DNA of 64,000 nucleotides from Wickerhamiella versatilis (GCA_030867685.1 JAQOWU010000008.1:868001-932000); one strand, 5' to 3'. Positions 1 to 64,000 are shown, numbered from the stretch's first letter. Program-made: numbers and translations. Notes: generated by a model from the sequence alone, not told the origin.

Positions 1-174
1 TTCACGGAAAGCTTTCATGTGATCCATACACTTTCTCCAGTCACCTGTTTCTGCATGGCATAACTGTAATCGCTCGTTTTCTGCGTAACACCCTGTTTTT
101 GCTATCCGTACATCCCAGGGATCCTCCTCTTCTTCCTCCTCACCAGATCCCTGCGGTAAATCACGTAAGGTCAT
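1..174 (-). CDS. COA4: Cytochrome c oxidase assembly factor 4 (twin CX9C), 3' end runs off the window
   Basis: Not in the ORF track. Manual translation from ATG 174: MTLRDLPQGSGEEEEEEDPWDVRIAKTGCYAENERLQLCHAETGDWRKCMDHMKAFRE. The DxWDxRIxxTGC-x9-C...DWRxC pattern is typical of Coa4. In-frame ATGs also at 189 and 192. Confidence 0.9.
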   Translation of the reverse strand, partial: MTLRDLPQGSGEEEEEEDPWDVRIAKTGCYAENERLQLCHAETGDWRKCMDHMKAFRE

Positions 175-190
175 TGGTGATTTGAGCATC

Positions 191-2047
191 ATGAACGTAC
201 TGGTATATGGGGGGGATGGAACCAGTACTGAATCTCTTCATCAAGTATTGTCGTGTTTGCGTTCTGTTCTCTCGCCTTTCTATGCAGTTAGTGTTGTGAG
301 TAAAGATCAAATACTGGATGAGCCTTGGCCCGATGTCACCTCCCTCTTGGTTATACCAGGCGGAGCTGATTTGCCCTACTGCAGAGACCTGAACGGCAAG
401 GGAAATGCTCGTATTTCCAGGTATGTCAGGCAAGGGGGTAGGTTTATGGGTCTTTGTGCAGGAGCTTATTACGGTTGTGCCTCAATCATTTTTGAAGAAA
501 ATACACCAATTGAGGTGTCAGGCCCTCGAGAGCTAGCCTTTCTAGAAGTTTTGGCTAGAGGATGTGTTTTTAAAGGATTTGAATATGGCACTAATAAAGG
601 TGCAAGAGCGGCAAAAGTCTCAACAGACATCGGACAATTCACGACCTTTTATAATGGTGGCTGTCTATTTGATGGAGATGAAAGTCAGATGGAGGTTCTG
701 GCCAGGTATTCCGATCCCATTGATTGTGCTTATTCGGGGCATGACTTGCCCCCTGCAGTTGTTCGAAAAAAATTTGGTTCCGGGTGGGTAGTTCTATCCG
801 GCGTCCACCTGGAGTATGATACCGAGCTTCTGCTTTCCAGAGACAGTTATGAGCAGGAATTACATGACGATTTATCAAAAGACCGGAATCAACGGCTAAA
901 GTTCCTAAAAGAAGTAATAACATCAATTGGGCTACAGGTTAGCGAAAATGAGCCCAGTGTTCCACATCTGACTCCACTCACGTTGACTTCCTTCGGCTGT
1001 AAACCAACAACAGATGACTTTTTAGCATTATTCCCCTCTGAGGTTTTTCCTGATGCCGAAAATCAGTTTTTTATCGGATCGCAGAATACCATTTTAACGA
1101 AAGAGCATTCAGGCTCCACACTTATCAGGGTATATCCCGACAGAGTGCTCCCATCCAAGCGTGAGACTCCGTCATTTGATCATCGTCTTTACTATGATAC
1201 CTTATTGTCAAGCACGCCTCCCTACGCGCAATATCAACCACTTCTCGGTAGTCTTTTTTTGTATGGTGAAGTTGTCACGTCGACAAATTCGATACTGGAT
1301 CACAATCCCAAATTTTTGAAGCGACTTCCCCATGGTTCTGTAGTCTTGGGCTCCCAACAGATTGCTGGAAGGGGTAGGGGGGGCAATGTATGGGTTAGTC
1401 CTAAGGGTCTTTTGGCAGTCAGCGGCGTAATTCGTGTGCCTGTAGCTGAATGCAGATATTCCCTTGTTTTCATCCAATATCTTTCGTCATTAGCCATGGT
1501 AGAAGCTATTCGAAGTTTTGGGCGGCATTATGAGAAACTTGGTGTCAGGCTGAAGTGGCCAAACGATATCTATATTGCGAATGATAATTCTTATATCAAG
1601 CTTGGGGGTATAATTGTTACTTGTTCCATATCTGAAGGAGAATATATTCTAGTGTTCGGATCAGGAACCAACGTCGACAATTCGCATCCTACGGTCTCCC
1701 TTAATTCATGCATAGATGAGTACAGGAGAAAGAATAATGTCGCGATGGATAATATAAAGCTGGAATCTTTGGCGGGGAGGTTTCTGGCTAAGTTTAACGA
1801 GATGTTCCATGTGTTCTTGGCCCAGGGTTTTCGGCCATTTGAATATACATATTACTCCTTGTGGCTGCACTCTGGCCAAGTGGTCACACTCGAACGTTAT
1901 GATCATATAAAGGCTGTCGTCAAAGGCATAAGTCTGGAAGGCGGCATGTTATTAGCAGAGGATTTGTCGTCTAAAGTAGTTTACGAACTTCAACCCGACG
2001 GAAACTCATTTAACATGTTCTCAGGACTTTTGCGGCGCAAAGTGTGA
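191..2047 (+). CDS. BPL1: Biotin--protein ligase
   Basis: MNVLVY start, BPL_N domain (PGGADLPYC, GLCAGAYY), catalytic QIAGRGRGGNVWVSP and KWPND, C-terminal LQPDGNSFNM. First ATG is at 191. Confidence 0.96.
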   Translation: MNVLVYGGDGTSTESLHQVLSCLRSVLSPFYAVSVVSKDQILDEPWPDVTSLLVIPGGADLPYCRDLNGKGNARISRYVRQGGRFMGLCAGAYYGCASIIFEENTPIEVSGPRELAFLEVLARGCVFKGFEYGTNKGARAAKVSTDIGQFTTFYNGGCLFDGDESQMEVLARYSDPIDCAYSGHDLPPAVVRKKFGSGWVVLSGVHLEYDTELLLSRDSYEQELHDDLSKDRNQRLKFLKEVITSIGLQVSENEPSVPHLTPLTLTSFGCKPTTDDFLALFPSEVFPDAENQFFIGSQNTILTKEHSGSTLIRVYPDRVLPSKRETPSFDHRLYYDTLLSSTPPYAQYQPLLGSLFLYGEVVTSTNSILDHNPKFLKRLPHGSVVLGSQQIAGRGRGGNVWVSPKGLLAVSGVIRVPVAECRYSLVFIQYLSSLAMVEAIRSFGRHYEKLGVRLKWPNDIYIANDNSYIKLGGIIVTCSISEGEYILVFGSGTNVDNSHPTVSLNSCIDEYRRKNNVAMDNIKLESLAGRFLAKFNEMFHVFLAQGFRPFEYTYYSLWLHSGQVVTLERYDHIKAVVKGISLEGGMLLAEDLSSKVVYELQPDGNSFNMFSGLLRRKV

Positions 2048-2100
2048 ACATTATTTTTAAAAAAATCGTAGACTTATATTTGCAGGACTATTTTTAAGGC

Positions 2101-3888
2101 TTATATGGGGACATCATAGGCTAGTTTCCTTCTCAACATCCAAAGAACCTCGGATGCTGAAAATCCGGGGTCAAGAACCAGTTCCCATTCTTTCTTATGC
2201 TGGGCTTGGGTGATAAGATCGAGTCCCTTCTGTCTGATTTCAGGAGCGGCCTTCTCCCAGGAATCGAGTACAGTCATTAACAGGGTTATTGTCTTTAGGC
2301 CGATTTCAGTACCAACACCAATTATCGACAGAGCCAATAAAGGTATAGATTGCAATGGAGGATTCGGAAGACTGAGCAGTCCCTCGAGGCATATGGAAAG
2401 GGCGTCATATTCACCTGATTCAAGAGAATCCATAATTTTGACGAGAACTGCAAGGGGTGCTAAACAATCAAGAACCTCGGAAGAGACCTCAGCAAGTCTC
2501 TTCTCATTATCTATGCGTTTTGTGCGAAACAAATCAAGAGTCACGTCGTCGCCTATAGGCTTACGCTCCAACAGCATCAGCTCGAATATTTCCCAGCATA
2601 CTTTTCGAGCAGAGAAAACGTCATCCGCTCTCACGTACATTATTACTGAATCAAACACTTGCTGCTGCTTCATGAACTCTTCCGCGGCTATCTGACATAT
2701 TTGTCTTGCAACTAGAGGTAAATCCAGAATCTCACAAAGCTCCAATACAGATTCATATTCTTTGTGCTGCTTAGATACCTCTGGAAGTAGGGATTCTGCA
2801 AGATTTCGAGCTTTTGAAGTACCCATATTTCCCAAGACCTCCAAACCAATGTTGAGAAGGTCAGGTTGCGACAAGCAAAGAATAGCAAACCTCAGAGCCA
2901 AAGCCTCTCTTGCACTTTTAGCATCTGCAGGATATTGGTCGAAAGCCCCCTTGCAGGCAAGAAATTCTGATGTTACCATGGCAAGTGTTATATCCAAACG
3001 CTCAAGTGATGCCAGAGCTTCCAAGCTTTTTCGTTGCAATATGCCTGCACATCCCACCTCCCATTCAACAGTTACATCTACTGGATGTTTTTCTTGAGCT
3101 GCAGTGAAATATAAAGGAAGCATGTCAGGCAAAGGATCAATATACATGTAAAGGGCCGTTACCGCAGTATACCATGTAAGCGACTCCTTCAATATAGCTC
3201 CCTCATTACCTGTGATGATTCTGATCACACTACCAAGGCTTACACGCCACTCTATATCCTTCAGCTCTTGAACTTTGACATCAAGATTTAGCGCACTCTT
3301 ACGCCACTCCCTAAGCGCAAACACACGGTCAAAATTAGTAGGATACGTTATTAGAAGACCACATAAATCAGCAAGAGCTGCAGCTACGTCGTGATTTTTC
3401 GTTCGCACTTTTTTTACCTCTTCGGCTGCCTCACTGAGACGTGCTGATATCAGGAGCCCCGTGACCCTCTGCCAAAACAGTGGACCACCCACATCATCAT
3501 CATATGCATCTAGAGAAGGATCGACAAAATGCGTCCAACTTACAAGCTCTTCAACCTGTAGGAGGCTATTCGGATTGTAGGGCAGTAAGTCTACCGCTTT
3601 GAAACATCGAATCTCCGCGAGTGCATCCGTCAGCGGCACTGGATCCTCCATCTGATCTTGTGCATCTTCGACGAGAGTAATAAATTCGTCCAAATATTTA
3701 TCTACTAGGGATGACTGTTGTAACGGTGAGACGAATCTCTCCTGTGTGAATTCATTCATCAGCTCATAGGCATGTCTGATCATCTCTATCTCACCTGAAC
3801 TGAGCGGAACTTTCACTAACTCCGCCCACATCCTATAATTCGCGTCCTGGTGGGGCCACACCTTCATCCCAGTACTTGGCCCACCCAT
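2101..3888 (-). CDS. NUP85: Nucleoporin Nup85-like helical protein
   Basis: About 595 aa helical protein with FWQRVTGLLISARL and WYTAVTALYMYIDP segments resembling Nup85. First ATG is at 3888. Confidence 0.7.
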   Translation of the reverse strand: MGGPSTGMKVWPHQDANYRMWAELVKVPLSSGEIEMIRHAYELMNEFTQERFVSPLQQSSLVDKYLDEFITLVEDAQDQMEDPVPLTDALAEIRCFKAVDLLPYNPNSLLQVEELVSWTHFVDPSLDAYDDDVGGPLFWQRVTGLLISARLSEAAEEVKKVRTKNHDVAAALADLCGLLITYPTNFDRVFALREWRKSALNLDVKVQELKDIEWRVSLGSVIRIITGNEGAILKESLTWYTAVTALYMYIDPLPDMLPLYFTAAQEKHPVDVTVEWEVGCAGILQRKSLEALASLERLDITLAMVTSEFLACKGAFDQYPADAKSAREALALRFAILCLSQPDLLNIGLEVLGNMGTSKARNLAESLLPEVSKQHKEYESVLELCEILDLPLVARQICQIAAEEFMKQQQVFDSVIMYVRADDVFSARKVCWEIFELMLLERKPIGDDVTLDLFRTKRIDNEKRLAEVSSEVLDCLAPLAVLVKIMDSLESGEYDALSICLEGLLSLPNPPLQSIPLLALSIIGVGTEIGLKTITLLMTVLDSWEKAAPEIRQKGLDLITQAQHKKEWELVLDPGFSASEVLWMLRRKLAYDVPI

Positions 3889-4254
3889 GGCTGACGTGAG
3901 GTGAGGAAGGAGACCTGACTGAAAATTGACCTCTAGGCTAAATCTGCCTACTCTTAACAAATCTATTCACTGGATGAAGCTATTCAAATTCTTTATCGTG
4001 TTATATTATTTTATTTTTTTTTCTCTAAAGAATTTTTAGGCTAAACACTAGATTAGCACAATTAGAATTATACGTGTAGACTTGTCGATGGTCAAATACA
4101 AATCCCGTAGCTATAATTGAATCTACAATTGTCCTCGTTCGAACCATAATTGTCTCAAGCTATACGCGCACAAAAAAAGTCATGCTACTGCATAGCTATA
4201 ATTAGAGTCCCTTTCTTACACTTGGTGGTTAGGTAAACAGTGAGAGGAAAACAA

Positions 4255-4899
4255 ATGAATATCTTGGCCACTTTGGCTATAGCCATTACTTTGGTGTCCA
4301 GGTGCCATGCAATTGAGTCTGAATATGGAAATTTATATGCTCGTGATGATGGAAGTTCTATAACATCAGAAGTTGCGTCAAAAACTGAGTCTCAACAGAA
4401 AACAACATCCGTTGATCCAAATTTACCAGCTGGAGAGGCAGTGATGGTTTCCCCCAAGACCACTGAATCTGTGTATGTCAAAAGTGGAGATAACGCTACA
4501 TTTTCTTGGACTTACACAAATGTTGTTAATAGTCCATCAGCCATCAACGTTGCAGCAATCTGCACGTCAAACCAGCAGACTTATATGATTGCCCAAAATC
4601 AAAGCATTGACAAGTCCAGCGCTGTTTGGGATACTAGGCATGCGGCTTCTTCAGGAATGGGCCCAATAACGGCGGAATATACCCTTTATGTGTACGATGC
4701 AAATAGCACTCCTTCTGCAACTGCTTCTGCTGGCGAGCTATCATCAATGCAATTCATTTTTGGTCTATATTTGCCAAAAAAGTATAATCCATGGCCACAG
4801 AATGACAGCTATGTGAATAGTGCCGTCTATTCAAAACAAGGTTTTATGGCATTATTTTTGTGTTCTGCCGTAACTCTCATGGCAGTATTAGCCAGCTGA
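4255..4899 (+). CDS. Secreted, probably GPI- or membrane-anchored fungal protein
   Basis: Signal peptide, S/T-rich linker, beta-rich domain (VDPNLPAG...FSWTYT...YTLYVYD), hydrophobic C-terminus. Confidence 0.75.
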   Translation: MNILATLAIAITLVSRCHAIESEYGNLYARDDGSSITSEVASKTESQQKTTSVDPNLPAGEAVMVSPKTTESVYVKSGDNATFSWTYTNVVNSPSAINVAAICTSNQQTYMIAQNQSIDKSSAVWDTRHAASSGMGPITAEYTLYVYDANSTPSATASAGELSSMQFIFGLYLPKKYNPWPQNDSYVNSAVYSKQGFMALFLCSAVTLMAVLAS

Positions 4900-4916
4900 G
4901 ATATTTATTGTGTACA

Positions 4917-5120
4917 TTAGTGCTCTCTATAGATAGCAACTGTCTTTTCTTCGTCACGGCGAACCAGTATATCATAGTCTCTTAATACGAATGCACCACT
5001 CTCTTGAGCTGCTAGAGTATGAATTATCATACCACTGTCTTCTTCCTTTGCCACACCCCATGCTTTGACATTGTTTCCATGATCTTGAACTATGAGGCCG
5101 CCCTTCACTTCTCCGGACAT
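4917..5120 (-). CDS. Ego2/Ego4 (LAMTOR5-like) small roadblock protein
   Basis: 67 aa. VKGGLIVQDHGNNVKAWGV...TVAIY parallels Ego2 IKGTIAFDTHGNVIESTGV...TLAVY (recalled). Confidence 0.6.
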   Translation of the reverse strand: MSGEVKGGLIVQDHGNNVKAWGVAKEEDSGMIIHTLAAQESGAFVLRDYDILVRRDEEKTVAIYREH

Positions 5121-5159
5121 ACTAGGGCGCTTAGTTAAGCTCAGTGGGCTAACTGAGCC

Positions 5160-6782
5160 ATGCTGGCGATAGTAGCACTACCAGTGCTCGGGGTATTATC
5201 AGTTGCCACACTTGCTAGATGGGCTCCGATCAGACAGTTTCCCTTATTCTTGACGTTCCCTTTAGTCGTTTCCATATGGATCCCACTGTCAACTGTAGTG
5301 CTCGTTCCTGCCGACCTTATAGACGATACTGAATCATTTGGCAATCATGGACGTCTTATAATGTGGCGCATTATTTACTGGCTTTCTTTCGTTCTTTCGT
5401 GGCTAGTCTTACCAATACTGCAGTCGTACGTCGAGAGCGGGTATTATGAACCTTGGGCCAAAGTAAAAGACGCGTTGCGCCATAATCTTAAATATCAGCT
5501 AGTGATGCTGGGAGCCGGAACGGTGGGATTGATTTATATGGGGTTGAGCTCTGGAATGAGTCTGGGAAATCTCAAGGCACTCGCGGTGGCCCTCAGTTAC
5601 TTGTACACACTAGTAATTGCAATTTGGCTTTTAGGTCATGGGATGGTGAATGTACCTCGTGACCTGTGGAATGATCGGGTCTCCACCAAATTGTCTTATC
5701 TCTATACCAGAGCAGTATATGTGCATGACACCTACGCTGATGCGCAAGCTAATTACGACGATGCTGTGTCTAAGGTCATGGCATTAGCAGCAATAAAAAA
5801 CACCAGATTTGCTAGCTGGCTGGATGATCTTGTAGAGGCTATTCGAAGACAGAATTTACCATTGTCACGTGCCTCGTCATCACGCGCTCAACCAAGGGAT
5901 CTTAACGACTATAATCTAGCCAATGTTTCACGCAGACTGTTTCGTGAGCAGCATCGGGCTATCAGGTACCGTGCGGACTGGCAGCGGCTTGTTGATGATG
6001 TGGCATTCTACGAGGACATAGACAACGCCCGGCTGCAAGGTCACCTGCAGTTCCGCCACTACGAGCCAAGGTGGCTTGGTCCGCGTGCAGCATATATTTA
6101 TTTTGTCACTTTGAGACCTTTTATCAAGCGCGGAGCCGCCATTCTTACAGCGAGCCTGTCCATCACTATACTTTGGTCTGAGCTTGTTTCGAGTACTTCG
6201 TTCAGTCTTGTCGATGTGGCAGTAAGCCATACTTCAGGAGCCGCCCAATTCTTGTTAGCTGCCTTTTTTTTGAGCTATATGTGCCTTGCCACGCTCAGTG
6301 CATTAACAAGTTTGCGGATTTTTAACATTTATGCATTAGTCGACCGAGACACAGATCCTTCATCATTGCTTTTCTACGCTTCTTATATGTGCCGGTTGGC
6401 GATACCGCTTAGTTACAACTTTCTCACTCTCAACGAGACCAACAATACTGTGTTCCAAGACTTTCTGGGCAAATTCATCAATCTAACGCCGCTTGGAAAG
6501 TATTTTAACCAATTATTGCCACGTCTGATCCTCATTCCGATGATTCTAACTGCTTTTCATGTTTATGATAAGGCCAAAGATTATTTGGGCTTTGGGATTT
6601 ACGGTCTCGAGGACTCTGAGGAATCTGGTTTCTTTTCGGGAACTGATGAGGGCCGAGACCTTGTCCATAGATCATTAAATGGATCCAATCCCTTTGCAAA
6701 TGCTGCTGATAGTTCTGTGGGTAACGATTCAGAGCCGCAATCGCAAAGTATCTTTGGAAATATCCGTTCTTGGTTTAGATAA
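5160..6782 (+). CDS. LMBR1-family (LMBRD2-like) multi-pass membrane protein
   Basis: WRIIYWLSFVLSWLVLPILQSYVESG and CRLAIPLSYNFL motifs, many TM segments. Confidence 0.9.
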   Translation: MLAIVALPVLGVLSVATLARWAPIRQFPLFLTFPLVVSIWIPLSTVVLVPADLIDDTESFGNHGRLIMWRIIYWLSFVLSWLVLPILQSYVESGYYEPWAKVKDALRHNLKYQLVMLGAGTVGLIYMGLSSGMSLGNLKALAVALSYLYTLVIAIWLLGHGMVNVPRDLWNDRVSTKLSYLYTRAVYVHDTYADAQANYDDAVSKVMALAAIKNTRFASWLDDLVEAIRRQNLPLSRASSSRAQPRDLNDYNLANVSRRLFREQHRAIRYRADWQRLVDDVAFYEDIDNARLQGHLQFRHYEPRWLGPRAAYIYFVTLRPFIKRGAAILTASLSITILWSELVSSTSFSLVDVAVSHTSGAAQFLLAAFFLSYMCLATLSALTSLRIFNIYALVDRDTDPSSLLFYASYMCRLAIPLSYNFLTLNETNNTVFQDFLGKFINLTPLGKYFNQLLPRLILIPMILTAFHVYDKAKDYLGFGIYGLEDSEESGFFSGTDEGRDLVHRSLNGSNPFANAADSSVGNDSEPQSQSIFGNIRSWFR

Positions 6783-6839
6783 CACCCTATTAATGATAGA
6801 TAGGCAAAAAATCTCTAGTTCACTTGCCGATTAAACCTT

Positions 6840-8432
6840 TTACTCCTCCTCCTTCTTTACCCCACTGGTGGCCATACGGAATGCATTGTATGATCGGATC
6901 TTGCTGTCCTGGAAGTCAACAATCGGCTCGGGATAGCCCAACTTCTCAAACTCTGCTCGAGATAAGCGTTTTGAGGGCTCAAAAATCGCCTTTCCATTTA
7001 ACTCTCTTAACTCTGGAACCCATTTGCGAATATATGTACCATCTGGATCGCATTTTTCACCCTGAATCACGGGATTGAACGTAGTGTAACTCGGTTCCCA
7101 TCCAAATGAGTTATTCGCGTGATCCCAATCTATCAAATTTTCCGCGAAAAATCGTGCCCCACGTCTATAGTCAATAAGAAGATTGTTTTTTAAGAAACTT
7201 GCAACGTTCATGCGAAGTCGATTGTGCATATATGCCTCTGACTGGAGCTGACGCATTCCGGCGTCAATGAAAGGAAATCCAGTAGTACCATCACACCAGC
7301 TTTTCCATTTTTTCTCTGAATCATCGCTTGTGTCCCAGATGACATTGTCAAACTTAAGGTTCTGAGGTAGATTCATGGCTATATGAGGGCATATGGAAAT
7401 CATCTGGCGATAGAATTCTCTAAACACGAGCTCGCGTACCCATGCCCAAGCACCTCCACTACCGGAAAGCATCTTCTTGTGTCCGTCTTTCACTTCTTCC
7501 GCGACTGTGCTGAGCGCCTCGCGGACACCTAGACTACCTATCGCAAAGTACGGGGAGAGGCGGCTACTATTTTCGGTTGCTGGGGTAGACCTTTCACTAC
7601 CATAGGTGCCAATTTGTTTTGATAGAAATGATTTCAATCGTTTTATAGCAGCATCATGTCCTGCAGGCCAAATCTTTCTGATCTTGTCACGTTGATCCGT
7701 GCTCCTAAACTGTAATGCTTCGGGTATTTTGAATTCTGTATCTGGCAGATCAGGCTCATCCTCATTCCCTTTTGGCGGTGGTTCTGGCTTGTATAGCTGG
7801 GGGCGACGTGAAACCTCTGACGACCACCTCTCGTGGAATCTTGAGAATACCTTACATGGTGTTCCATTGGCTGTAACCACGGTACATGGCTCAATGACTG
7901 TTTGGTCATGCAGCCCAAGAAAAGTACATTCATTTCCCAGTACTTCAAGTACCCGGATGTCGCGCATTAATTCATCATACTCGTACTGAATGTTTGCATA
8001 GATGTGGCTAACATCGTATTTCTGTGCAATATTCCGAATTTCCTCCGCTTGCTGATCCTTTTTGTCTAGCGTGACTCCAATAAAGGGGATTTTCAGTCCT
8101 TTTAGTTTTTCCTTTAGTTCTCGAAGCGTCTCGACAAGAAAGTCCGTCTTTGCTGCACTCCATCCATGCCACTCAAGCTCCTCGGGCACAAAGAGATAAC
8201 AGGCGAGAAGTGTTTTTCCTGATTTACGTGCTTTCTCCGAGGCTCTGGCTAACGCACGATTGTCTTCTATTCTCAGATCACCGGTACGAAACCAGTGTAA
8301 AACATTGCGAGTCTTCACATCTTTTGCAAAAGCAAACCCAGTCTTGAGCTGCTCAAGCGGTAAATTCTCGTCTATTTCTCTGGCTCGTTTTAGTGTAGGA
8401 TGCCTCAACGCTTGGCCCGCCGTGCGCTTCAT
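6840..8432 (-). CDS. PHR1: DNA photolyase/cryptochrome family protein (class I CPD-like, atypical)
   Basis: HWFRTGDLRIEDNRAL, SRLSPY, TGFPFIDAGMRQL, MHNRLRMNVASFL, YIRKWVPEL. First ATG is at 8432. Confidence 0.9.
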   Translation of the reverse strand: MKRTAGQALRHPTLKRAREIDENLPLEQLKTGFAFAKDVKTRNVLHWFRTGDLRIEDNRALARASEKARKSGKTLLACYLFVPEELEWHGWSAAKTDFLVETLRELKEKLKGLKIPFIGVTLDKKDQQAEEIRNIAQKYDVSHIYANIQYEYDELMRDIRVLEVLGNECTFLGLHDQTVIEPCTVVTANGTPCKVFSRFHERWSSEVSRRPQLYKPEPPPKGNEDEPDLPDTEFKIPEALQFRSTDQRDKIRKIWPAGHDAAIKRLKSFLSKQIGTYGSERSTPATENSSRLSPYFAIGSLGVREALSTVAEEVKDGHKKMLSGSGGAWAWVRELVFREFYRQMISICPHIAMNLPQNLKFDNVIWDTSDDSEKKWKSWCDGTTGFPFIDAGMRQLQSEAYMHNRLRMNVASFLKNNLLIDYRRGARFFAENLIDWDHANNSFGWEPSYTTFNPVIQGEKCDPDGTYIRKWVPELRELNGKAIFEPSKRLSRAEFEKLGYPEPIVDFQDSKIRSYNAFRMATSGVKKEEE

Positions 8433-8873
8433 GATCCGCAATCTTACGTTATTTCAGAGATATATGTTGCTATTCATTATTTCATTTATTGCTCTATCTA
8501 GCATGCCCTAGAAATGAATAATCCAATCAATTGCGATCCAGGCTATCTATGTCGCGGTGGTGGTCACTGCAAGAATCAGGCCGAAAAGCAATAAGATAAG
8601 ATGTCAAATCATATATCATAAGATATCATAAGCCCATCTATAAATAACACATGCATCCACTTATATCTACTTAGATCAAAAAACTAAAGCATGCCTAGCT
8701 ATAACCGTCTGAGACAGCAAAGTCAAAAAAAAAGAATAAAATTGCGGTTACGTGGGATCGTCATACCAGGGTAGGCCAGGTCAAGAATCCGATAACAATG
8801 GAAGCGAAAAAAGGACAATTCACCAAATCTAGGACTACAGACAGTTTAACTAAATCAAGACATATAAAATAGT

Positions 8874-8910
8874 GGGCTCGGCTCAATCCAGCATCATTGC
8901 ATCACTGCCC
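8874..8910 (-). promoter_or_regulatory. Predicted tandem kink-turn RNA element in the SNU13 3' UTR
   Basis: mRNA sense: GGGC-AGU-GAU-GC-AAU-GAUG-CUGGA-UUGA-GC-CGA-GCCC. Two 3-nt bulges, each followed by tandem G.A/A.G pairs. Confidence 0.7.
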
Positions 8911-8958
8911 TCCAAAAAAGATTACACAGGCTACCTGCTTAATATCGCACAAGCCGAA

Positions 8959-9342
8959 TCAGATGAGAAGACGCTCTATCTTGTCCCTCAGAGCGTAGAT
9001 CTGGTCCTTGATCTGTGAAGCATCGTTCGAGGTGACCGAAGCTGCGACAACTGGTCGGGAAACACCACAAGCGTTGCCCAAAGCGACTTTCGACGGAACA
9101 AAGATATAAGGCACATTCTTATCCTCACTGAGAAGAGGCAGGTGAAGCACAATTTCAATAGGCTCAGCATCAGCAGCCATCACAACGAACTCTGCAATTC
9201 CGCGATTCAGAGTTTTAGTGGCCTCATTCGCACCTTTCTTTAGCTGGCGAAGATGGGTTGCCTGTCTTATTATATCCAAAAGCTGCTGGGTAGTACCGGC
9301 GTCTGCCAAGGGAAATGCACGAGAGTCTGGAGCACTGCTCAT
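8959..9342 (-). CDS. SNU13: Snu13/15.5K, L7Ae-family kink-turn-binding protein
   Basis: [44 protein letters not shown] end. Confidence 0.98.
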
Positions 9343-9355
9343 ATTGGTAGAAAAC

Positions 9356-9373
9356 TGAAAAAAATATCGATGA
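9356..9373. promoter_or_regulatory. RRPE-like plus PAC-like (ribosome biogenesis) motif pair upstream of SNU13
   Basis: TGAAAAAAATATCGATGAG: a TGAAAAA tract directly followed by CGATGAG, 14-31 nt upstream of the SNU13 ATG. Confidence 0.5.
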
Positions 9374-9447
9374 GTCAGAAGTGACAGTGGACTGCTTAGT
9401 CGCTTGTCCTCGCAACTCTGCGTAGTCAGCAGTACTATTAGCTATTG

Positions 9448-9942
9448 ATGTCTTCTACGACGAGTGACCTGTGCCCGGTCTACGCCCCCTTCTTTGGTGC
9501 TCTGGGTTGCACCGCCGCCATAGTGTTCACTTGCTTCGGTGCCAGCTATGGTACAGCAAAAGCCGGCGTTGGTATCTGTGCCACTACTGTGTTGCGCCCA
9601 GACCTTCTAATTAAGAACAGTATTCCTGTCATTATGGCGGGTATTATCGCTATCTATGGGCTTGTGGTATCTGTACTTGTCAGTGGTGGTCTCAAGCAGA
9701 GCCTCCCTCTTTATACCGGGTTCATCCAGCTGGGTGCCGGGTTGTCTGTCGGGCTCAGTGGGTTGGCTGCGGGATTTGCTATCGGTATTGTTGGTGATGC
9801 AGGTGTTCGTGGTACTGCGCAGCAACCACGTCTATTCGTCGGAATGATCCTTATTCTGATTTTTGCAGAGGTATTGGGTCTTTACGGCCTTATTGTTGCA
9901 CTGTTGCTGAATACACGTGCGACACTTGATGTTAGCTGCTAA
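9448..9942 (+). CDS. VMA3: V-ATPase V0 proteolipid subunit c
   Basis: [43 protein letters not shown]. Confidence 0.97.
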
Positions 9943-10067
9943 GTCGATAGAAAAACGGACAACCGGACTAGAAAAACTAGGTGCAATCGGAATTGAACAT
10001 GTTTAGGTATCAGTATAGGTTATATGTTGCGTTATCAAAGTACACATGTGCACAGTGATAGGAGAGA

Positions 10068-11237
10068 ATGGGTCGAATCAGGGATAGATTAACTAAGCGA
10101 TGGATGAGACTAGGCGTGAGATTCCTTTCGAACGTTTTCACATTCAATTCTGCATCAGCGAGAGGGCGCGTTTCTCTTAAGAAAATACCTAATTTCTTGG
10201 GCCACTGCTCGAACCGTAGCTATTATTTGCACAATGAGGACCGCTACTCTATGAACATACTGCAACTACCGGATATGAATGGACTGCCGCGAGACGTATT
10301 TAGCTTTGGGGTATATGACGGCCATGGCGGTGAAGCGTGTTCGGATTTCATAGCGAAAAAGCTGGACGAGTATGTCGAAAATCAAACAGTAAACAATGAG
10401 GAGGCATTACGGCTCGCTAGCAACTTCAAACAGACTTATGGTGGTTATTGGAGATCAGAGCGAAGGTCTTTAACGAGCTATAGCCGTGGAGTGGCCCGAT
10501 CAAAATTTGATGATCTTGAAATGCGATTACCGCTAAGCTTTCTTCAGGCAGATCTGGATTTCCTAAATACACAGGAAGGCAGAATGAGCGGTTCCACAGC
10601 TACTGCAGCATACATCTACTCGCTTGAGATGGGGAGACAGTTCTGGGAACCCGGTGTTGATGCTAATTTAATGGTTGCACAGGTTGGTGACTGTAGAGCG
10701 ATTTTGGCGGATAATAGGGGTAACTTGCAGGCCTTGAGCACAGTACATCATCTGGAGTCTCCATACGAATCTGATCGCCTGGAAGACTACAAACCGCTGG
10801 TCAATTTCACTTCAGATGGTAAGCAGCGATTTCTCCAGTATATGAATACACGCGCTTTCGGTGATTTTCAAGGCAAAAGTTCAGGTATCACCGCAGAACC
10901 AGAACTGGTTGGCTATAAAATTGGGCCAGGTAGGGGTAGGCTTCCTGGGAATGAAGCCTTTCTCGTTATAATCAGTGATGGTGTTTCGGACTTCGCAGCA
11001 GACCAAGAGGTTGTTGACTTGGTAATTCAGACAGGGTTCAGGGGTGGCTCAATGCGTGGGACACCACAAGATGCTGCGAACGAACTTGTATCATTTGCCC
11101 TTGTTGCAGGCACAAAGGATAATTGCACTGCACTTGTCATACGACTCGGCGGCTGGGGTGACTGGGGCGAGTGGACAGACCGTTCAGGGTCCATACGCGA
11201 GCAAAAACTCAGAGCAGGTCCTTCGAGGTTGAAGTAG
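10068..11237 (+). CDS. PTC6: Mitochondrial PP2C phosphatase (Ptc6/Aup1-like)
   Basis: NEDRY, YDGHGG, VGDCRAIL, NTRAFGD, SDGV, DNCT and RLGGWGDW. Presequence-like N-terminus; alternative ATG at 10104. Confidence 0.85.
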   Translation: MGRIRDRLTKRWMRLGVRFLSNVFTFNSASARGRVSLKKIPNFLGHCSNRSYYLHNEDRYSMNILQLPDMNGLPRDVFSFGVYDGHGGEACSDFIAKKLDEYVENQTVNNEEALRLASNFKQTYGGYWRSERRSLTSYSRGVARSKFDDLEMRLPLSFLQADLDFLNTQEGRMSGSTATAAYIYSLEMGRQFWEPGVDANLMVAQVGDCRAILADNRGNLQALSTVHHLESPYESDRLEDYKPLVNFTSDGKQRFLQYMNTRAFGDFQGKSSGITAEPELVGYKIGPGRGRLPGNEAFLVIISDGVSDFAADQEVVDLVIQTGFRGGSMRGTPQDAANELVSFALVAGTKDNCTALVIRLGGWGDWGEWTDRSGSIREQKLRAGPSRLK

Positions 11238-11323
11238 CATTACCAGCATGAAAAAATTTATGTATTATATGTATGTACAAAAAGGGTTATGAATGAGAAA
11301 GAGATGTTTTCAACAATGATAAA

Positions 11324-11587
11324 TCACTTTTTATAGACACTTCGTATACGTGTCGGTGCAAAGTCACCTAATTTGAAGCCTACCATTTTCTCGGTCACTT
11401 CGAACTCATGATAAGCCCGTCCATTATGAACTTGAAATTTGACACCAACGAACGAAGGGAGAACCGTGCAGGCTCGAGCATTCGTGCGGATAGCAGTGCC
11501 ATTCTCCCTCGCAGCCTTTATAGGTAGAGGCACGACAAAGGGGACCTTCCAGGCCGACCGCTTCAGTGCCGGAACAGAAGCTCTCAT
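11324..11587 (-). CDS. RSM19: Mitochondrial ribosomal protein S19
   Basis: [37 protein letters not shown]. Confidence 0.95.
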
Positions 11588-11790
11588 AGGCCTCTCGATT
11601 ACAAATCTCAGTTTGTCTAGTTAGTCGATAAATATAGATAATTCCAGGACATTGAGTAAGGATCTGATGGTATGTTAAAAAATAATTATCAAGATCTATG
11701 ATACTGGGCTATTGAAATAAGTTATTCTTTTCAACCCATATAAACAGAGTTACATTCAATTTTTCGCCTCGCCTTACAAAATTTGTCACC

Positions 11791-13377
11791 ATGAGTGAGC
11801 TAACCCGGCCTCATTCTCATGAAGAACGAACTGCCGGAGTTTTAAAGAGGTTCCAAGAGAGTATCGAGAGATCAGAGCTCACCCCCTCACGAAAAAGAGG
11901 ACTTCATGAACAAGAAGAAGAAGACCCTACAGAACCCGTGAATGACAAGCATGGTCTTACTCCTCTTCCTCAGCCTGAGCAGGCTGAAGAAGACACAGGA
12001 CATTTCACTCTACTTTGGCCAGTAGAACCTAAAGTGGTAGATCCGCAAAAGCGGGCAAAATTTGACACTCTTGGTGTATCTCCTGAACTTGTCGAAAAGC
12101 TGGTAGAGGTAGGCTACCATGAAGCTTTTGCTGTGCAGGTAGCAGTTATACCGACATTAGTTGCTCAGAATATCAACAAGCTGGGCCCAGATCCTCTTCC
12201 AGATATTTTGGTGAATTCCTTCACAGGCTCCGGTAAAACTTTGGCATATGTGGTGCCGATCATTGATAGGTTACTGAGACGGCGCATCGTCCCGCGTATA
12301 CGGGCACTAATTGTGTTACCCACGCGCCCTCTCATGCTTCAAGTCCATCAAATAATCGAAACTTTGACCCGTGGGACGTCGATAGAGGCCGTCACACTGA
12401 GAAATGATCGCTCCTTCCAGAAAGAGAATCAACTGCTTACCGGTTCTAATCCCCCGGATATAGTCATAACTGCACCAGGAAGACTTGTAGATCATGTGGC
12501 TGTCACACCAAATTTGCTCGGCGACCTGGAATATCTCGTTATTGACGAAGCTGATCGCCTGGTTGGTCAGTCTTTCCAAAATTGGACTAATATTATTTCC
12601 ACAATGGTTGTGGATCACCCATGTCTTCGGCAAGAATGGCGACGACCCCCCCAGAGGCTGATATTCAGTGCAACCCTTACAAGGGATCCTGGGAAGTTAA
12701 AGGCACTTCAAATACGCACAGCTCCCAAATTACCCCAGCTTTATGTTGTGGGTGACTATGATTTTACCGAAAAAGAGTTCTCTGTGCCTGCCTCGCTGCA
12801 CGAGAGAATTGTCAAAGTTCGTTCTACTGCAGCAAAACCTCTGGCATTGGTGGAAAAACTCCTTCTCTCAGAGGATTCAAAATTCTCAAGAGTCATGGTA
12901 TTTGTACGTAGCAATGAGGCTGCCGTAAGATTGGCGAGACTTATGCAGATTGTTGCCTCCTGGTGCTATCAGACGGAGTTGAGCGTCGGAAGGTGCTCTC
13001 GGGAGATGCTTTCCACCCAAAGAAAAGAGGCTCTTCGGGCATTCGAATCTGGAAAGTTTCCTGTGCTTGTATGTACGGATCTTATTGCTCGAGGGCTTGA
13101 CGTCGAAGGCGTGGACCTTATTGTAAACTATGATTTACCAGCAGGTGCTCGAGAATATATACATAGAGTTGGAAGAACAGCACGGGCAGGGGCTAAGGGC
13201 GAGGCCTGGACTTTTAGTGCCACTGGCGGCGAGACGAAATTTTTCTTCAATTTACAAAAATCCATCAGTCGCAAGAACGACATAGGTGAAGACTTCTGCG
13301 AAGTTGACGATGAAGGAAATAAAGCTTATGAAGAGGCTCTAAATGAGTTAGAACGAGAAGTTACAGGCCCACAATGA
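11791..13377 (+). CDS. DBP6: DEAD-box RNA helicase Dbp6
   Basis: AFAVQVAVIP, TGSGKTLAY, DEAD, FSATLTRDPGKL, HRVGRTARAG. Confidence 0.92.
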   Translation: MSELTRPHSHEERTAGVLKRFQESIERSELTPSRKRGLHEQEEEDPTEPVNDKHGLTPLPQPEQAEEDTGHFTLLWPVEPKVVDPQKRAKFDTLGVSPELVEKLVEVGYHEAFAVQVAVIPTLVAQNINKLGPDPLPDILVNSFTGSGKTLAYVVPIIDRLLRRRIVPRIRALIVLPTRPLMLQVHQIIETLTRGTSIEAVTLRNDRSFQKENQLLTGSNPPDIVITAPGRLVDHVAVTPNLLGDLEYLVIDEADRLVGQSFQNWTNIISTMVVDHPCLRQEWRRPPQRLIFSATLTRDPGKLKALQIRTAPKLPQLYVVGDYDFTEKEFSVPASLHERIVKVRSTAAKPLALVEKLLLSEDSKFSRVMVFVRSNEAAVRLARLMQIVASWCYQTELSVGRCSREMLSTQRKEALRAFESGKFPVLVCTDLIARGLDVEGVDLIVNYDLPAGAREYIHRVGRTARAGAKGEAWTFSATGGETKFFFNLQKSISRKNDIGEDFCEVDDEGNKAYEEALNELEREVTGPQ

Positions 13378-13929
13378 TAATATATATGTATGTATTTATT
13401 TAGGATATCCTCTACTGTTAGCACTCAGTCCCGATAGATGGTATAAAATATGATCATGGATATCACACGATAGATGGTTTTGGGGTCATCTCCGTACTTA
13501 CGAGTTAAACGTCAACAAGTCGTGTTTCTGTGTGTGTGTGAAGACTGGAACAAAAAAAAATTTGTCATCTTCAGCTATGACGCCTTGGGTACACAAAACT
13601 CTTGTGGGGTTACCAGGTACATTAGTTTTTCCTCGCCGTAAGAAATCTTTTTCTATATCGAAATGGCAATAACCTGAATTGAATTTAAGTGTCAACCTAT
13701 ATTAGCGAAAATATAATATAAACCTACAAAGCCTTATATAAATATATGTACGCAATGATATTCGCTAAGAACTTTTCACTAGACGCTAAAATTGAACCAG
13801 TTCGTAAATTTCCTTAGTGGAACACGACTACAAACTTAGCGATAAACTCTGAGAGGACCGTCGGCTTGTCCACGAACTTACTCAGAATTGTAAGCAGCAA
13901 CGCAGTCTTTGACCGAACCTTCCGTCCTG

Positions 13930-15354
13930 ATGTCTGGCGCCGGTCAGTTAGTGAAAGAGGCCAAAGCAGACCCGGATGCTACAGCAGTATTGACAAAGAA
14001 ACGCCTAAGTGGGCCGAATAAATCGCGACCGCAGTTTGTGAGCAAAATGTGGGACATGGTCAACAATCCTGCAAACCATGAGTTCATTCGCTGGATGCCG
14101 GATGGAAGAGCCATTCAGATTGTGAATAGGGATGCTTTCGAGAAAGTAATTCTTCCCAAGTATTTCAAGCATAATAATTTGTCAAGCTTTGTACGGCAGC
14201 TAAATATGTACGGGTGGCACAAGGTTCAAGATCTCAGTAGTGGTACGATGAATAGCAATGAGGAGAACTGGCAGTTTCAGAGTCCTTACTTCATTCGCGG
14301 CCACGAGGAACTTTTGGATCACATCGTCCGTAACCTTCGGAATAAAAGCCAGCGTCATGAGGAAGAAAGTGATAGTGGTGCCCCTGGGCTAAGCCAAGTT
14401 TTGTGTGAACTTGAGCAGATTAAGAAACGTCAAATCAACATAGGTGAGGATTTGAGTCGTATGCGGCAAGACAATCAGCTTCTGTGGGCTGAATATTACC
14501 AAACAAGAGAGCGGTTCGATAAACACAGCCAGATGCTTGCCAGGATATTGCGTTTCATGGCTTCAATGTATGGTGGGCAGCCATCAAAGATGATGAGTCC
14601 GGGTGCTGATGGTGGGTCTCGTCGGCTGGTACCAAATGGAGACCGTGCTCTCACTGCTCCTCCACCAGGACCTAGCGCAGAGCAAGAGCAGGAGCTTCAA
14701 GAATTACAAGACCAGATCCAAGAAATAAGAGATTTCTCTGATGCATCTCCTGCATCGAATTCCCCGGGGGCAACACTCGAAAATGCCCTCGTACCAACTC
14801 ATTTCTCCCAAGCACCACCGCGTGCACACCCCAGGTCGAGGATTCAGATACCTCAGTCAACTCCGAGTGCTGCAGGACAGCAACTCATTAAGTCCCGACT
14901 TCAAAATCAGGGTCTTTCCCAAGATCAGGTTTCTAATGGGGTGTCTCTGGAGACAGCATCTCGCTTATTTCCAGAACTCACAGCAACGGATCTGGCAAAT
15001 GCAGCAAGTGCTAGTGATGCGGGCGTCACTGCACCGACATTAGCGCCGCCTATGATTTCTGAACACGAGCTGGAGAATATTTCGCATGAGATCGCTAATA
15101 ATGGCAATTCATTGCAGCAGATTCAAGATTGGTTGAACAGAAAGACCCCAAATTTTGATTCACATTGGGCGGCAGATAATAACGGCTTCAACATGGACGA
15201 CTTTTTGGTTGATGGCGGCAATAATGGGGAGGTTTCAGAAATTTTACCTGATCCCTTGGATGAGCATGGATCTGTAGTTCCGTTGACTCCCGGAAAAGGG
15301 GAGGCCGCTGGTGATCATGAACAGCCCGACCTCAAGCGAAAGAGGACCGGCTAG
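13930..15354 (+). CDS. HSF1: Heat shock transcription factor
   Basis: HSF domain (LPKYFKHNNLSSFVRQLNMYGWHKV) and HR-A/B coiled coil (DNQLLW...ILRFMASMY). Confidence 0.93.
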   Translation: MSGAGQLVKEAKADPDATAVLTKKRLSGPNKSRPQFVSKMWDMVNNPANHEFIRWMPDGRAIQIVNRDAFEKVILPKYFKHNNLSSFVRQLNMYGWHKVQDLSSGTMNSNEENWQFQSPYFIRGHEELLDHIVRNLRNKSQRHEEESDSGAPGLSQVLCELEQIKKRQINIGEDLSRMRQDNQLLWAEYYQTRERFDKHSQMLARILRFMASMYGGQPSKMMSPGADGGSRRLVPNGDRALTAPPPGPSAEQEQELQELQDQIQEIRDFSDASPASNSPGATLENALVPTHFSQAPPRAHPRSRIQIPQSTPSAAGQQLIKSRLQNQGLSQDQVSNGVSLETASRLFPELTATDLANAASASDAGVTAPTLAPPMISEHELENISHEIANNGNSLQQIQDWLNRKTPNFDSHWAADNNGFNMDDFLVDGGNNGEVSEILPDPLDEHGSVVPLTPGKGEAAGDHEQPDLKRKRTG

Positions 15355-15505
15355 TCCTTTAATTCATATCGAGAATAAATCATATTCAAATACCAGCATA
15401 CTTATGGATATAATTATTATAAGGTTTTTAAAAAACGTGGGATGAAATCTTCTTGGTTAAATTTAAGTCGGTTCTGAGGACTAAGAGTCACCCTGTCTAA
15501 GCGGC

Positions 15506-17797
15506 ATGTTGTCCTGGGTTAAGAGCTTCTCGTCGAATATACACTATAACTACTCAGTGGCGAGTAAAGCGACTTTCCAATGTGGATGCTGGAGTGTCTA
15601 TGATGCTAAGAACCGTTCATCAAAGGAGCCGGTTAGTGTTTGGGTTGTAGACAAGAAGAGTATTCAGGATGCACTTTCCTCACAAGGAATTCGCCCACGT
15701 TCGGCTATAGTTGGCCAGGTACTTGAACATGCTCAACGGGGGGCAGCGAATTTAACGAAGCTTCGCCACCCTGCAATCCTCAAGGTTGTTGAAGCCTTGG
15801 AATCATCACGCACCTCACTTTCGTTTGTGACTGAGAGAGTACAGGCCTCTTTAAGCCTCTTTATTAGAACAGAGGATGATGAGATGAATGATCTCATGAT
15901 AGTTCGTGGGTTTTCTACACTCTGCAGTGCACTTGAGTTCCTGCACAATCAGGTGGGTTATGTGCATATGAACTTAAGCCCAGAAACGGTTCTAATAGAC
16001 GCAAAAGGCGATTGGAAACTTGCTGGACTTGAATTTATAGAGCTGTTTCAGGAGCATAGTGCAGGAGATTTCTTTCTCCCGAATGTGGATCCCAGATTTC
16101 CCCCTTGGATGATGCCATCGGTGGATTATTTGTCGCCAGATTTGGTAATTTCTCATACTATACTACCTGCAAATGATATGTGGAGCATAGCATGTCTACT
16201 ATATGCTTCTTATAATCACGGGAAAGCTCCATTAGCCACGAGAAATAATCCTAATGCTTACAAGGAAGAGCTCCAGCGTTTGAAACGGAGACTTCTTTCA
16301 GCGCATTTTCCGAGCAGTTTGCAACCTCTGCTCGTTTCACTTTTTGCAGAGGACCCTAATGAGCGTCTTACATTGGCCTCTTTCCAGCAATCGGAGTTCT
16401 TTCAGAACCCATTGATTAAAGCACTAGCATCAATGGATGTATATCCCACGATGACCCCTCCCGAGAAGATTAGCTATCTGAAGCATCTGATTTCGCTGAT
16501 ACCTCAATTTCCAAAAGTAGTACGACAGCAAAAAATGCTAAATTTTGGTCGAGAGCAGTTGGAAGGTCCGAGAGACCCTGCAACTGGTGCTTTGATAGCA
16601 GGTGTAATATTTGAAGCAAGTCGGGAAATGAGCCGCTTGGGTTTTAGTGAAGAGGTATTGCCTCTGTTTAAGACTTTTTCAGACTATGCCCCATTTCAGG
16701 AAGCAGTTTCCTCACATATTGATGTTGTGGTAGAGTCAACTAGTGACAAGGACTTCAGCAAACATGTAGTCCCCACATTCGTTAATGCGCTCAAAGATTC
16801 AGCTAATGCTGCTTCTCATCCAGTGCAGACTCAAATCCTTAGGCAAGCGCCCTCTTACATGTCGCAAGTAACGATCCCCGTTCTAGAGCAAAGTCTATTC
16901 CCTGAAGTTATTGACTGTTTTGCTGCTACACCTGCGCGTTCAGTCAAAGTTGCATGCGTTCGTTGCTCATGCGAGATGGTGAAGCGCGGGCTTTCTAAAA
17001 CCCTGATCATGGACCGCTTAATGCCAGCACTTGAGGCCATGAAGACTCGTGACCCTGCAGTGGTCTTGAGCGTGCGCGAGCTCTATGAGGCAGTGACGCC
17101 TAAAATTGGGACATCTGTGCTTGTTGAAAAAGTAATTCCACATTTGCTGGTGATGTCAATTTCCGACACCCTTACACAGGATCAATTTAAGGTTATGCTG
17201 GCAGAAGTGAGGGCAGAAATTGACAGGGTTGAGGAAAGACAATTAGAGGAGTTGCGCAAGAAATCAACATCACAAAATGAGAGTAAGGAATTCGGTGAAT
17301 CACTAGAGGTTAGTGAAACTTCTTTGCACCAAGAGGGCTCAAATAAGATAGTGGGCTTCCCTGGCAAAGACTCATGGAGCAAAAACCCCTCCACAGATTC
17401 TATCGGTGGAACTAATGTTAAGAATTCAAAGAATTTTATCAGTGCTATGCCCTCACCGATGTCTAATGCACCTTCCCAGTCCCCGTCTTATAGTTTGCAA
17501 CCACAGGTATTGCCCCTTGAGCCACCGAAATCGTCTCAACCACCTCCAAAAACTCCTGCAGTGGACACACGCTGGAATCTTTCCTCTGCTACAGCTGAAA
17601 AGCCTGTTATTCCGCAATTTGCTACTCTTCAGCCTCAACGTGTTTCTTCGGGACCACCAGCTTCCGGGATGGGAGCATCCCTACCTATGCTAAACCCAAG
17701 CGCTTTCCAGGCACCAAAGCCTCATGAACGCGTTGGAACGTCTATCGCGCCCTCCAGCCAAAAACAGGGCTTGGACAAATTCGAGAGTTTGTTGTAA
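15506..17797 (+). CDS. SCY1: Scy1 pseudokinase with HEAT repeats
   Basis: KLRHPAILKVVE, GDWKLAGLEF, no catalytic HRD/DFG, HEAT region, DKFESLL end. Confidence 0.9.
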   Translation: MLSWVKSFSSNIHYNYSVASKATFQCGCWSVYDAKNRSSKEPVSVWVVDKKSIQDALSSQGIRPRSAIVGQVLEHAQRGAANLTKLRHPAILKVVEALESSRTSLSFVTERVQASLSLFIRTEDDEMNDLMIVRGFSTLCSALEFLHNQVGYVHMNLSPETVLIDAKGDWKLAGLEFIELFQEHSAGDFFLPNVDPRFPPWMMPSVDYLSPDLVISHTILPANDMWSIACLLYASYNHGKAPLATRNNPNAYKEELQRLKRRLLSAHFPSSLQPLLVSLFAEDPNERLTLASFQQSEFFQNPLIKALASMDVYPTMTPPEKISYLKHLISLIPQFPKVVRQQKMLNFGREQLEGPRDPATGALIAGVIFEASREMSRLGFSEEVLPLFKTFSDYAPFQEAVSSHIDVVVESTSDKDFSKHVVPTFVNALKDSANAASHPVQTQILRQAPSYMSQVTIPVLEQSLFPEVIDCFAATPARSVKVACVRCSCEMVKRGLSKTLIMDRLMPALEAMKTRDPAVVLSVRELYEAVTPKIGTSVLVEKVIPHLLVMSISDTLTQDQFKVMLAEVRAEIDRVEERQLEELRKKSTSQNESKEFGESLEVSETSLHQEGSNKIVGFPGKDSWSKNPSTDSIGGTNVKNSKNFISAMPSPMSNAPSQSPSYSLQPQVLPLEPPKSSQPPPKTPAVDTRWNLSSATAEKPVIPQFATLQPQRVSSGPPASGMGASLPMLNPSAFQAPKPHERVGTSIAPSSQKQGLDKFESLL

Positions 17798-17901
17798 TTA
17801 CGTTGTTTAATTTATTGTAAGTGCTATGATAGTTGCTGCACTTATACTTAGAAAGTTTTTCTGGTCTCCAAATACTCCCAGTGATCCGATTAATTTCATG
17901 T

Positions 17902-19152
17902 TCAATTTCTAAATAGTTTCGAAAGTAGTGCCTGTGTTGCCTGAAGTGCCTGGAAGCGAACTTCCGGGTCGGCAGATCCTAATAATGCCATAAGCTTCTG
18001 CTTGTGTTCAGATACAATAGGGATAGCCTCAGGGGTTTCGTTCAGAATACATGTGACATCATGAGCAGCAACAGCTTGAGTTGTGGGATCACTTGAATCC
18101 AGGAGGCTGCAGAGTACATTAAGAGCCTTCCAGTCCTGCTTTTGGAATTCATCCAAGTTCTCTCTCCAGAAGGCAGGGTTTTTATGGGGAGGTGACCACT
18201 GCAAATGCTTCGCCTTCAGCTCTGCATCGTATTCTTCGAATGTAGTCATTTTGGCAAAAGCATCATGGAGAACTCCGCGCAGGTATTCTAGGTCCTCACG
18301 CAGTTCATCATCGGCCCATTTTCGCTGGCACAAAGATGTGCAGATCGGCAATCCGCGTTCAGCGATCAAGAGAGAAACGGCTTGAGTGTGATCAAACTTC
18401 AACACGTTCAAAATTATAGCGATGGACATACGTACAACTTTTTCCTTGATAGCTGTTCGTGCAGTCTCTATGAGGATTGAGATAGCACTATTATCAATCA
18501 CCAAGCTCTTGGCCAAGGGTGGTTCGAAAGATACTAGCCAAATAGAGAGAAGTGCATAGTACTGCACCTGTAAGATTTGACACTGCGCAAGTTTTAAAAG
18601 TTCAGTCACTGGTGCTAATTCCCGCAATTCCTTCTTTTGGAGAACCAAGGCCAGCACTTGCACTGCCGTATCTTCATTGGTTTCGCTCGTCAGCAAAGTA
18701 TTTCTTATAAAATCGAAGAAGCTGTTTACAGCGGAATCTGGGGCCTGCTGTAAACTAAGGAGGATGGCAAAGGTTCTCACCGCAAGAAGAGACTTTTGTG
18801 CATCGCCTGAATTTATTATGGATACTAAAACTTGCCAGTTGCTGGGGTCAGAAGCAAAGGCCTTTGAGACAGCAGGGACTGTGAGTGAAGCATCTCCGAG
18901 AAACAAAACGAGATACTTGATCAAATCATCCCTAGGAATGTCTCGTAGTAATGTCAGAGCAGCAGAAACGTATTCAGACACATGGCTAGCAACGGTATCG
19001 ATGAACGTTGTGCCAGGCTTTTCAAGGGCTTTAAAGAGTTCTGCATTTTCCTCACTGAGTACCTTTGCCCTCTTATAACCATCCCACGGAATTGGTCGAA
19101 TTCGGATGCCGGTCTTTATCTCCTCGATTTGGCTATTTGTGATGGTATCCAT
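17902..19152 (-). CDS. VMA13: V-ATPase V1 subunit H
   Basis: IPWDGYKRA, KEKVVRMSIA, RKWADDEL, LQWSPPHKNPAFWREN. Confidence 0.95.
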   Translation of the reverse strand: MDTITNSQIEEIKTGIRIRPIPWDGYKRAKVLSEENAELFKALEKPGTTFIDTVASHVSEYVSAALTLLRDIPRDDLIKYLVLFLGDASLTVPAVSKAFASDPSNWQVLVSIINSGDAQKSLLAVRTFAILLSLQQAPDSAVNSFFDFIRNTLLTSETNEDTAVQVLALVLQKKELRELAPVTELLKLAQCQILQVQYYALLSIWLVSFEPPLAKSLVIDNSAISILIETARTAIKEKVVRMSIAIILNVLKFDHTQAVSLLIAERGLPICTSLCQRKWADDELREDLEYLRGVLHDAFAKMTTFEEYDAELKAKHLQWSPPHKNPAFWRENLDEFQKQDWKALNVLCSLLDSSDPTTQAVAAHDVTCILNETPEAIPIVSEHKQKLMALLGSADPEVRFQALQATQALLSKLFRN

Positions 19153-19793
19153 GCTTAGGCTGATTACTCAAGCGAGTGCGCTTGAGGGCTTTCTTGCGTT
19201 TCTTTGCCTAGAGACGGAAAACTCAACCCGTTGTCTTCGTTTATCCCATGAATTTTAAATGTATCATATTTTGTAGATCAGATAAATAGGGAGCTCGGCA
19301 AATCGTTGCGTAAAAAGGATATCCCTTCAAAATGACACTATGGAATCATAATCATAAGGAAGGTATCTCATTTGCAAAAAAAAATTCATGAGTATATCAT
19401 TCAATGCCGTTTTCACGTCTCTTTATCCCCAACCCTTTCGTCTTGAGCGGGTTTAGTGGGCCAAAGTTTAATCCCGTATTATTTTAAGGCGTTGTGGACA
19501 TGTGATTCCCGCGTAGAATGACACAGATAATATAATGTGGCTAAGCGATATTTTCAGCAAAAACTTTCGTTTGCCGGGGGATGAATGCCAACAAATAGAC
19601 CCTAATGCTAGCTAAAAGTTCATTAGCCTGACTAGCAAACCGGAAGATTTAATTTAATCAAGACTGTAATTATCCAGGGCAAAGACTATATCGGCAAGAC
19701 AAAATCTCGGCAGCCTGGTTTTGGCACAGTTCAAAATAAGATTATTACATTATCTCAACTTCCAACCATCTTCTCCACCATTTTCGCCTTATA

Positions 19794-20870
19794 ATGGGGG
19801 AAGATGTGGAAATGCGAAAGGGCTCTCTCCCAGTGGCCAAAAGAAATAATCAGCTATCGAATATTATGGCTGCACAATGCTTGTCGCCAACAGTCACTCG
19901 TCCGTTGCCTCCTGACATTCTCCAGCGATCACGCGAAATTGAGTACCAGCAGCGTAGGCTTATCGCAGGATTAGGAAAACAGAAGGACGATCTCCCCTCC
20001 TCCACCTCAGTGAACGTCAATGGGAATACAACTCCTGTGGTTTGGAGGTCTGGCGAAGTGCTGAGTGGCCAGGGTTCCCCAAGCCAGCAGCAATCTGCCT
20101 CAGACAAATCACCAGCATCAGGCAGAGTATTCGAGGATAATAATTCTCAGCACAAAAGGTGTAGGAGTGAGCCTATCAGCACCCAACAATCTTTGGCATC
20201 GGAATCACAAGGTGGTAATGGCGGTAATGGGACACCTGCATCAGCAAATAATAATGACACTTCAAAAGGTTCCTCTATTACGAATGAGCCTGAGAAGAGA
20301 AATAAAGACGGTGGGGTGGCTTCAGGGGGTATTCATAAGCCTGCCTCTTTCCGCGGGCGGCGTGCTGCAAGACCTGCACAACTTGACCTTGATGCACTTA
20401 GGCGTGAGCGTCAATTTAGTGGCCCGTATACTGCCAATCCATTATTACAACGTAAGCGTGCTCGATCGCTGCCAAGGACATCTAATACTGAATTAGAGCA
20501 TGAGGAGAAGGACGAGCAACGGGATGATGGTACCACCTCCTCCACCAGGCAAGATCAGACAAGACCAATGCGGCTTCCTAACATATCTCAAATGACAAAT
20601 GGGCCATTTACACCGGGAATCAACTCCCCATTGCAAGCTTTTCCTCAATCGGCAAAAACCCTGCCTAGTGTCCCACTATCGGCCGCCCCATCTCTTGGAT
20701 CGCAATTTCAGTCCAATTCCGCAAATACTTTCTTTGGCACGAATCCTCGAATGAACAGTACAGGCTCCTCACGTGGAGTACCGGAATCTATGGCTTCCTT
20801 GGATCAACAGGAGAAAAAGGCCAAATTTTTGCAGCTTTGCTCTGAGGCATGGGATTTACTGCGGAGCTAA
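19794..20870 (+). CDS. Disordered protein with a MAPK-docking motif, candidate Dig1-like Ste12 regulator
   Basis: 358 aa S/N/P-rich protein with RGRRAARPAQLDL and C-terminal KFLQLCSEAWDLL. The ORF is secure; the family call is tentative. Confidence 0.55.
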   Translation: MGEDVEMRKGSLPVAKRNNQLSNIMAAQCLSPTVTRPLPPDILQRSREIEYQQRRLIAGLGKQKDDLPSSTSVNVNGNTTPVVWRSGEVLSGQGSPSQQQSASDKSPASGRVFEDNNSQHKRCRSEPISTQQSLASESQGGNGGNGTPASANNNDTSKGSSITNEPEKRNKDGGVASGGIHKPASFRGRRAARPAQLDLDALRRERQFSGPYTANPLLQRKRARSLPRTSNTELEHEEKDEQRDDGTTSSTRQDQTRPMRLPNISQMTNGPFTPGINSPLQAFPQSAKTLPSVPLSAAPSLGSQFQSNSANTFFGTNPRMNSTGSSRGVPESMASLDQQEKKAKFLQLCSEAWDLLRS

Positions 20871-21233
20871 CGAGAGATGATGATGAATCGAGTATGCGTA
20901 TTTCAGTTATCAGTGGATTGCTCATGGAACTGGCATGCCGGATTTTCTATTTTATTTAATCTTATATGCCTGTTTGAAGGCCTGCTTCCCCATGCATCTG
21001 TTTGGTAACTTTGAAGAGAACTAATTAATATTCATAGTCAACTAGAAACAATTAAGTATTTAGAAAGTTTGATACCCCTAATAATCCTGGTATATCATCC
21101 CATTATTGATTATAACAAAATTATTCTATGCATTTTCATTCATTTGAATCGCATTGCAAGTCCAAACAGTCCCACATCCGAAAGTCTAGCTCCATTACCT
21201 AATAGAGTGTGGCACTCGCCCACCTCGCGAGTG

Positions 21234-22763
21234 ATGCTAGGCAAATTCATACCCATTGAGTCTACTGTGGACCTAATTACAGATGTGTGGAGCCATTGGA
21301 TGGGACGATGCTGGAAATATTTAAAGAAAAAAGATGAAAGCCAAAGGCTAATGGATCAGCTGAGCAGGGTTGATACTTTGGAGGAATGGCAAGATACTGC
21401 CGTGAAGATAGATGTTGAGCAAGGCCATGATTTGTGGAGACAGAATCCTGTGGATGACGAGTATGATTACAAGATGATAGCCTCTAGGCTTCGATTCATG
21501 CTGTTGGCTCATCGTAATAAGGATTACGACAAACTCGTGGACCTAATTCGATCGGGAACTATCAGAAATCTGGGGAGCTTGGCCTCTGAAAAATTATACA
21601 CCCATGCTTTGGCTGGAACGAAGTTGCTCATTGAGGATTATATCACAGAGGTGATACGGACCCTTGAATTTCTGAGGCGGGAAAAGAAGATGTCAGTTTT
21701 CTTCCGGGAAATCAAGCAAAGTTTTGGGCGAACAGCATTAATACTTCATGGGGGATCTCTTTTCGGGCTATGTCACCTTGGCGTTGTACGGGCTCTTATT
21801 CACGCAAGGATGCTTCCGAAGGTGATATCCGGCACTACTGTTGGGGCTGCGGTAGCCGCATTTGTGTGCGCGACTCCAATGGATAGTGTTCTAGAGGCAA
21901 TTGATGAAATTCCTGGAAGATTATCTGGGAATATGCCATCAGCGCCTAACGCAAGCATGATGATTCCTGTTGACATATTGTGGCCCGGGTTTCCACCAGA
22001 GCTGGTTCTATTTGAGCAGCACGTTCAGGACTGCCTGGGCAATATTACATTCGAGGAAGCCTACTCCATATCAGGGCGTGTCTTAAATATTACTATTCTA
22101 CCAAAGGAAAAAGGAACTCGACTTTTCAATTATCTGCTTACGCCAAAAGTACTTGTGCGAACAGCAGTCCGTGCATCAATGGGCGTGGTCAACGTGCAAT
22201 TATTAGCAAAGAATTACAAGGGCGAAATAATTCCATTCCAAGACGACGAAAATACCGCTTTTATTCCCGCAAACGTAAGTTCGTATCAAGAATCTTCTTA
22301 TCAGAGACTTTCAGAGCTTTTCAATGTGAATAACTACCTGGTTAGCGTTTCGCGGCCGTACCTTGCCTTTTTGTCTCAAGGATACGGCCAGCCACAACTC
22401 TTGCGACGAATAGCTGACCTTTGCCGCTTGTCAGCCCAGTATCGCATGGCTCAACTTGCCGAGTGGGGTCTTCTTCCGCGTACGGTGGAGGTGTTGGTGG
22501 TGGACGAGATAATTCGTGGTGGCTTTCAAATCAAGATTATTCCCGAGCCAGAGTCTGTTGTCCATGATATATTTACACTCTATGACTCTGGAGATATTGC
22601 TTCAAAGGTTGCATATTGGATAAAAATTGGTGAACGGGGGGTTTGGCCTCAACAGACAATAATCTGGGTACGAACGGCTATAGAGTTTTGCCTAGATGGT
22701 ATTAATGACGAAATTGACGTGAAAAATGGGAATGTTTCTGAATCAATGGTGCACCACTACTAA
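21234..22763 (+). CDS. TGL3: Patatin-domain triacylglycerol lipase, Tgl3-like
   Basis: GTKLLIEDYI, FGRTALILHGGSLFGLCHLGVV, TFEEAY, RLSELFNVN. First ATG is at 21234. Confidence 0.85.
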   Translation: MLGKFIPIESTVDLITDVWSHWMGRCWKYLKKKDESQRLMDQLSRVDTLEEWQDTAVKIDVEQGHDLWRQNPVDDEYDYKMIASRLRFMLLAHRNKDYDKLVDLIRSGTIRNLGSLASEKLYTHALAGTKLLIEDYITEVIRTLEFLRREKKMSVFFREIKQSFGRTALILHGGSLFGLCHLGVVRALIHARMLPKVISGTTVGAAVAAFVCATPMDSVLEAIDEIPGRLSGNMPSAPNASMMIPVDILWPGFPPELVLFEQHVQDCLGNITFEEAYSISGRVLNITILPKEKGTRLFNYLLTPKVLVRTAVRASMGVVNVQLLAKNYKGEIIPFQDDENTAFIPANVSSYQESSYQRLSELFNVNNYLVSVSRPYLAFLSQGYGQPQLLRRIADLCRLSAQYRMAQLAEWGLLPRTVEVLVVDEIIRGGFQIKIIPEPESVVHDIFTLYDSGDIASKVAYWIKIGERGVWPQQTIIWVRTAIEFCLDGINDEIDVKNGNVSESMVHHY

Positions 22764-22836
22764 GCTAAGCTTGATGATAGATAGACGGTAGTTCTGCTTA
22801 CATTAGATACTTCCTTGCCCCGATTCGTTGTCCTTT

Positions 22837-23247
22837 ATGAAATTTGGTGCACTGATAGCTGCTTTTGCAACCGCTGGATACGCTGTAGCAGCAGCAAGTG
22901 ATCAGCTGCGCATTGGGGTGCTACGTAAATCGCCTGATTGCACCGTCCGTGTAAGGAAGGGTGATGCGGTGGATATGCACTACGAAGGGCGTCTTGCCGA
23001 TGGCGAGGTTTTTGATAGCAGCTACAAGCGGGGTCAGCCTTTCCATCTTCAGGTAGGTGTGGGAATGGTAATAGAAGGCTGGGATAAAGGTGTCATGGGC
23101 ATGTGCCTGGGCGAGAAACGCAGACTGAGGATTCCACCGCAGCTTGGCTATGGTGAACGCGGGGCGGGCCCTATCCCGCCCAATTCTGAGCTCATTTTCG
23201 ATGTTGAGCTAATGGCAGTCAACGACATAGAAAAATCCGAGCTATAG
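22837..23247 (+). CDS. FPR2: ER FKBP-type peptidyl-prolyl isomerase
   Basis: Signal peptide, MHYEGRL, FDSSY, VIEGWDKG, ELIFDVEL, KSEL ER-retrieval-like end. Confidence 0.95.
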   Translation: MKFGALIAAFATAGYAVAAASDQLRIGVLRKSPDCTVRVRKGDAVDMHYEGRLADGEVFDSSYKRGQPFHLQVGVGMVIEGWDKGVMGMCLGEKRRLRIPPQLGYGERGAGPIPPNSELIFDVELMAVNDIEKSEL

Positions 23248-23314
23248 ATTCTAAATCTAGGACATTTGTAGATATAATGTAATGTAGCGTAGCGTAGTGT
23301 AGTCATCCTCACAT

Positions 23315-24025
23315 ATGATTTCTGTCAAAAGATTCCTAGCAAGTGGGAGCAGGATCGAACTTAGTGGCTCAGTGGAAAATGCACCATTGCTTGTAGTAGA
23401 CTCATCGTTCAATCCACCCCACCGGGCTCATGCTAAACTGGCACGCAGCGCGCGGCAAGAGTATCCCAATGGCATTATTGTGCTACTACTTTCGACTGGC
23501 AACGCCGACAAGCCATCTGTGGATCCCGAAATCTTGGAGACTCGGGTAGAGATGATGTCACTATTTGCTGAGGAGCTGGGACCCTCGACGGTCATAGGAC
23601 TGACAACAGAAGCTAAATTCATGGACAAGGCGGTGGCATTAACCTCCGCCTTTCCCTCCTGCAGCGTTGTATTTTCCGTTGGTTTTGACACTATGCTGCG
23701 GATGCTGGATCAAAAGTATTACACAGTGCCGGTTAGTACAGTTATGAACCAGCTGACTCGAATCGCATCTTTTATTGTGTTGACTCGGCGAGACGATGAA
23801 GTGTCTGGAACCCCTAAAATGGGAGAACTGAGTAGCCAAGCGCAGCTTTTGGAAAGAATCTGGCCTCAGTGGCAGAAGAGTGTAAAGCTGGTGGCAGCTG
23901 ATAATGAAACCGACGGAGTTTCCTCGTCACGGGCACGATCCACCCGCGCAGAGTTGACACGATGTTGCACCCCAAGGATTATCCAGTTCGTGACCGAACA
24001 TAATCTATATCCGAGCTCAAATTAA
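23315..24025 (+). CDS. POF1: Pof1-like nucleotidyltransferase (NMNAT-like)
   Basis: DSSFNPPHRAH, NADK, GFDTMLRMLDQKYY, VSSSRAR. Confidence 0.88.
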   Translation: MISVKRFLASGSRIELSGSVENAPLLVVDSSFNPPHRAHAKLARSARQEYPNGIIVLLLSTGNADKPSVDPEILETRVEMMSLFAEELGPSTVIGLTTEAKFMDKAVALTSAFPSCSVVFSVGFDTMLRMLDQKYYTVPVSTVMNQLTRIASFIVLTRRDDEVSGTPKMGELSSQAQLLERIWPQWQKSVKLVAADNETDGVSSSRARSTRAELTRCCTPRIIQFVTEHNLYPSSN

Positions 24026-24102
24026 GCATCTGCATTAATTTTAGGACTGCAAACATACTAATGATGTACATAAATTAGGATTGATGGATTGATGGAGTGA
24101 AT

Positions 24103-25338
24103 TTAAATGAGTTCCATGAGGAGGACCAAGAGACCACCGACCAAGCTGCCAGAGGCACCAACGAGAGCAGCGCCATTGGAAGACTCACTCGAGCCCTTGC
24201 CAGAGGCAGTTGCAGAAGCACCCTTTCCACCAGACTTACCAGTCTTGTCGGTGTTGGTGGCAACACTGGCAACACTCAACTGGGTGGAGACATCCTTCTG
24301 CTTACCAGTGCACACATAATGGTCTCCATGGAAGTCACCATTCTTGTGAGCGCTGTTAAATGCCGAACAGTTGAGCTCACCACTGGACTCGATAATCACA
24401 CCACCGGCAACCTCATCCAACTTGGGGAACGAAGCCTTGGAGAAGTTTCCGACGATGTTCACAGCACCGCCAATGGACTCAAGGTTGTCAAAGCCACTGA
24501 CGACTCTCAGTCCAGTGTTGTTTGCAATAGTGAGACCGCCCTTAATCTTGGACACGTTCGAGAAGGTGATGTTCGACAAGTGCGAGTTGGACGAAAGCTC
24601 GAGGTCTCCACCAATGCTTTCGAGCTTGGGGAACTTGAGGCCCTTCATAGTATTGTTGACGAAACTCAGACTGGTAACGTTTTCGAGGTTTGGAATACTG
24701 ACATCGGAGCAGAAACGGAACGTCGCATTAGATGCCCACTGCAAGTATGGCAACGAAACGCTGACCTCTGCGGCATTATAAGAGATATCGAGCTGATCAG
24801 AGATCGAATGCGCGTCAACGGTGATGTTCTGAATATTCTTGTTGTTGTTAATGTTTAAGGTGGAGACAGAAGACAGATTAAGGCCCTCAAGGGACTTGAG
24901 CTGGGTATCACTGATGACGATGTGCTTAGCATCACCGACACCGTGATTGAACTGGAGCTCCTGCAAAGCAGGGAGTGTCGTGAAACTAATGGAATTAACC
25001 TCCGCCAACTGAGGCATCGAAAGGGTATCCAAGACAGTCAAGGCTTGTAGCTTGAGCGTGCCATTAATGGTTTGCAGGGACTGGGCCTGGAAAGAGCCAA
25101 GGTTCGTGCAGTTAAACATGTGCAAGTCACCGCTAATAGACTGGACTTCGTTCAAGCTCAGAGTATTAGCATCGGAGTTGAAAACCTGAATATCACCATC
25201 GTATGAGGTGCACGACGAGATTCCATCAAGATCCGACTGGCTGGTAACATTCAAAGTACCAGAGCAACTATTATCAGCACGAACGCCAGAAGCCACCAGG
25301 GCAACAGACACAAGCTTCAGAAATGAGGTGACAGCCAT
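24103..25338 (-). CDS. ECM33: GPI-anchored cell-wall protein, Ecm33/Pst1 family
   Basis: Signal peptide, receptor-L-domain-like repeats, IVISDTQLKSLEG, C-terminal GPI signal (NGAA plus hydrophobic tail). Confidence 0.93.
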   Translation of the reverse strand: MAVTSFLKLVSVALVASGVRADNSCSGTLNVTSQSDLDGISSCTSYDGDIQVFNSDANTLSLNEVQSISGDLHMFNCTNLGSFQAQSLQTINGTLKLQALTVLDTLSMPQLAEVNSISFTTLPALQELQFNHGVGDAKHIVISDTQLKSLEGLNLSSVSTLNINNNKNIQNITVDAHSISDQLDISYNAAEVSVSLPYLQWASNATFRFCSDVSIPNLENVTSLSFVNNTMKGLKFPKLESIGGDLELSSNSHLSNITFSNVSKIKGGLTIANNTGLRVVSGFDNLESIGGAVNIVGNFSKASFPKLDEVAGGVIIESSGELNCSAFNSAHKNGDFHGDHYVCTGKQKDVSTQLSVASVATNTDKTGKSGGKGASATASGKGSSESSNGAALVGASGSLVGGLLVLLMELI

Positions 25339-26388
25339 GCAGGACGAAACGAATGAAGGGGAGTTGTCTCTTATAAGGTAAGCACGTCTTACTGCATCTG
25401 TGAACTTCGCCCCCTCCGAACATGCACCATTACCCGGATTATGCGATGATGTCAGCCACCTGCGGAAAGAGGGTATTTGAGGAATATGAGACAGGTAAGT
25501 ACCATAGTCGGTGCACGCGCATTATAGAGGTATTTTCCATTTAAGGACGTGTAAAACTATACAACTTAGGAAGGTATCTTATTATTTCACTAACATATTG
25601 GAGTAACAGGTCTCGATTCATTTTTTCGCATACGTCAAACCTAACCTTCATACTACCTGCCACCGCTGGTTTTTCATACGTGAGATGGCTGGTTTTCGGA
25701 TTTCAAGGGTCGCGACCCTTGGACTTTTAAACGGTATTTACATTCTTGCTCATTGTTACACGACTGTTAATTTTCTCAATACAGTTGGGGCGCGTAGATG
25801 GCCATAAGCTATTTTTATCCGTATTGTGGAATATACTGGTAAATAACCCTCACCCTGGAAATAGTAAGGTCAACAAATATTGCCATGGCAATCATAATAA
25901 ACAAACAATATTTACACCAGGGTGTTACCACTATACGAGTAGTATAATCGGTCTGGACAGTGTTTGGGAGTACAGTCTCGGTAGCCCATGGTGTTTGGAG
26001 GCTCTAAAAATATTTTTAGATAAAAATACCCCTGCAAGGTTGGGTTTGCAGATGGAGCAGCGAACTAAGTATAGCGAGGTTTGAGATAGCGTGGGAAACA
26101 GCACGTAGGGTTAAGTGACAGTATTGATAAAATTAATAAAGGACTGACGACAGAGGACCGACAAACGATATCTTACTTTCTGGATGATTCTAAAGGGATG
26201 GCTATGCCAATAGTCACTAGATTTGGTTTTGGGATAAGAAACATAGCTGTTTCAGACTGAAAATCAGAACATACCAACAGATATCATATCACTTTTTATA
26301 GGAGCTATAAGTAGAACGCAGCAAAGTGACCTAAATAGATCACCTATTAACTTAGAGGCGCTAATTTAGGAAAGATTGCTCGCTATAT

Positions 26389-26418
26389 ATATATGTGTAT
26401 ATATATATACACATATAT
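26389..26418. repeat. 30-bp perfect AT-rich palindrome 3' of NIT3
   Basis: ATATATGTGTATATATATATACACATATAT is its own reverse complement. Confidence 0.8.
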
Positions 26419-26430
26419 GCACGCACGAAG

Positions 26431-27270
26431 TTACTTACTGACGTCAGGATAAAGATCAAACCTGCGTTGAGTGGACACGGGGATCGAGGACCGGACTTCG
26501 TTGATAACGCTAGGATCCAATTCTGCATACACGATCTGTTCCTTCTCCTCAGCCTCACACAGGATGTTGCCCCAGGGGCTCACTGCCAGGGAATGGCCAT
26601 AGGCATGATAACTAGAACTTAAGTCCCTTGCCGGTGAATCAAGAATAACGAAGATCTGATTGTCCACGGCACGACTACGTGCAAGTAGCTCCCAATGAAG
26701 AGGGCCTGTTGTGGTGTTGAATGCACCTGGATAAATCATTGCAAAAGCCCCCTTGCGAGCCGCCCGCATCGCTAATTCCGGAAATCTAATATCATAGCAA
26801 ATTCCGAGACCCACTTTGCCATACCCTTCGAGATTGATAAGGGTCTCCGTGTTACCGGGGGAAAGCACCTCACTCTCCACAAACCTGATTTTTCCAGGTA
26901 CGTCAATATCGAATAGATGAATTTTGCGGTGTTTGGCCAACAGGTTTCCTGTGGGGTCAAACGATATGCTGGTGTTGTACAATTTCGAGTCTTCGCGTTC
27001 TGGTATAGAGCCACCAATAAGGAACACACTATTGCTTTTCGCTGCCTCAGCTAGTGCGTTGGTCGTTGGTCCCGGGATTGACTCCGCATATTCTGGGAAT
27101 GCCGCCACAGAGTACGGGCTGTTCCAGCATTCGGGCAACACTATGAGCTTTGCGCCGGCCTGGGCAGCCAGTCCTATTTTGGAAATCGCATTGGAAACAT
27201 TTCGTGCCTTATCTGCTGTTGTTGCAAGCTGTACAAGTGCAACTTTTAGCGGCTGCTTCAGGACAGACAT
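26431..27270 (-). CDS. NIT3: Omega-amidase (nitrilase superfamily)
   Basis: LPECWNSPY, HRKIHLFDID, GICYDIRFPE, AFNTTTGPLHW. ATG at 27270. Confidence 0.93.
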   Translation of the reverse strand: MSVLKQPLKVALVQLATTADKARNVSNAISKIGLAAQAGAKLIVLPECWNSPYSVAAFPEYAESIPGPTTNALAEAAKSNSVFLIGGSIPEREDSKLYNTSISFDPTGNLLAKHRKIHLFDIDVPGKIRFVESEVLSPGNTETLINLEGYGKVGLGICYDIRFPELAMRAARKGAFAMIYPGAFNTTTGPLHWELLARSRAVDNQIFVILDSPARDLSSSYHAYGHSLAVSPWGNILCEAEEKEQIVYAELDPSVINEVRSSIPVSTQRRFDLYPDVSK

Positions 27271-27592
27271 GACGTGTGTCACAGCTATCAGGCTGTGAAC
27301 CCTAGCCTGATATGATTTGTAGTATAAGTGTCTGGCCTAATGTTAGTGACTTTGCCTGCTAATTTGTGGCTGGGGTGGGCTTATGAAAGGATAATTTAAT
27401 GAGAATTACCCATTATCAATTCAAAGGCCATTCCTAGAATGTTATACCCTTGTTGCTAGGCTCTTTTCTTGTTGGTGAGAGTGAATGTATTATTTGACTA
27501 AAGACATATATATTATTATGAGGTTAGACGACCATACGTACTATCAATTATTAGAAAAAGGTCTTGAGATGAATAAATTAAATATTGACTTG

Positions 27593-30500
27593 CTAGACTC
27601 GCTTCCTGTGCAACTGGAGAAAAGTCTCTTGGGCCTGATTAAGTCCAGCAGGAGACTCCGGCGGCACGGAAGCACCATTGATGATCAAGACCGCAGCACA
27701 TGGGAATATGTGTGCATCCGGTGGAGCACAGCGCAAAGCATATATTACCATTGGCTCATCCTCGTCACTGCGACCATTCGGATTGGCTCGGGCCGCAAGT
27801 GCTGCCGACATTTTGACAACATCCTGCTCCGCAATAGCTCGTCGTAGAACTGTATTGGGTTTCTCCAGTTCCTGGATCCACTGTTTTTCCACGTACTTTT
27901 CACCAATGAACCTCAACCGCGAATTTCCCGAAAACTGGTGGGGTCGAGACTCCGGTGAGAGCTTGGCCTCCCATATAGCGTTCATCTGGTCGTTAGAGAC
28001 CCTTGTAAAAGCTGCCAATAGATCCTGGGTGAACGAGGACGTATCCAGGCGCAGGCTACGGATTTTAGATATGTGGGACCCAAGCGAACGGTGGGCACCT
28101 GAGCAATCTATGCAAAGAACCATGAATAGGTTGATAGACACCCATTCCACCGATCTAGAGCTATTACAATCAGCGCAGCGCCTATTGGAGGGGATCATTA
28201 ATATTTTTGCCGTTGAGTCCGGAAGACCCTCGATGGGTATGGCTGATTGTGGTCCTACGGGTGGAGGGCTGTAAATACCCCCACCGTTTGGAATGATTGA
28301 TGCTGTGGCCGGTGCAGGCTGGGGCGAATGCAACTCTAAATTGGCACCACCGCCCTGTCCCATATGAGTGGATATGGGAGGGACGCGGGGCCGATGCTCG
28401 GATCTCAATGAGAGCTTCCGGGTTAATACATCCAGCTTTTTGTCTTTGTCTCGTTTAGCCACATGTAGGTCGCCCTGCGATCCTGTGCTAGTTGTACGAT
28501 GCTCTATGGAGTGAGAAATGCTTCGTGATATTACAGCAATCCAAGAATGCATATCCTCATCAGAGGTTGCCTGGTACACCCGCTTGTAATGCGGGGTGAC
28601 AACCTCAAAGCAGAACCGCCGATCTGCGGCTCGTGCCTCACGCACAGTGGCCAATTGTAAGTTTATCGGTTCATTATGCAGGTCCAGATCCTCACCTTGC
28701 TTCCAATTGGTGTACTCACATATGCGCCCATTTTCCTGGACAACCCAGTATTTATGCCACTTAATTCCCTGCTGCTTCAACTGGTTTTGTTCCTGGAAGC
28801 CCGAAGGACGGTTTGATGCCCAGAGCAGACCCTCTTTTCTCGGCTCCTCGTCATCGGTGTCGCTGTGGAGACCCATCGACGGCGAGCCCGGATCCGTAAT
28901 CGTTTTCTCCGCGGGAAGCATCTCGGAGCTTAGATTTATGTCGTCAGGCAGTGTGCCATCCGCAGAATTTGCAATCATCCGGCGGTGTGCGGCACGCTCC
29001 ATCCGGTGCTGGGACCAGAACTTCGCGGCGTCCTTCATGTCGTCGACAACATGGTCTATGCTAGGCCTAACGCGGTTTTTCACCTCCTGTCCCAATGCAA
29101 TCTGAGAGTCGCTTATGCTTTGGGCATACTTTGCAATTTGAAGAACGGTGTCCTGCAGCTTGCTACCGCCATGCGTATCTAACAGATATTGGTAGTAGTC
29201 GAACCGCAATAGCTCAAATGCCCGTCTCTTCTCGGCATACTTTGCATCCCCAGTATCGTGCTGCTTGTCCTTGTCCTTCTTGGACAAGTACTTCGAAAGA
29301 TATGAGTAAAATTGGGAGGTTTCATCGTCAAACTCGCGCTTGCGAAGTTCGAAATTCTTCACCTCGTTTTCATAGAGTTTGCGCAGTGGCTCAATGACGT
29401 GGTTCGTTAGCTCCGTCATGGCTAATTTCCGCTGACGCTGGGTTGCACTGAGACCACCAGACTCGTTTCGATTAAACCAGAGGGAAATGGGCCGCAATGA
29501 CGGGATATCCATGTCCCCAGCCCCCACGATGGCGGAACCAAACCACTGATCAGCCTCGATGAGGCCCTGTAATCGCTCGCGGGTAAAAATAGCCCGCTTC
29601 AGCAATTGCTTGATCCGGATTTTCATTGACACAGAATGTCTCTCCATGGCGGCAATTTTGCTACGGAACATCGGTCCCTCCTCATGTGTCATGAGGTGGA
29701 TCCCACTGGGCCGCTCCGCAAGAGGCGTCTCCACTACATTGCGGGAACTGGCATGCAAGACATTAGGTCCTGGGGTACTTGGACCAGATTGGGAAGCCGC
29801 GGGCTGTGAAGCGGCAGGTGCAGGTGCTGGGAAAGATGAATTGCTGGGCTGAGAAGATGTCGGGGAATCTCCAGAATGCTGCGTACCAGCATTTGAGCCA
29901 GTGCTAGTGCCAGCACCCGAACCCGCAGCAGTGGCCGAAAACATAGTGTTGTCCCGTGGAGGCGGCTGGACAGGGCTTAAAATGTTGAAAGCGCCGTATT
30001 TCGTGGTCAATCCACCATCCTCGGGCCTCTCGGTGATCCAGAAAGCACCACCAGCCAGCGGCCATAACTTATGCTCGTCCTTTGCGTATTCGCAGAAGCA
30101 GAAATGGATCGGCCAGCCCCCAATCCGCTCGACATGCGGCTCCCAGTTCCAGCAGAAGTCGCGCTGCACGATTGTGGGGACAACATAGTTGTGGGAGCTG
30201 AAGTCCCCCAGGAACACCACGTTGTCCTCGTCCTGGATATTGGGATTCTGCAGCAGTTCTGTGGACATGAACGACTCAAGCTCCTGGAAACTAGATGCCG
30301 TGACAAATGTCAAGTTAGATACACCAGGCTGCTGCGGACCGAGCTTTATATTTAGTCGGAACTTGAACATGATCGACGGAAGGTACGATACACTGAGAAC
30401 CATGGCCTCTGTCTCTGGATCCTGAATGAATGCAAGCGGCCGCCCGTCACCACGACGGGCCGAAAGCTTTGGTTTGTTCTCCACCTGTTCGTGGTAAACG

Positions 30501-30658
30501 CTGACGATCGGCGTGACACCGGTTGGGTCAGAGGCTGGGGGGACCAACCCAGTCTGTTCGCCATCGTTGGGACTCGCCAGCGCCTGGGAAATGCGGAACC
30601 GGTCGGGATTTATGCTATAGGCGCCATCAGGTCTGACGCGCGAGCTCACCTGGCCCAT
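27593..30658 (-). CDS. ArfGAP with BAR and PH domains (centaurin-beta/Age1-like)
   Basis: MGQVSS myristoylation-like start, BAR region, PH domain (KWHKYWVV...RRFCFEVVTP), ArfGAP zinc finger CADC...CIDCSGAHRSLG, ankyrin-like tail. Confidence 0.9.
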   Translation of the reverse strand: MGQVSSRVRPDGAYSINPDRFRISQALASPNDGEQTGLVPPASDPTGVTPIVSVYHEQVENKPKLSARRGDGRPLAFIQDPETEAMVLSVSYLPSIMFKFRLNIKLGPQQPGVSNLTFVTASSFQELESFMSTELLQNPNIQDEDNVVFLGDFSSHNYVVPTIVQRDFCWNWEPHVERIGGWPIHFCFCEYAKDEHKLWPLAGGAFWITERPEDGGLTTKYGAFNILSPVQPPPRDNTMFSATAAGSGAGTSTGSNAGTQHSGDSPTSSQPSNSSFPAPAPAASQPAASQSGPSTPGPNVLHASSRNVVETPLAERPSGIHLMTHEEGPMFRSKIAAMERHSVSMKIRIKQLLKRAIFTRERLQGLIEADQWFGSAIVGAGDMDIPSLRPISLWFNRNESGGLSATQRQRKLAMTELTNHVIEPLRKLYENEVKNFELRKREFDDETSQFYSYLSKYLSKKDKDKQHDTGDAKYAEKRRAFELLRFDYYQYLLDTHGGSKLQDTVLQIAKYAQSISDSQIALGQEVKNRVRPSIDHVVDDMKDAAKFWSQHRMERAAHRRMIANSADGTLPDDINLSSEMLPAEKTITDPGSPSMGLHSDTDDEEPRKEGLLWASNRPSGFQEQNQLKQQGIKWHKYWVVQENGRICEYTNWKQGEDLDLHNEPINLQLATVREARAADRRFCFEVVTPHYKRVYQATSDEDMHSWIAVISRSISHSIEHRTTSTGSQGDLHVAKRDKDKKLDVLTRKLSLRSEHRPRVPPISTHMGQGGGANLELHSPQPAPATASIIPNGGGIYSPPPVGPQSAIPIEGLPDSTAKILMIPSNRRCADCNSSRSVEWVSINLFMVLCIDCSGAHRSLGSHISKIRSLRLDTSSFTQDLLAAFTRVSNDQMNAIWEAKLSPESRPHQFSGNSRLRFIGEKYVEKQWIQELEKPNTVLRRAIAEQDVVKMSAALAARANPNGRSDEDEPMVIYALRCAPPDAHIFPCAAVLIINGASVPPESPAGLNQAQETFLQLHRKRV

Positions 30659-31179
30659 GTTCAGACGTCAACGAAATTCTGCACAGTCAGCAGGACTAGC
30701 CGTCACATCAGCAGCACATCAGCAGCAGAGTCAAAGTCCGATTCAGACCCTTCCAGGAGAATTTGAACAGTGGCAACTAAAAAGACATAGCCTAAAGAAC
30801 ATATTGATTAAGGGTAGCGAAAAAATCCAAACCATCATATCTACCAATCGACTGACCAACCAAGTCGGCCAACTAACCAAAAATGAAATAAAACGCTGCA
30901 TCATGGGCGCATTGACGACCGCATAACACACACACATATACATATACATATAATAACATACCGCATCGGCAAAGACCGATTATCTCCATTCGTCAGATTG
31001 CTGACTACTATAGCAAAATTAGAACAGCCATGACTCTGTTACCGCTGGGTACAGATCTGGTTGGTTTTCCTTCACGTTTTTCATAATTAACTACTACACT
31101 ACAATACTAGCAAATTAAGCAGAGTTGAACTTTGAAAAGTGACTTTGCGTTTCGCGCTAAACTTTGGGATACACTCTCC

Positions 31180-31344
31180 TTACAGAAGGAAGGCGGCGGC
31201 GCCGACGACGGCACCAACAGCGCCCATAGCGCCAATGTTAGCGGCGGCAGGAGCGGCGCCACCAGTGCTGGCGCTGCTGGAGTTGGAGGAGTTCTGGGCA
31301 ACTGCGGAGGCGATAAGGGCAACAGAGGCAACGGTAAACTTCAT
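31180..31344 (-). CDS. 54-aa GPI micro-protein, Hor7/Ddr2-like
   Basis: Below the ORF-track cutoff. MKFTVASVALIASAVAQNSSNSSSASTGGAAPAAANIGAMGAVGAVVGAAAFLL, with strong codon bias and TATATA about 40 nt upstream. Confidence 0.88.
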   Translation of the reverse strand: MKFTVASVALIASAVAQNSSNSSSASTGGAAPAAANIGAMGAVGAVVGAAAFLL

Positions 31345-31630
31345 TATTGAGATGGGGAAATACCACCATGAGTGCAGAACTATATAGTTTCCAAAGGTGG
31401 GTTAGGGTCCCCAGCAAGATGATACCATTTTAGTAACTTACAAACACCAAATGAGGTAATGTGGGTATGGGGTTGCTAAGGCGGCCTGCACCGCCTCTCA
31501 GAACGCTGATTCGCATGCGTTCCACAGACTTCGAATGCTAGATACGCGCTATAATCTGGCAATTTTAGTGTGTCTAAGGCTTCAGGCATATTTTATCGTG
31601 AATCCATTTGCTTTTTTTACTATCTGCGCT

Positions 31631-31677
31631 GCCCCCCTTAATACGCCGCCTGCTGACGCATACCTGCCGAGGGGGGC
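31631..31677. promoter_or_regulatory. Inverted pair of STRE (CCCCT/AGGGG) elements upstream of the Hor7/Ddr2-like gene
   Basis: GCCCCCCT (31631-38) and AGGGGGGC (31670-77) form an 8-bp inverted repeat flanking TGACG. Confidence 0.45.
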
Positions 31678-32076
31678 GTGGGCTGCGCCAAGAAAGTGAT
31701 CACTGAGGCTGATCTATCGCCCGGATTAACAGCTCTGGATTGATATAGCATGCAACCTACCCAATTATAACCGTTAGTTTTATTTTGCTAGACGTATCTA
31801 CAAAAGCTCCTGATGGTATGGCTCGCTGCATACCGAGACATCTTCGCAGAAACTCGCGCATACATGAAACATGGCTTATATCCTATCACAGACCACTGAA
31901 TGCTCTGATAGATAAAACGTGAGAAGCTAATAGATAAAGATAGAGGCAAGCCAATGTTTAATCGAAAAAAGAATAAAAATATAGTAGGTCTTCGCCTATT
32001 ACACTATATAAACAAAACTACACACAATTAAACGCTCGGAGCGATAATACCACAAATGCTGATGGTCTTAAACTGC

Positions 32077-32298
32077 TTAGAGCAGAAGGGCGGCGCCACC
32101 AACAGCTGCGGCGGCGTAGGCAATGCTGGCCATGCTGCCAGCGCCGTTAGCACCACCACCGCTAGAGGTGGAGCTAGAGTTGCCACCAGTGCTGTTACCG
32201 GAGGTGCTGTTACCAGCAGCGGTACTGTTGCCGGCGGTGCTGTTAGAGGCAGCAGAGACTGCGCCGAAGATGGTCAAAGCAATAACTGAGAACTGCAT
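32077..32298 (-). CDS. 73-aa GPI micro-glycoprotein
   Basis: Signal peptide, five N-x-S/T sequons (NST x4, NSS), GPI signal ending AAAVGGAALLL. TATAAA upstream. Confidence 0.9.
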   Translation of the reverse strand: MQFSVIALTIFGAVSAASNSTAGNSTAAGNSTSGNSTGGNSSSTSSGGGANGAGSMASIAYAAAAVGGAALLL

Positions 32299-33217
32299 TT
32301 TTCAGATTGGTACCCTTCTCCCCAGGTGCGGGCGGGGTCTTTTATACATTGCAAATTAGCTAATCACTAAATTTGCCAAGTAAGGCAAGGGCAACGCGAG
32401 GCTGCAGATAAAGTTTTCGGATGACTGAATTTGGCAGGCCAAAGAGATCAGAAAAATTTTCACAATGCTCCCAGAGATGGTAATGGCTTTACGAGTTTTT
32501 TTCGGCCCCAGCGGCGCGTTTGCGCGCCCAGACTTGTCCCTGCGCCACACGAGAGGCTTAGCTTATACGCGCTTATGTGATCTGAAACGCGTGTAGCTCG
32601 AGAATTTTCAGGAACCCTAGCCCGAATTATATGAGGAGGCTTGCCAGACAGTGGCGCAAAAAGCGCCATCAAATGGACCTGAATCCAATATTCCAGGGTG
32701 GGCAGATCCATCGGATCACGGATATGTCATATTGCCCAAATTTAGAACTTACTTATTCTTGTACGCCTCGAATGTCACAGAATGATGACTCATGATTATG
32801 TGCTACTAATTTCGTTCCTCGACCGGATTAGGCAGGACAATGATACAGGGTTCTCCTTGCTTCATGTCGGGTGGCCCTTGACCTGGTAGTGATTGGGACC
32901 TCCTGCTTCGATGCTCCTGGGTGCTGCGGTCTCGATTGGCTAAGTAAGTAAGTAGATAAGTGAGTAAAAGAGGCAAGGTGGGGCACAATGAAGTGGGGCA
33001 CAATGAGGCACAGTAAGGCACGGTGAGGCAGATGCAATGGTAAAGGTAAAAGTACAGTAAAGTAAAGTAAGAAGTTTTTATTTTCATAGACTATACAACT
33101 AACTAACCGGATGCGTCCACATGCAAGTGAGTCCGAAAACAAATAAATAAGTATGCCTCCCCATAGGTCGAGAGGTTTATTATATTTTGCGCACCTCCAC
33201 GTAGGACGCTAGAATGT

Positions 33218-33248
33218 AATTCAATTCAATTCAATTCAATTCAAATTC
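33218..33248. repeat. (AATTC)n microsatellite in the DED1 3' UTR
   Basis: AATTC x5 plus AAATTC. Confidence 0.8.
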
Positions 33249-33270
33249 AACAAAGCAATTTTTTTTTGGT

Positions 33271-35160
<1,890 letters not shown>

Positions 35161-35428
35161 TCATTTTTTTTAAGGGTGGCGAATGGAGGTACTTATATAA
35201 TCGGTCCACCCAAGAGGACTAATACATCCGGTCAGACACCTAAAATTGACCGCTGTGGTTTAGAATCTTTTTGTGTCTCTAATACATAGCTATTTATATT
35301 AGTGCTTCAGAAATTCCAAATGTGAGACAAGAAAAATACCCCCAAACCAATGGGTAACTTTCAATTGGGGAAAAAAAGGGTAGGATGAAGTAAGTAACAT
35401 GTAGGTGCGGGTATGAAAGACCCGCTCT

Positions 35429-36967
35429 TTAAATTTGGCGGCACTTCCAGCCCTTTTGATCAAGCAATGGCAAGGATGCACCGAGGCACCATCCTAGCTC
35501 GTTGTCATTGATCTTCTTAGCAATTTTAACGTTTCTTTGGCCCTTGATGTCATACCCAGTTCGGAGCAGAGCATGCATGTAGGACAGCTCAGAGCACCAC
35601 TGGGGGTTCTTCTTTAGAGCATCCACAGCTCCCTTCACCGACTCGAATGCCGAGTATGCCAATTCCCCAGAGCACACCTGCTTCGTTAGATCCCACAAGT
35701 CATCAACGCTGAATACCGTCGGCATGCCAAGAGGTGAGGTCCGATCATAAAAGAAGCTAAAAACATACATATCCGAGTCGGCTGGGAAAGCTTCGAAGAG
35801 TGCCGGCTGATGTACGCCATTGAAAGAACATGGCGGATTGGCACAGACAGCATTCTTTTCCAGAATCTTTTCGGCGATGCCTCGACACTGTAATGGAGCG
35901 GGAATGGCGGGGCCCTTGAACTCAACCTTCCGCTCGACAAGATTACTGCCATCAAGCGAGCTGGTACCATCTGGGAGCTTGACCTCGGTGAGATACGAAG
36001 TATTCGGAGGCAGGCATGGATGGGTCGCTACGACAGGGTCTGCCGCCATCTCTGCTGGTGATAACTGCTGTTCAACGACAAGTCGGTTTATCTTATTTCG
36101 CGCTTCATTCAATCCAAATCCAAGATAGGAGTGCTGATAAAGATCGAAGTCTCGGCCACCAAATTGCAGACTGAACTTATGGTCGCCATCAGACAGCTTC
36201 TTCGTTTCATCTTTGAAGGTTGGCTCGAATACGATTTGTGTGCTTCCTCCACCTAAATCAAACACTGCTACAGTTGGAGTCTTTTCGGATGTACCAATTA
36301 GTCCCAGCAAGTAGTTGGCGGTGACCCATGCATACACGCCCTCGTCCTCACCACTCATGATGGCAACGGTAGTAACTGCGAACGGTGTGCTCGTCTCCAA
36401 GTGCTCTTTAACAGCATCAAGAATTTTCTGAGACTTCTCTTCACCTACTTTACGCAAGCCTGCAGTAGCTTGCACCGCAATAGGTGTGCATGACTGCAAA
36501 TCTGCAGGCACCGTATCCTTGGCTATATCCAGAAGCCTGTCAAGAGACGCGGCCGCAGCCTTAGGATCGTTCTCAAAACTGGAGAGCCCAGGTTCGAGCA
36601 TTTCAAATCGTTCACCCATCAACTGCGGGCTACGTTGGCAATTATTGAAATGATACACGTGTACCCGTGAGCCTGACGAGCCTGCATCAATCATGACCAC
36701 ATACTGGTTGATGGGCTTCTTACCATCATAGGAGCGAGTACATTCAGTGCTAGAGGCTGAGGAATCGCCATCGCCACCACTCTTCGCAACAGGAAAGTCT
36801 GGTCTTGATCGCGTCTGCTGGACCAAAGCCAGCAGGAGTAGCACTGCAACAATAAATCCAACAACAAAGCGTGCGGTTTTACTTATCATGAACCCTTGCT
36901 TGCGCTTTTCCTTAAAGTGTGCGTTGTCTGGGTCAATCTTGGATGTTGGTAGAATGCCGCTACCCAT
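35429..36967 (-). CDS. GDA1: Golgi guanosine diphosphatase
   Basis: Type II TM segment, apyrase motifs DAGSSGSR, ATAGLR, DLGGGSTQ, GWCLGASL. Confidence 0.95.
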   Translation of the reverse strand: MGSGILPTSKIDPDNAHFKEKRKQGFMISKTARFVVGFIVAVLLLLALVQQTRSRPDFPVAKSGGDGDSSASSTECTRSYDGKKPINQYVVMIDAGSSGSRVHVYHFNNCQRSPQLMGERFEMLEPGLSSFENDPKAAAASLDRLLDIAKDTVPADLQSCTPIAVQATAGLRKVGEEKSQKILDAVKEHLETSTPFAVTTVAIMSGEDEGVYAWVTANYLLGLIGTSEKTPTVAVFDLGGGSTQIVFEPTFKDETKKLSDGDHKFSLQFGGRDFDLYQHSYLGFGLNEARNKINRLVVEQQLSPAEMAADPVVATHPCLPPNTSYLTEVKLPDGTSSLDGSNLVERKVEFKGPAIPAPLQCRGIAEKILEKNAVCANPPCSFNGVHQPALFEAFPADSDMYVFSFFYDRTSPLGMPTVFSVDDLWDLTKQVCSGELAYSAFESVKGAVDALKKNPQWCSELSYMHALLRTGYDIKGQRNVKIAKKINDNELGWCLGASLPLLDQKGWKCRQI

Positions 36968-37380
36968 ACACGACCTGACCGCGTTAGTAAGACGACCCCG
37001 GAATCCTATTTACTTTTTTATTGAATTCATACCGCGCCAACACGTGAGTCCTAGCTATTTTGTTATATATGTAACACTAATTTTAAAATTCGTACGGATG
37101 TGCATAATGCATCTATGCAAATTGAAGGCGCATTGACAGTCTCTGAAAAATATCTGGAAGCCTCCGCCATAGCTTTGTAGAACACAGTTTAGATTGTGAG
37201 CTCTAATGTTCAATTTACTCGAGTATTATTGATTCTATGTTACAGGCCAAAAACAAAAAGGTGGCAAGAATGTTCTTGGTGGGTTGTTGGAAATTGGGTG
37301 CTACACCGGTGCGGTGGAGCGCGACGCCCCAACACGAACTATAAAAGTTGTGGCTCTGCTACTAGCTTATAGAAACTAAA

Positions 37381-38391
37381 ATGACTCCAGAACGCCAATC
37401 TACAGCTCGCCACTCCTCTGGGCGCCACCAACTCAGCGATTCGAAGCCTAGGCAGGGAACATCTTCACTTCCCTCTCAAACGACAAGCCCTCGGAAGCAC
37501 GGTACATCTTATATACACAAATCTAACTTTGGAAATGACTACAGCGACTATTATTCTCGTACTGGGGTGCTGCCACAGTCCCATATTCTGAATATTGAAA
37601 ATCCACAGGCAGGCTACCCCAAGCTACAAAGATTGCATGACCTAAAAAAGTTGCATACAAAATTTCATGCAGGTCCTCCACAAGGCATAAGATCAATGCC
37701 TTCAGAGCAGCCCTTCCTTCTGCATGGTTTGATCGATGCCGGTGCTCAATTTGACGTTGTGATGGTGCATGGCTGTATCTCAGTCCTTCCAAGCTTGAGT
37801 GAGCTTAAGAAGCTGCCAATTGGATACCTAACACCTAAACCAAGCCTTCTATTTATTTGGGCACCAGCAGAGCGTTTAAGCGATGCACGTACTGCCATGG
37901 AGTTTTGGGGGTTCCGAAGAGCTGAAAACATCGTATTTGCCTCTACCTCGACAGACTCGCCTTATTGCACCAATAACTCGGATAATGGGTGGACGTCAAA
38001 GCCTGTCCTTCGTCCCACGACTTGGCATTGTCTCATGGGTCTTAAGGGAACTCTCCGCCGCTCTGAAGATACGGAGGTTATCAATTGCAATGTCGACACT
38101 GACTTCATAGTTGAAAAGCAGCAACGTTGCGGGCCTGCTGGAGTGGTACCGGATGAAATATATTCTTTGATAGAGAATTTCACGAATCTAGGTCGAAGGC
38201 TGCACATTGTGCCCACCAAGGCCCCTGAGTCTCTTCCAGTATTGCCCCGACCCGGGTGGGCCATCATAAGTCCTGACATTCTTCTACACAACTTGAATGC
38301 CAAAGATTATACAGGCGGTAGAAAGCTTGTTCCTGTGAAGGAGGAAATTGACTTGCTTCGTCCTCGTACACCTTTGCCTAGGCGCCATTAA
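37381..38391 (+). CDS. KAR4: Karyogamy factor Kar4 (MT-A70 family, METTL14-like)
   Basis: NDYSDYY...TGVLPQ, YPKLQRL, WHCLMGLKGTLRRS, NCNVDTD, GRRLHI. Confidence 0.9.
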   Translation: MTPERQSTARHSSGRHQLSDSKPRQGTSSLPSQTTSPRKHGTSYIHKSNFGNDYSDYYSRTGVLPQSHILNIENPQAGYPKLQRLHDLKKLHTKFHAGPPQGIRSMPSEQPFLLHGLIDAGAQFDVVMVHGCISVLPSLSELKKLPIGYLTPKPSLLFIWAPAERLSDARTAMEFWGFRRAENIVFASTSTDSPYCTNNSDNGWTSKPVLRPTTWHCLMGLKGTLRRSEDTEVINCNVDTDFIVEKQQRCGPAGVVPDEIYSLIENFTNLGRRLHIVPTKAPESLPVLPRPGWAIISPDILLHNLNAKDYTGGRKLVPVKEEIDLLRPRTPLPRRH

Positions 38392-38436
38392 CAGTATACT
38401 GCCCTTTTTTTTGATTCACTAGCATGCTATGTACAG

Positions 38437-39936
38437 CTACTCTAGAAGCCAACTATTTCCCCCTTCAGGACGAGGAACCTTCAGTCCACATTGGTTTGGA
38501 ACGTATTCAATGCGATGGACATGATTGAGGTTCTTACGCATCGTTATCTGAAAGCACGCAGCAGAACCCTGGCGACCGATGATGACACTTGACGCCAGGA
38601 AAAACTCCCAGATTCTGAACCATTTCTTACCATATTTAGCAACGATCTTATCTTTGTTGCCCATCCAGTTGCGATACCAACGCCAAATGGTTGCCGAGTA
38701 GTGGGTACCAATGTTATCAACTGAAGTGATCTCAAAGCCTGCACCTTCAAGCTTGTCAATGTACCAGCCCAACGGCGTGGAGGCATCAGCTCCAGGGAAA
38801 ATGTATTTGTTCATAAAAAGTCCCCAGATCAGATCCTCATACTGCCATGACTTACGCAGACCCGTGTACTGAAGTAAGAAAATTCCTTCGTCCGAAAGCA
38901 TGTTATAACATTGCTCCAAGAAAGCACTGAAGTTGCGCACACCGACATGCTCTGACATTTCGAGCGCGGTAATCTTGTCATACCCACCCTCAGGAACAGG
39001 GGTATCCCGATAATCCATGCAAAGAACCCGGGATTGGGTGGCAGGGATACCGTCTTTTTGGAGCCCACCATTTCCCCAAGCTGTTTGGTTGCGGCCCAGG
39101 GTAACGCCAGTAACATGGGCACCATACTGTGATGACAAGAAGCGGGCCAATGTACCCCAGCCACACCCTATGTCTAGAATCTTATCACCAGGCTTAGCTG
39201 CAATCTTCTCGGCAATCACACGGAGCTTGTTATCCTGCAGCTCTTCAAGAGTCTCCTCGCGATGAGGATCACTTATAATTCCAGATGTGTAGATCATTCG
39301 CGGACCAAGGAAAAACGCGTAAAAGTCATCACCCCGATCATAGTTATCCTGAACCTGTTCCTCATCTTGAGACCTGGAATGCATAATTACCTCCGGAATC
39401 ATTCCTGTGAGGAAAAACTTGAAAAGCCCACGGGTGAAAGTAAACTTCGCCCAATCGGCCCTGTACTCAAGAACATCAAGCGCGTCCCCACGGAAGCTCA
39501 CCTTATTTTCAAAATACAATTCCCAGAAATTTTCGTAAGGGATCTTGACATGTCCGCGAAATCTGCGCGCAAGCTCAGCATCATGGAATTCCAAATAATG
39601 CTCAATCGGATTCCCAGGAAGCTTGACATTGTCGCGCAAAGGCGGGGAGATATTGGACGCGACGGTCCAAAAAGCCATTAGAATCGGAATAGCAAAAGCA
39701 ATAGCAAAAAGACTAAAGATCTTGAACCCACCACCTAGTTTATAGGTAAGTAGGCCTGGTATCCCCAAAAGCAGACTGATGAGCAGCGTGTTCGAGAAGG
39801 ACTTCGCACCGCCCCCCTCAGCTATAAGTACGCCATTTTTGATTGTCGGGCTGTCTGTGGTTCTTACACCCGACTTAGTACTTGCAGGCGGTTGAACCGG
39901 CGCTTCAGGCGTCTTGATAAAAGAGAAAGTGGACAT
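38437..39936 (-). CDS. Sphingolipid C9-methyltransferase (CFA-synthase-like)
   Basis: N-terminal TM segments, HSRSQDEEQVQDNYDRGDDFY, LDIGCGWG, LFMNKYIFPGADAS. Confidence 0.93.
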   Translation of the reverse strand: MSTFSFIKTPEAPVQPPASTKSGVRTTDSPTIKNGVLIAEGGGAKSFSNTLLISLLLGIPGLLTYKLGGGFKIFSLFAIAFAIPILMAFWTVASNISPPLRDNVKLPGNPIEHYLEFHDAELARRFRGHVKIPYENFWELYFENKVSFRGDALDVLEYRADWAKFTFTRGLFKFFLTGMIPEVIMHSRSQDEEQVQDNYDRGDDFYAFFLGPRMIYTSGIISDPHREETLEELQDNKLRVIAEKIAAKPGDKILDIGCGWGTLARFLSSQYGAHVTGVTLGRNQTAWGNGGLQKDGIPATQSRVLCMDYRDTPVPEGGYDKITALEMSEHVGVRNFSAFLEQCYNMLSDEGIFLLQYTGLRKSWQYEDLIWGLFMNKYIFPGADASTPLGWYIDKLEGAGFEITSVDNIGTHYSATIWRWYRNWMGNKDKIVAKYGKKWFRIWEFFLASSVIIGRQGSAACFQITMRKNLNHVHRIEYVPNQCGLKVPRPEGGNSWLLE

Positions 39937-40126
39937 GGATTATTTTCTGGCAATTAGTTCAACGAAATGCTACCACACGTCACTGCCAGCTTACGTCACA
40001 GACCACTAACTTACACTTGAATTACGAGTAGTAGTAGTAACTGCTTAATAGATAGATATAGATATAGATATAGATAGATACACAGTTATAGAAATAGGTC
40101 ATAAAATAAAAATGTCCTTGGACCTA

Positions 40127-41209
40127 CTAACGTGGAGTTGGTCTCGATGACCGTCGTGCTCTTGACATCTCTCTCAAAATTTCCTCGACCCGCATTCGGC
40201 ATGGTTCGAGAAGGTTAAGATATCTCCATCTCAAATTAAGAGCATTGAAAACATTACTTCCTGCATATCCTGTATCATTACTGGCTGTCGGATCTGCGTT
40301 ATCTGACTGGCCTGCTTTTGGAAGAAAGCTTGCCGCTTTCATCCGAAACTGCTTCTCTATGTTAGTCCAAAAAACCTCTGAATCCTTCATAACGAGCTGA
40401 ACGAGTAAGCTATCCAGTTCTGAGTCCCAAATGCCTGCGTCTGTCTCCCTTGCCTGAGCAGTTTCTTTCAAGTGCTGAGAAAAATGCACTTGTAGACTTT
40501 TATCAGTCCGGGGAACAATTGCAGCTGTATCTTTCCACTGAACCCCTCCCTTCTTCAATTTCATGATAATTTCGTTCTCTTCAAAAGTGTAAGCACGCGA
40601 GGTACGACCATCCCGCACTGCTAGAAAAAGTTGTATTTCTGGGGGAGCACCACTACCTTCGGGTGGCAAACTGGTTGCTGGCGAGATAGTTTGTAGGAAT
40701 TCTTCATCATTGGACACTACGGTAGGGCTTGGCTCACTAGCAGTCAGTTGCTTTGATCCAGATGTGTGATCGGAAGCCACCTCCTCCCTATCCTCCTGGT
40801 GGAAATTCATCTGGCCTGGATAGGTAGGAAGACCTACATATCCATCGTGATGGAAGTGCATATTCGGCCAATCGTAGAATTCAAACTGGGGGTTGTACCA
40901 TCCCTGCGTCGGCTCTGTATAATATTCTTGGGCACGAGCCATTCCACGATACTTACTTCCAGGATGATGTTTCGTTACTCGTCCAGCATTTCGAACATGT
41001 CCTCTATGATGTGAATATGTTGTCGCCAGCGCCGACGGCAATTCACTCCATGTTGGTTGGAAGTTCTGTTCAGGGGGTGTAGGGAGCTTTGCGCCTTCAG
41101 CAATTGCAACTGGTTGGACTGGCTTTGATGGATAATAATGTGAATCCGCTAACCAGGTTGAACTGAGATAGCGGTTGAGATCTGGTACCTCAGCTGTTTC
41201 CGCAGGCAT
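40127..41209 (-). CDS. Putative Myb/SANT-like DNA-binding protein
   Basis: YTFEENEIIMKLKKGGVQWKDTAAIVPRTDKSLQVHF and WDSELDSLL...FWTNI resemble Myb repeats; disordered N-terminus. Confidence 0.6.
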   Translation of the reverse strand: MPAETAEVPDLNRYLSSTWLADSHYYPSKPVQPVAIAEGAKLPTPPEQNFQPTWSELPSALATTYSHHRGHVRNAGRVTKHHPGSKYRGMARAQEYYTEPTQGWYNPQFEFYDWPNMHFHHDGYVGLPTYPGQMNFHQEDREEVASDHTSGSKQLTASEPSPTVVSNDEEFLQTISPATSLPPEGSGAPPEIQLFLAVRDGRTSRAYTFEENEIIMKLKKGGVQWKDTAAIVPRTDKSLQVHFSQHLKETAQARETDAGIWDSELDSLLVQLVMKDSEVFWTNIEKQFRMKAASFLPKAGQSDNADPTASNDTGYAGSNVFNALNLRWRYLNLLEPCRMRVEEILREMSRARRSSRPTPR

Positions 41210-42118
41210 AGCGCGCTAAGGTTCGTAACTGCGTATTGGGAAAGGGAGCTGTTTTGTCTGCAATTCTTAAGACCCTGCCCACGCACTGCATGTTTAGGAA
41301 TTGGTGCTTCACCCAAGCCCTTCAAATCTCGGCGCATGTATATTCGTCATGCAAGATGTGCATTGTGTAGTGGTATCGGCATATTCAAGCCTAGAGTTTT
41401 ACAATAAACTACAAAAATTGGATTATATAGATATCAGCATCTTTTTGGTTTCAATCTGTGAAGCTATGAATATGTGCTTCAGAGTGTCTAAAACATTATT
41501 GAGACATGCATCTCTCCATCGCGTACCTGAGCTTTAAGGTGATCGGCATAAGACAAAAGACCTTAATGGGGAATTTTGTGGAGTAATTAACTACAGTACC
41601 TCTGAATAATTACAGTGGGCTATCCTTTAAATTTTCCAAGTATCATTATAGTTTTATCCAATAACGCGCAAAGCATGTTACATGCGCAATATGTTAGGAT
41701 TATTACAAATATCTCGGCAAAGAAATCATAATCAAAGAAATCATAATAATAGCCTTTGACCTGACAGATGATAAGCTAGGAGGGACCGACGAAACTCGAC
41801 GCGATATGTTTCGGATATAGTATATAAGAGCGTTAAATTTACTTTTTGACTGAAAAAATCAAATCAAAAATACGCAAATGTGGCCTCAAACAAATTATTA
41901 AATGGACCCACGTTACATGTCTCAGATTAGCTCACTACTATGGTTTCGCGGGATAGTTCGTGGGCCTCTGGAAAACCCTATGCTCAAAAAGGAAGGAACA
42001 GCACCACCCATTGCAGTATTGGGTAATTTGCTATTGCTATTCGTGGAATGCGGCGCTATGGTATAACTTTTCTGGGACGCGCTTGACCGCTTCCTCTTAT
42101 CTTTTTGCATTACCCCGT

Positions 42119-42982
42119 CTAATCCCATTTGTTCTTAGGGGTGAAGGGCTCAATACAGTCGGCAATGAAATCGGCAAGTATGGGCCAATATCCATCCTGT
42201 ATGTATGTATCATTATGGTAACCGTGGTCAAAACTCTGCCATAATTTGGTTTTTGATGAGCATAATTCAAAAAGTTTGTGAAAATGTGCGGGTGGTATAA
42301 GTTCATCGCGCTTTCCAGATAAAAATAGGAATGGAATAGACGGTGAAATCTTCGTTATGGTTTCAAGGCTTTGCCACTTCTCAGTGATAAGAGGTGTGAG
42401 GAACCGAACCGCTGGCAGCACAAATGGGACAAGTCGTGGTATGCTCAGGAAAGTATTTTCAAGCACAACGCCTTTGACAAAAGAATTCTGAGCCAGATAT
42501 ATAGCAACAGCCCCACCCAAACTGCGACCATACAGTATTAGCGAAGTATCCTTAAGTGTCGTATGATTTTGTATAAAGTTCAATGCTGTGTCGGCATCAA
42601 TCTTGAGCCCAATTTCTGATGGTGTGCCCGTAGATTTCCCATATCCGCGATAACTTAGCGTTACAACATTGTATCCCATATCTTGGTAGAAGATTGCCGC
42701 CAAAGGAACAGACATCCCCATATTACCCGCATTAGGCCCCAGCATAAGTATAGTCTTGGGACTCGCCTGATCCATAACATACACATGAAGTTTCACGTTG
42801 TCCTTGGTTTCCAGCCAAGTCTCATCATAAGGGATTCCATACTTCGATGGAGCCAAGACAGTATCACGACTCCCGGCCGGAAAATTGGAGGGGTATATTA
42901 TAAATACCTGGAGCTTTTGGGTTAAGTACCAAGTACTGATGGCAATCAAGCCAGCCGAAATAATATACCCATAATAATGCAT
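42119..42982 (-). CDS. Alpha/beta hydrolase, Bem46/ABHD13 family
   Basis: N-terminal TM segment, NAGNMG, YRGYGKSTGTPSEIG, GRSLGG nucleophile motif, HNDT. ATG at 42982. Confidence 0.92.
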   Translation of the reverse strand: MHYYGYIISAGLIAISTWYLTQKLQVFIIYPSNFPAGSRDTVLAPSKYGIPYDETWLETKDNVKLHVYVMDQASPKTILMLGPNAGNMGMSVPLAAIFYQDMGYNVVTLSYRGYGKSTGTPSEIGLKIDADTALNFIQNHTTLKDTSLILYGRSLGGAVAIYLAQNSFVKGVVLENTFLSIPRLVPFVLPAVRFLTPLITEKWQSLETITKISPSIPFLFLSGKRDELIPPAHFHKLFELCSSKTKLWQSFDHGYHNDTYIQDGYWPILADFIADCIEPFTPKNKWD

Positions 42983-43051
42983 CAAATGCACAACAACAAG
43001 AAAGCCGCACCTAAAAACTATTAGGTAATCGTATATTGTGTCTGGGTTGAA

Positions 43052-44539
43052 ATGGCGGAAAAAATACCGAATGTCTCATCCTTAAGCCTCGCGGAGCGGC
43101 TAGGGCAGAGTGCAGGCACATCTAAAGGAGAAGCAGATGGAACAAATGCATCACCTGTGCCAGCAGCTCCTTCGGAGGGCGCTGCGCAGCCGGCCACCAG
43201 CACCTCAAAGGACAACACCAATACTGGCGAGCCCCAGGAAAATGGTAAGGAGGAATCTAAAGAAAAGTCCCAGTCTAGCCTTGTCCAAAATGACTACGAG
43301 GTCAAAGTAAAGCTTGCAGACTTGCAAGCTGACCCTAACTCTCCGTTGTACTCAGCTAAATCGTTTGAGGAGTTGGGCCTTAGCCAAGACCTGCTAAATG
43401 GCCTCTATGCGATGAAATTTGGAAAGCCTTCCAAAATCCAGGAACGTGCCCTGCCGCTCCTATTGAGCAACCCGCCTAAAAATCTAATTGGACAAAGTCA
43501 GTCAGGTACCGGCAAAACCGCTGCTTTTGCTCTTACTATGCTCTCTCGAGTAATTAAGACCATTCCAACATGCCAAGCATTGTGTTTGAGTCCTTCTCGG
43601 GAGCTCGCAAGACAAACATTAGATGTTGTCAGAACCATGGGAAAATACACGGGTATCACAAGCGAGCTTGCTGTTCCTGGTAGCCTTGGCCGCGGAGAGC
43701 AACTTACCGCTCAGATAGTTGTTGCCACCCCTGGTACAATATTTGATCTGATTCGTCGGAAGCAACTTGACGTCTCCAAACTGCAGGTTTTCGTGCTCGA
43801 CGAGGCAGACAATATGCTTGATAAACAGGGTCTTGGATCGCAGTGCTTGCGTATTAAGAAGCTTTTGCCTAGCACGGCTCAACTTGTGCTTTTTAGTGCA
43901 ACTTTCCCTGATGATGTGTATAAGTATGCTCAGTCCTTCGTCCCCAACGCAAACGAAATCAGACTTCAGCACACAGAGTTAAACGTCTCAGCGATTAAGC
44001 AGCTTTATATGGACTGCGATAGCGAAGAAGCTAAGTACGATGCTTTGATCCATCTCTATAGTCTTTTGACAATCGGAAGCTCGATAATTTTTGTTCAGAA
44101 AAAGAAGACAGCAGATGAGCTTTTCAAGCGTATGACAGAACAAGGGCACAAAGTATCAGTCCTTCACGGAGACCTGGATCATGAACAGCGTGATAAGCTT
44201 ATAGATGATTTTCGTGATGGGCGTTCTAAGGTACTGATTGCAACGAATGTGCTGTCTCGTGGTATAGACATTGCCTCAGTTTCCATGGTAGTGAATTACG
44301 ACTTGCCTGTTGATCAGGCAGGCCACGCCGATCCTAGTACCTACCTTCATCGTATAGGCCGCACGGGTAGATTTGGGCGTGTCGGTGTCAGTGTCTCCTT
44401 TGTGCATGATAGGGAGAGTTTCAAGGTGCTGCAAGAGATTAAAACCTATTTTGGAGACAGCTGCGAAATGACGAAAGTACCCACAGATGACTGGGAGGAG
44501 GTTGAAAAAATCGTGAAAAAGGCCATAAAGGGCGAATAA
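43052..44539 (+). CDS. DBP5: DEAD-box mRNA export helicase Dbp5
   Basis: [43 protein letters not shown]. Confidence 0.97.
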
Positions 44540-44662
44540 TTGCGCTATAAGATATAAGCCTGACATCTCGTCGTCACCCCAGCACTCCACCTCTCCACCG
44601 CAGTGGTGTGTGAGCCAAATATGTGTATTACATCTGAATTGATCATATTACTCGTAAACATC

Positions 44663-45052
44663 TTATCTCCCCTGATTTAAAATATTATCTAGTTCAAACA
44701 TGGATGCCTCTTCTGCTAAGGACTTTCGAAGCACCTGATCCAGCAGTCGCTCTTTAGCTAGCCATTCAGCGCGAAATGTATCTGTTTCCTCAGAGGCCTG
44801 TCGCTTTAACTCTTCATTAACTTTATTACACCAACCAAGCCGCTCGACTAGTTGGGACTCGTTGAGCCCTTCCAGAGTGTCTACAGGGTGTGTGTGCCAG
44901 AACCTACTGAGGTCCACAGGGCGAGGCTTTGGCAGGTATGGGCCTGAGACAACGGGAACATCTGCAACATCTGCAGCACGGGATGATTTCTTTTCCTCGT
45001 CTGAACTGGAGGGAAGATTGTCCCAGGAAACATCAGATGGCAGGTCTGACAT
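44663..45052 (-). CDS. Small coiled-coil protein, possibly Htl1-like (RSC)
   Basis: 129-aa ORF filling the intergenic gap; TLEGLNESQLV...WLAKERLLDQV. Family call is weak. Confidence 0.6.
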   Translation of the reverse strand: MSDLPSDVSWDNLPSSSDEEKKSSRAADVADVPVVSGPYLPKPRPVDLSRFWHTHPVDTLEGLNESQLVERLGWCNKVNEELKRQASEETDTFRAEWLAKERLLDQVLRKSLAEEASMFELDNILNQGR

Positions 45053-45368
45053 TCGCTTACACAATAGAGTTCATTGAACCCCCCAAACTACTTCATCTGC
45101 TATGGGCTATATTGTTATGATGATAATTCTAGAAACACAATGCTGGATAGATGTCACCCTCCGCTGCCCATTTATGGCCCAAAGTTTATATTTTTAAGAG
45201 TGCCGAGAAAAAGCAAACATTATAGAAAAAGATATTCAGTGTGACGACGGAGAAAACTTTCTATATCTCTAATTATTATGCTGAGAAATTATTCTTTTAA
45301 AAATTTACAACGCCAGAATTGGTTGTTTATAGATAACTAGGCTGCAGAGTTTATAGCACATTACAAGA

Positions 45369-46883
45369 ATGAATCTGTTGCTGACACACACCTTTCACAG
45401 TATGGAGCCAGAAACCATTCTAAAGGCCTTGGACAAGTCGCCAGGCCCTATCAGTACCGCCGAGTACTTTCCTGATGTTTCTGCTGGGGCAGTACAAGCT
45501 GCTGTGAGTGCACTTCTAAGTAGAGATATGATCGTAGCCAAGCAGATCGAAAAGGAAGTTTGGATTCCCACAGAAGAAGGCGCAGAGATCGCTAAACATG
45601 GCAGTCATGAAATGCGCCTATATCAGGAGGTGCTCAAGTCTGTCGATGGCCTTGCCATTTCTGAAGTCCCGAAACTGTTCGGAGTGTCAGGAAAGCTGGG
45701 TCAACAGCGGGCCTTTAAAAATGGCTGGGTGCGCAACCAAGAAGCTAAACTGGTCCCTGCAACACCTTCTGTGGACAAGGATCCGACACAGGAGGAGCTT
45801 AAAACCATTATTGCAGGTCAAGGTGAGACCCTCGGTCCAAAGGTGCTTAACGAGTTGAAAAAGCGAAGACTCATAAGCAAGGTCAAAAAGTTCTGGTTTG
45901 AGGTATCTAAGGGATCTCAGTTCGCACTCACTATCAAGAAACTGGACACCGATCTAACCATAGATATGCTCCAGTCAGGGTCCTGGAAGACTGCGCAGTT
46001 CAAACCATATAACTTTAATGCGGAGGGTGCTAAGATTGAAGCAGGTGCCTTGCATCCTTTGAATAAGGTGCGGGAAGAATTCCGCCATATTTTCTTCAAT
46101 ATGGGATTCACAGAAATGTCGACTGTTCCTTTCGTGGAAACAGGCTTTTGGAATTTCGATGCCCTCTTCGTACCGCAGCAGCATCCTGCTCGAGATCTCC
46201 AAGATACGTTTTATATCAAGAATCCTGCGCAAGGGCGTCTTCCTGATGATCTCAAGTACTTTGAGCATGTGCGTAATGTCCATCAAGACGGTGAATTCGG
46301 CTCTATAGGTTATCGCTATCCCTGGAAGGAGGCTGATGCGACACGTTTAGTGCTGCGTACACACACTACGGCTACCTCTGCTCGCATTTTGCATGATTTA
46401 GCCAAGTCTGGCCCACGTCCAGCTCGCTACTTCAGTATTGACAGAGTTTTCCGTAATGAGGCCGTCGATGCTACCCATCTTGCAGAGTTCCACCAGATTG
46501 AGGGTGTGGTTGCGGACTTCAACCTAACTCTAGGCGACTTGATTGGATTCATGCAAACATTCTTCTCAAAGATGGGAGTGCATAAGCTGCGCTTCAAGCC
46601 TGCTTATAACCCGTACACCGAACCCAGTCTTGAGATCTTTGGTTACCATAACGATTTACAGAAATGGGTTGAAATTGGTAATTCTGGTTTGTTCCGACCT
46701 GAGATGCTTGAGCCAATGGGTCTCCCGAAAGACCTGAGAGTGATAGGCTTTGGTCTTTCCCTGGAACGGCCAACAATGATTAAATATGGTGTGTCAAATA
46801 TCCGTGAGTTGCTCGGTCACAAGGTCAGTCTTGATTTCATCCAGAATAATCCAGCTGTCCGCTTCGACGAAAGCCTTGTTTGA
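45369..46883 (+). CDS. FRS2: Cytoplasmic phenylalanyl-tRNA synthetase alpha subunit
   Basis: GALHPLNKVR, QQHPARDLQDTF, FRNEAVDATHLAEFHQ, GLSLERPTM. The true start may be ATG 45402. Confidence 0.97.
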   Translation: MNLLLTHTFHSMEPETILKALDKSPGPISTAEYFPDVSAGAVQAAVSALLSRDMIVAKQIEKEVWIPTEEGAEIAKHGSHEMRLYQEVLKSVDGLAISEVPKLFGVSGKLGQQRAFKNGWVRNQEAKLVPATPSVDKDPTQEELKTIIAGQGETLGPKVLNELKKRRLISKVKKFWFEVSKGSQFALTIKKLDTDLTIDMLQSGSWKTAQFKPYNFNAEGAKIEAGALHPLNKVREEFRHIFFNMGFTEMSTVPFVETGFWNFDALFVPQQHPARDLQDTFYIKNPAQGRLPDDLKYFEHVRNVHQDGEFGSIGYRYPWKEADATRLVLRTHTTATSARILHDLAKSGPRPARYFSIDRVFRNEAVDATHLAEFHQIEGVVADFNLTLGDLIGFMQTFFSKMGVHKLRFKPAYNPYTEPSLEIFGYHNDLQKWVEIGNSGLFRPEMLEPMGLPKDLRVIGFGLSLERPTMIKYGVSNIRELLGHKVSLDFIQNNPAVRFDESLV

Positions 46884-47716
46884 GTCATGAGTCTCCACGA
46901 TGCATCGTGTTCCAACAATGCTACATAGTTTTGTAAATTTTCGTTCTGTCTTTGCCTTGCTCCCTTTGGTAAATTCTTACAACGAGAGACCGTCGAACTG
47001 AGTGTATGAAGCGCATCATGGATTTTATATAAATTTGCCTAATTACCTCCCCGCTTATTGTTTATCTAGTTGTGCTGCTTAGTATAGTAGAAGAGACCGA
47101 TATCAAATGAAAAATGTTTCTTTTAGTACCTGAAATAATTTGCATAGGGCATTTGTAGAGGTCTTCGAATGTGCAAGGGTAGCGCCGACTGGCTACCAAG
47201 CATAGCGGTGGTTTATAGTTTAGTGTGGGGAGCGTACAGAACCCCTGACACACTCGCAGCAAAAAGATTCAGAGACGTCACATTTAACATGCTATGAGAA
47301 ACCGTGGAGTTTTCTGGTGCCTTATTTTCTGCGAAGGACACAGAAAAAGGCACGAGGTACAAAGCATATACATGCATACCCTTATGATACTAATTGTATC
47401 GTCCTAAATACGGTCTAAAAATGAATATTCCTTCTAACTGATGCAAATAAGCGACTCAGATCAGGCTAAAATATATCATTGGCTATCAAGACGCAGTTGA
47501 GCCATCCTCGAAGCCGGTGACGCAAGGCGCACGTTATCACCCTTACCCTTCATCCGACCTCCGATACCTTTGTTGTACATTTGTTGTACATTTCAGGTAC
47601 CTTTGCAGATATTTTGCTGCCTCTGAGGCTCATAAAATCACACCTCCAATGTTCTAGTATAGTTAGCCCCTTATATCCAACACAGAAAGAGATCCTGTAA
47701 TGCTAATCATATCTGA

Positions 47717-47756
47717 CCAATCAGCGACCGCACCGCGTGAATAGCAACTTGTGGGG
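47717..47756 (+). promoter_or_regulatory. CCAAT box (Hap2/3/4/5) and Mig1-like GC box upstream of MDH1
   Basis: CCAATCA at 47717-23 and GTGGGG at 47751-56, as expected for a respiratory gene. Confidence 0.45.
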
Positions 47757-47919
47757 TAATTCTGAACAAAAGGGTCTCTTATCGTGTAGTATTATTGCAG
47801 TAAACAACCAATATCCATTATGCTATATGTACGACATGTTGTGTGTGCATTGAGATTATTCCAGGCTCAGCTTTAAATTTCGTCGGGGTGATCGATTTGT
47901 AACTCTCACATCCAACATC

Positions 47920-48936
47920 ATGTTTGCTGCCAACATTGTTCGTGCTCAAGCCACTCGTGCCTTCTCCTCCTCAGCTGCTGCTGCCTCGAAAGTCGCAGTT
48001 CTCGGAGCAGCTGGTGGTATTGGACAGCCACTGAGTTTGTTGCTCAAGCAGAACACCGACGTCTCCGAGCTCTCGCTTTACGATCTTAAGGCCACTCCTG
48101 GTGTCGCAGCTGATATTTCGCATATCAACACCCGCTCTGTCGTTAAGGGATTCACCCCTGAGCAGGGTGGGCTCGATAGCGCACTTGATGGTACCGACAT
48201 CGTCGTCATCCCCGCTGGTGTCCCGCGTAAGCCTGGCATGACTCGTGATGACCTTTTCAACACCAATGCCTCGATCGTTCGCGATCTTGCTAAGGCAGTA
48301 GGCCAGATCAGCCCCAAGGCCCTCATCGCCGTCATCTCAAACCCAGTCAACTCGACGGTGCCCATTGTAGCAGAGGTCCTCAAGAACCTTGGCACTTACG
48401 ACCCAGGCCGCGTTTTCGGTGTAACCACTCTTGATGCCGTACGTGCTTCCCGCTTCGTCTCTCAGCTCAAGGGAACCGACCCTATCAATGAGAACATCAC
48501 TGTCGTTGGTGGTCACTCTGGCCACACCATTGTCCCATTGATCAGCCAGAGCAACCACCCTGATATCAGCGGTGAGGCATACGATCAGTTGATCCACCGC
48601 ATCCAGTTCGGTGGTGACGAAGTTGTCAAGGCCAAGGATGGTGCTGGTTCTGCCACTTTGTCTATGGCATTCGCTGGTGCCCGCTTCACCTCTGCACTCC
48701 TTAAGGGATTGAAGGGTGAGCCCGCAGTCGAGGGTGCATTCGTCGAGAACCCCATCTTCAAGAGCGAGGGCATTGACTTCTTCTCAACCCCCGTCACTTT
48801 CGGCAAGAACGGTGTGGAGAAGATTCACGATCTTGGTAAGATCACTCCTGGTGAAGAGAAGCTCGTCGAGATTGCCAAGGCTGACCTGAAGAAGAATATC
48901 GCGAAGGGTGTCACATTCATCCAGCAGAACCCTTAA
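47920..48936 (+). CDS. MDH1: Mitochondrial malate dehydrogenase
   Basis: Presequence, [37 protein letters not shown]; strong codon bias. Confidence 0.97.
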
Positions 48937-50069
48937 GCAGTTAAAATACTAGCTAGTAATAGAGTATAAAACTGGATCAGTATATTTAGTCCCCAGGTCA
49001 CGCAGGAGAAACATGAAACGAGTTATTTCACAACTACGTTTCCTATTAGTCGATGTTTTAGTTTATTAGTTGACACTTCCGAAACAGTGTCGTTCACGGA
49101 ATTTCAGGGGCTGAAACATTTGCCGGAATTTTCCGGATATTGCATTTTGACGCAACAGGCCAAGTCGAATGAACTTTGTTCTTCTTCTCTAGATGATTAG
49201 GTTACCGGATCTATCCCCGAACCGAAAGAAAATCCGATAACCAAATGAGATATGCAGATCCGGGGGATTTTTTCGTGTTTCTATTTTTTTTCTTTGTTTT
49301 TCCATGTATGCAATGACATATATGCTCTTAAGTCTAGGGTACCTGAATACCAGGTAATTTGAATAAAATTTTTAAGAAACTTGAATTAATTTATCAAAAT
49401 GCCCGGGGTGTCTTGGAGACACGCCGCTCAGCCCTCATATAACCCTAGTCCATATATTGCGGTAAGACGCGATAGACGATCTGAAATCACAGCTCATACA
49501 TCCAGATTTCGCGTGTGTTAATTTGAATAAGTCTTTGAATTTATCTTAAGATTCGTCTTTTAATCTCTTCTTCACATCACTGGCGTTTCTAGCTCCAGTC
49601 CCACGTAGAAAGCCGAATTTGAATATCTTTACCCTAACCTCATTATAAGAAATCCTGTTGCACGGGTAACAAATTGTATATTGGCACTCCCAAGGTACCT
49701 AATTGTACGTAATACGAAAAGCGAGCCTGACGCGGGCTGTTTACGTGTATGTCGGGCACGCCATATTAATTCAGATTGCTATTCTAGTTTAAACTCTGTT
49801 GAAAAGAGATTGGTTGCTACTTGCGTCTCACCAGGTCTCGTGTCGCCCAGTCATGCGACGCGTGGGGACCAGTAATCCGCTGAGTAACACGCGACGCGTG
49901 GATGCCCCAGCGACAGAGATGCGCGTAGTACTCGTCCTGAGTCATCAGTTTTTTGCGATTACCCTAGGGTAAATAAGAACAGTGATCCCCCTTCAAGAGA
50001 TACACCTCCGTTGATCTCAAGGAAGCATCGAGTTGAAGTTATTATCTTTTTTTACTGTCTCTACGTACG

Positions 50070-51170
50070 ATGGCTACCATTTCTCCTTTGCAACTCCGTC
50101 GCTCCGTGTCGTTGCCAATAACCAACATGGAGCAATCTCACCCGGAATATCAACGCTACGAGCACGGCTCTAGGAGTGACAAGCATGAGTTGTCTATGCC
50201 ATCCCCAGCAGCGGCCAGCGCCGCAGCACTTGCCCAGAGCTCGGAGACGACCTCTCATGGTTCGTTCATGGAACTGTTCCCTCTGGACAATTATCCTGTG
50301 GATGCAATCCCCCAGCATGAAGCGCTCTCACCTACCGAAGAGGAGGATTATCTCCCTTTTCAGATTGAGTCCGCACCAATGTCCCCCAAACAGACGTCAT
50401 GGGACTTTGACAGCCTGCAAACCCAGCAGCTTCGAACCCCTATGCAACACAAGCGAGCTGGCTCGCTTAGTGTTGATACCCATATTCCTACAGGTGCACA
50501 CTCAGGACTTTACACCCCTCAGTCTGTTTCTAGTGGTACTTGGACAACACCTCTTCGCGGCTTTAGTATAACAGATACCCCTTTGGCCACGCCCCTCGCA
50601 ACTCCAAGCGAAGTGCTGGAGTCTCCATTTGAGACCATTCCTTCTCCTGCTTCATCTGTAATATACCCAACTGCTCCATCTGCCGACATACCTCCCGCTA
50701 ATGTTCCAGAGTCAGGTGTTAATCCTTTTTATTGCCCGCCAGCCTGTATGAGAATGAACGACACCCTGGATGTCTCCAAAATTCGCAAGAAGCGGGTCTC
50801 ACCCCCAATGCCGTCGCGTTCGCGTAGTGAAAGTGTTGTGAGCACGAGATCGGTCTCCGATGATCGCGAGCGGGAGCTCATGTTGAAACCCTTTAAGTGT
50901 GATGAATGCCAGAAGTGCTTTCGCCGTGCGGAACACCTGCGACGCCACTCAAAAGTACACACCCAGGAGCGACCATTTACCTGTCCAATTCAGGGCTGCG
51001 GTCGCAAGTTCTCTCGTAGTGACAACCTTAAGGCGCACACATTGACACACGCCAAAAAGGAAGGGCGAAACCTTTACGTAGAGGGCCTTGAGAATCATAT
51101 CGGGCTGGTCCCGACAATTAAACGCCGAAAAAGCAAGGAGGCTGCAGTTCCTGCGGCCGCTGCGTCCTAA
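50070..51170 (+). CDS. C2H2 zinc-finger transcription factor (Msn2/BrlA-type fingers)
   Basis: CDECQKCFRRAEHLRRH and CPIQGCGRKFSRSDNLKAHTLTH followed by KKEGRNLYV. Confidence 0.9.
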   Translation: MATISPLQLRRSVSLPITNMEQSHPEYQRYEHGSRSDKHELSMPSPAAASAAALAQSSETTSHGSFMELFPLDNYPVDAIPQHEALSPTEEEDYLPFQIESAPMSPKQTSWDFDSLQTQQLRTPMQHKRAGSLSVDTHIPTGAHSGLYTPQSVSSGTWTTPLRGFSITDTPLATPLATPSEVLESPFETIPSPASSVIYPTAPSADIPPANVPESGVNPFYCPPACMRMNDTLDVSKIRKKRVSPPMPSRSRSESVVSTRSVSDDRERELMLKPFKCDECQKCFRRAEHLRRHSKVHTQERPFTCPIQGCGRKFSRSDNLKAHTLTHAKKEGRNLYVEGLENHIGLVPTIKRRKSKEAAVPAAAAS

Positions 51171-51290
51171 TGACATTTTTTACCTTTATCACGTTCATTT
51201 ATTATTACTTTTCTTTTGTTTATTTTTATTTAACTTATTCGTTACTTTTTTTAAAAAAAAACAAGCCATATATCCGTAATATAAGTATGT

Positions 51291-51800
51291 CTAAGGAAGA
51301 ACTTCACGTGCCACGCCTTCACCGCCAAGGGCAGCGCTCTCAATAAAATCCTGGTGGGTGAAGTGGGCCAAGAAGTAGCATGCAGATGTAATAGTCATAA
51401 GAACAGCGCAAGCAATAAGAGATGTCGTACTTATGGCAATCCCAGCATACTGAATTGCGGCGAGGATGAGATAGAACCCAGCCCGGGGGAGGTTCTGATG
51501 GAAAACCCGAATGAATCCGGCGAATTGGTCGGTGATTGGGCAGATCCGCAATAAGAATGGAACCTCTAGGAACAGGATACAGACGCCCTCGACAATACAA
51601 ATTATCGAGAAGATTATAATCAGACTCACGTGCAAGAGATTTATGACTCCTAGCACGATATCGAGGATGAAGCATGCAACTCCAAGCCACTGGCCATATA
51701 CACTCCAGTTACGCGTCTGGAGATCCGTCTTAAATGAGTTCTTGAAGCCCTGCACTAACCTTGCGGGAGCGCTTTCCAACGCCTTGTCCAATAGACCCAT
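51291..51800 (-). CDS. TVP18: Golgi membrane protein Tvp18
   Basis: NWSVYGQWLG, FLEVPFLLRICP, RAGFY. ATG at 51800. Confidence 0.92.
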   Translation of the reverse strand: MGLLDKALESAPARLVQGFKNSFKTDLQTRNWSVYGQWLGVACFILDIVLGVINLLHVSLIIIFSIICIVEGVCILFLEVPFLLRICPITDQFAGFIRVFHQNLPRAGFYLILAAIQYAGIAISTTSLIACAVLMTITSACYFLAHFTHQDFIESAALGGEGVAREVLP

Positions 51801-52124
51801 GGTGATAGTTGAGTATGTAATCACGAGTTCACCAGTCGAGCCGGTTTGGCGCTGACGGTCGGTTCACATTGGCCCTTTGGCATTTGCCAGTTACTATCTG
51901 CCGATTGGGCACGTGGTAACCACGCAAAAAAAGGCGGCCCACCTTCTTCAGGCATCAATAATACTGGAAATCTCATTTACATAAATAAAATACCTCTAAT
52001 AATTGGTGGTCAGCGTAACTTAGTTTTCACCATAATATTGGTATGAAAACGTAGATAAGGGTTATTGTTACTTCCATCATTCCACCGAAAAGCATAGATA
52101 AAGGTAGGCTACATTTTGTCGCCG

Positions 52125-52424
52125 TTACTTATTGAGCTTAGCATTGAGCTCTTTAGCATCAACGTTGCTCACGTCACCGAATTCTTTGATTTGGTCGGGA
52201 TTTTTCGGGATTTGTATTCCCGGGGTGCCATGAGCAGTCTCTTGAGCAGCGTCCTGTGCCTGCAATTTGGCGTTTAGATCTTGCGCATTGACGTTGCGCA
52301 CCTCCCCGAATTCCTTTATATCGCTCGCATTTTGCGGTATTTGAATACCGGGGGCACCTAGGTTGTTATCCTGACGCCCCAGACTTTCGTCTCTTGGCAT
52401 AACGGTTGGCTTAGGATCTGGCAT
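52125..52424 (-). CDS. 99-aa hydrophilic protein with two 30-aa internal repeats
   Basis: PGIQIPQNASDIKEFGEVRNVNAQDLNAKL and PGIQIPKNPDQIKEFGDVSNVDAKELNAKL; repeat conservation at the protein level supports coding. Confidence 0.8.
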   Translation of the reverse strand: MPDPKPTVMPRDESLGRQDNNLGAPGIQIPQNASDIKEFGEVRNVNAQDLNAKLQAQDAAQETAHGTPGIQIPKNPDQIKEFGDVSNVDAKELNAKLNK

Positions 52425-52545
52425 AGCGGGTACGACGATGTGGCGTAGTTAATTGTTAGTAAGTCACCAGCCATAAAACCAAGCCTGTGACGAAACGTTG
52501 CGGTTGGGGTTCCAAGGACCCAGTACGTGGAGTTGGCATTGAACC

Positions 52546-53637
52546 ATGGCGGGCTTAAGTTCGGTCATTCATAAGATAGCAAGCAAGCACGCCGCATCGG
52601 CTAAGAAAAATACATATGTATTTGGTGAAACCTTAGGCGCTGGTGGATTTGGTGTCGTGAGAAGGGCCCATAACAAGCAAACAGGTGAGGACGTTGCTAT
52701 TAAGATAATATCCCGCTCGAAACTCAAGGATAAGACCAAGGAGGATGCAGTAATTGAGGAGCTGGGAATGTTGAGCCGGTTGCACCACCCTCACATAATT
52801 GCTTTCAAGGACTGGTTCGAGGCATCCGACAAATATTACATGGTGACACAATTGGCGACAGGCGGAGAGCTATTTGACCGTATAATCGACTGTGGCCGGT
52901 TCACAGAGGAAGATGCCGCCAGGAATATACGAGATGTTGCCAGTGCTGTCCAATACCTGCATCATATGAACATTGTCCACAGGGACATCAAGCCCGAGAA
53001 TTTACTCTACGTCACCAAAGATCCCGATAGCTCGCTGGTTCTTTGTGACTTTGGCGTTGCGAAGAGTCTGGATTCAGCGAAGGATGTTGTTCAGACCGCA
53101 GCAGGGTCCCTAGGCTACGCGGCACCTGAGGTGTTCCATCCTGAGCAGGGCCACGGCAAGCCATGTGATATTTGGAGCTTGGGCGTCGTGCTTTTCACGA
53201 TCCTATGCGGGTACTCGCCTTTCTTGGCTGAATCTGTCGATGAGTTCATGGACGAGGTCGACCCAGGCTACCGAGTGAGATTCATCCCAAAATACTGGGA
53301 GGGTGTGAGCGAGTCGGCCAAAGATCTCGTCAGTAATATGATTGTCTACGATCCGAAAGAACGATTCACTATCGATGAAGTAATTTTCCATCCCTGGCTA
53401 TCTGGTAAGGCGCCTGACGCCGTTGATCTAATGCCAACAATCAAACCAGGTCTTGCCAGCAGGAGGCGCTGGAGACAGGCATTCGAAAAGATTCGATTGG
53501 TCAAGCAAATATCCCGTCTCCAAATGGATGACGAGGGCAGCGATGAAGAATCTCCAATATCACCGGGCGATCGTTTCAAGACGGTGGTAGAGGTTGCCAA
53601 ACAACTCCAGGAACTGGACTGCAATAATAATACCTGA
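52546..53637 (+). CDS. CMK1: Calcium/calmodulin-dependent protein kinase (Cmk1/2-like)
   Basis: TLGAGGFG, TQLATGGELFDRI, HRDIKPENLL, AGSLGYAAPEV, CaM-binding RRRWRQAFEKIRL. Confidence 0.9.
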   Translation: MAGLSSVIHKIASKHAASAKKNTYVFGETLGAGGFGVVRRAHNKQTGEDVAIKIISRSKLKDKTKEDAVIEELGMLSRLHHPHIIAFKDWFEASDKYYMVTQLATGGELFDRIIDCGRFTEEDAARNIRDVASAVQYLHHMNIVHRDIKPENLLYVTKDPDSSLVLCDFGVAKSLDSAKDVVQTAAGSLGYAAPEVFHPEQGHGKPCDIWSLGVVLFTILCGYSPFLAESVDEFMDEVDPGYRVRFIPKYWEGVSESAKDLVSNMIVYDPKERFTIDEVIFHPWLSGKAPDAVDLMPTIKPGLASRRRWRQAFEKIRLVKQISRLQMDDEGSDEESPISPGDRFKTVVEVAKQLQELDCNNNT

Positions 53638-53688
53638 CTTAGATAGTATACCAGTAAATGGCATGTATTAAGAGGAGAAAAAACGTTA

Positions 53689-54093
53689 TTACGACAGCTG
53701 AGGTCTTGACTTGACATATTTTTGAAGATCCTCTGGAGTTGCTACGCCGAGAACAAATTTTCTATCCGCATCGGTAATGATCGCGAATGGGTGACCTGAC
53801 TTGAAAAATTCCTCCAGCTTTTCGAGAGGTGTGGCTGGGGTTATCGGTATGAATTCCTTCTTTCCCCGGAACCTAAAATAATGTTGTTTTACCAGGTCCT
53901 GAGTCCTAAGGTCTGACTGGAGCTGCTCTGCTGTGAGGTATCCCAACAGCCGTCGCTGATGGCTCAGTACAGGCAGATATGAGAAGTTATGCTCGAATGA
54001 TATGTCTAGTGCACCCTGTAGAGTCGTATCCGGGTAAACACTCAGAGCTGGCAGGAGATCCAGATCCTCAACGACAGCACCCCGATAATCCAT
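53689..54093 (-). CDS. Stand-alone CBS-pair protein
   Basis: YRGAVVEDLDLLPA, FSYLPV, RLLGYL, FVLGVATPEDL. Confidence 0.85.
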   Translation of the reverse strand: MDYRGAVVEDLDLLPALSVYPDTTLQGALDISFEHNFSYLPVLSHQRRLLGYLTAEQLQSDLRTQDLVKQHYFRFRGKKEFIPITPATPLEKLEEFFKSGHPFAIITDADRKFVLGVATPEDLQKYVKSRPQLS

Positions 54094-54186
54094 TCTATCC
54101 TAATTTGACGGCTGAGTCAGCCACCGTTGACTCGAAAGCTATTTAATACGAGACTCTCACTGCCTTCTTGAGGTGTCCACTCACGG

Positions 54187-54534
54187 ATGTCATCGAATTT
54201 TGCAGGCAATGATGGAAAGGTTGCGTTCGTGTCCACCGGATCCGATGTGACGAAAAGAAGGGGTAAGGGAATTGGTTTCTACTGTCCTGCATGTGACCTT
54301 ACGTTCAAAGATAGTATTCAATATGTGGATCACATTCATTCCCGGCAGCATCTAGCTGCTCTGGATCAACCGTTAAAGGTATCCAGAGCTACCCTTGAGG
54401 ACGTCCGTGCGCGGATCAATTTGTTGGCAGCTAGAATTGACAGGCCTTATAACATACACGATGCAATCAAAATTCAAAAACAACGAGAAGCAGAGGAAAA
54501 GCAAAATATATCATCGGAGAATTCTGAAGGATAA
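54187..54534 (+). CDS. SNU23: U4/U6.U5 tri-snRNP zinc-finger protein Snu23/ZMAT2 (short form)
   Basis: GFYCPACDLTFKDSIQYVDHIHSRQH matrin-type finger, RATLEDVRARI. Confidence 0.85.
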   Translation: MSSNFAGNDGKVAFVSTGSDVTKRRGKGIGFYCPACDLTFKDSIQYVDHIHSRQHLAALDQPLKVSRATLEDVRARINLLAARIDRPYNIHDAIKIQKQREAEEKQNISSENSEG

Positions 54535-54789
54535 TCGATTACCTTATTCAAAGTAGGTTGTATTTATGTGGTCAAAATTAGCATCATATAATTAACTATG
54601 GCATCTGAAAAAATAGTGTAGTTCTCTCCAACTGATACCTGACAGAAAGTCTCCAGCAATACGGGTTCTTTTGACGAACAACAAAAAACAAGAGCAAAAA
54701 GATTCAAACAGCACGACAACTGAGTCTTTTATTTCCTAGTATATATATTTACCATATGCTTGAGGCGCCAAGCACCAGCAAATGTAAGA

Positions 54790-55650
54790 TTATTTTGGTT
54801 CAACACCGCGGATAGACAATTCATGCCTGACTTGCGCATATACCTCCTCTGGCTTCTGGTTACAAGAAAGCTTCGCCACCCGGTTTGCAAGAGCGAAGTA
54901 ATTGACGACTGGCATGCTCTGATCGAGGAACACCTTGAACCGCTTACGGATGGAGTCAATATTATCATCAGAACGACCGCTAGTCTGGCCACGTTTGAGG
55001 AGACGCTGCAACATGACCTCCTCAGGACACTCGAAGAATAACGTGAACTGAGATGGGACCACGGTCTCTTCGAAGGTCAGAGCCTGGTCCATTTTACGCG
55101 GGAATCCATCTATGAGAAAATGATGATATCCCTGCGCCATGGCTTCTGACATCGCATTACGGAGGAGTCCAATAGTGACTTCTTGAGGAACGATCTTACC
55201 AGCCTTGATATACTCCTTGATCATTTCGCCGGTGGTGGAACCATCGCGATTCTGCTCTGCCCGCAGCAAATCACCAGCACTCAGATGGACGAACTTGTAG
55301 TCGCGGATGATATTATCGCATTGTGTTCCTTTTCCGGAGCCAGGACCACCAAGAACGAATACAACAAAGGCTTCCTTAGGTGTAAAAGCTCTCTTCGTTC
55401 CTTTATTCTTAATGTTCTCGTACTGCTCCTCGGTCAGCTCATTATTGGGCGCTTTATCAAGGTAACGAGTCGCGAAAGCGAAGGCACCAAAACCACCCAA
55501 AGAGATAAGTACGAGTTTCAATAGAGCACCCTTATGGTTCTCTCCCTTAGGGCCTCCAGTGCTGTATTGCAGCCGTCCCAAAGAGCGCACCGGACGCGCC
55601 GAACGCACCGAACGCAGTGGAGCACGTGCACGAAGAAGTGAGCGAAGCAT
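54790..55650 (-). CDS. URA6: UMP-CMP kinase with an N-terminal mitochondrial presequence and TM anchor
   Basis: VFVLGGPGSGKGTQC, HLSAGDLLRAEQ, LIDGFPRKMDQA, GRSDDNIDSIRKRF; Arg-rich presequence plus hydrophobic segment. Confidence 0.88.
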   Translation of the reverse strand: MLRSLLRARAPLRSVRSARPVRSLGRLQYSTGGPKGENHKGALLKLVLISLGGFGAFAFATRYLDKAPNNELTEEQYENIKNKGTKRAFTPKEAFVVFVLGGPGSGKGTQCDNIIRDYKFVHLSAGDLLRAEQNRDGSTTGEMIKEYIKAGKIVPQEVTIGLLRNAMSEAMAQGYHHFLIDGFPRKMDQALTFEETVVPSQFTLFFECPEEVMLQRLLKRGQTSGRSDDNIDSIRKRFKVFLDQSMPVVNYFALANRVAKLSCNQKPEEVYAQVRHELSIRGVEPK

Positions 55651-56010
55651 GAACGTGGCTTGTATGATCTAATCTGACAATACACAGCATGTCAGGCTAG
55701 GTGTGTAACGAGACGTACGCGATTAATGCATTAGAATGGATGCCATCTACAAATACTATAAAAAAAATCACCGAAGTTTTATGTCGAGCAAGATGGTCGT
55801 ATATTAAACAGGTTATATCACTAATGACTGGACGAAGTAACCTGGGCTGGAACTTCTGAATACAATATACAATAACCACATACCCCAGTAAAATCACGTC
55901 AAAAGAAAAAAACAAAGAAACAATTCTACGCCTGGAAATGTGAATATGACAATTAATCAAACACCTCTCATGAAGCTCATTACTAATAGGTCAATTTCAT
56001 AGAGGTGAAA

Positions 56011-56487
56011 ATGTCTCTGGTCAATCTGGGGTATGTTTGCTGTCATCTCCAGAATGTGACACGGGTCAAGAAACCACTTACATCTATTCCTATGTCACGA
56101 CTGCATCTCCAGATTGCCCTAGGGCTGTATAAGGAGGGGTTTTTGGCAAACGTGCAGCGTGGTGATTTATCTGGTCCTGACCAAGCCTATGTGCCCACTA
56201 CCTTTGATAATATCTCAACTCGAAGGCTGTGGCTGAGTTTGAAATACCGTAACTTCAAGCCAGTGCTAAGCCGATTACGTCTGGTGAGCCACCCGAACCG
56301 GCGAGTTTTTGCCCGGTACCAGGACCTCTCTGGCCTGTGTGCAGGGCGTCCATTTGGTAAAATACAGCCTTTGGCATTGGGTGAAGTTATGTTCATCCGC
56401 ACAAAGGATGATAAGAAGTCGGTTTATGAGGTTCATGATGCCGTAAAGAGACGGCTTGATGGTGAAATACTGTGCCGCGCAAGTTAA
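56011..56487 (+). CDS. MRPS8: Mitochondrial ribosomal protein S8
   Basis: MSLVNLGYVCCHLQN, NISTRRLWLSLKY, GEILCRAS. Confidence 0.93.
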   Translation: MSLVNLGYVCCHLQNVTRVKKPLTSIPMSRLHLQIALGLYKEGFLANVQRGDLSGPDQAYVPTTFDNISTRRLWLSLKYRNFKPVLSRLRLVSHPNRRVFARYQDLSGLCAGRPFGKIQPLALGEVMFIRTKDDKKSVYEVHDAVKRRLDGEILCRAS

Positions 56488-56540
56488 ACGAGGGGATGCG
56501 CAGGCCGTTCTCCTTCATGTATATACTAGTTTTATGCTAT

Positions 56541-57236
56541 CTAGAGAGTCACTTGTGGCCCTAATCCAATCAGACGCCAGTCCCGTAGATCCAGTTGCCA
56601 GCCTTGCCATTTTTTCATCTCGTCTGCTGTGGAGCCAATTTTTGACTTTTCAGCATATAGATCATCTGCAACTATCGACTTACTCCTCCCATGACGCCTA
56701 TTTGAAGGCAGGGGGGAGAGAGATAGTTCCCTAGATGCAGAGCCGCGGAGAAGCATATTCTCACTTTCAAGAGATTTAATCCTGTTGGTAAGGCTCTCGA
56801 CCTTTAGCCGCAGATCTTCATTTTCTTGCTTTAGGTCCGCTATCTCGCTAGCAGTTGTTTCATTATTCGGGGTTGGCGCCGCGCGGCCTTGGTCTGTCTT
56901 CTCAAGTTCTTCATCTTCGTTAGTTTCAGCTGGAGCCGAGTGATGCTCTTCCTCTAAAGGAACCTCTGCCTCATCATTCTTAGACTCTTCACCACTAGGC
57001 TTCGGATTCGCTACCTTTTCCGGAGCAGCCTGTTCTTCCTGTGTCGATTCATTTGGGTTGGCGACATCGTCCTGCTTCGACTCCTGCTTCGACTCCTCCC
57101 CCTCCGGCTTGGCATCCTCAATTGGCGTTGCATCACGACTGGAACTGGTATTAGCAGCTGCCTTACGCTCTTTTTTTAGCTTGGCATATCGCTTTTTGGC
57201 TGCTTTAAGCTGAGCCTCTTTAGAGTCACTCGTCAT
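56541..57236 (-). CDS. BUG1: Bug1-like cis-Golgi coiled-coil tether (Grh1 partner)
   Basis: Basic N-terminal AAKKRYAKLKK, acidic linker, coiled coil. C-terminal KWQGWQLDLRDWRLIGLGP resembles Bug1 WxxWNVDMTxWRSIGSGP (recalled). ATG at 57236. Confidence 0.7.
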   Translation of the reverse strand: MTSDSKEAQLKAAKKRYAKLKKERKAAANTSSSRDATPIEDAKPEGEESKQESKQDDVANPNESTQEEQAAPEKVANPKPSGEESKNDEAEVPLEEEHHSAPAETNEDEELEKTDQGRAAPTPNNETTASEIADLKQENEDLRLKVESLTNRIKSLESENMLLRGSASRELSLSPLPSNRRHGRSKSIVADDLYAEKSKIGSTADEMKKWQGWQLDLRDWRLIGLGPQVTL

Positions 57237-57310
57237 CACGCGCTTAGCACCAGGCAGGATGGATGGTTCACGTGACGTAAGCACGGATTCAATAAATTTG
57301 TCGTTTGTTC

Positions 57311-57490
57311 ATGACGCGAGGAAACCAGAGAGAGCTTGCACGACAGAAAAATTTGAAGAAGCAAGCACAACAGAAGAAGCATAAGGAAGAGGGAGATCCT
57401 AAAAAGCGAATGGAGCGTGATGCGGAGATCTTGCGTGCTAAACAACGGGCAGCAGAGGAGCGTAAGGCAGCTGCAGGGGGCGCGAAATGA
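57311..57490 (+). CDS. SERF/4F5 family small protein
   Basis: MTRGNQRELARQKNLKK...MERDAEILRAKQ signature. Confidence 0.93.
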   Translation: MTRGNQRELARQKNLKKQAQQKKHKEEGDPKKRMERDAEILRAKQRAAEERKAAAGGAK

Positions 57491-57875
57491 GAGAATATGC
57501 GTACAGAACGATAATGGGTGGTAGGAACCAGATATAGGTGTGTAGGTATACTCTGTTTCAAGTTCCGGCTGCTTGGTTTGTTCGTTGATAAGACGCATGT
57601 GATACCGCGAGCGGCCAGGCTATCAATGTGCCATTATCAGTATTTCATTCTAGGCAGAAAAATAGAAAATTCGTGGAATGTGCTTTCTGTAATACCCCTG
57701 TGAGATACAATGGAGTACCATGGAACTCTATACCACGTAGAACCACTGGTTTGTCTAGTAACTCGTACAATAAATTTAGGATTAACGAAAGTATCAATTG
57801 AAAGAGTAATTTCAGTATTAGGCTCACAGCCTGAGCGTGTAGTACTTAGGATGGAATTGTCATTGCTTAGTTAGT

Positions 57876-60800
57876 ATGGATGTGCAGCTTCTTTTGCGAT
57901 GCCTAGAGATCAATTCTAAGAGTACAGCAGCAGTTCCTGAAGGACATGTAACAGTATTTGACGAGCAAATAAAGCTTGCAGACCTGGATGTCCACGAATC
58001 GATGCAAATACCGATTGATGTCGTTATAGAAGATTGTCATCTAGTGATACTAGCCCCAAGATCACTTGAGCCACCAAAACCTAAGAGAAGAAAAACAGCT
58101 GCTAAGGAAATAAGGCCTCGACTCAGAATTGCTACGATATCATTGCCAGATCAGTGTATGCATGATGCGATACTAGCTCAAGATCTCAGGCGCTGCGCAT
58201 TTCCATTGACAGTAGCTAAAGGTCCTGAAATAGTTTTCAAGGGAGCAGAGGTATTTCTGAGGTTTGGTGTGTGGTTACTATCGGATGCAGGGCCATTGCA
58301 ACCAAGCTGGTTAGCTACCCAGGCCGTCCCGAGGCTACTATCTCGCGTCTGCGAGGACGACACACTCATAGACCCTCAAAAGGATATGGCACATCCAGTT
58401 GAATTATTTGATATAATAAGTACACCAAAAGCTTCAGGAAGTACCCCTAATGTCAGCCCTCGCGGCTTGCTCACGCCCCTTATGCCCTTTCAGAAAGATA
58501 CTTTAAAGTGGTGTCTAAGAAAAGAAGGTCAAGACCTAGACGATGAAGGTAGAGTCGTGCCATTGGACCCAGAGATGAGAGATTTAGTCATTTCACCGCC
58601 CTTAGGATGGAGAAAGTTACCAGACCATGACATATGGATTAATCCTTACGCGCTGCAAACAATTAGTACAGAGCCACGGCATAAACCTCTAGCCGAGGGT
58701 AGTGAATATCATGGTAAAGGGCTGTTAGCAGAAGAAATGGGGCTAGGAAAAACTCTGGAGATGATCGCATTAATGATGCTCCACCCCAGGCCACATAGTA
58801 CAGAAAAATTAATTAAGGCCACACTGGTAATTGTACCTCCAGCAATCCTGACCCAGTGGGAGAATGAGTTGGCAACACACTCCCCAAATTTACGTGTTTT
58901 TGTATACCCAGGTCGGCAGAATTTAGACGGTGCCATCCAATTGAGCGACTACGACGCTGTTTTGGTATCCTATCCAGTAATAGCATCAGAGGTATATAGT
59001 GCACAGTTCGACCCGGGAAAACGTAATACTCGATTCTGGAGGCAACGAACAGATATCGATTGTTTACGTTCACCACTGGTACAGGTTGAATGGTGGCGGG
59101 TTGTCTTGGACGAGGTACAAATGATTCACACGGGCGTAAATAATGCTGCAAAAGTGGCGAGGCTGGTTCCACGAGTCCATGCATGGGGTGTCACAGGAAC
59201 TCCCGTCAAGAACACAATCAGTGATCTTAGGGGATTGCTTTTTTTCCTTGATGTACACCCTTTTGTAGAGCTGGCATGCTTGAACCGCATGCTTGCCAGC
59301 CCCATTGACTTCCGCTTTACTATGTCACAATTAAGTATTCGACACACAAAGCCTCAGGTCGCATCACAGCTCAACTTACCACCCCAGCGAAGACAACTTG
59401 TATCTTTACAATTCAGCGAAATAGAGCGGCATCATTACGATACCCTATACCAGCAATTCAAGGGCAGATCAAAACAACCTCCCACCGATGGCGCAAGTAA
59501 TCGATTAAGCTCATGGTTATTACGGCTAAGACAAGCATGTTGCCATGCCTCATTAGTCCAGAGTCATCGGGATGCTAGCGCCCCTGTATTGACAATAGAG
59601 CAGGTTCAGGCCAAACTTGTCGATGATGCTGAAGATGTGGTTTATAGCAAATTGAGACATCGAATGACGAGCCAGCTAGAGCTTGGCCAACTATTGGACA
59701 GAGTCGATAGATTGTCTGATGCTATAGAGCTTTGGGAGAATCTCGTTCGTGAAATCAAGCAACAATTGGAGATGCACGAACAGCGGCTCAAGTTACTTGG
59801 TGACGATTCAGCAGTGAGACATGAATTTTTAGATAAATTATTGAACGAAGAGGAGGAATTGGCAACCTCAGACCCGGAAAGTCCTGCCCTTCGAACAATA
59901 GGTGTTCGAGTTTTAGAGGCTTCGCATGCTGCAAATTACGCTAATAGCCGAGTAAGTGGTTCGCGGCGGAGAATTCGGTCTCTACAAGAACTACTTCATC
60001 GCACATTTTTTTTTATAGGCACTGGGTATTATCGTATGAACGAAAGACTGGAGGCCCAAGGTGAGGCTCCTGTTAAACATCATCAAGAAAAAGAGGCAGA
60101 ATATTATGGCTTGGCTGATGATCTGCGAGCAGAAATATTGGCTGAAGCCGCAGAGCGCGTAGAGCAAGAACGTCGTAAAATGCTCGCCCCGGATATTCAT
60201 TACATCAAGAATGTCAAGGAAATCCCACAACAGGCCTCAGTTCTAAACGCTATTGCGGACTTCATGAGCGGCATGGATATAGAACTGCATAAAATCTTGT
60301 CTCTCCCACTTCTTGAAATGGATGCCGATCGTGACGTTTATGCTGACTCTCTTAATGTTCAAGAACGGGCTCATGAGCTCCTCGACGTATTGCAGCTTGT
60401 CCTCAAAGATCGATCTAAAGCCGCGCAAGGTGGTTCCTCCCCTGCAAATCCGAAAGAAGAGAAACGCAAATGGTCAGATTCGTATAGAGAAATGCTTGAA
60501 CGTCGTTCAGCGTTTCAGGCCGTAGTTCATGAAATGCCTTCAATATCAGAGGTTATTCGCAGATTTGGTGGTAACGTGGAAAGCGACCTGCTGGCTTTAC
60601 GACGAGAAATCAAAGATTGGGGGCGGGAAATTGCGGCAACAAGAGATCTGCTGAACGCAAGGGTAGAATATTATCGTCAGCTTCAGATGTTGAGTGATCG
60701 CGTGGTTGATGTTGAGGTACCTCCTGATGCAGATATTCGCAAGCTCGTTCAAGACAAACGCTCTGTATTTCGTCGAGCTGAACAGGCAATTGCGGCATCA

Positions 60801-61826
60801 GAGTCAAAACTTCGCTACCTACGTTCCCTTGAACCTGTTGCTGATGTCCGATCTGGGTCCGTGAAGCCAGAATCTGCGGAAGATAACGACGAAGATCTTT
60901 GTCCGATTTGCCAGGATACATATATAATGGGGTCGCTTACAGTCTGCGGACACAAATTCTGTACCGCTTGCATAACAAGGTGGTGGGCCGTGAGACACAC
61001 ATGCCCACTCTGCAAGAGGAAATTAGCAGCTGGCGACATGTTCAAATTTCGCAAGGGTGGTGATACAGGCCTTCTCCAGGGACAAGCCACAGTAGAAGTC
61101 CATGATTTGAGTAATGAGATTTACACCCAGATACCCAACACTTTGTACAACGAATTAATGCACCAATCGCTTGTGCGCTCCTATGGCATTAAAATTGACA
61201 CAATCGTCCGTCATGTGAAGTATTTGCGAGCACAGGACCCAACAGCTCAGGTAGTAGTATTTAGCCAGTGGGCCCCAATGCTCAAGATGCTTGATAAGGC
61301 CTTGTGGGAAAATGGATTAGGTGCAACTGGAATAGCCAATGGTGGCGCTGCGAAATTTCGTCAGGATCAGAACCTAGTATGTTTCCTTCTGCATGCCAAG
61401 TCCGAAGCTGCGGGGCTTACTCTTGTCAACGCTTGTCATGTATTCTTGTGTGAGCCGCTTATAACCACAGCATTAGAGCTGCAAGCCATCTCCCGAATTC
61501 ATCGGATCGGACAAACCCAGCCCACAACAGTATGGCTTTTTAGCGTGGAAAATTCTGTAGAACAAGCAATTCTTGAGATCACTACTCGAAGACGTGTCAG
61601 GGAGCTAGTTAATACGCAGACTAATGAAGATGCCGCAGATTCCTCAATTCTAGCTAGTTCGACAGGCAGGTTAGTGGACCGTTCAAGTGGGAGTGAGCTT
61701 ATCTCCGATAGTGATGTGAAGAAAATACTATATCACTCCTTCGACAAGGTGACGTCAAATGAATCTTCATTGGATTTAAATAACGCCACACCAGAAGGAA
61801 CACCCATTCACGAAGTAAATGCATAA
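57876..61826 (+). CDS. IRC20: SNF2-family helicase/RING E3 ligase (Irc20/SHPRH-like)
   Basis: LAEEMGLGKT, WWRVVLDEVQM, TGTP, RING CPIC...CGHKFC...CPLC, QAISRIHRIGQ. Confidence 0.9.
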   Translation: MDVQLLLRCLEINSKSTAAVPEGHVTVFDEQIKLADLDVHESMQIPIDVVIEDCHLVILAPRSLEPPKPKRRKTAAKEIRPRLRIATISLPDQCMHDAILAQDLRRCAFPLTVAKGPEIVFKGAEVFLRFGVWLLSDAGPLQPSWLATQAVPRLLSRVCEDDTLIDPQKDMAHPVELFDIISTPKASGSTPNVSPRGLLTPLMPFQKDTLKWCLRKEGQDLDDEGRVVPLDPEMRDLVISPPLGWRKLPDHDIWINPYALQTISTEPRHKPLAEGSEYHGKGLLAEEMGLGKTLEMIALMMLHPRPHSTEKLIKATLVIVPPAILTQWENELATHSPNLRVFVYPGRQNLDGAIQLSDYDAVLVSYPVIASEVYSAQFDPGKRNTRFWRQRTDIDCLRSPLVQVEWWRVVLDEVQMIHTGVNNAAKVARLVPRVHAWGVTGTPVKNTISDLRGLLFFLDVHPFVELACLNRMLASPIDFRFTMSQLSIRHTKPQVASQLNLPPQRRQLVSLQFSEIERHHYDTLYQQFKGRSKQPPTDGASNRLSSWLLRLRQACCHASLVQSHRDASAPVLTIEQVQAKLVDDAEDVVYSKLRHRMTSQLELGQLLDRVDRLSDAIELWENLVREIKQQLEMHEQRLKLLGDDSAVRHEFLDKLLNEEEELATSDPESPALRTIGVRVLEASHAANYANSRVSGSRRRIRSLQELLHRTFFFIGTGYYRMNERLEAQGEAPVKHHQEKEAEYYGLADDLRAEILAEAAERVEQERRKMLAPDIHYIKNVKEIPQQASVLNAIADFMSGMDIELHKILSLPLLEMDADRDVYADSLNVQERAHELLDVLQLVLKDRSKAAQGGSSPANPKEEKRKWSDSYREMLERRSAFQAVVHEMPSISEVIRRFGGNVESDLLALRREIKDWGREIAATRDLLNARVEYYRQLQMLSDRVVDVEVPPDADIRKLVQDKRSVFRRAEQAIAASESKLRYLRSLEPVADVRSGSVKPESAEDNDEDLCPICQDTYIMGSLTVCGHKFCTACITRWWAVRHTCPLCKRKLAAGDMFKFRKGGDTGLLQGQATVEVHDLSNEIYTQIPNTLYNELMHQSLVRSYGIKIDTIVRHVKYLRAQDPTAQVVVFSQWAPMLKMLDKALWENGLGATGIANGGAAKFRQDQNLVCFLLHAKSEAAGLTLVNACHVFLCEPLITTALELQAISRIHRIGQTQPTTVWLFSVENSVEQAILEITTRRRVRELVNTQTNEDAADSSILASSTGRLVDRSSGSELISDSDVKKILYHSFDKVTSNESSLDLNNATPEGTPIHEVNA

Positions 61827-61914
61827 CTTCTTTATAATCTTAAATTAGGGACACATCAAAAATGCTAATGATTTTGCGATTTCTTTAGTTGTCAGGCTTT
61901 CCTGTTTGCAATAA

Positions 61915-62673
61915 TTAGCGCCCCGTCCATAACCAGTAGTCTGTATCTCCTGGATATATGAATCCCTTGTCCATGAGTATAGCAATTTCTTGTCTTACAA
62001 GATCCTCAGAAGCTCTTGTCTCACGGCAAAGGTAGTCAATATGCAACCCATCCTCACTATCACTTTCTTCCAAGATAGATGCAAGACGCTTTCGCAACGG
62101 ATTATTTCCAATACTGTCAACCCATAGTTCCTCACCACCATCCTCCTGGTGCTTATCTTGAGCAGAAGCAGAAGCTTCTTCAGCAGGAGAGGCTACCTTT
62201 TGTGAGCCGATCTGTAGCTTACCTGTAAAATGTAGGTGATGTTGTAATGCCTCCATTTCATGGTATAGGATCAGATAAGGACCAGGATTTGTGTCAAATC
62301 TCCAAATATTGAGTCTTAACTGTCCCATGTACCTCCGAAGAAATGCATAAAATACCACATAGGAGCCTAAAGTGGGTTCTTCAAAGTCATCGCCTTCGTT
62401 ACGAAATACACGGCCAATGGTTGATCCAGTGGTATCCTCGAAAGTGATATCAATGCCAGTCTCATGATGATCGATCTTGCGAACTCTCGCTACTATTCGT
62501 GCGTTTTCTACCGGTGCACCATCAATAGTGATAGGTTCGTCTGTGGCGGTTCCATCCAAATTGTTGATCTGCTTGATAACAACAGCACGGAGATGAAATT
62601 GTCTTTCTGGTTGTGTTGAGCTTAAAGGGGCGCTAGCACTCGTACCTGAGAAAAAACCACCTTGGCTACTCAT
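61915..62673 (-). CDS. RFA2: Replication protein A 32-kDa subunit
   Basis: GGFFS N-terminus, LRAVVIKQI OB fold, EDTTG, C-terminal winged helix (DGLHI...GFIY). Confidence 0.85.
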   Translation of the reverse strand: MSSQGGFFSGTSASAPLSSTQPERQFHLRAVVIKQINNLDGTATDEPITIDGAPVENARIVARVRKIDHHETGIDITFEDTTGSTIGRVFRNEGDDFEEPTLGSYVVFYAFLRRYMGQLRLNIWRFDTNPGPYLILYHEMEALQHHLHFTGKLQIGSQKVASPAEEASASAQDKHQEDGGEELWVDSIGNNPLRKRLASILEESDSEDGLHIDYLCRETRASEDLVRQEIAILMDKGFIYPGDTDYWLWTGR

Positions 62674-62676
62674 TTG

Positions 62677-62690
62677 ACGCGTCGCGTTTC
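62677..62690 (-). promoter_or_regulatory. Tandem MCB-like (ACGCGT/ACGCGA) cell-cycle boxes at RFA2
   Basis: Minus strand reads GAAACGCGACGCGTCAA-ATG; RFA2 is a classic MBF target. Confidence 0.6.
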
Positions 62691-63046
62691 GATAATGTGA
62701 CTAATAAACTGATATTTACCCTAGCACCCGGCGTCTACTGCCCAGTTAGATATTATTTACGAGCCTTATATTAGAGCGGAGATCCGTGATCATGCTACTT
62801 ATCGATCTTTTATGCGTCAAACAGGAAATAAATCATATGCCGGTGCTAAGCTCGGATAAAAAACTTTTAGAGATTACGGAATGATGAATTGCTGAAATAT
62901 ATTGTTACTTACTCGAATTGGGCTAACAAAAAAAACTTTGATCGTCTTACATCGGTTTGGAATGTGCTGGACCGGGATATTCGCCCTAGCCCTTGACCGG
63001 GAGCATTGCTAATCAATCGTTCATCGTTCACGCTTCAGCAGAAACT

Positions 63047-64000
63047 ATGGATCGCACGGTGCAGGAAGAGCATGGCCCTGCATGGCTATATGACGGGCTT
63101 GGAAGTGTTTTTGGCGCAGCTTTTACCATATTCTTCCGAGAAGTACATGTGCGGGGATCTCATCATATCCCAGATAAGGGCCCAGTTATTTTTGTAGGGG
63201 CGCCCCACGCCAATCAATTTGTTGATCCAATGCTCATAATAGTCAAATGCTTAGAGGCTAAAAGCCATAGAAGGGTTTCAATTCTCATTGCCATGAAATC
63301 CTGGAGGGAATTGATCGTAGGCACATTGGCAAAATGGATGCGAGCCATTCCGGTGGATCGGGCGCAGGATAATCTGAAGCCAGGTACTGGGGAGATTTGG
63401 GGAGATGAGCATGATTCCATGCTAGTTCATGGGTCAGGTACTAAGTTCACCCGCGAGTTTAAGCCGGCGAGTCTGCTTAATATTCCAGGCTCTAATGATA
63501 TGGCTCACGTGAAAGAGATTCTCAGCGACACTGAATTAGTGCTTAGCCGTACGTTCAAAAACCCAAAGTCACTTTCTCGATTGGCCAAAGGGCCTACGAA
63601 ATTCAAGTTTGCTGACCATGTTGACAATGGTGGTGTTTTCCGCAGCGTCTTTCAACACCTTGCAGCAGGGCATTGTCTCGGTGTTTTTCCTGAGGGCGGC
63701 TCACATGATCGTACTGACCTTTTGCCCTTGAAGCCGGGCGTCGCAATCATGGCCCTCGGAACTTTGGCCGACCATCCAGATCTTGACCTGACAATTATAC
63801 CGGTAGGACTGAACTATTTCCATGCTCATAAATTCCGAAGCAGAGCTGTCATTCATTATGGTGTACCTTTTAAGGTTCCAAAAGAACTTGTTGAAGAATA
63901 CCGTGAAGGAGGAAGAGAGGGTAAAACACACTCTGCGGGTAAGCTATTATCACAAATCGCCGAGAAATTGGAAACAGTTGCGATTAATTGTCCAGATTAT
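63047..64000 (+). CDS. SCT1: Glycerol-3-phosphate acyltransferase (Sct1/Gpt2), 3' end runs off the window
   Basis: Not in the ORF track. Manual translation MDRTVQEEHGPAWLYD...FFREVHVRG...APHANQFVDP...PVDRAQD...FPEGGSHDR...GLNYFHAHKFRSR. Confidence 0.93.
   Translation, partial: MDRTVQEEHGPAWLYDGLGSVFGAAFTIFFREVHVRGSHHIPDKGPVIFVGAPHANQFVDPMLIIVKCLEAKSHRRVSILIAMKSWRELIVGTLAKWMRAIPVDRAQDNLKPGTGEIWGDEHDSMLVHGSGTKFTREFKPASLLNIPGSNDMAHVKEILSDTELVLSRTFKNPKSLSRLAKGPTKFKFADHVDNGGVFRSVFQHLAAGHCLGVFPEGGSHDRTDLLPLKPGVAIMALGTLADHPDLDLTIIPVGLNYFHAHKFRSRAVIHYGVPFKVPKELVEEYREGGREGKTHSAGKLLSQIAEKLETVAINCPDY

Follow-up and report, generated by a model that had tools for sequence, protein, structure and literature searches.

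A predicted nested double kink-turn in the SNU13 3′ UTR of Wickerhamiella versatilis, probably a relocated and doubled Snu13 feedback element

The SNU13 mRNA encoded in a 64,000-nt stretch of the Wickerhamiella versatilis genome (referred to as the window) carries in its 3′ UTR a 37-nt hairpin that can be drawn as two nested kink-turns, and similar turns are found in the 5′ leaders of Snu13 genes from other organisms. Taken together, the results make it probable that the hairpin is a Snu13 feedback element that has been relocated to the 3′ UTR and doubled. Snu13 is a component of the spliceosome (through U4), of U3 and of the box C/D snoRNPs, and its free level therefore links splicing to ribosome production. 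In the searchable literature we found no description of how this level is set, and a kink-turn in the mRNA that is bound by its own product would, if true, be a simple answer.

The gene and its transcript occupy the following positions:

8959..9342, minus: SNU13 coding sequence, an intron-free ORF of 127 aa
8805..8958, minus: SNU13 3′ UTR, about 132-154 nt long, from the polyA RNA-seq run X13
8805..8827, minus: poly(A) addition sites, from X13 read ends
9348..9356, minus: SNU13 mRNA 5′ ends, from X13 loose ends; a transcript that starts here has a 5′ UTR of only about 6-14 nt
9343..9447, minus: SNU13 5′ intergenic region, 105 nt, complete and without a kink-turn

The product of the ORF belongs to the L7Ae family (Pfam PF01248, E 1.4e-26), and its best relatives in the PDB are yeast Snu13p (1zwz, E 8e-63) and human 15.5K (1e7k, E 7e-52). 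PMC1874613 names the residues that contact bulge position 3 and the phosphate of position 1, and E60, K85 and R96 of the window protein align, in ungapped ranges, with RNA-contact residues named there. The reading frame ends with a TGA codon at 8961-8959 (minus).

Transcript boundaries were taken from X13, a polyA RNA-seq run of a different strain under the same species label, most of whose reads are 95-99% alike to the window. Summed depth is about 750 in the bin 8886-8911, which covers most of the hairpin, and about 750-820 in the neighboring 3′ UTR and coding bins; it drops to about 6 below 8807. Poly(T) loose ends occur before 8807 in 18 reads, and read starts mark 81 molecules at 8827 and 13 at 8821. 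The original prediction placed the element in the mature mRNA and was open to refutation by a poly(A) site upstream of 8910. No such site was mapped in X13; depth is retained over the hairpin, and all mapped SNU13 3′ ends lie downstream of 8874, with the hairpin 47-70 nt 5′ of the mapped sites (8827, 8821 and about 8805). In this single RNA run the SNU13 mRNA is abundant and fully processed, read-through is below 1%, and there is no sign of regulated 3′-end use. At the other end of the transcript, loose ends were observed in 41 reads at 9348, 12 at 9355 and 70 at 9356; we take their consensus to be the template-switch oligo and these positions to be mRNA 5′ ends. Some X13 reads extend past 9360. 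A divergent neighbor, a proteolipid-like ORF of 164 aa at 9448-9942 (+), lies across the 105-bp intergenic region. Downstream of SNU13 on the same strand is a 530-aa ORF at 6840-8432 (-), presumably photolyase-like from an unaided reading of its sequence, and RNA depth between these two genes is less than 1% of that of SNU13.

The hairpin begins 48 nt past the SNU13 stop codon and is unique within the window. In the order of the mRNA, its parts and flanks are:

8874..8910, minus: the nested double kink-turn hairpin as a whole, from its letters, a descriptor and the top match of covariance model R1 (see below)
8911..8914, minus: outer-helix extension, 5′ strand, from folding, with a variable U-run directly upstream
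8901..8910, minus: outer turn, bulged strand, comprising helix I GGGC, bulge AGU, GA and U (3b)
8892..8900, minus: shared helix GC and inner bulged strand, comprising bulge AAU, GA, U (3b) and G
8887..8891, minus: terminal loop of 5 nt, from its letters
8881..8886, minus: inner turn, non-bulged strand, comprising U, U (3n), GA and shared helix GC
8874..8880, minus: outer turn, non-bulged strand, comprising C (3n), GA and helix I GCCC
8861..8873, minus: outer-helix extension, 3′ strand (8873-8870), overlapping the start of a UA-rich word

The minus strand from 8910 to 8874 is identical, letter for letter, to the sequence quoted in the original prediction, and the descriptor recovers the very same pairs that had been drawn for the double turn. 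Helix I of the outer turn consists of four Watson-Crick pairs (8910-8907 with 8877-8874) and is followed by the bulge AGU (8906-8904), the GA/GA pairs (8903-8902 with 8879-8878) and U.C (8901/8880). The next element is a GC/GC helix (8900-8899 with 8882-8881) that is shared between the turns, since it doubles as helix I of the inner one. The inner turn then continues with the bulge AAU (8898-8896), the GA/GA pairs (8895-8894 with 8884-8883), U.U (8893/8885) and G.U (8892/8886). Folding adds three further outer pairs past an A.A mismatch (8914-8912 with 8872-8870). The UA-rich word at 8871-8861 adjoins the hairpin, and the extended stem overlaps its first letters. Both turns are near matches to the box-C-like and box-D-like words that had been pointed out, in the order C, C, D, D. 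The descriptor permits four GA-GA registers in the hairpin, the one drawn and three others, and because of these alternatives the predicted occupancy by Snu13 may be 1:1.

The standard simple kink-turn is described in PMC5499556 as a 3-nt bulge followed by tandem G.A and A.G pairs, with a Watson-Crick C helix flanking, and both turns satisfy this definition at the sequence level. The nested arrangement is likewise that of a double kink-turn module, in which a single helix is at once NC helix to one turn and C helix to the following one, here 8900-8899/8882-8881. Determinants for binding by Snu13p, as listed in PMC1874613, are a 3-nt bulge with U at position 3 and A or G at position 2, tandem G.A/A.G pairs, a closing helix I pair, a U.U or other non-Watson-Crick third pair and a stable helix II; open K-loops are described there as not bound by Snu13. 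Both bulges (AGU and AAU) have U at position 3 and a purine at position 2, as Snu13p prefers, and the third pair is non-Watson-Crick in both turns (U.C in the outer, U.U in the inner). The bulge-closing pair is also present in both, as part of four Watson-Crick pairs plus the three-pair extension in the outer turn and of a helix I of just 2 bp, both Watson-Crick, in the inner one. Helix II of the outer turn runs from U.C into G-C and C-G and is stable; that of the inner turn is weak, consisting of U.U, a single G.U and the 5-nt loop. The minimal form of the inner turn is also seen in five conserved fungal-type leader turns, with U.U, one pair and a loop of 6-7 nt. Apart from this weak inner helix II, the hairpin fits the published sequence determinants for Snu13p and is a predicted binding site for the protein.

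Whether a kink-turn folds in metal ions alone depends on the residues at 3b and 3n. According to PMC6298567, turns without C at 3b or G at 3n do not fold in ions alone and fold upon protein binding, and the archaeal l7ae leader turns belong to this protein-dependent class. The 3b:3n pairs of the window hairpin are U:C (outer) and U:U (inner), with neither C at 3b nor G at 3n. At -1b:-1n both turns have C:G, which is reported in the same paper to favor folding. The prediction for ion-driven folding is mixed, with the 3b:3n rule against it and the -1b:-1n rule in its favor.

The rarity of the hairpin depends on how it is described. A loose nested descriptor finds one site in the window, where 1.17 are expected per 128 kb of dinucleotide shuffles, and the corresponding chance is about 1.4e-3 per 150-nt UTR; a single-turn descriptor matches the window 780 times. 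In a strict descriptor, the outer helix must have 4 or more pairs, each 5′ GA word must be preceded by U, the shared helix must be paired, and one or more pairs must stand above the third pair of the inner turn; the hairpin is its sole match in the window, and 1 match was found in 44,000,000 simulated nt. Since the strict rule was written after the site was known and was fitted to the observed quality of the hairpin, its true significance falls between the loose and the strict figures. Nearest-neighbor folding detected no excess stability over shuffles for the element or for the whole UTR (z +0.86 and +0.60). The absence of a folding-energy signal is expected because G.A pairs are not scored by the folding model.

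Comparative evidence comes from a metagenome scan covering 80 loci that encode Snu13 relatives of 55-80% identity. Of 63 distinct loci, 25 had a kink-turn in the 5′ leader, with transcription of these leaders assumed from position. All six loci closest to the window are included, and in these the turn lies about 4-52 nt ahead of the start codon. The original prediction had proposed in general terms that Snu13 may sense its own level through a kink-turn in its own mRNA, and these leader sequences lend the idea strong comparative support. When a Snu13-grade descriptor was applied to the 200 nt upstream of the start, 12 of 59 loci matched in sense and 4 in antisense, against a mean of 1.39 in shuffles (0 of 200 shuffles reach 12); about 1.4 of the 12 matches are expected by chance. 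A generic two-polarity descriptor without a bulge rule was rejected as too noisy (33 sense matches, 27 antisense, 12.7 in shuffles). No Rfam 15 family was found on the leader turns of the 8 loci searched. The turns occur in both hairpin polarities and were sorted into types:

L001-L007, L020, L026-L028, L053 and L054, sense, about 6-116 nt before the ATG: type (i), reverse polarity (for example, L002:1434-1467 and L026:1359-1391)
L011:1440-1469, L034:835-859, L029:1315-1353, L023:57-83, L025:43-70, L030:778-805 and L024:1129-1173: type (ii), forward polarity with an A.C or A.G third pair
L010:1452-1476, L012:1465-1489, L015:1465-1489, L016:1462-1486 and L021:1115-1140, 8-53 nt before the ATG: type (iii), minimal forward turns with U.U, one further pair and a 6-7-nt loop

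In type (i) the non-bulged strand CGAGC comes before a 4-53-nt loop that closes a two-pair helix I, and the bulged strand, GCAAGGAA or GCAGUGAA, follows. A two-word anchor that demands no flank pairing gave 15 upstream sense matches in 14 of the 63 loci and 3 matches elsewhere in the loci, and 13 type (i) loci have complementary flanks. These 13 rows were aligned with plain MAFFT after a second anchor position in L001 and the anchor in L034, neither with flank pairing, had been dropped. In the alignment 74.6% of cells pair, and in 8 of 10 pairs both partners vary. Covariation scores 0.312; shuffles give 0.158, with none of 500 as high, and sliding the partners gives no more than 0.219. Keeping only rows that have at least 2 flank pairs introduces a slight bias toward the first two pairs. 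Bulge position 3 is G, not U, in most type (i) loci, which may represent a deliberately weaker site. Forward leader turns are found upstream of intron-containing as well as other Snu13 genes; for example, the L024 turn lies in a tiny first exon; an ATG comes 15 nt after the turn, with a splice donor following. The L011 leader contains, by descriptor, two separate tandem kink-turn hairpins about 72 and 25 nt before the ATG, and judging from the sequence these may be an independent doubling of the site. A CUGAC word about 40-100 nt before the ATG was noticed by eye, in an uncontrolled comparison, in L017, L018, L045, L048, L055, L058, L063, L064, L068 and L069, which are GC-rich loci with no detected leader turn and no partner strand found for the word.

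The window hairpin is tied to this leader family by covariance model R1, whose training set was seven forward-polarity leader hairpins from other organisms. When the whole window was scanned with filters off, the top R1 match was 8874-8910 (-), with 18.5 bits and an E of 0.015, and the next reached 11.8 bits (E 1.4); the calibration of these E values is rough. Three forward turns (L023, L025 and L030) had been misplaced by two columns by MAFFT and were excluded from R1, which left them available as held-out cases. Among 32 untrained loci, R1 ranked the L023 leader first and the L024 and L025 leaders third and fourth, and it missed the L030 leader turn. With default filters, R1 and R2, a second model representing the reverse-polarity leader family, find just their training rows plus L015, whose hairpin is the same as a training row. 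R2 gave no match near SNU13, its best in the window (10.8 bits, E 2) being elsewhere. Within the hairpin, the outer turn resembles leader type (ii) and the inner turn type (iii).

By position the window hairpin stands apart from the family, being in the 3′ UTR and not in the leader. The leader of the window gene has no kink-turn detectable by descriptor in the 300 nt upstream, nor was one found in the 105-nt region 9343-9447. In a Snu13 protein tree of 52 rows, from which intron-split, short and identical rows were left out, the window pairs with L003 inside a seven-member set (support 88/86, not starred). All six other members of this set carry a leader turn, as do neighboring groups. The simplest history suggested by these sequences would be that the leader turn was lost and a doubled turn was gained in the 3′ UTR.

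Contigs from close lineages cover the region in part: X1 spans 8600-9337 with 33 substitutions, X2 spans 8877-9267 and X3 spans 8699-9013, and X2 and X3 carry the variants of X13. These are near relatives (about 95-97% identity), too close for a covariation test. Among the differences listed for the three lineages none falls within 8874-8910, and seven variable UTR sites lie outside the hairpin (8811, 8855, 8865, an insertion at 8913, 8944, 8950 and 8953). The probability that 0 of 7 sites fall in the hairpin is 0.14 for a UTR of about 151 nt, and a second invariant run of 43 nt is present at 8812-8854, so the invariance among close lineages is uninformative either way. Position 8865 is within the UA-rich word and is U instead of A in the mRNA of X13, X1 and X3, so that the word is not conserved there. 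Just 5′ of the hairpin, the U-run at 8914-8919 has one or two extra U residues (an A or AA insertion behind 8913) in all four runs.

Farther afield, the expectation that the 3′ UTR element would be conserved across budding yeasts was not borne out: the nested double turn is absent from all 60 distinct Snu13 3′ UTRs examined in the metagenome loci. Nothing comparable follows the stop codon in L001-L006, the intronless loci most similar to the window (72-80% identity). With no counterpart after the stop in these 60 3′ UTRs, the 3′ hairpin is lineage-specific, having been found only in Wickerhamiella versatilis and its near relatives. Single kink-turns are not enriched in the 3′ UTRs either, whether counted in sense over 58 UTRs (17, against 12.8 in shuffles and 14 in antisense) or in a second descriptor count (3 of 60, against 2.73). 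Seven nested matches elsewhere in the loci were discarded as one homologous site, far upstream on the opposite strand and not in a 3′ UTR. Box-C-like words are mildly over-represented in the sense strand of the Snu13 loci (11 versus 5.8 expected). Three loci without a detected leader turn, L036 and L044 (about 84-107 nt past the stop) and L022, have Snu13-grade 3′ UTR hairpins with a 4-pair helix I, a form seen in 3 of 60 UTRs versus 1.03 in shuffles. Between the L036 and L044 hairpins there is a single, compatible change (C-G to U.G).

The function that we consider probable for the hairpin is as follows. It would be a binding site for the Snu13 made from the same mRNA and a negative-feedback sensor of the free protein. 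Snu13 in excess of its RNA partners (U4, U3 and box C/D RNAs) would fold and occupy both turns, the outer being the stronger site and the inner a weaker one, like the minimal leader turns of other fungi. We infer the step from binding to repression. The most likely outcome would be less productive 3′-end formation or reduced stability of the SNU13 mRNA, because the main poly(A) site follows the hairpin at 47 nt and the hairpin stem runs into the start of the UA-rich word. Such an outcome would parallel the action of two U1A molecules on the polyadenylation inhibition element of U1A pre-mRNA, and we know of no U1A-type peptide in Snu13 that inhibits poly(A) polymerase. Granted the function, interference with 3′-end formation is the route we would put forward, with somewhat less than an even chance; RNP-driven nuclear retention or decay is plausible to a lesser degree, and cytoplasmic decay is rather unlikely. 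In evolutionary terms, the 3′ double turn would replace the single 5′-leader turn that is the common form in other eukaryotes; the lineage would have lost the leader turn, and measured from the mapped starts its leader is only 6-14 nt long.

Three other readings of the hairpin were weighed. It is very unlikely that we are looking at a chance GC-closed 3′ UTR hairpin that has four GA words in register and binds nothing specific. The frequency of matches to the loose nested descriptor (1.17 per 128 kb) and to the single-turn descriptor (780 in the window), a fold no stabler than shuffles and the lack of conservation past near relatives are all compatible with chance, and many windows were screened at the first stage, so a loose motif beside some SNU13 gene is expected. 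What argues against chance is the strict descriptor, with only 1 match per 44,000,000 nt, together with the fact that R1, trained on the SNU13 leaders of others, ranks the hairpin first in 64 kb (E 0.015). Moreover, SNU13 is the one gene for which such a motif is meaningful, and in the window it is without the leader turn that its six nearest relatives have. The same predicted-binding evidence, namely the determinants and R1, would serve equally well if Snu13 bound the hairpin for a purpose other than feedback on its own level, such as mRNA localisation, buffering or storage of Snu13, or hand-over to an assembly factor; the abundance and full processing of the mRNA in X13 fit this too. We regard this reading as unlikely, since the known relatives repress, archaeal L7Ae doing so through its own leader (PMC5539422, where L30 is mentioned), and the leader turns of other Snu13 genes, 4-52 nt before the start codon, are suited to blocking initiation.

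A further reading is that a larger particle of box C/D or U4 type, in which Snu13 is joined by Nop56/58 or Prp31, assembles on the hairpin, or that a different protein of the L7Ae family binds it; the mRNA might then be retained, might be trimmed, or might release a tiny RNA of box C/D type. The two turns come close to the words of box C and box D, bioRxiv preprints describe compact K-loop RNAs bound by 15.5K and box C/D-like RNAs of 20-50 nt in mammals, and NOP56 is reported to be controlled via snoRNP assembly on SNORD86 in its own pre-mRNA (PMC7038934). This reading is nevertheless improbable: the words run C, C, D, D and not C, D′, C′, D, a guide region is absent, there is no Rfam match even at E up to 10, and among the sites listed no read ends pile up at 8910 or 8874, in a polyA library that misses small RNAs. 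A box C/D snoRNA as such was ruled out by the C, C, D, D order within 37 nt, by size and by the lack of a model match; Rfam returned nothing relevant in 8000-10000 at E up to 10 and no family at gathering score in the whole window.

The feedback reading has, as was originally supposed, no precedent in print that we could find. A literature search returned no report of Snu13, 15.5K or NHP2L1 binding or regulating its own mRNA, and the main texts of fungal structured-RNA screens, whose supplements might hold weaker candidates, do not mention kink-turns, L7Ae, Snu13 or YEL026W. What is already known is kink-turn feedback by archaeal L7Ae, with yeast L30 mentioned alongside it, and snoRNP feedback on NOP56. 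If Snu13 feedback is true, the logic of archaeal L7Ae and yeast L30 extends to a third member of the family. A bolder and more tentative proposal, to which we give rather less than an even chance, is that the own-mRNA kink-turn is an ancient, near-universal L7Ae/Snu13 feedback device inherited from archaea and movable in position and polarity. Were that freedom real, repression would be independent of a start-codon block and would act irrespective of position, for example when an RNP assembling on the mRNA causes it to be kept in the nucleus or degraded. The window would then offer a natural experiment in which the sensor has apparently shifted from the 5′ leader to the 3′ UTR, allowing one to ask how a bound kink-turn represses an mRNA.

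The closest known sites by sequence are those of the U4 5′ stem-loop, box C/D RNAs and U3 B/C (Clery et al. 2007, PMC1874613), with which the window turns share the bulge, the G.A/A.G pairs, the third pair and the closing pair; unlike them, the window sites are in an mRNA, are nested and have a minimal inner helix II. NOP56 autoregulation via SNORD86 (Lykke-Andersen 2018, via PMC7038934) is similar in that a box C/D core component is sensed by RNP assembly on a kink-turn RNA of its own transcript, but it employs a full intronic snoRNA and a splice-site switch feeding NMD, and is mammalian. In the U1A system, polyadenylation is blocked by two molecules of the protein bound to a bipartite mimic of the snRNA site in the 3′ UTR (Boelens 1993 and Gunderson 1994, via PMC6884704). 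As proposed for Snu13, an snRNP protein there has, in its own 3′ UTR and near the poly(A) site, a two-part structured copy of the site it binds in its snRNA; U1A differs from Snu13 in being an RRM protein that inhibits poly(A) polymerase by a dedicated peptide in a vertebrate system.

Archaeal L7Ae represses via a kink-turn in the l7ae 5′ UTR (Daume et al. 2017, PMC5539422, which mentions yeast L30 alongside), and the l7ae leaders are split between both hairpin polarities (Huang, Ashraf and Lilley 2019, PMC6298567). As in the window, the kink-turn is in the mRNA of its own binding protein and its 3b:3n class needs protein to fold; in the archaeal leaders and the eukaryotic leader family alike, whether the C helix or the NC helix is closed by the terminal loop depends on the species. 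The leader turns of the six loci nearest to the window would by analogy fit translational blocking as in archaea. Unlike archaeal l7ae, the protein is the eukaryotic paralogue Snu13, and the window element is doubled and in the 3′ UTR. It is inside the mature transcript of its own gene, as in autoregulatory kink-turns, but not beside the translation start, being 48 nt past the stop; this distance from the start codon excludes a simple block of ribosome binding as its mechanism. For the nested architecture itself, the counterpart is P12 of euryarchaeal RNase P RNA, a double kink-turn that binds two copies of L7Ae, modeled without steric clash (Lai et al. 2017, PMC5499556). In both cases one turn uses as its C helix the NC helix of the turn before it; the shared helix has three pairs in RNase P and five layers in the window (G.A, A.G, U.C, G-C and C-G). 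The RNase P module is ribozyme architecture with L7Ae and the window element is mRNA with Snu13 as its predicted ligand, which would make the window a eukaryotic case of the nested double kink-turn, for which the reports to date come from archaeal RNase P RNA.
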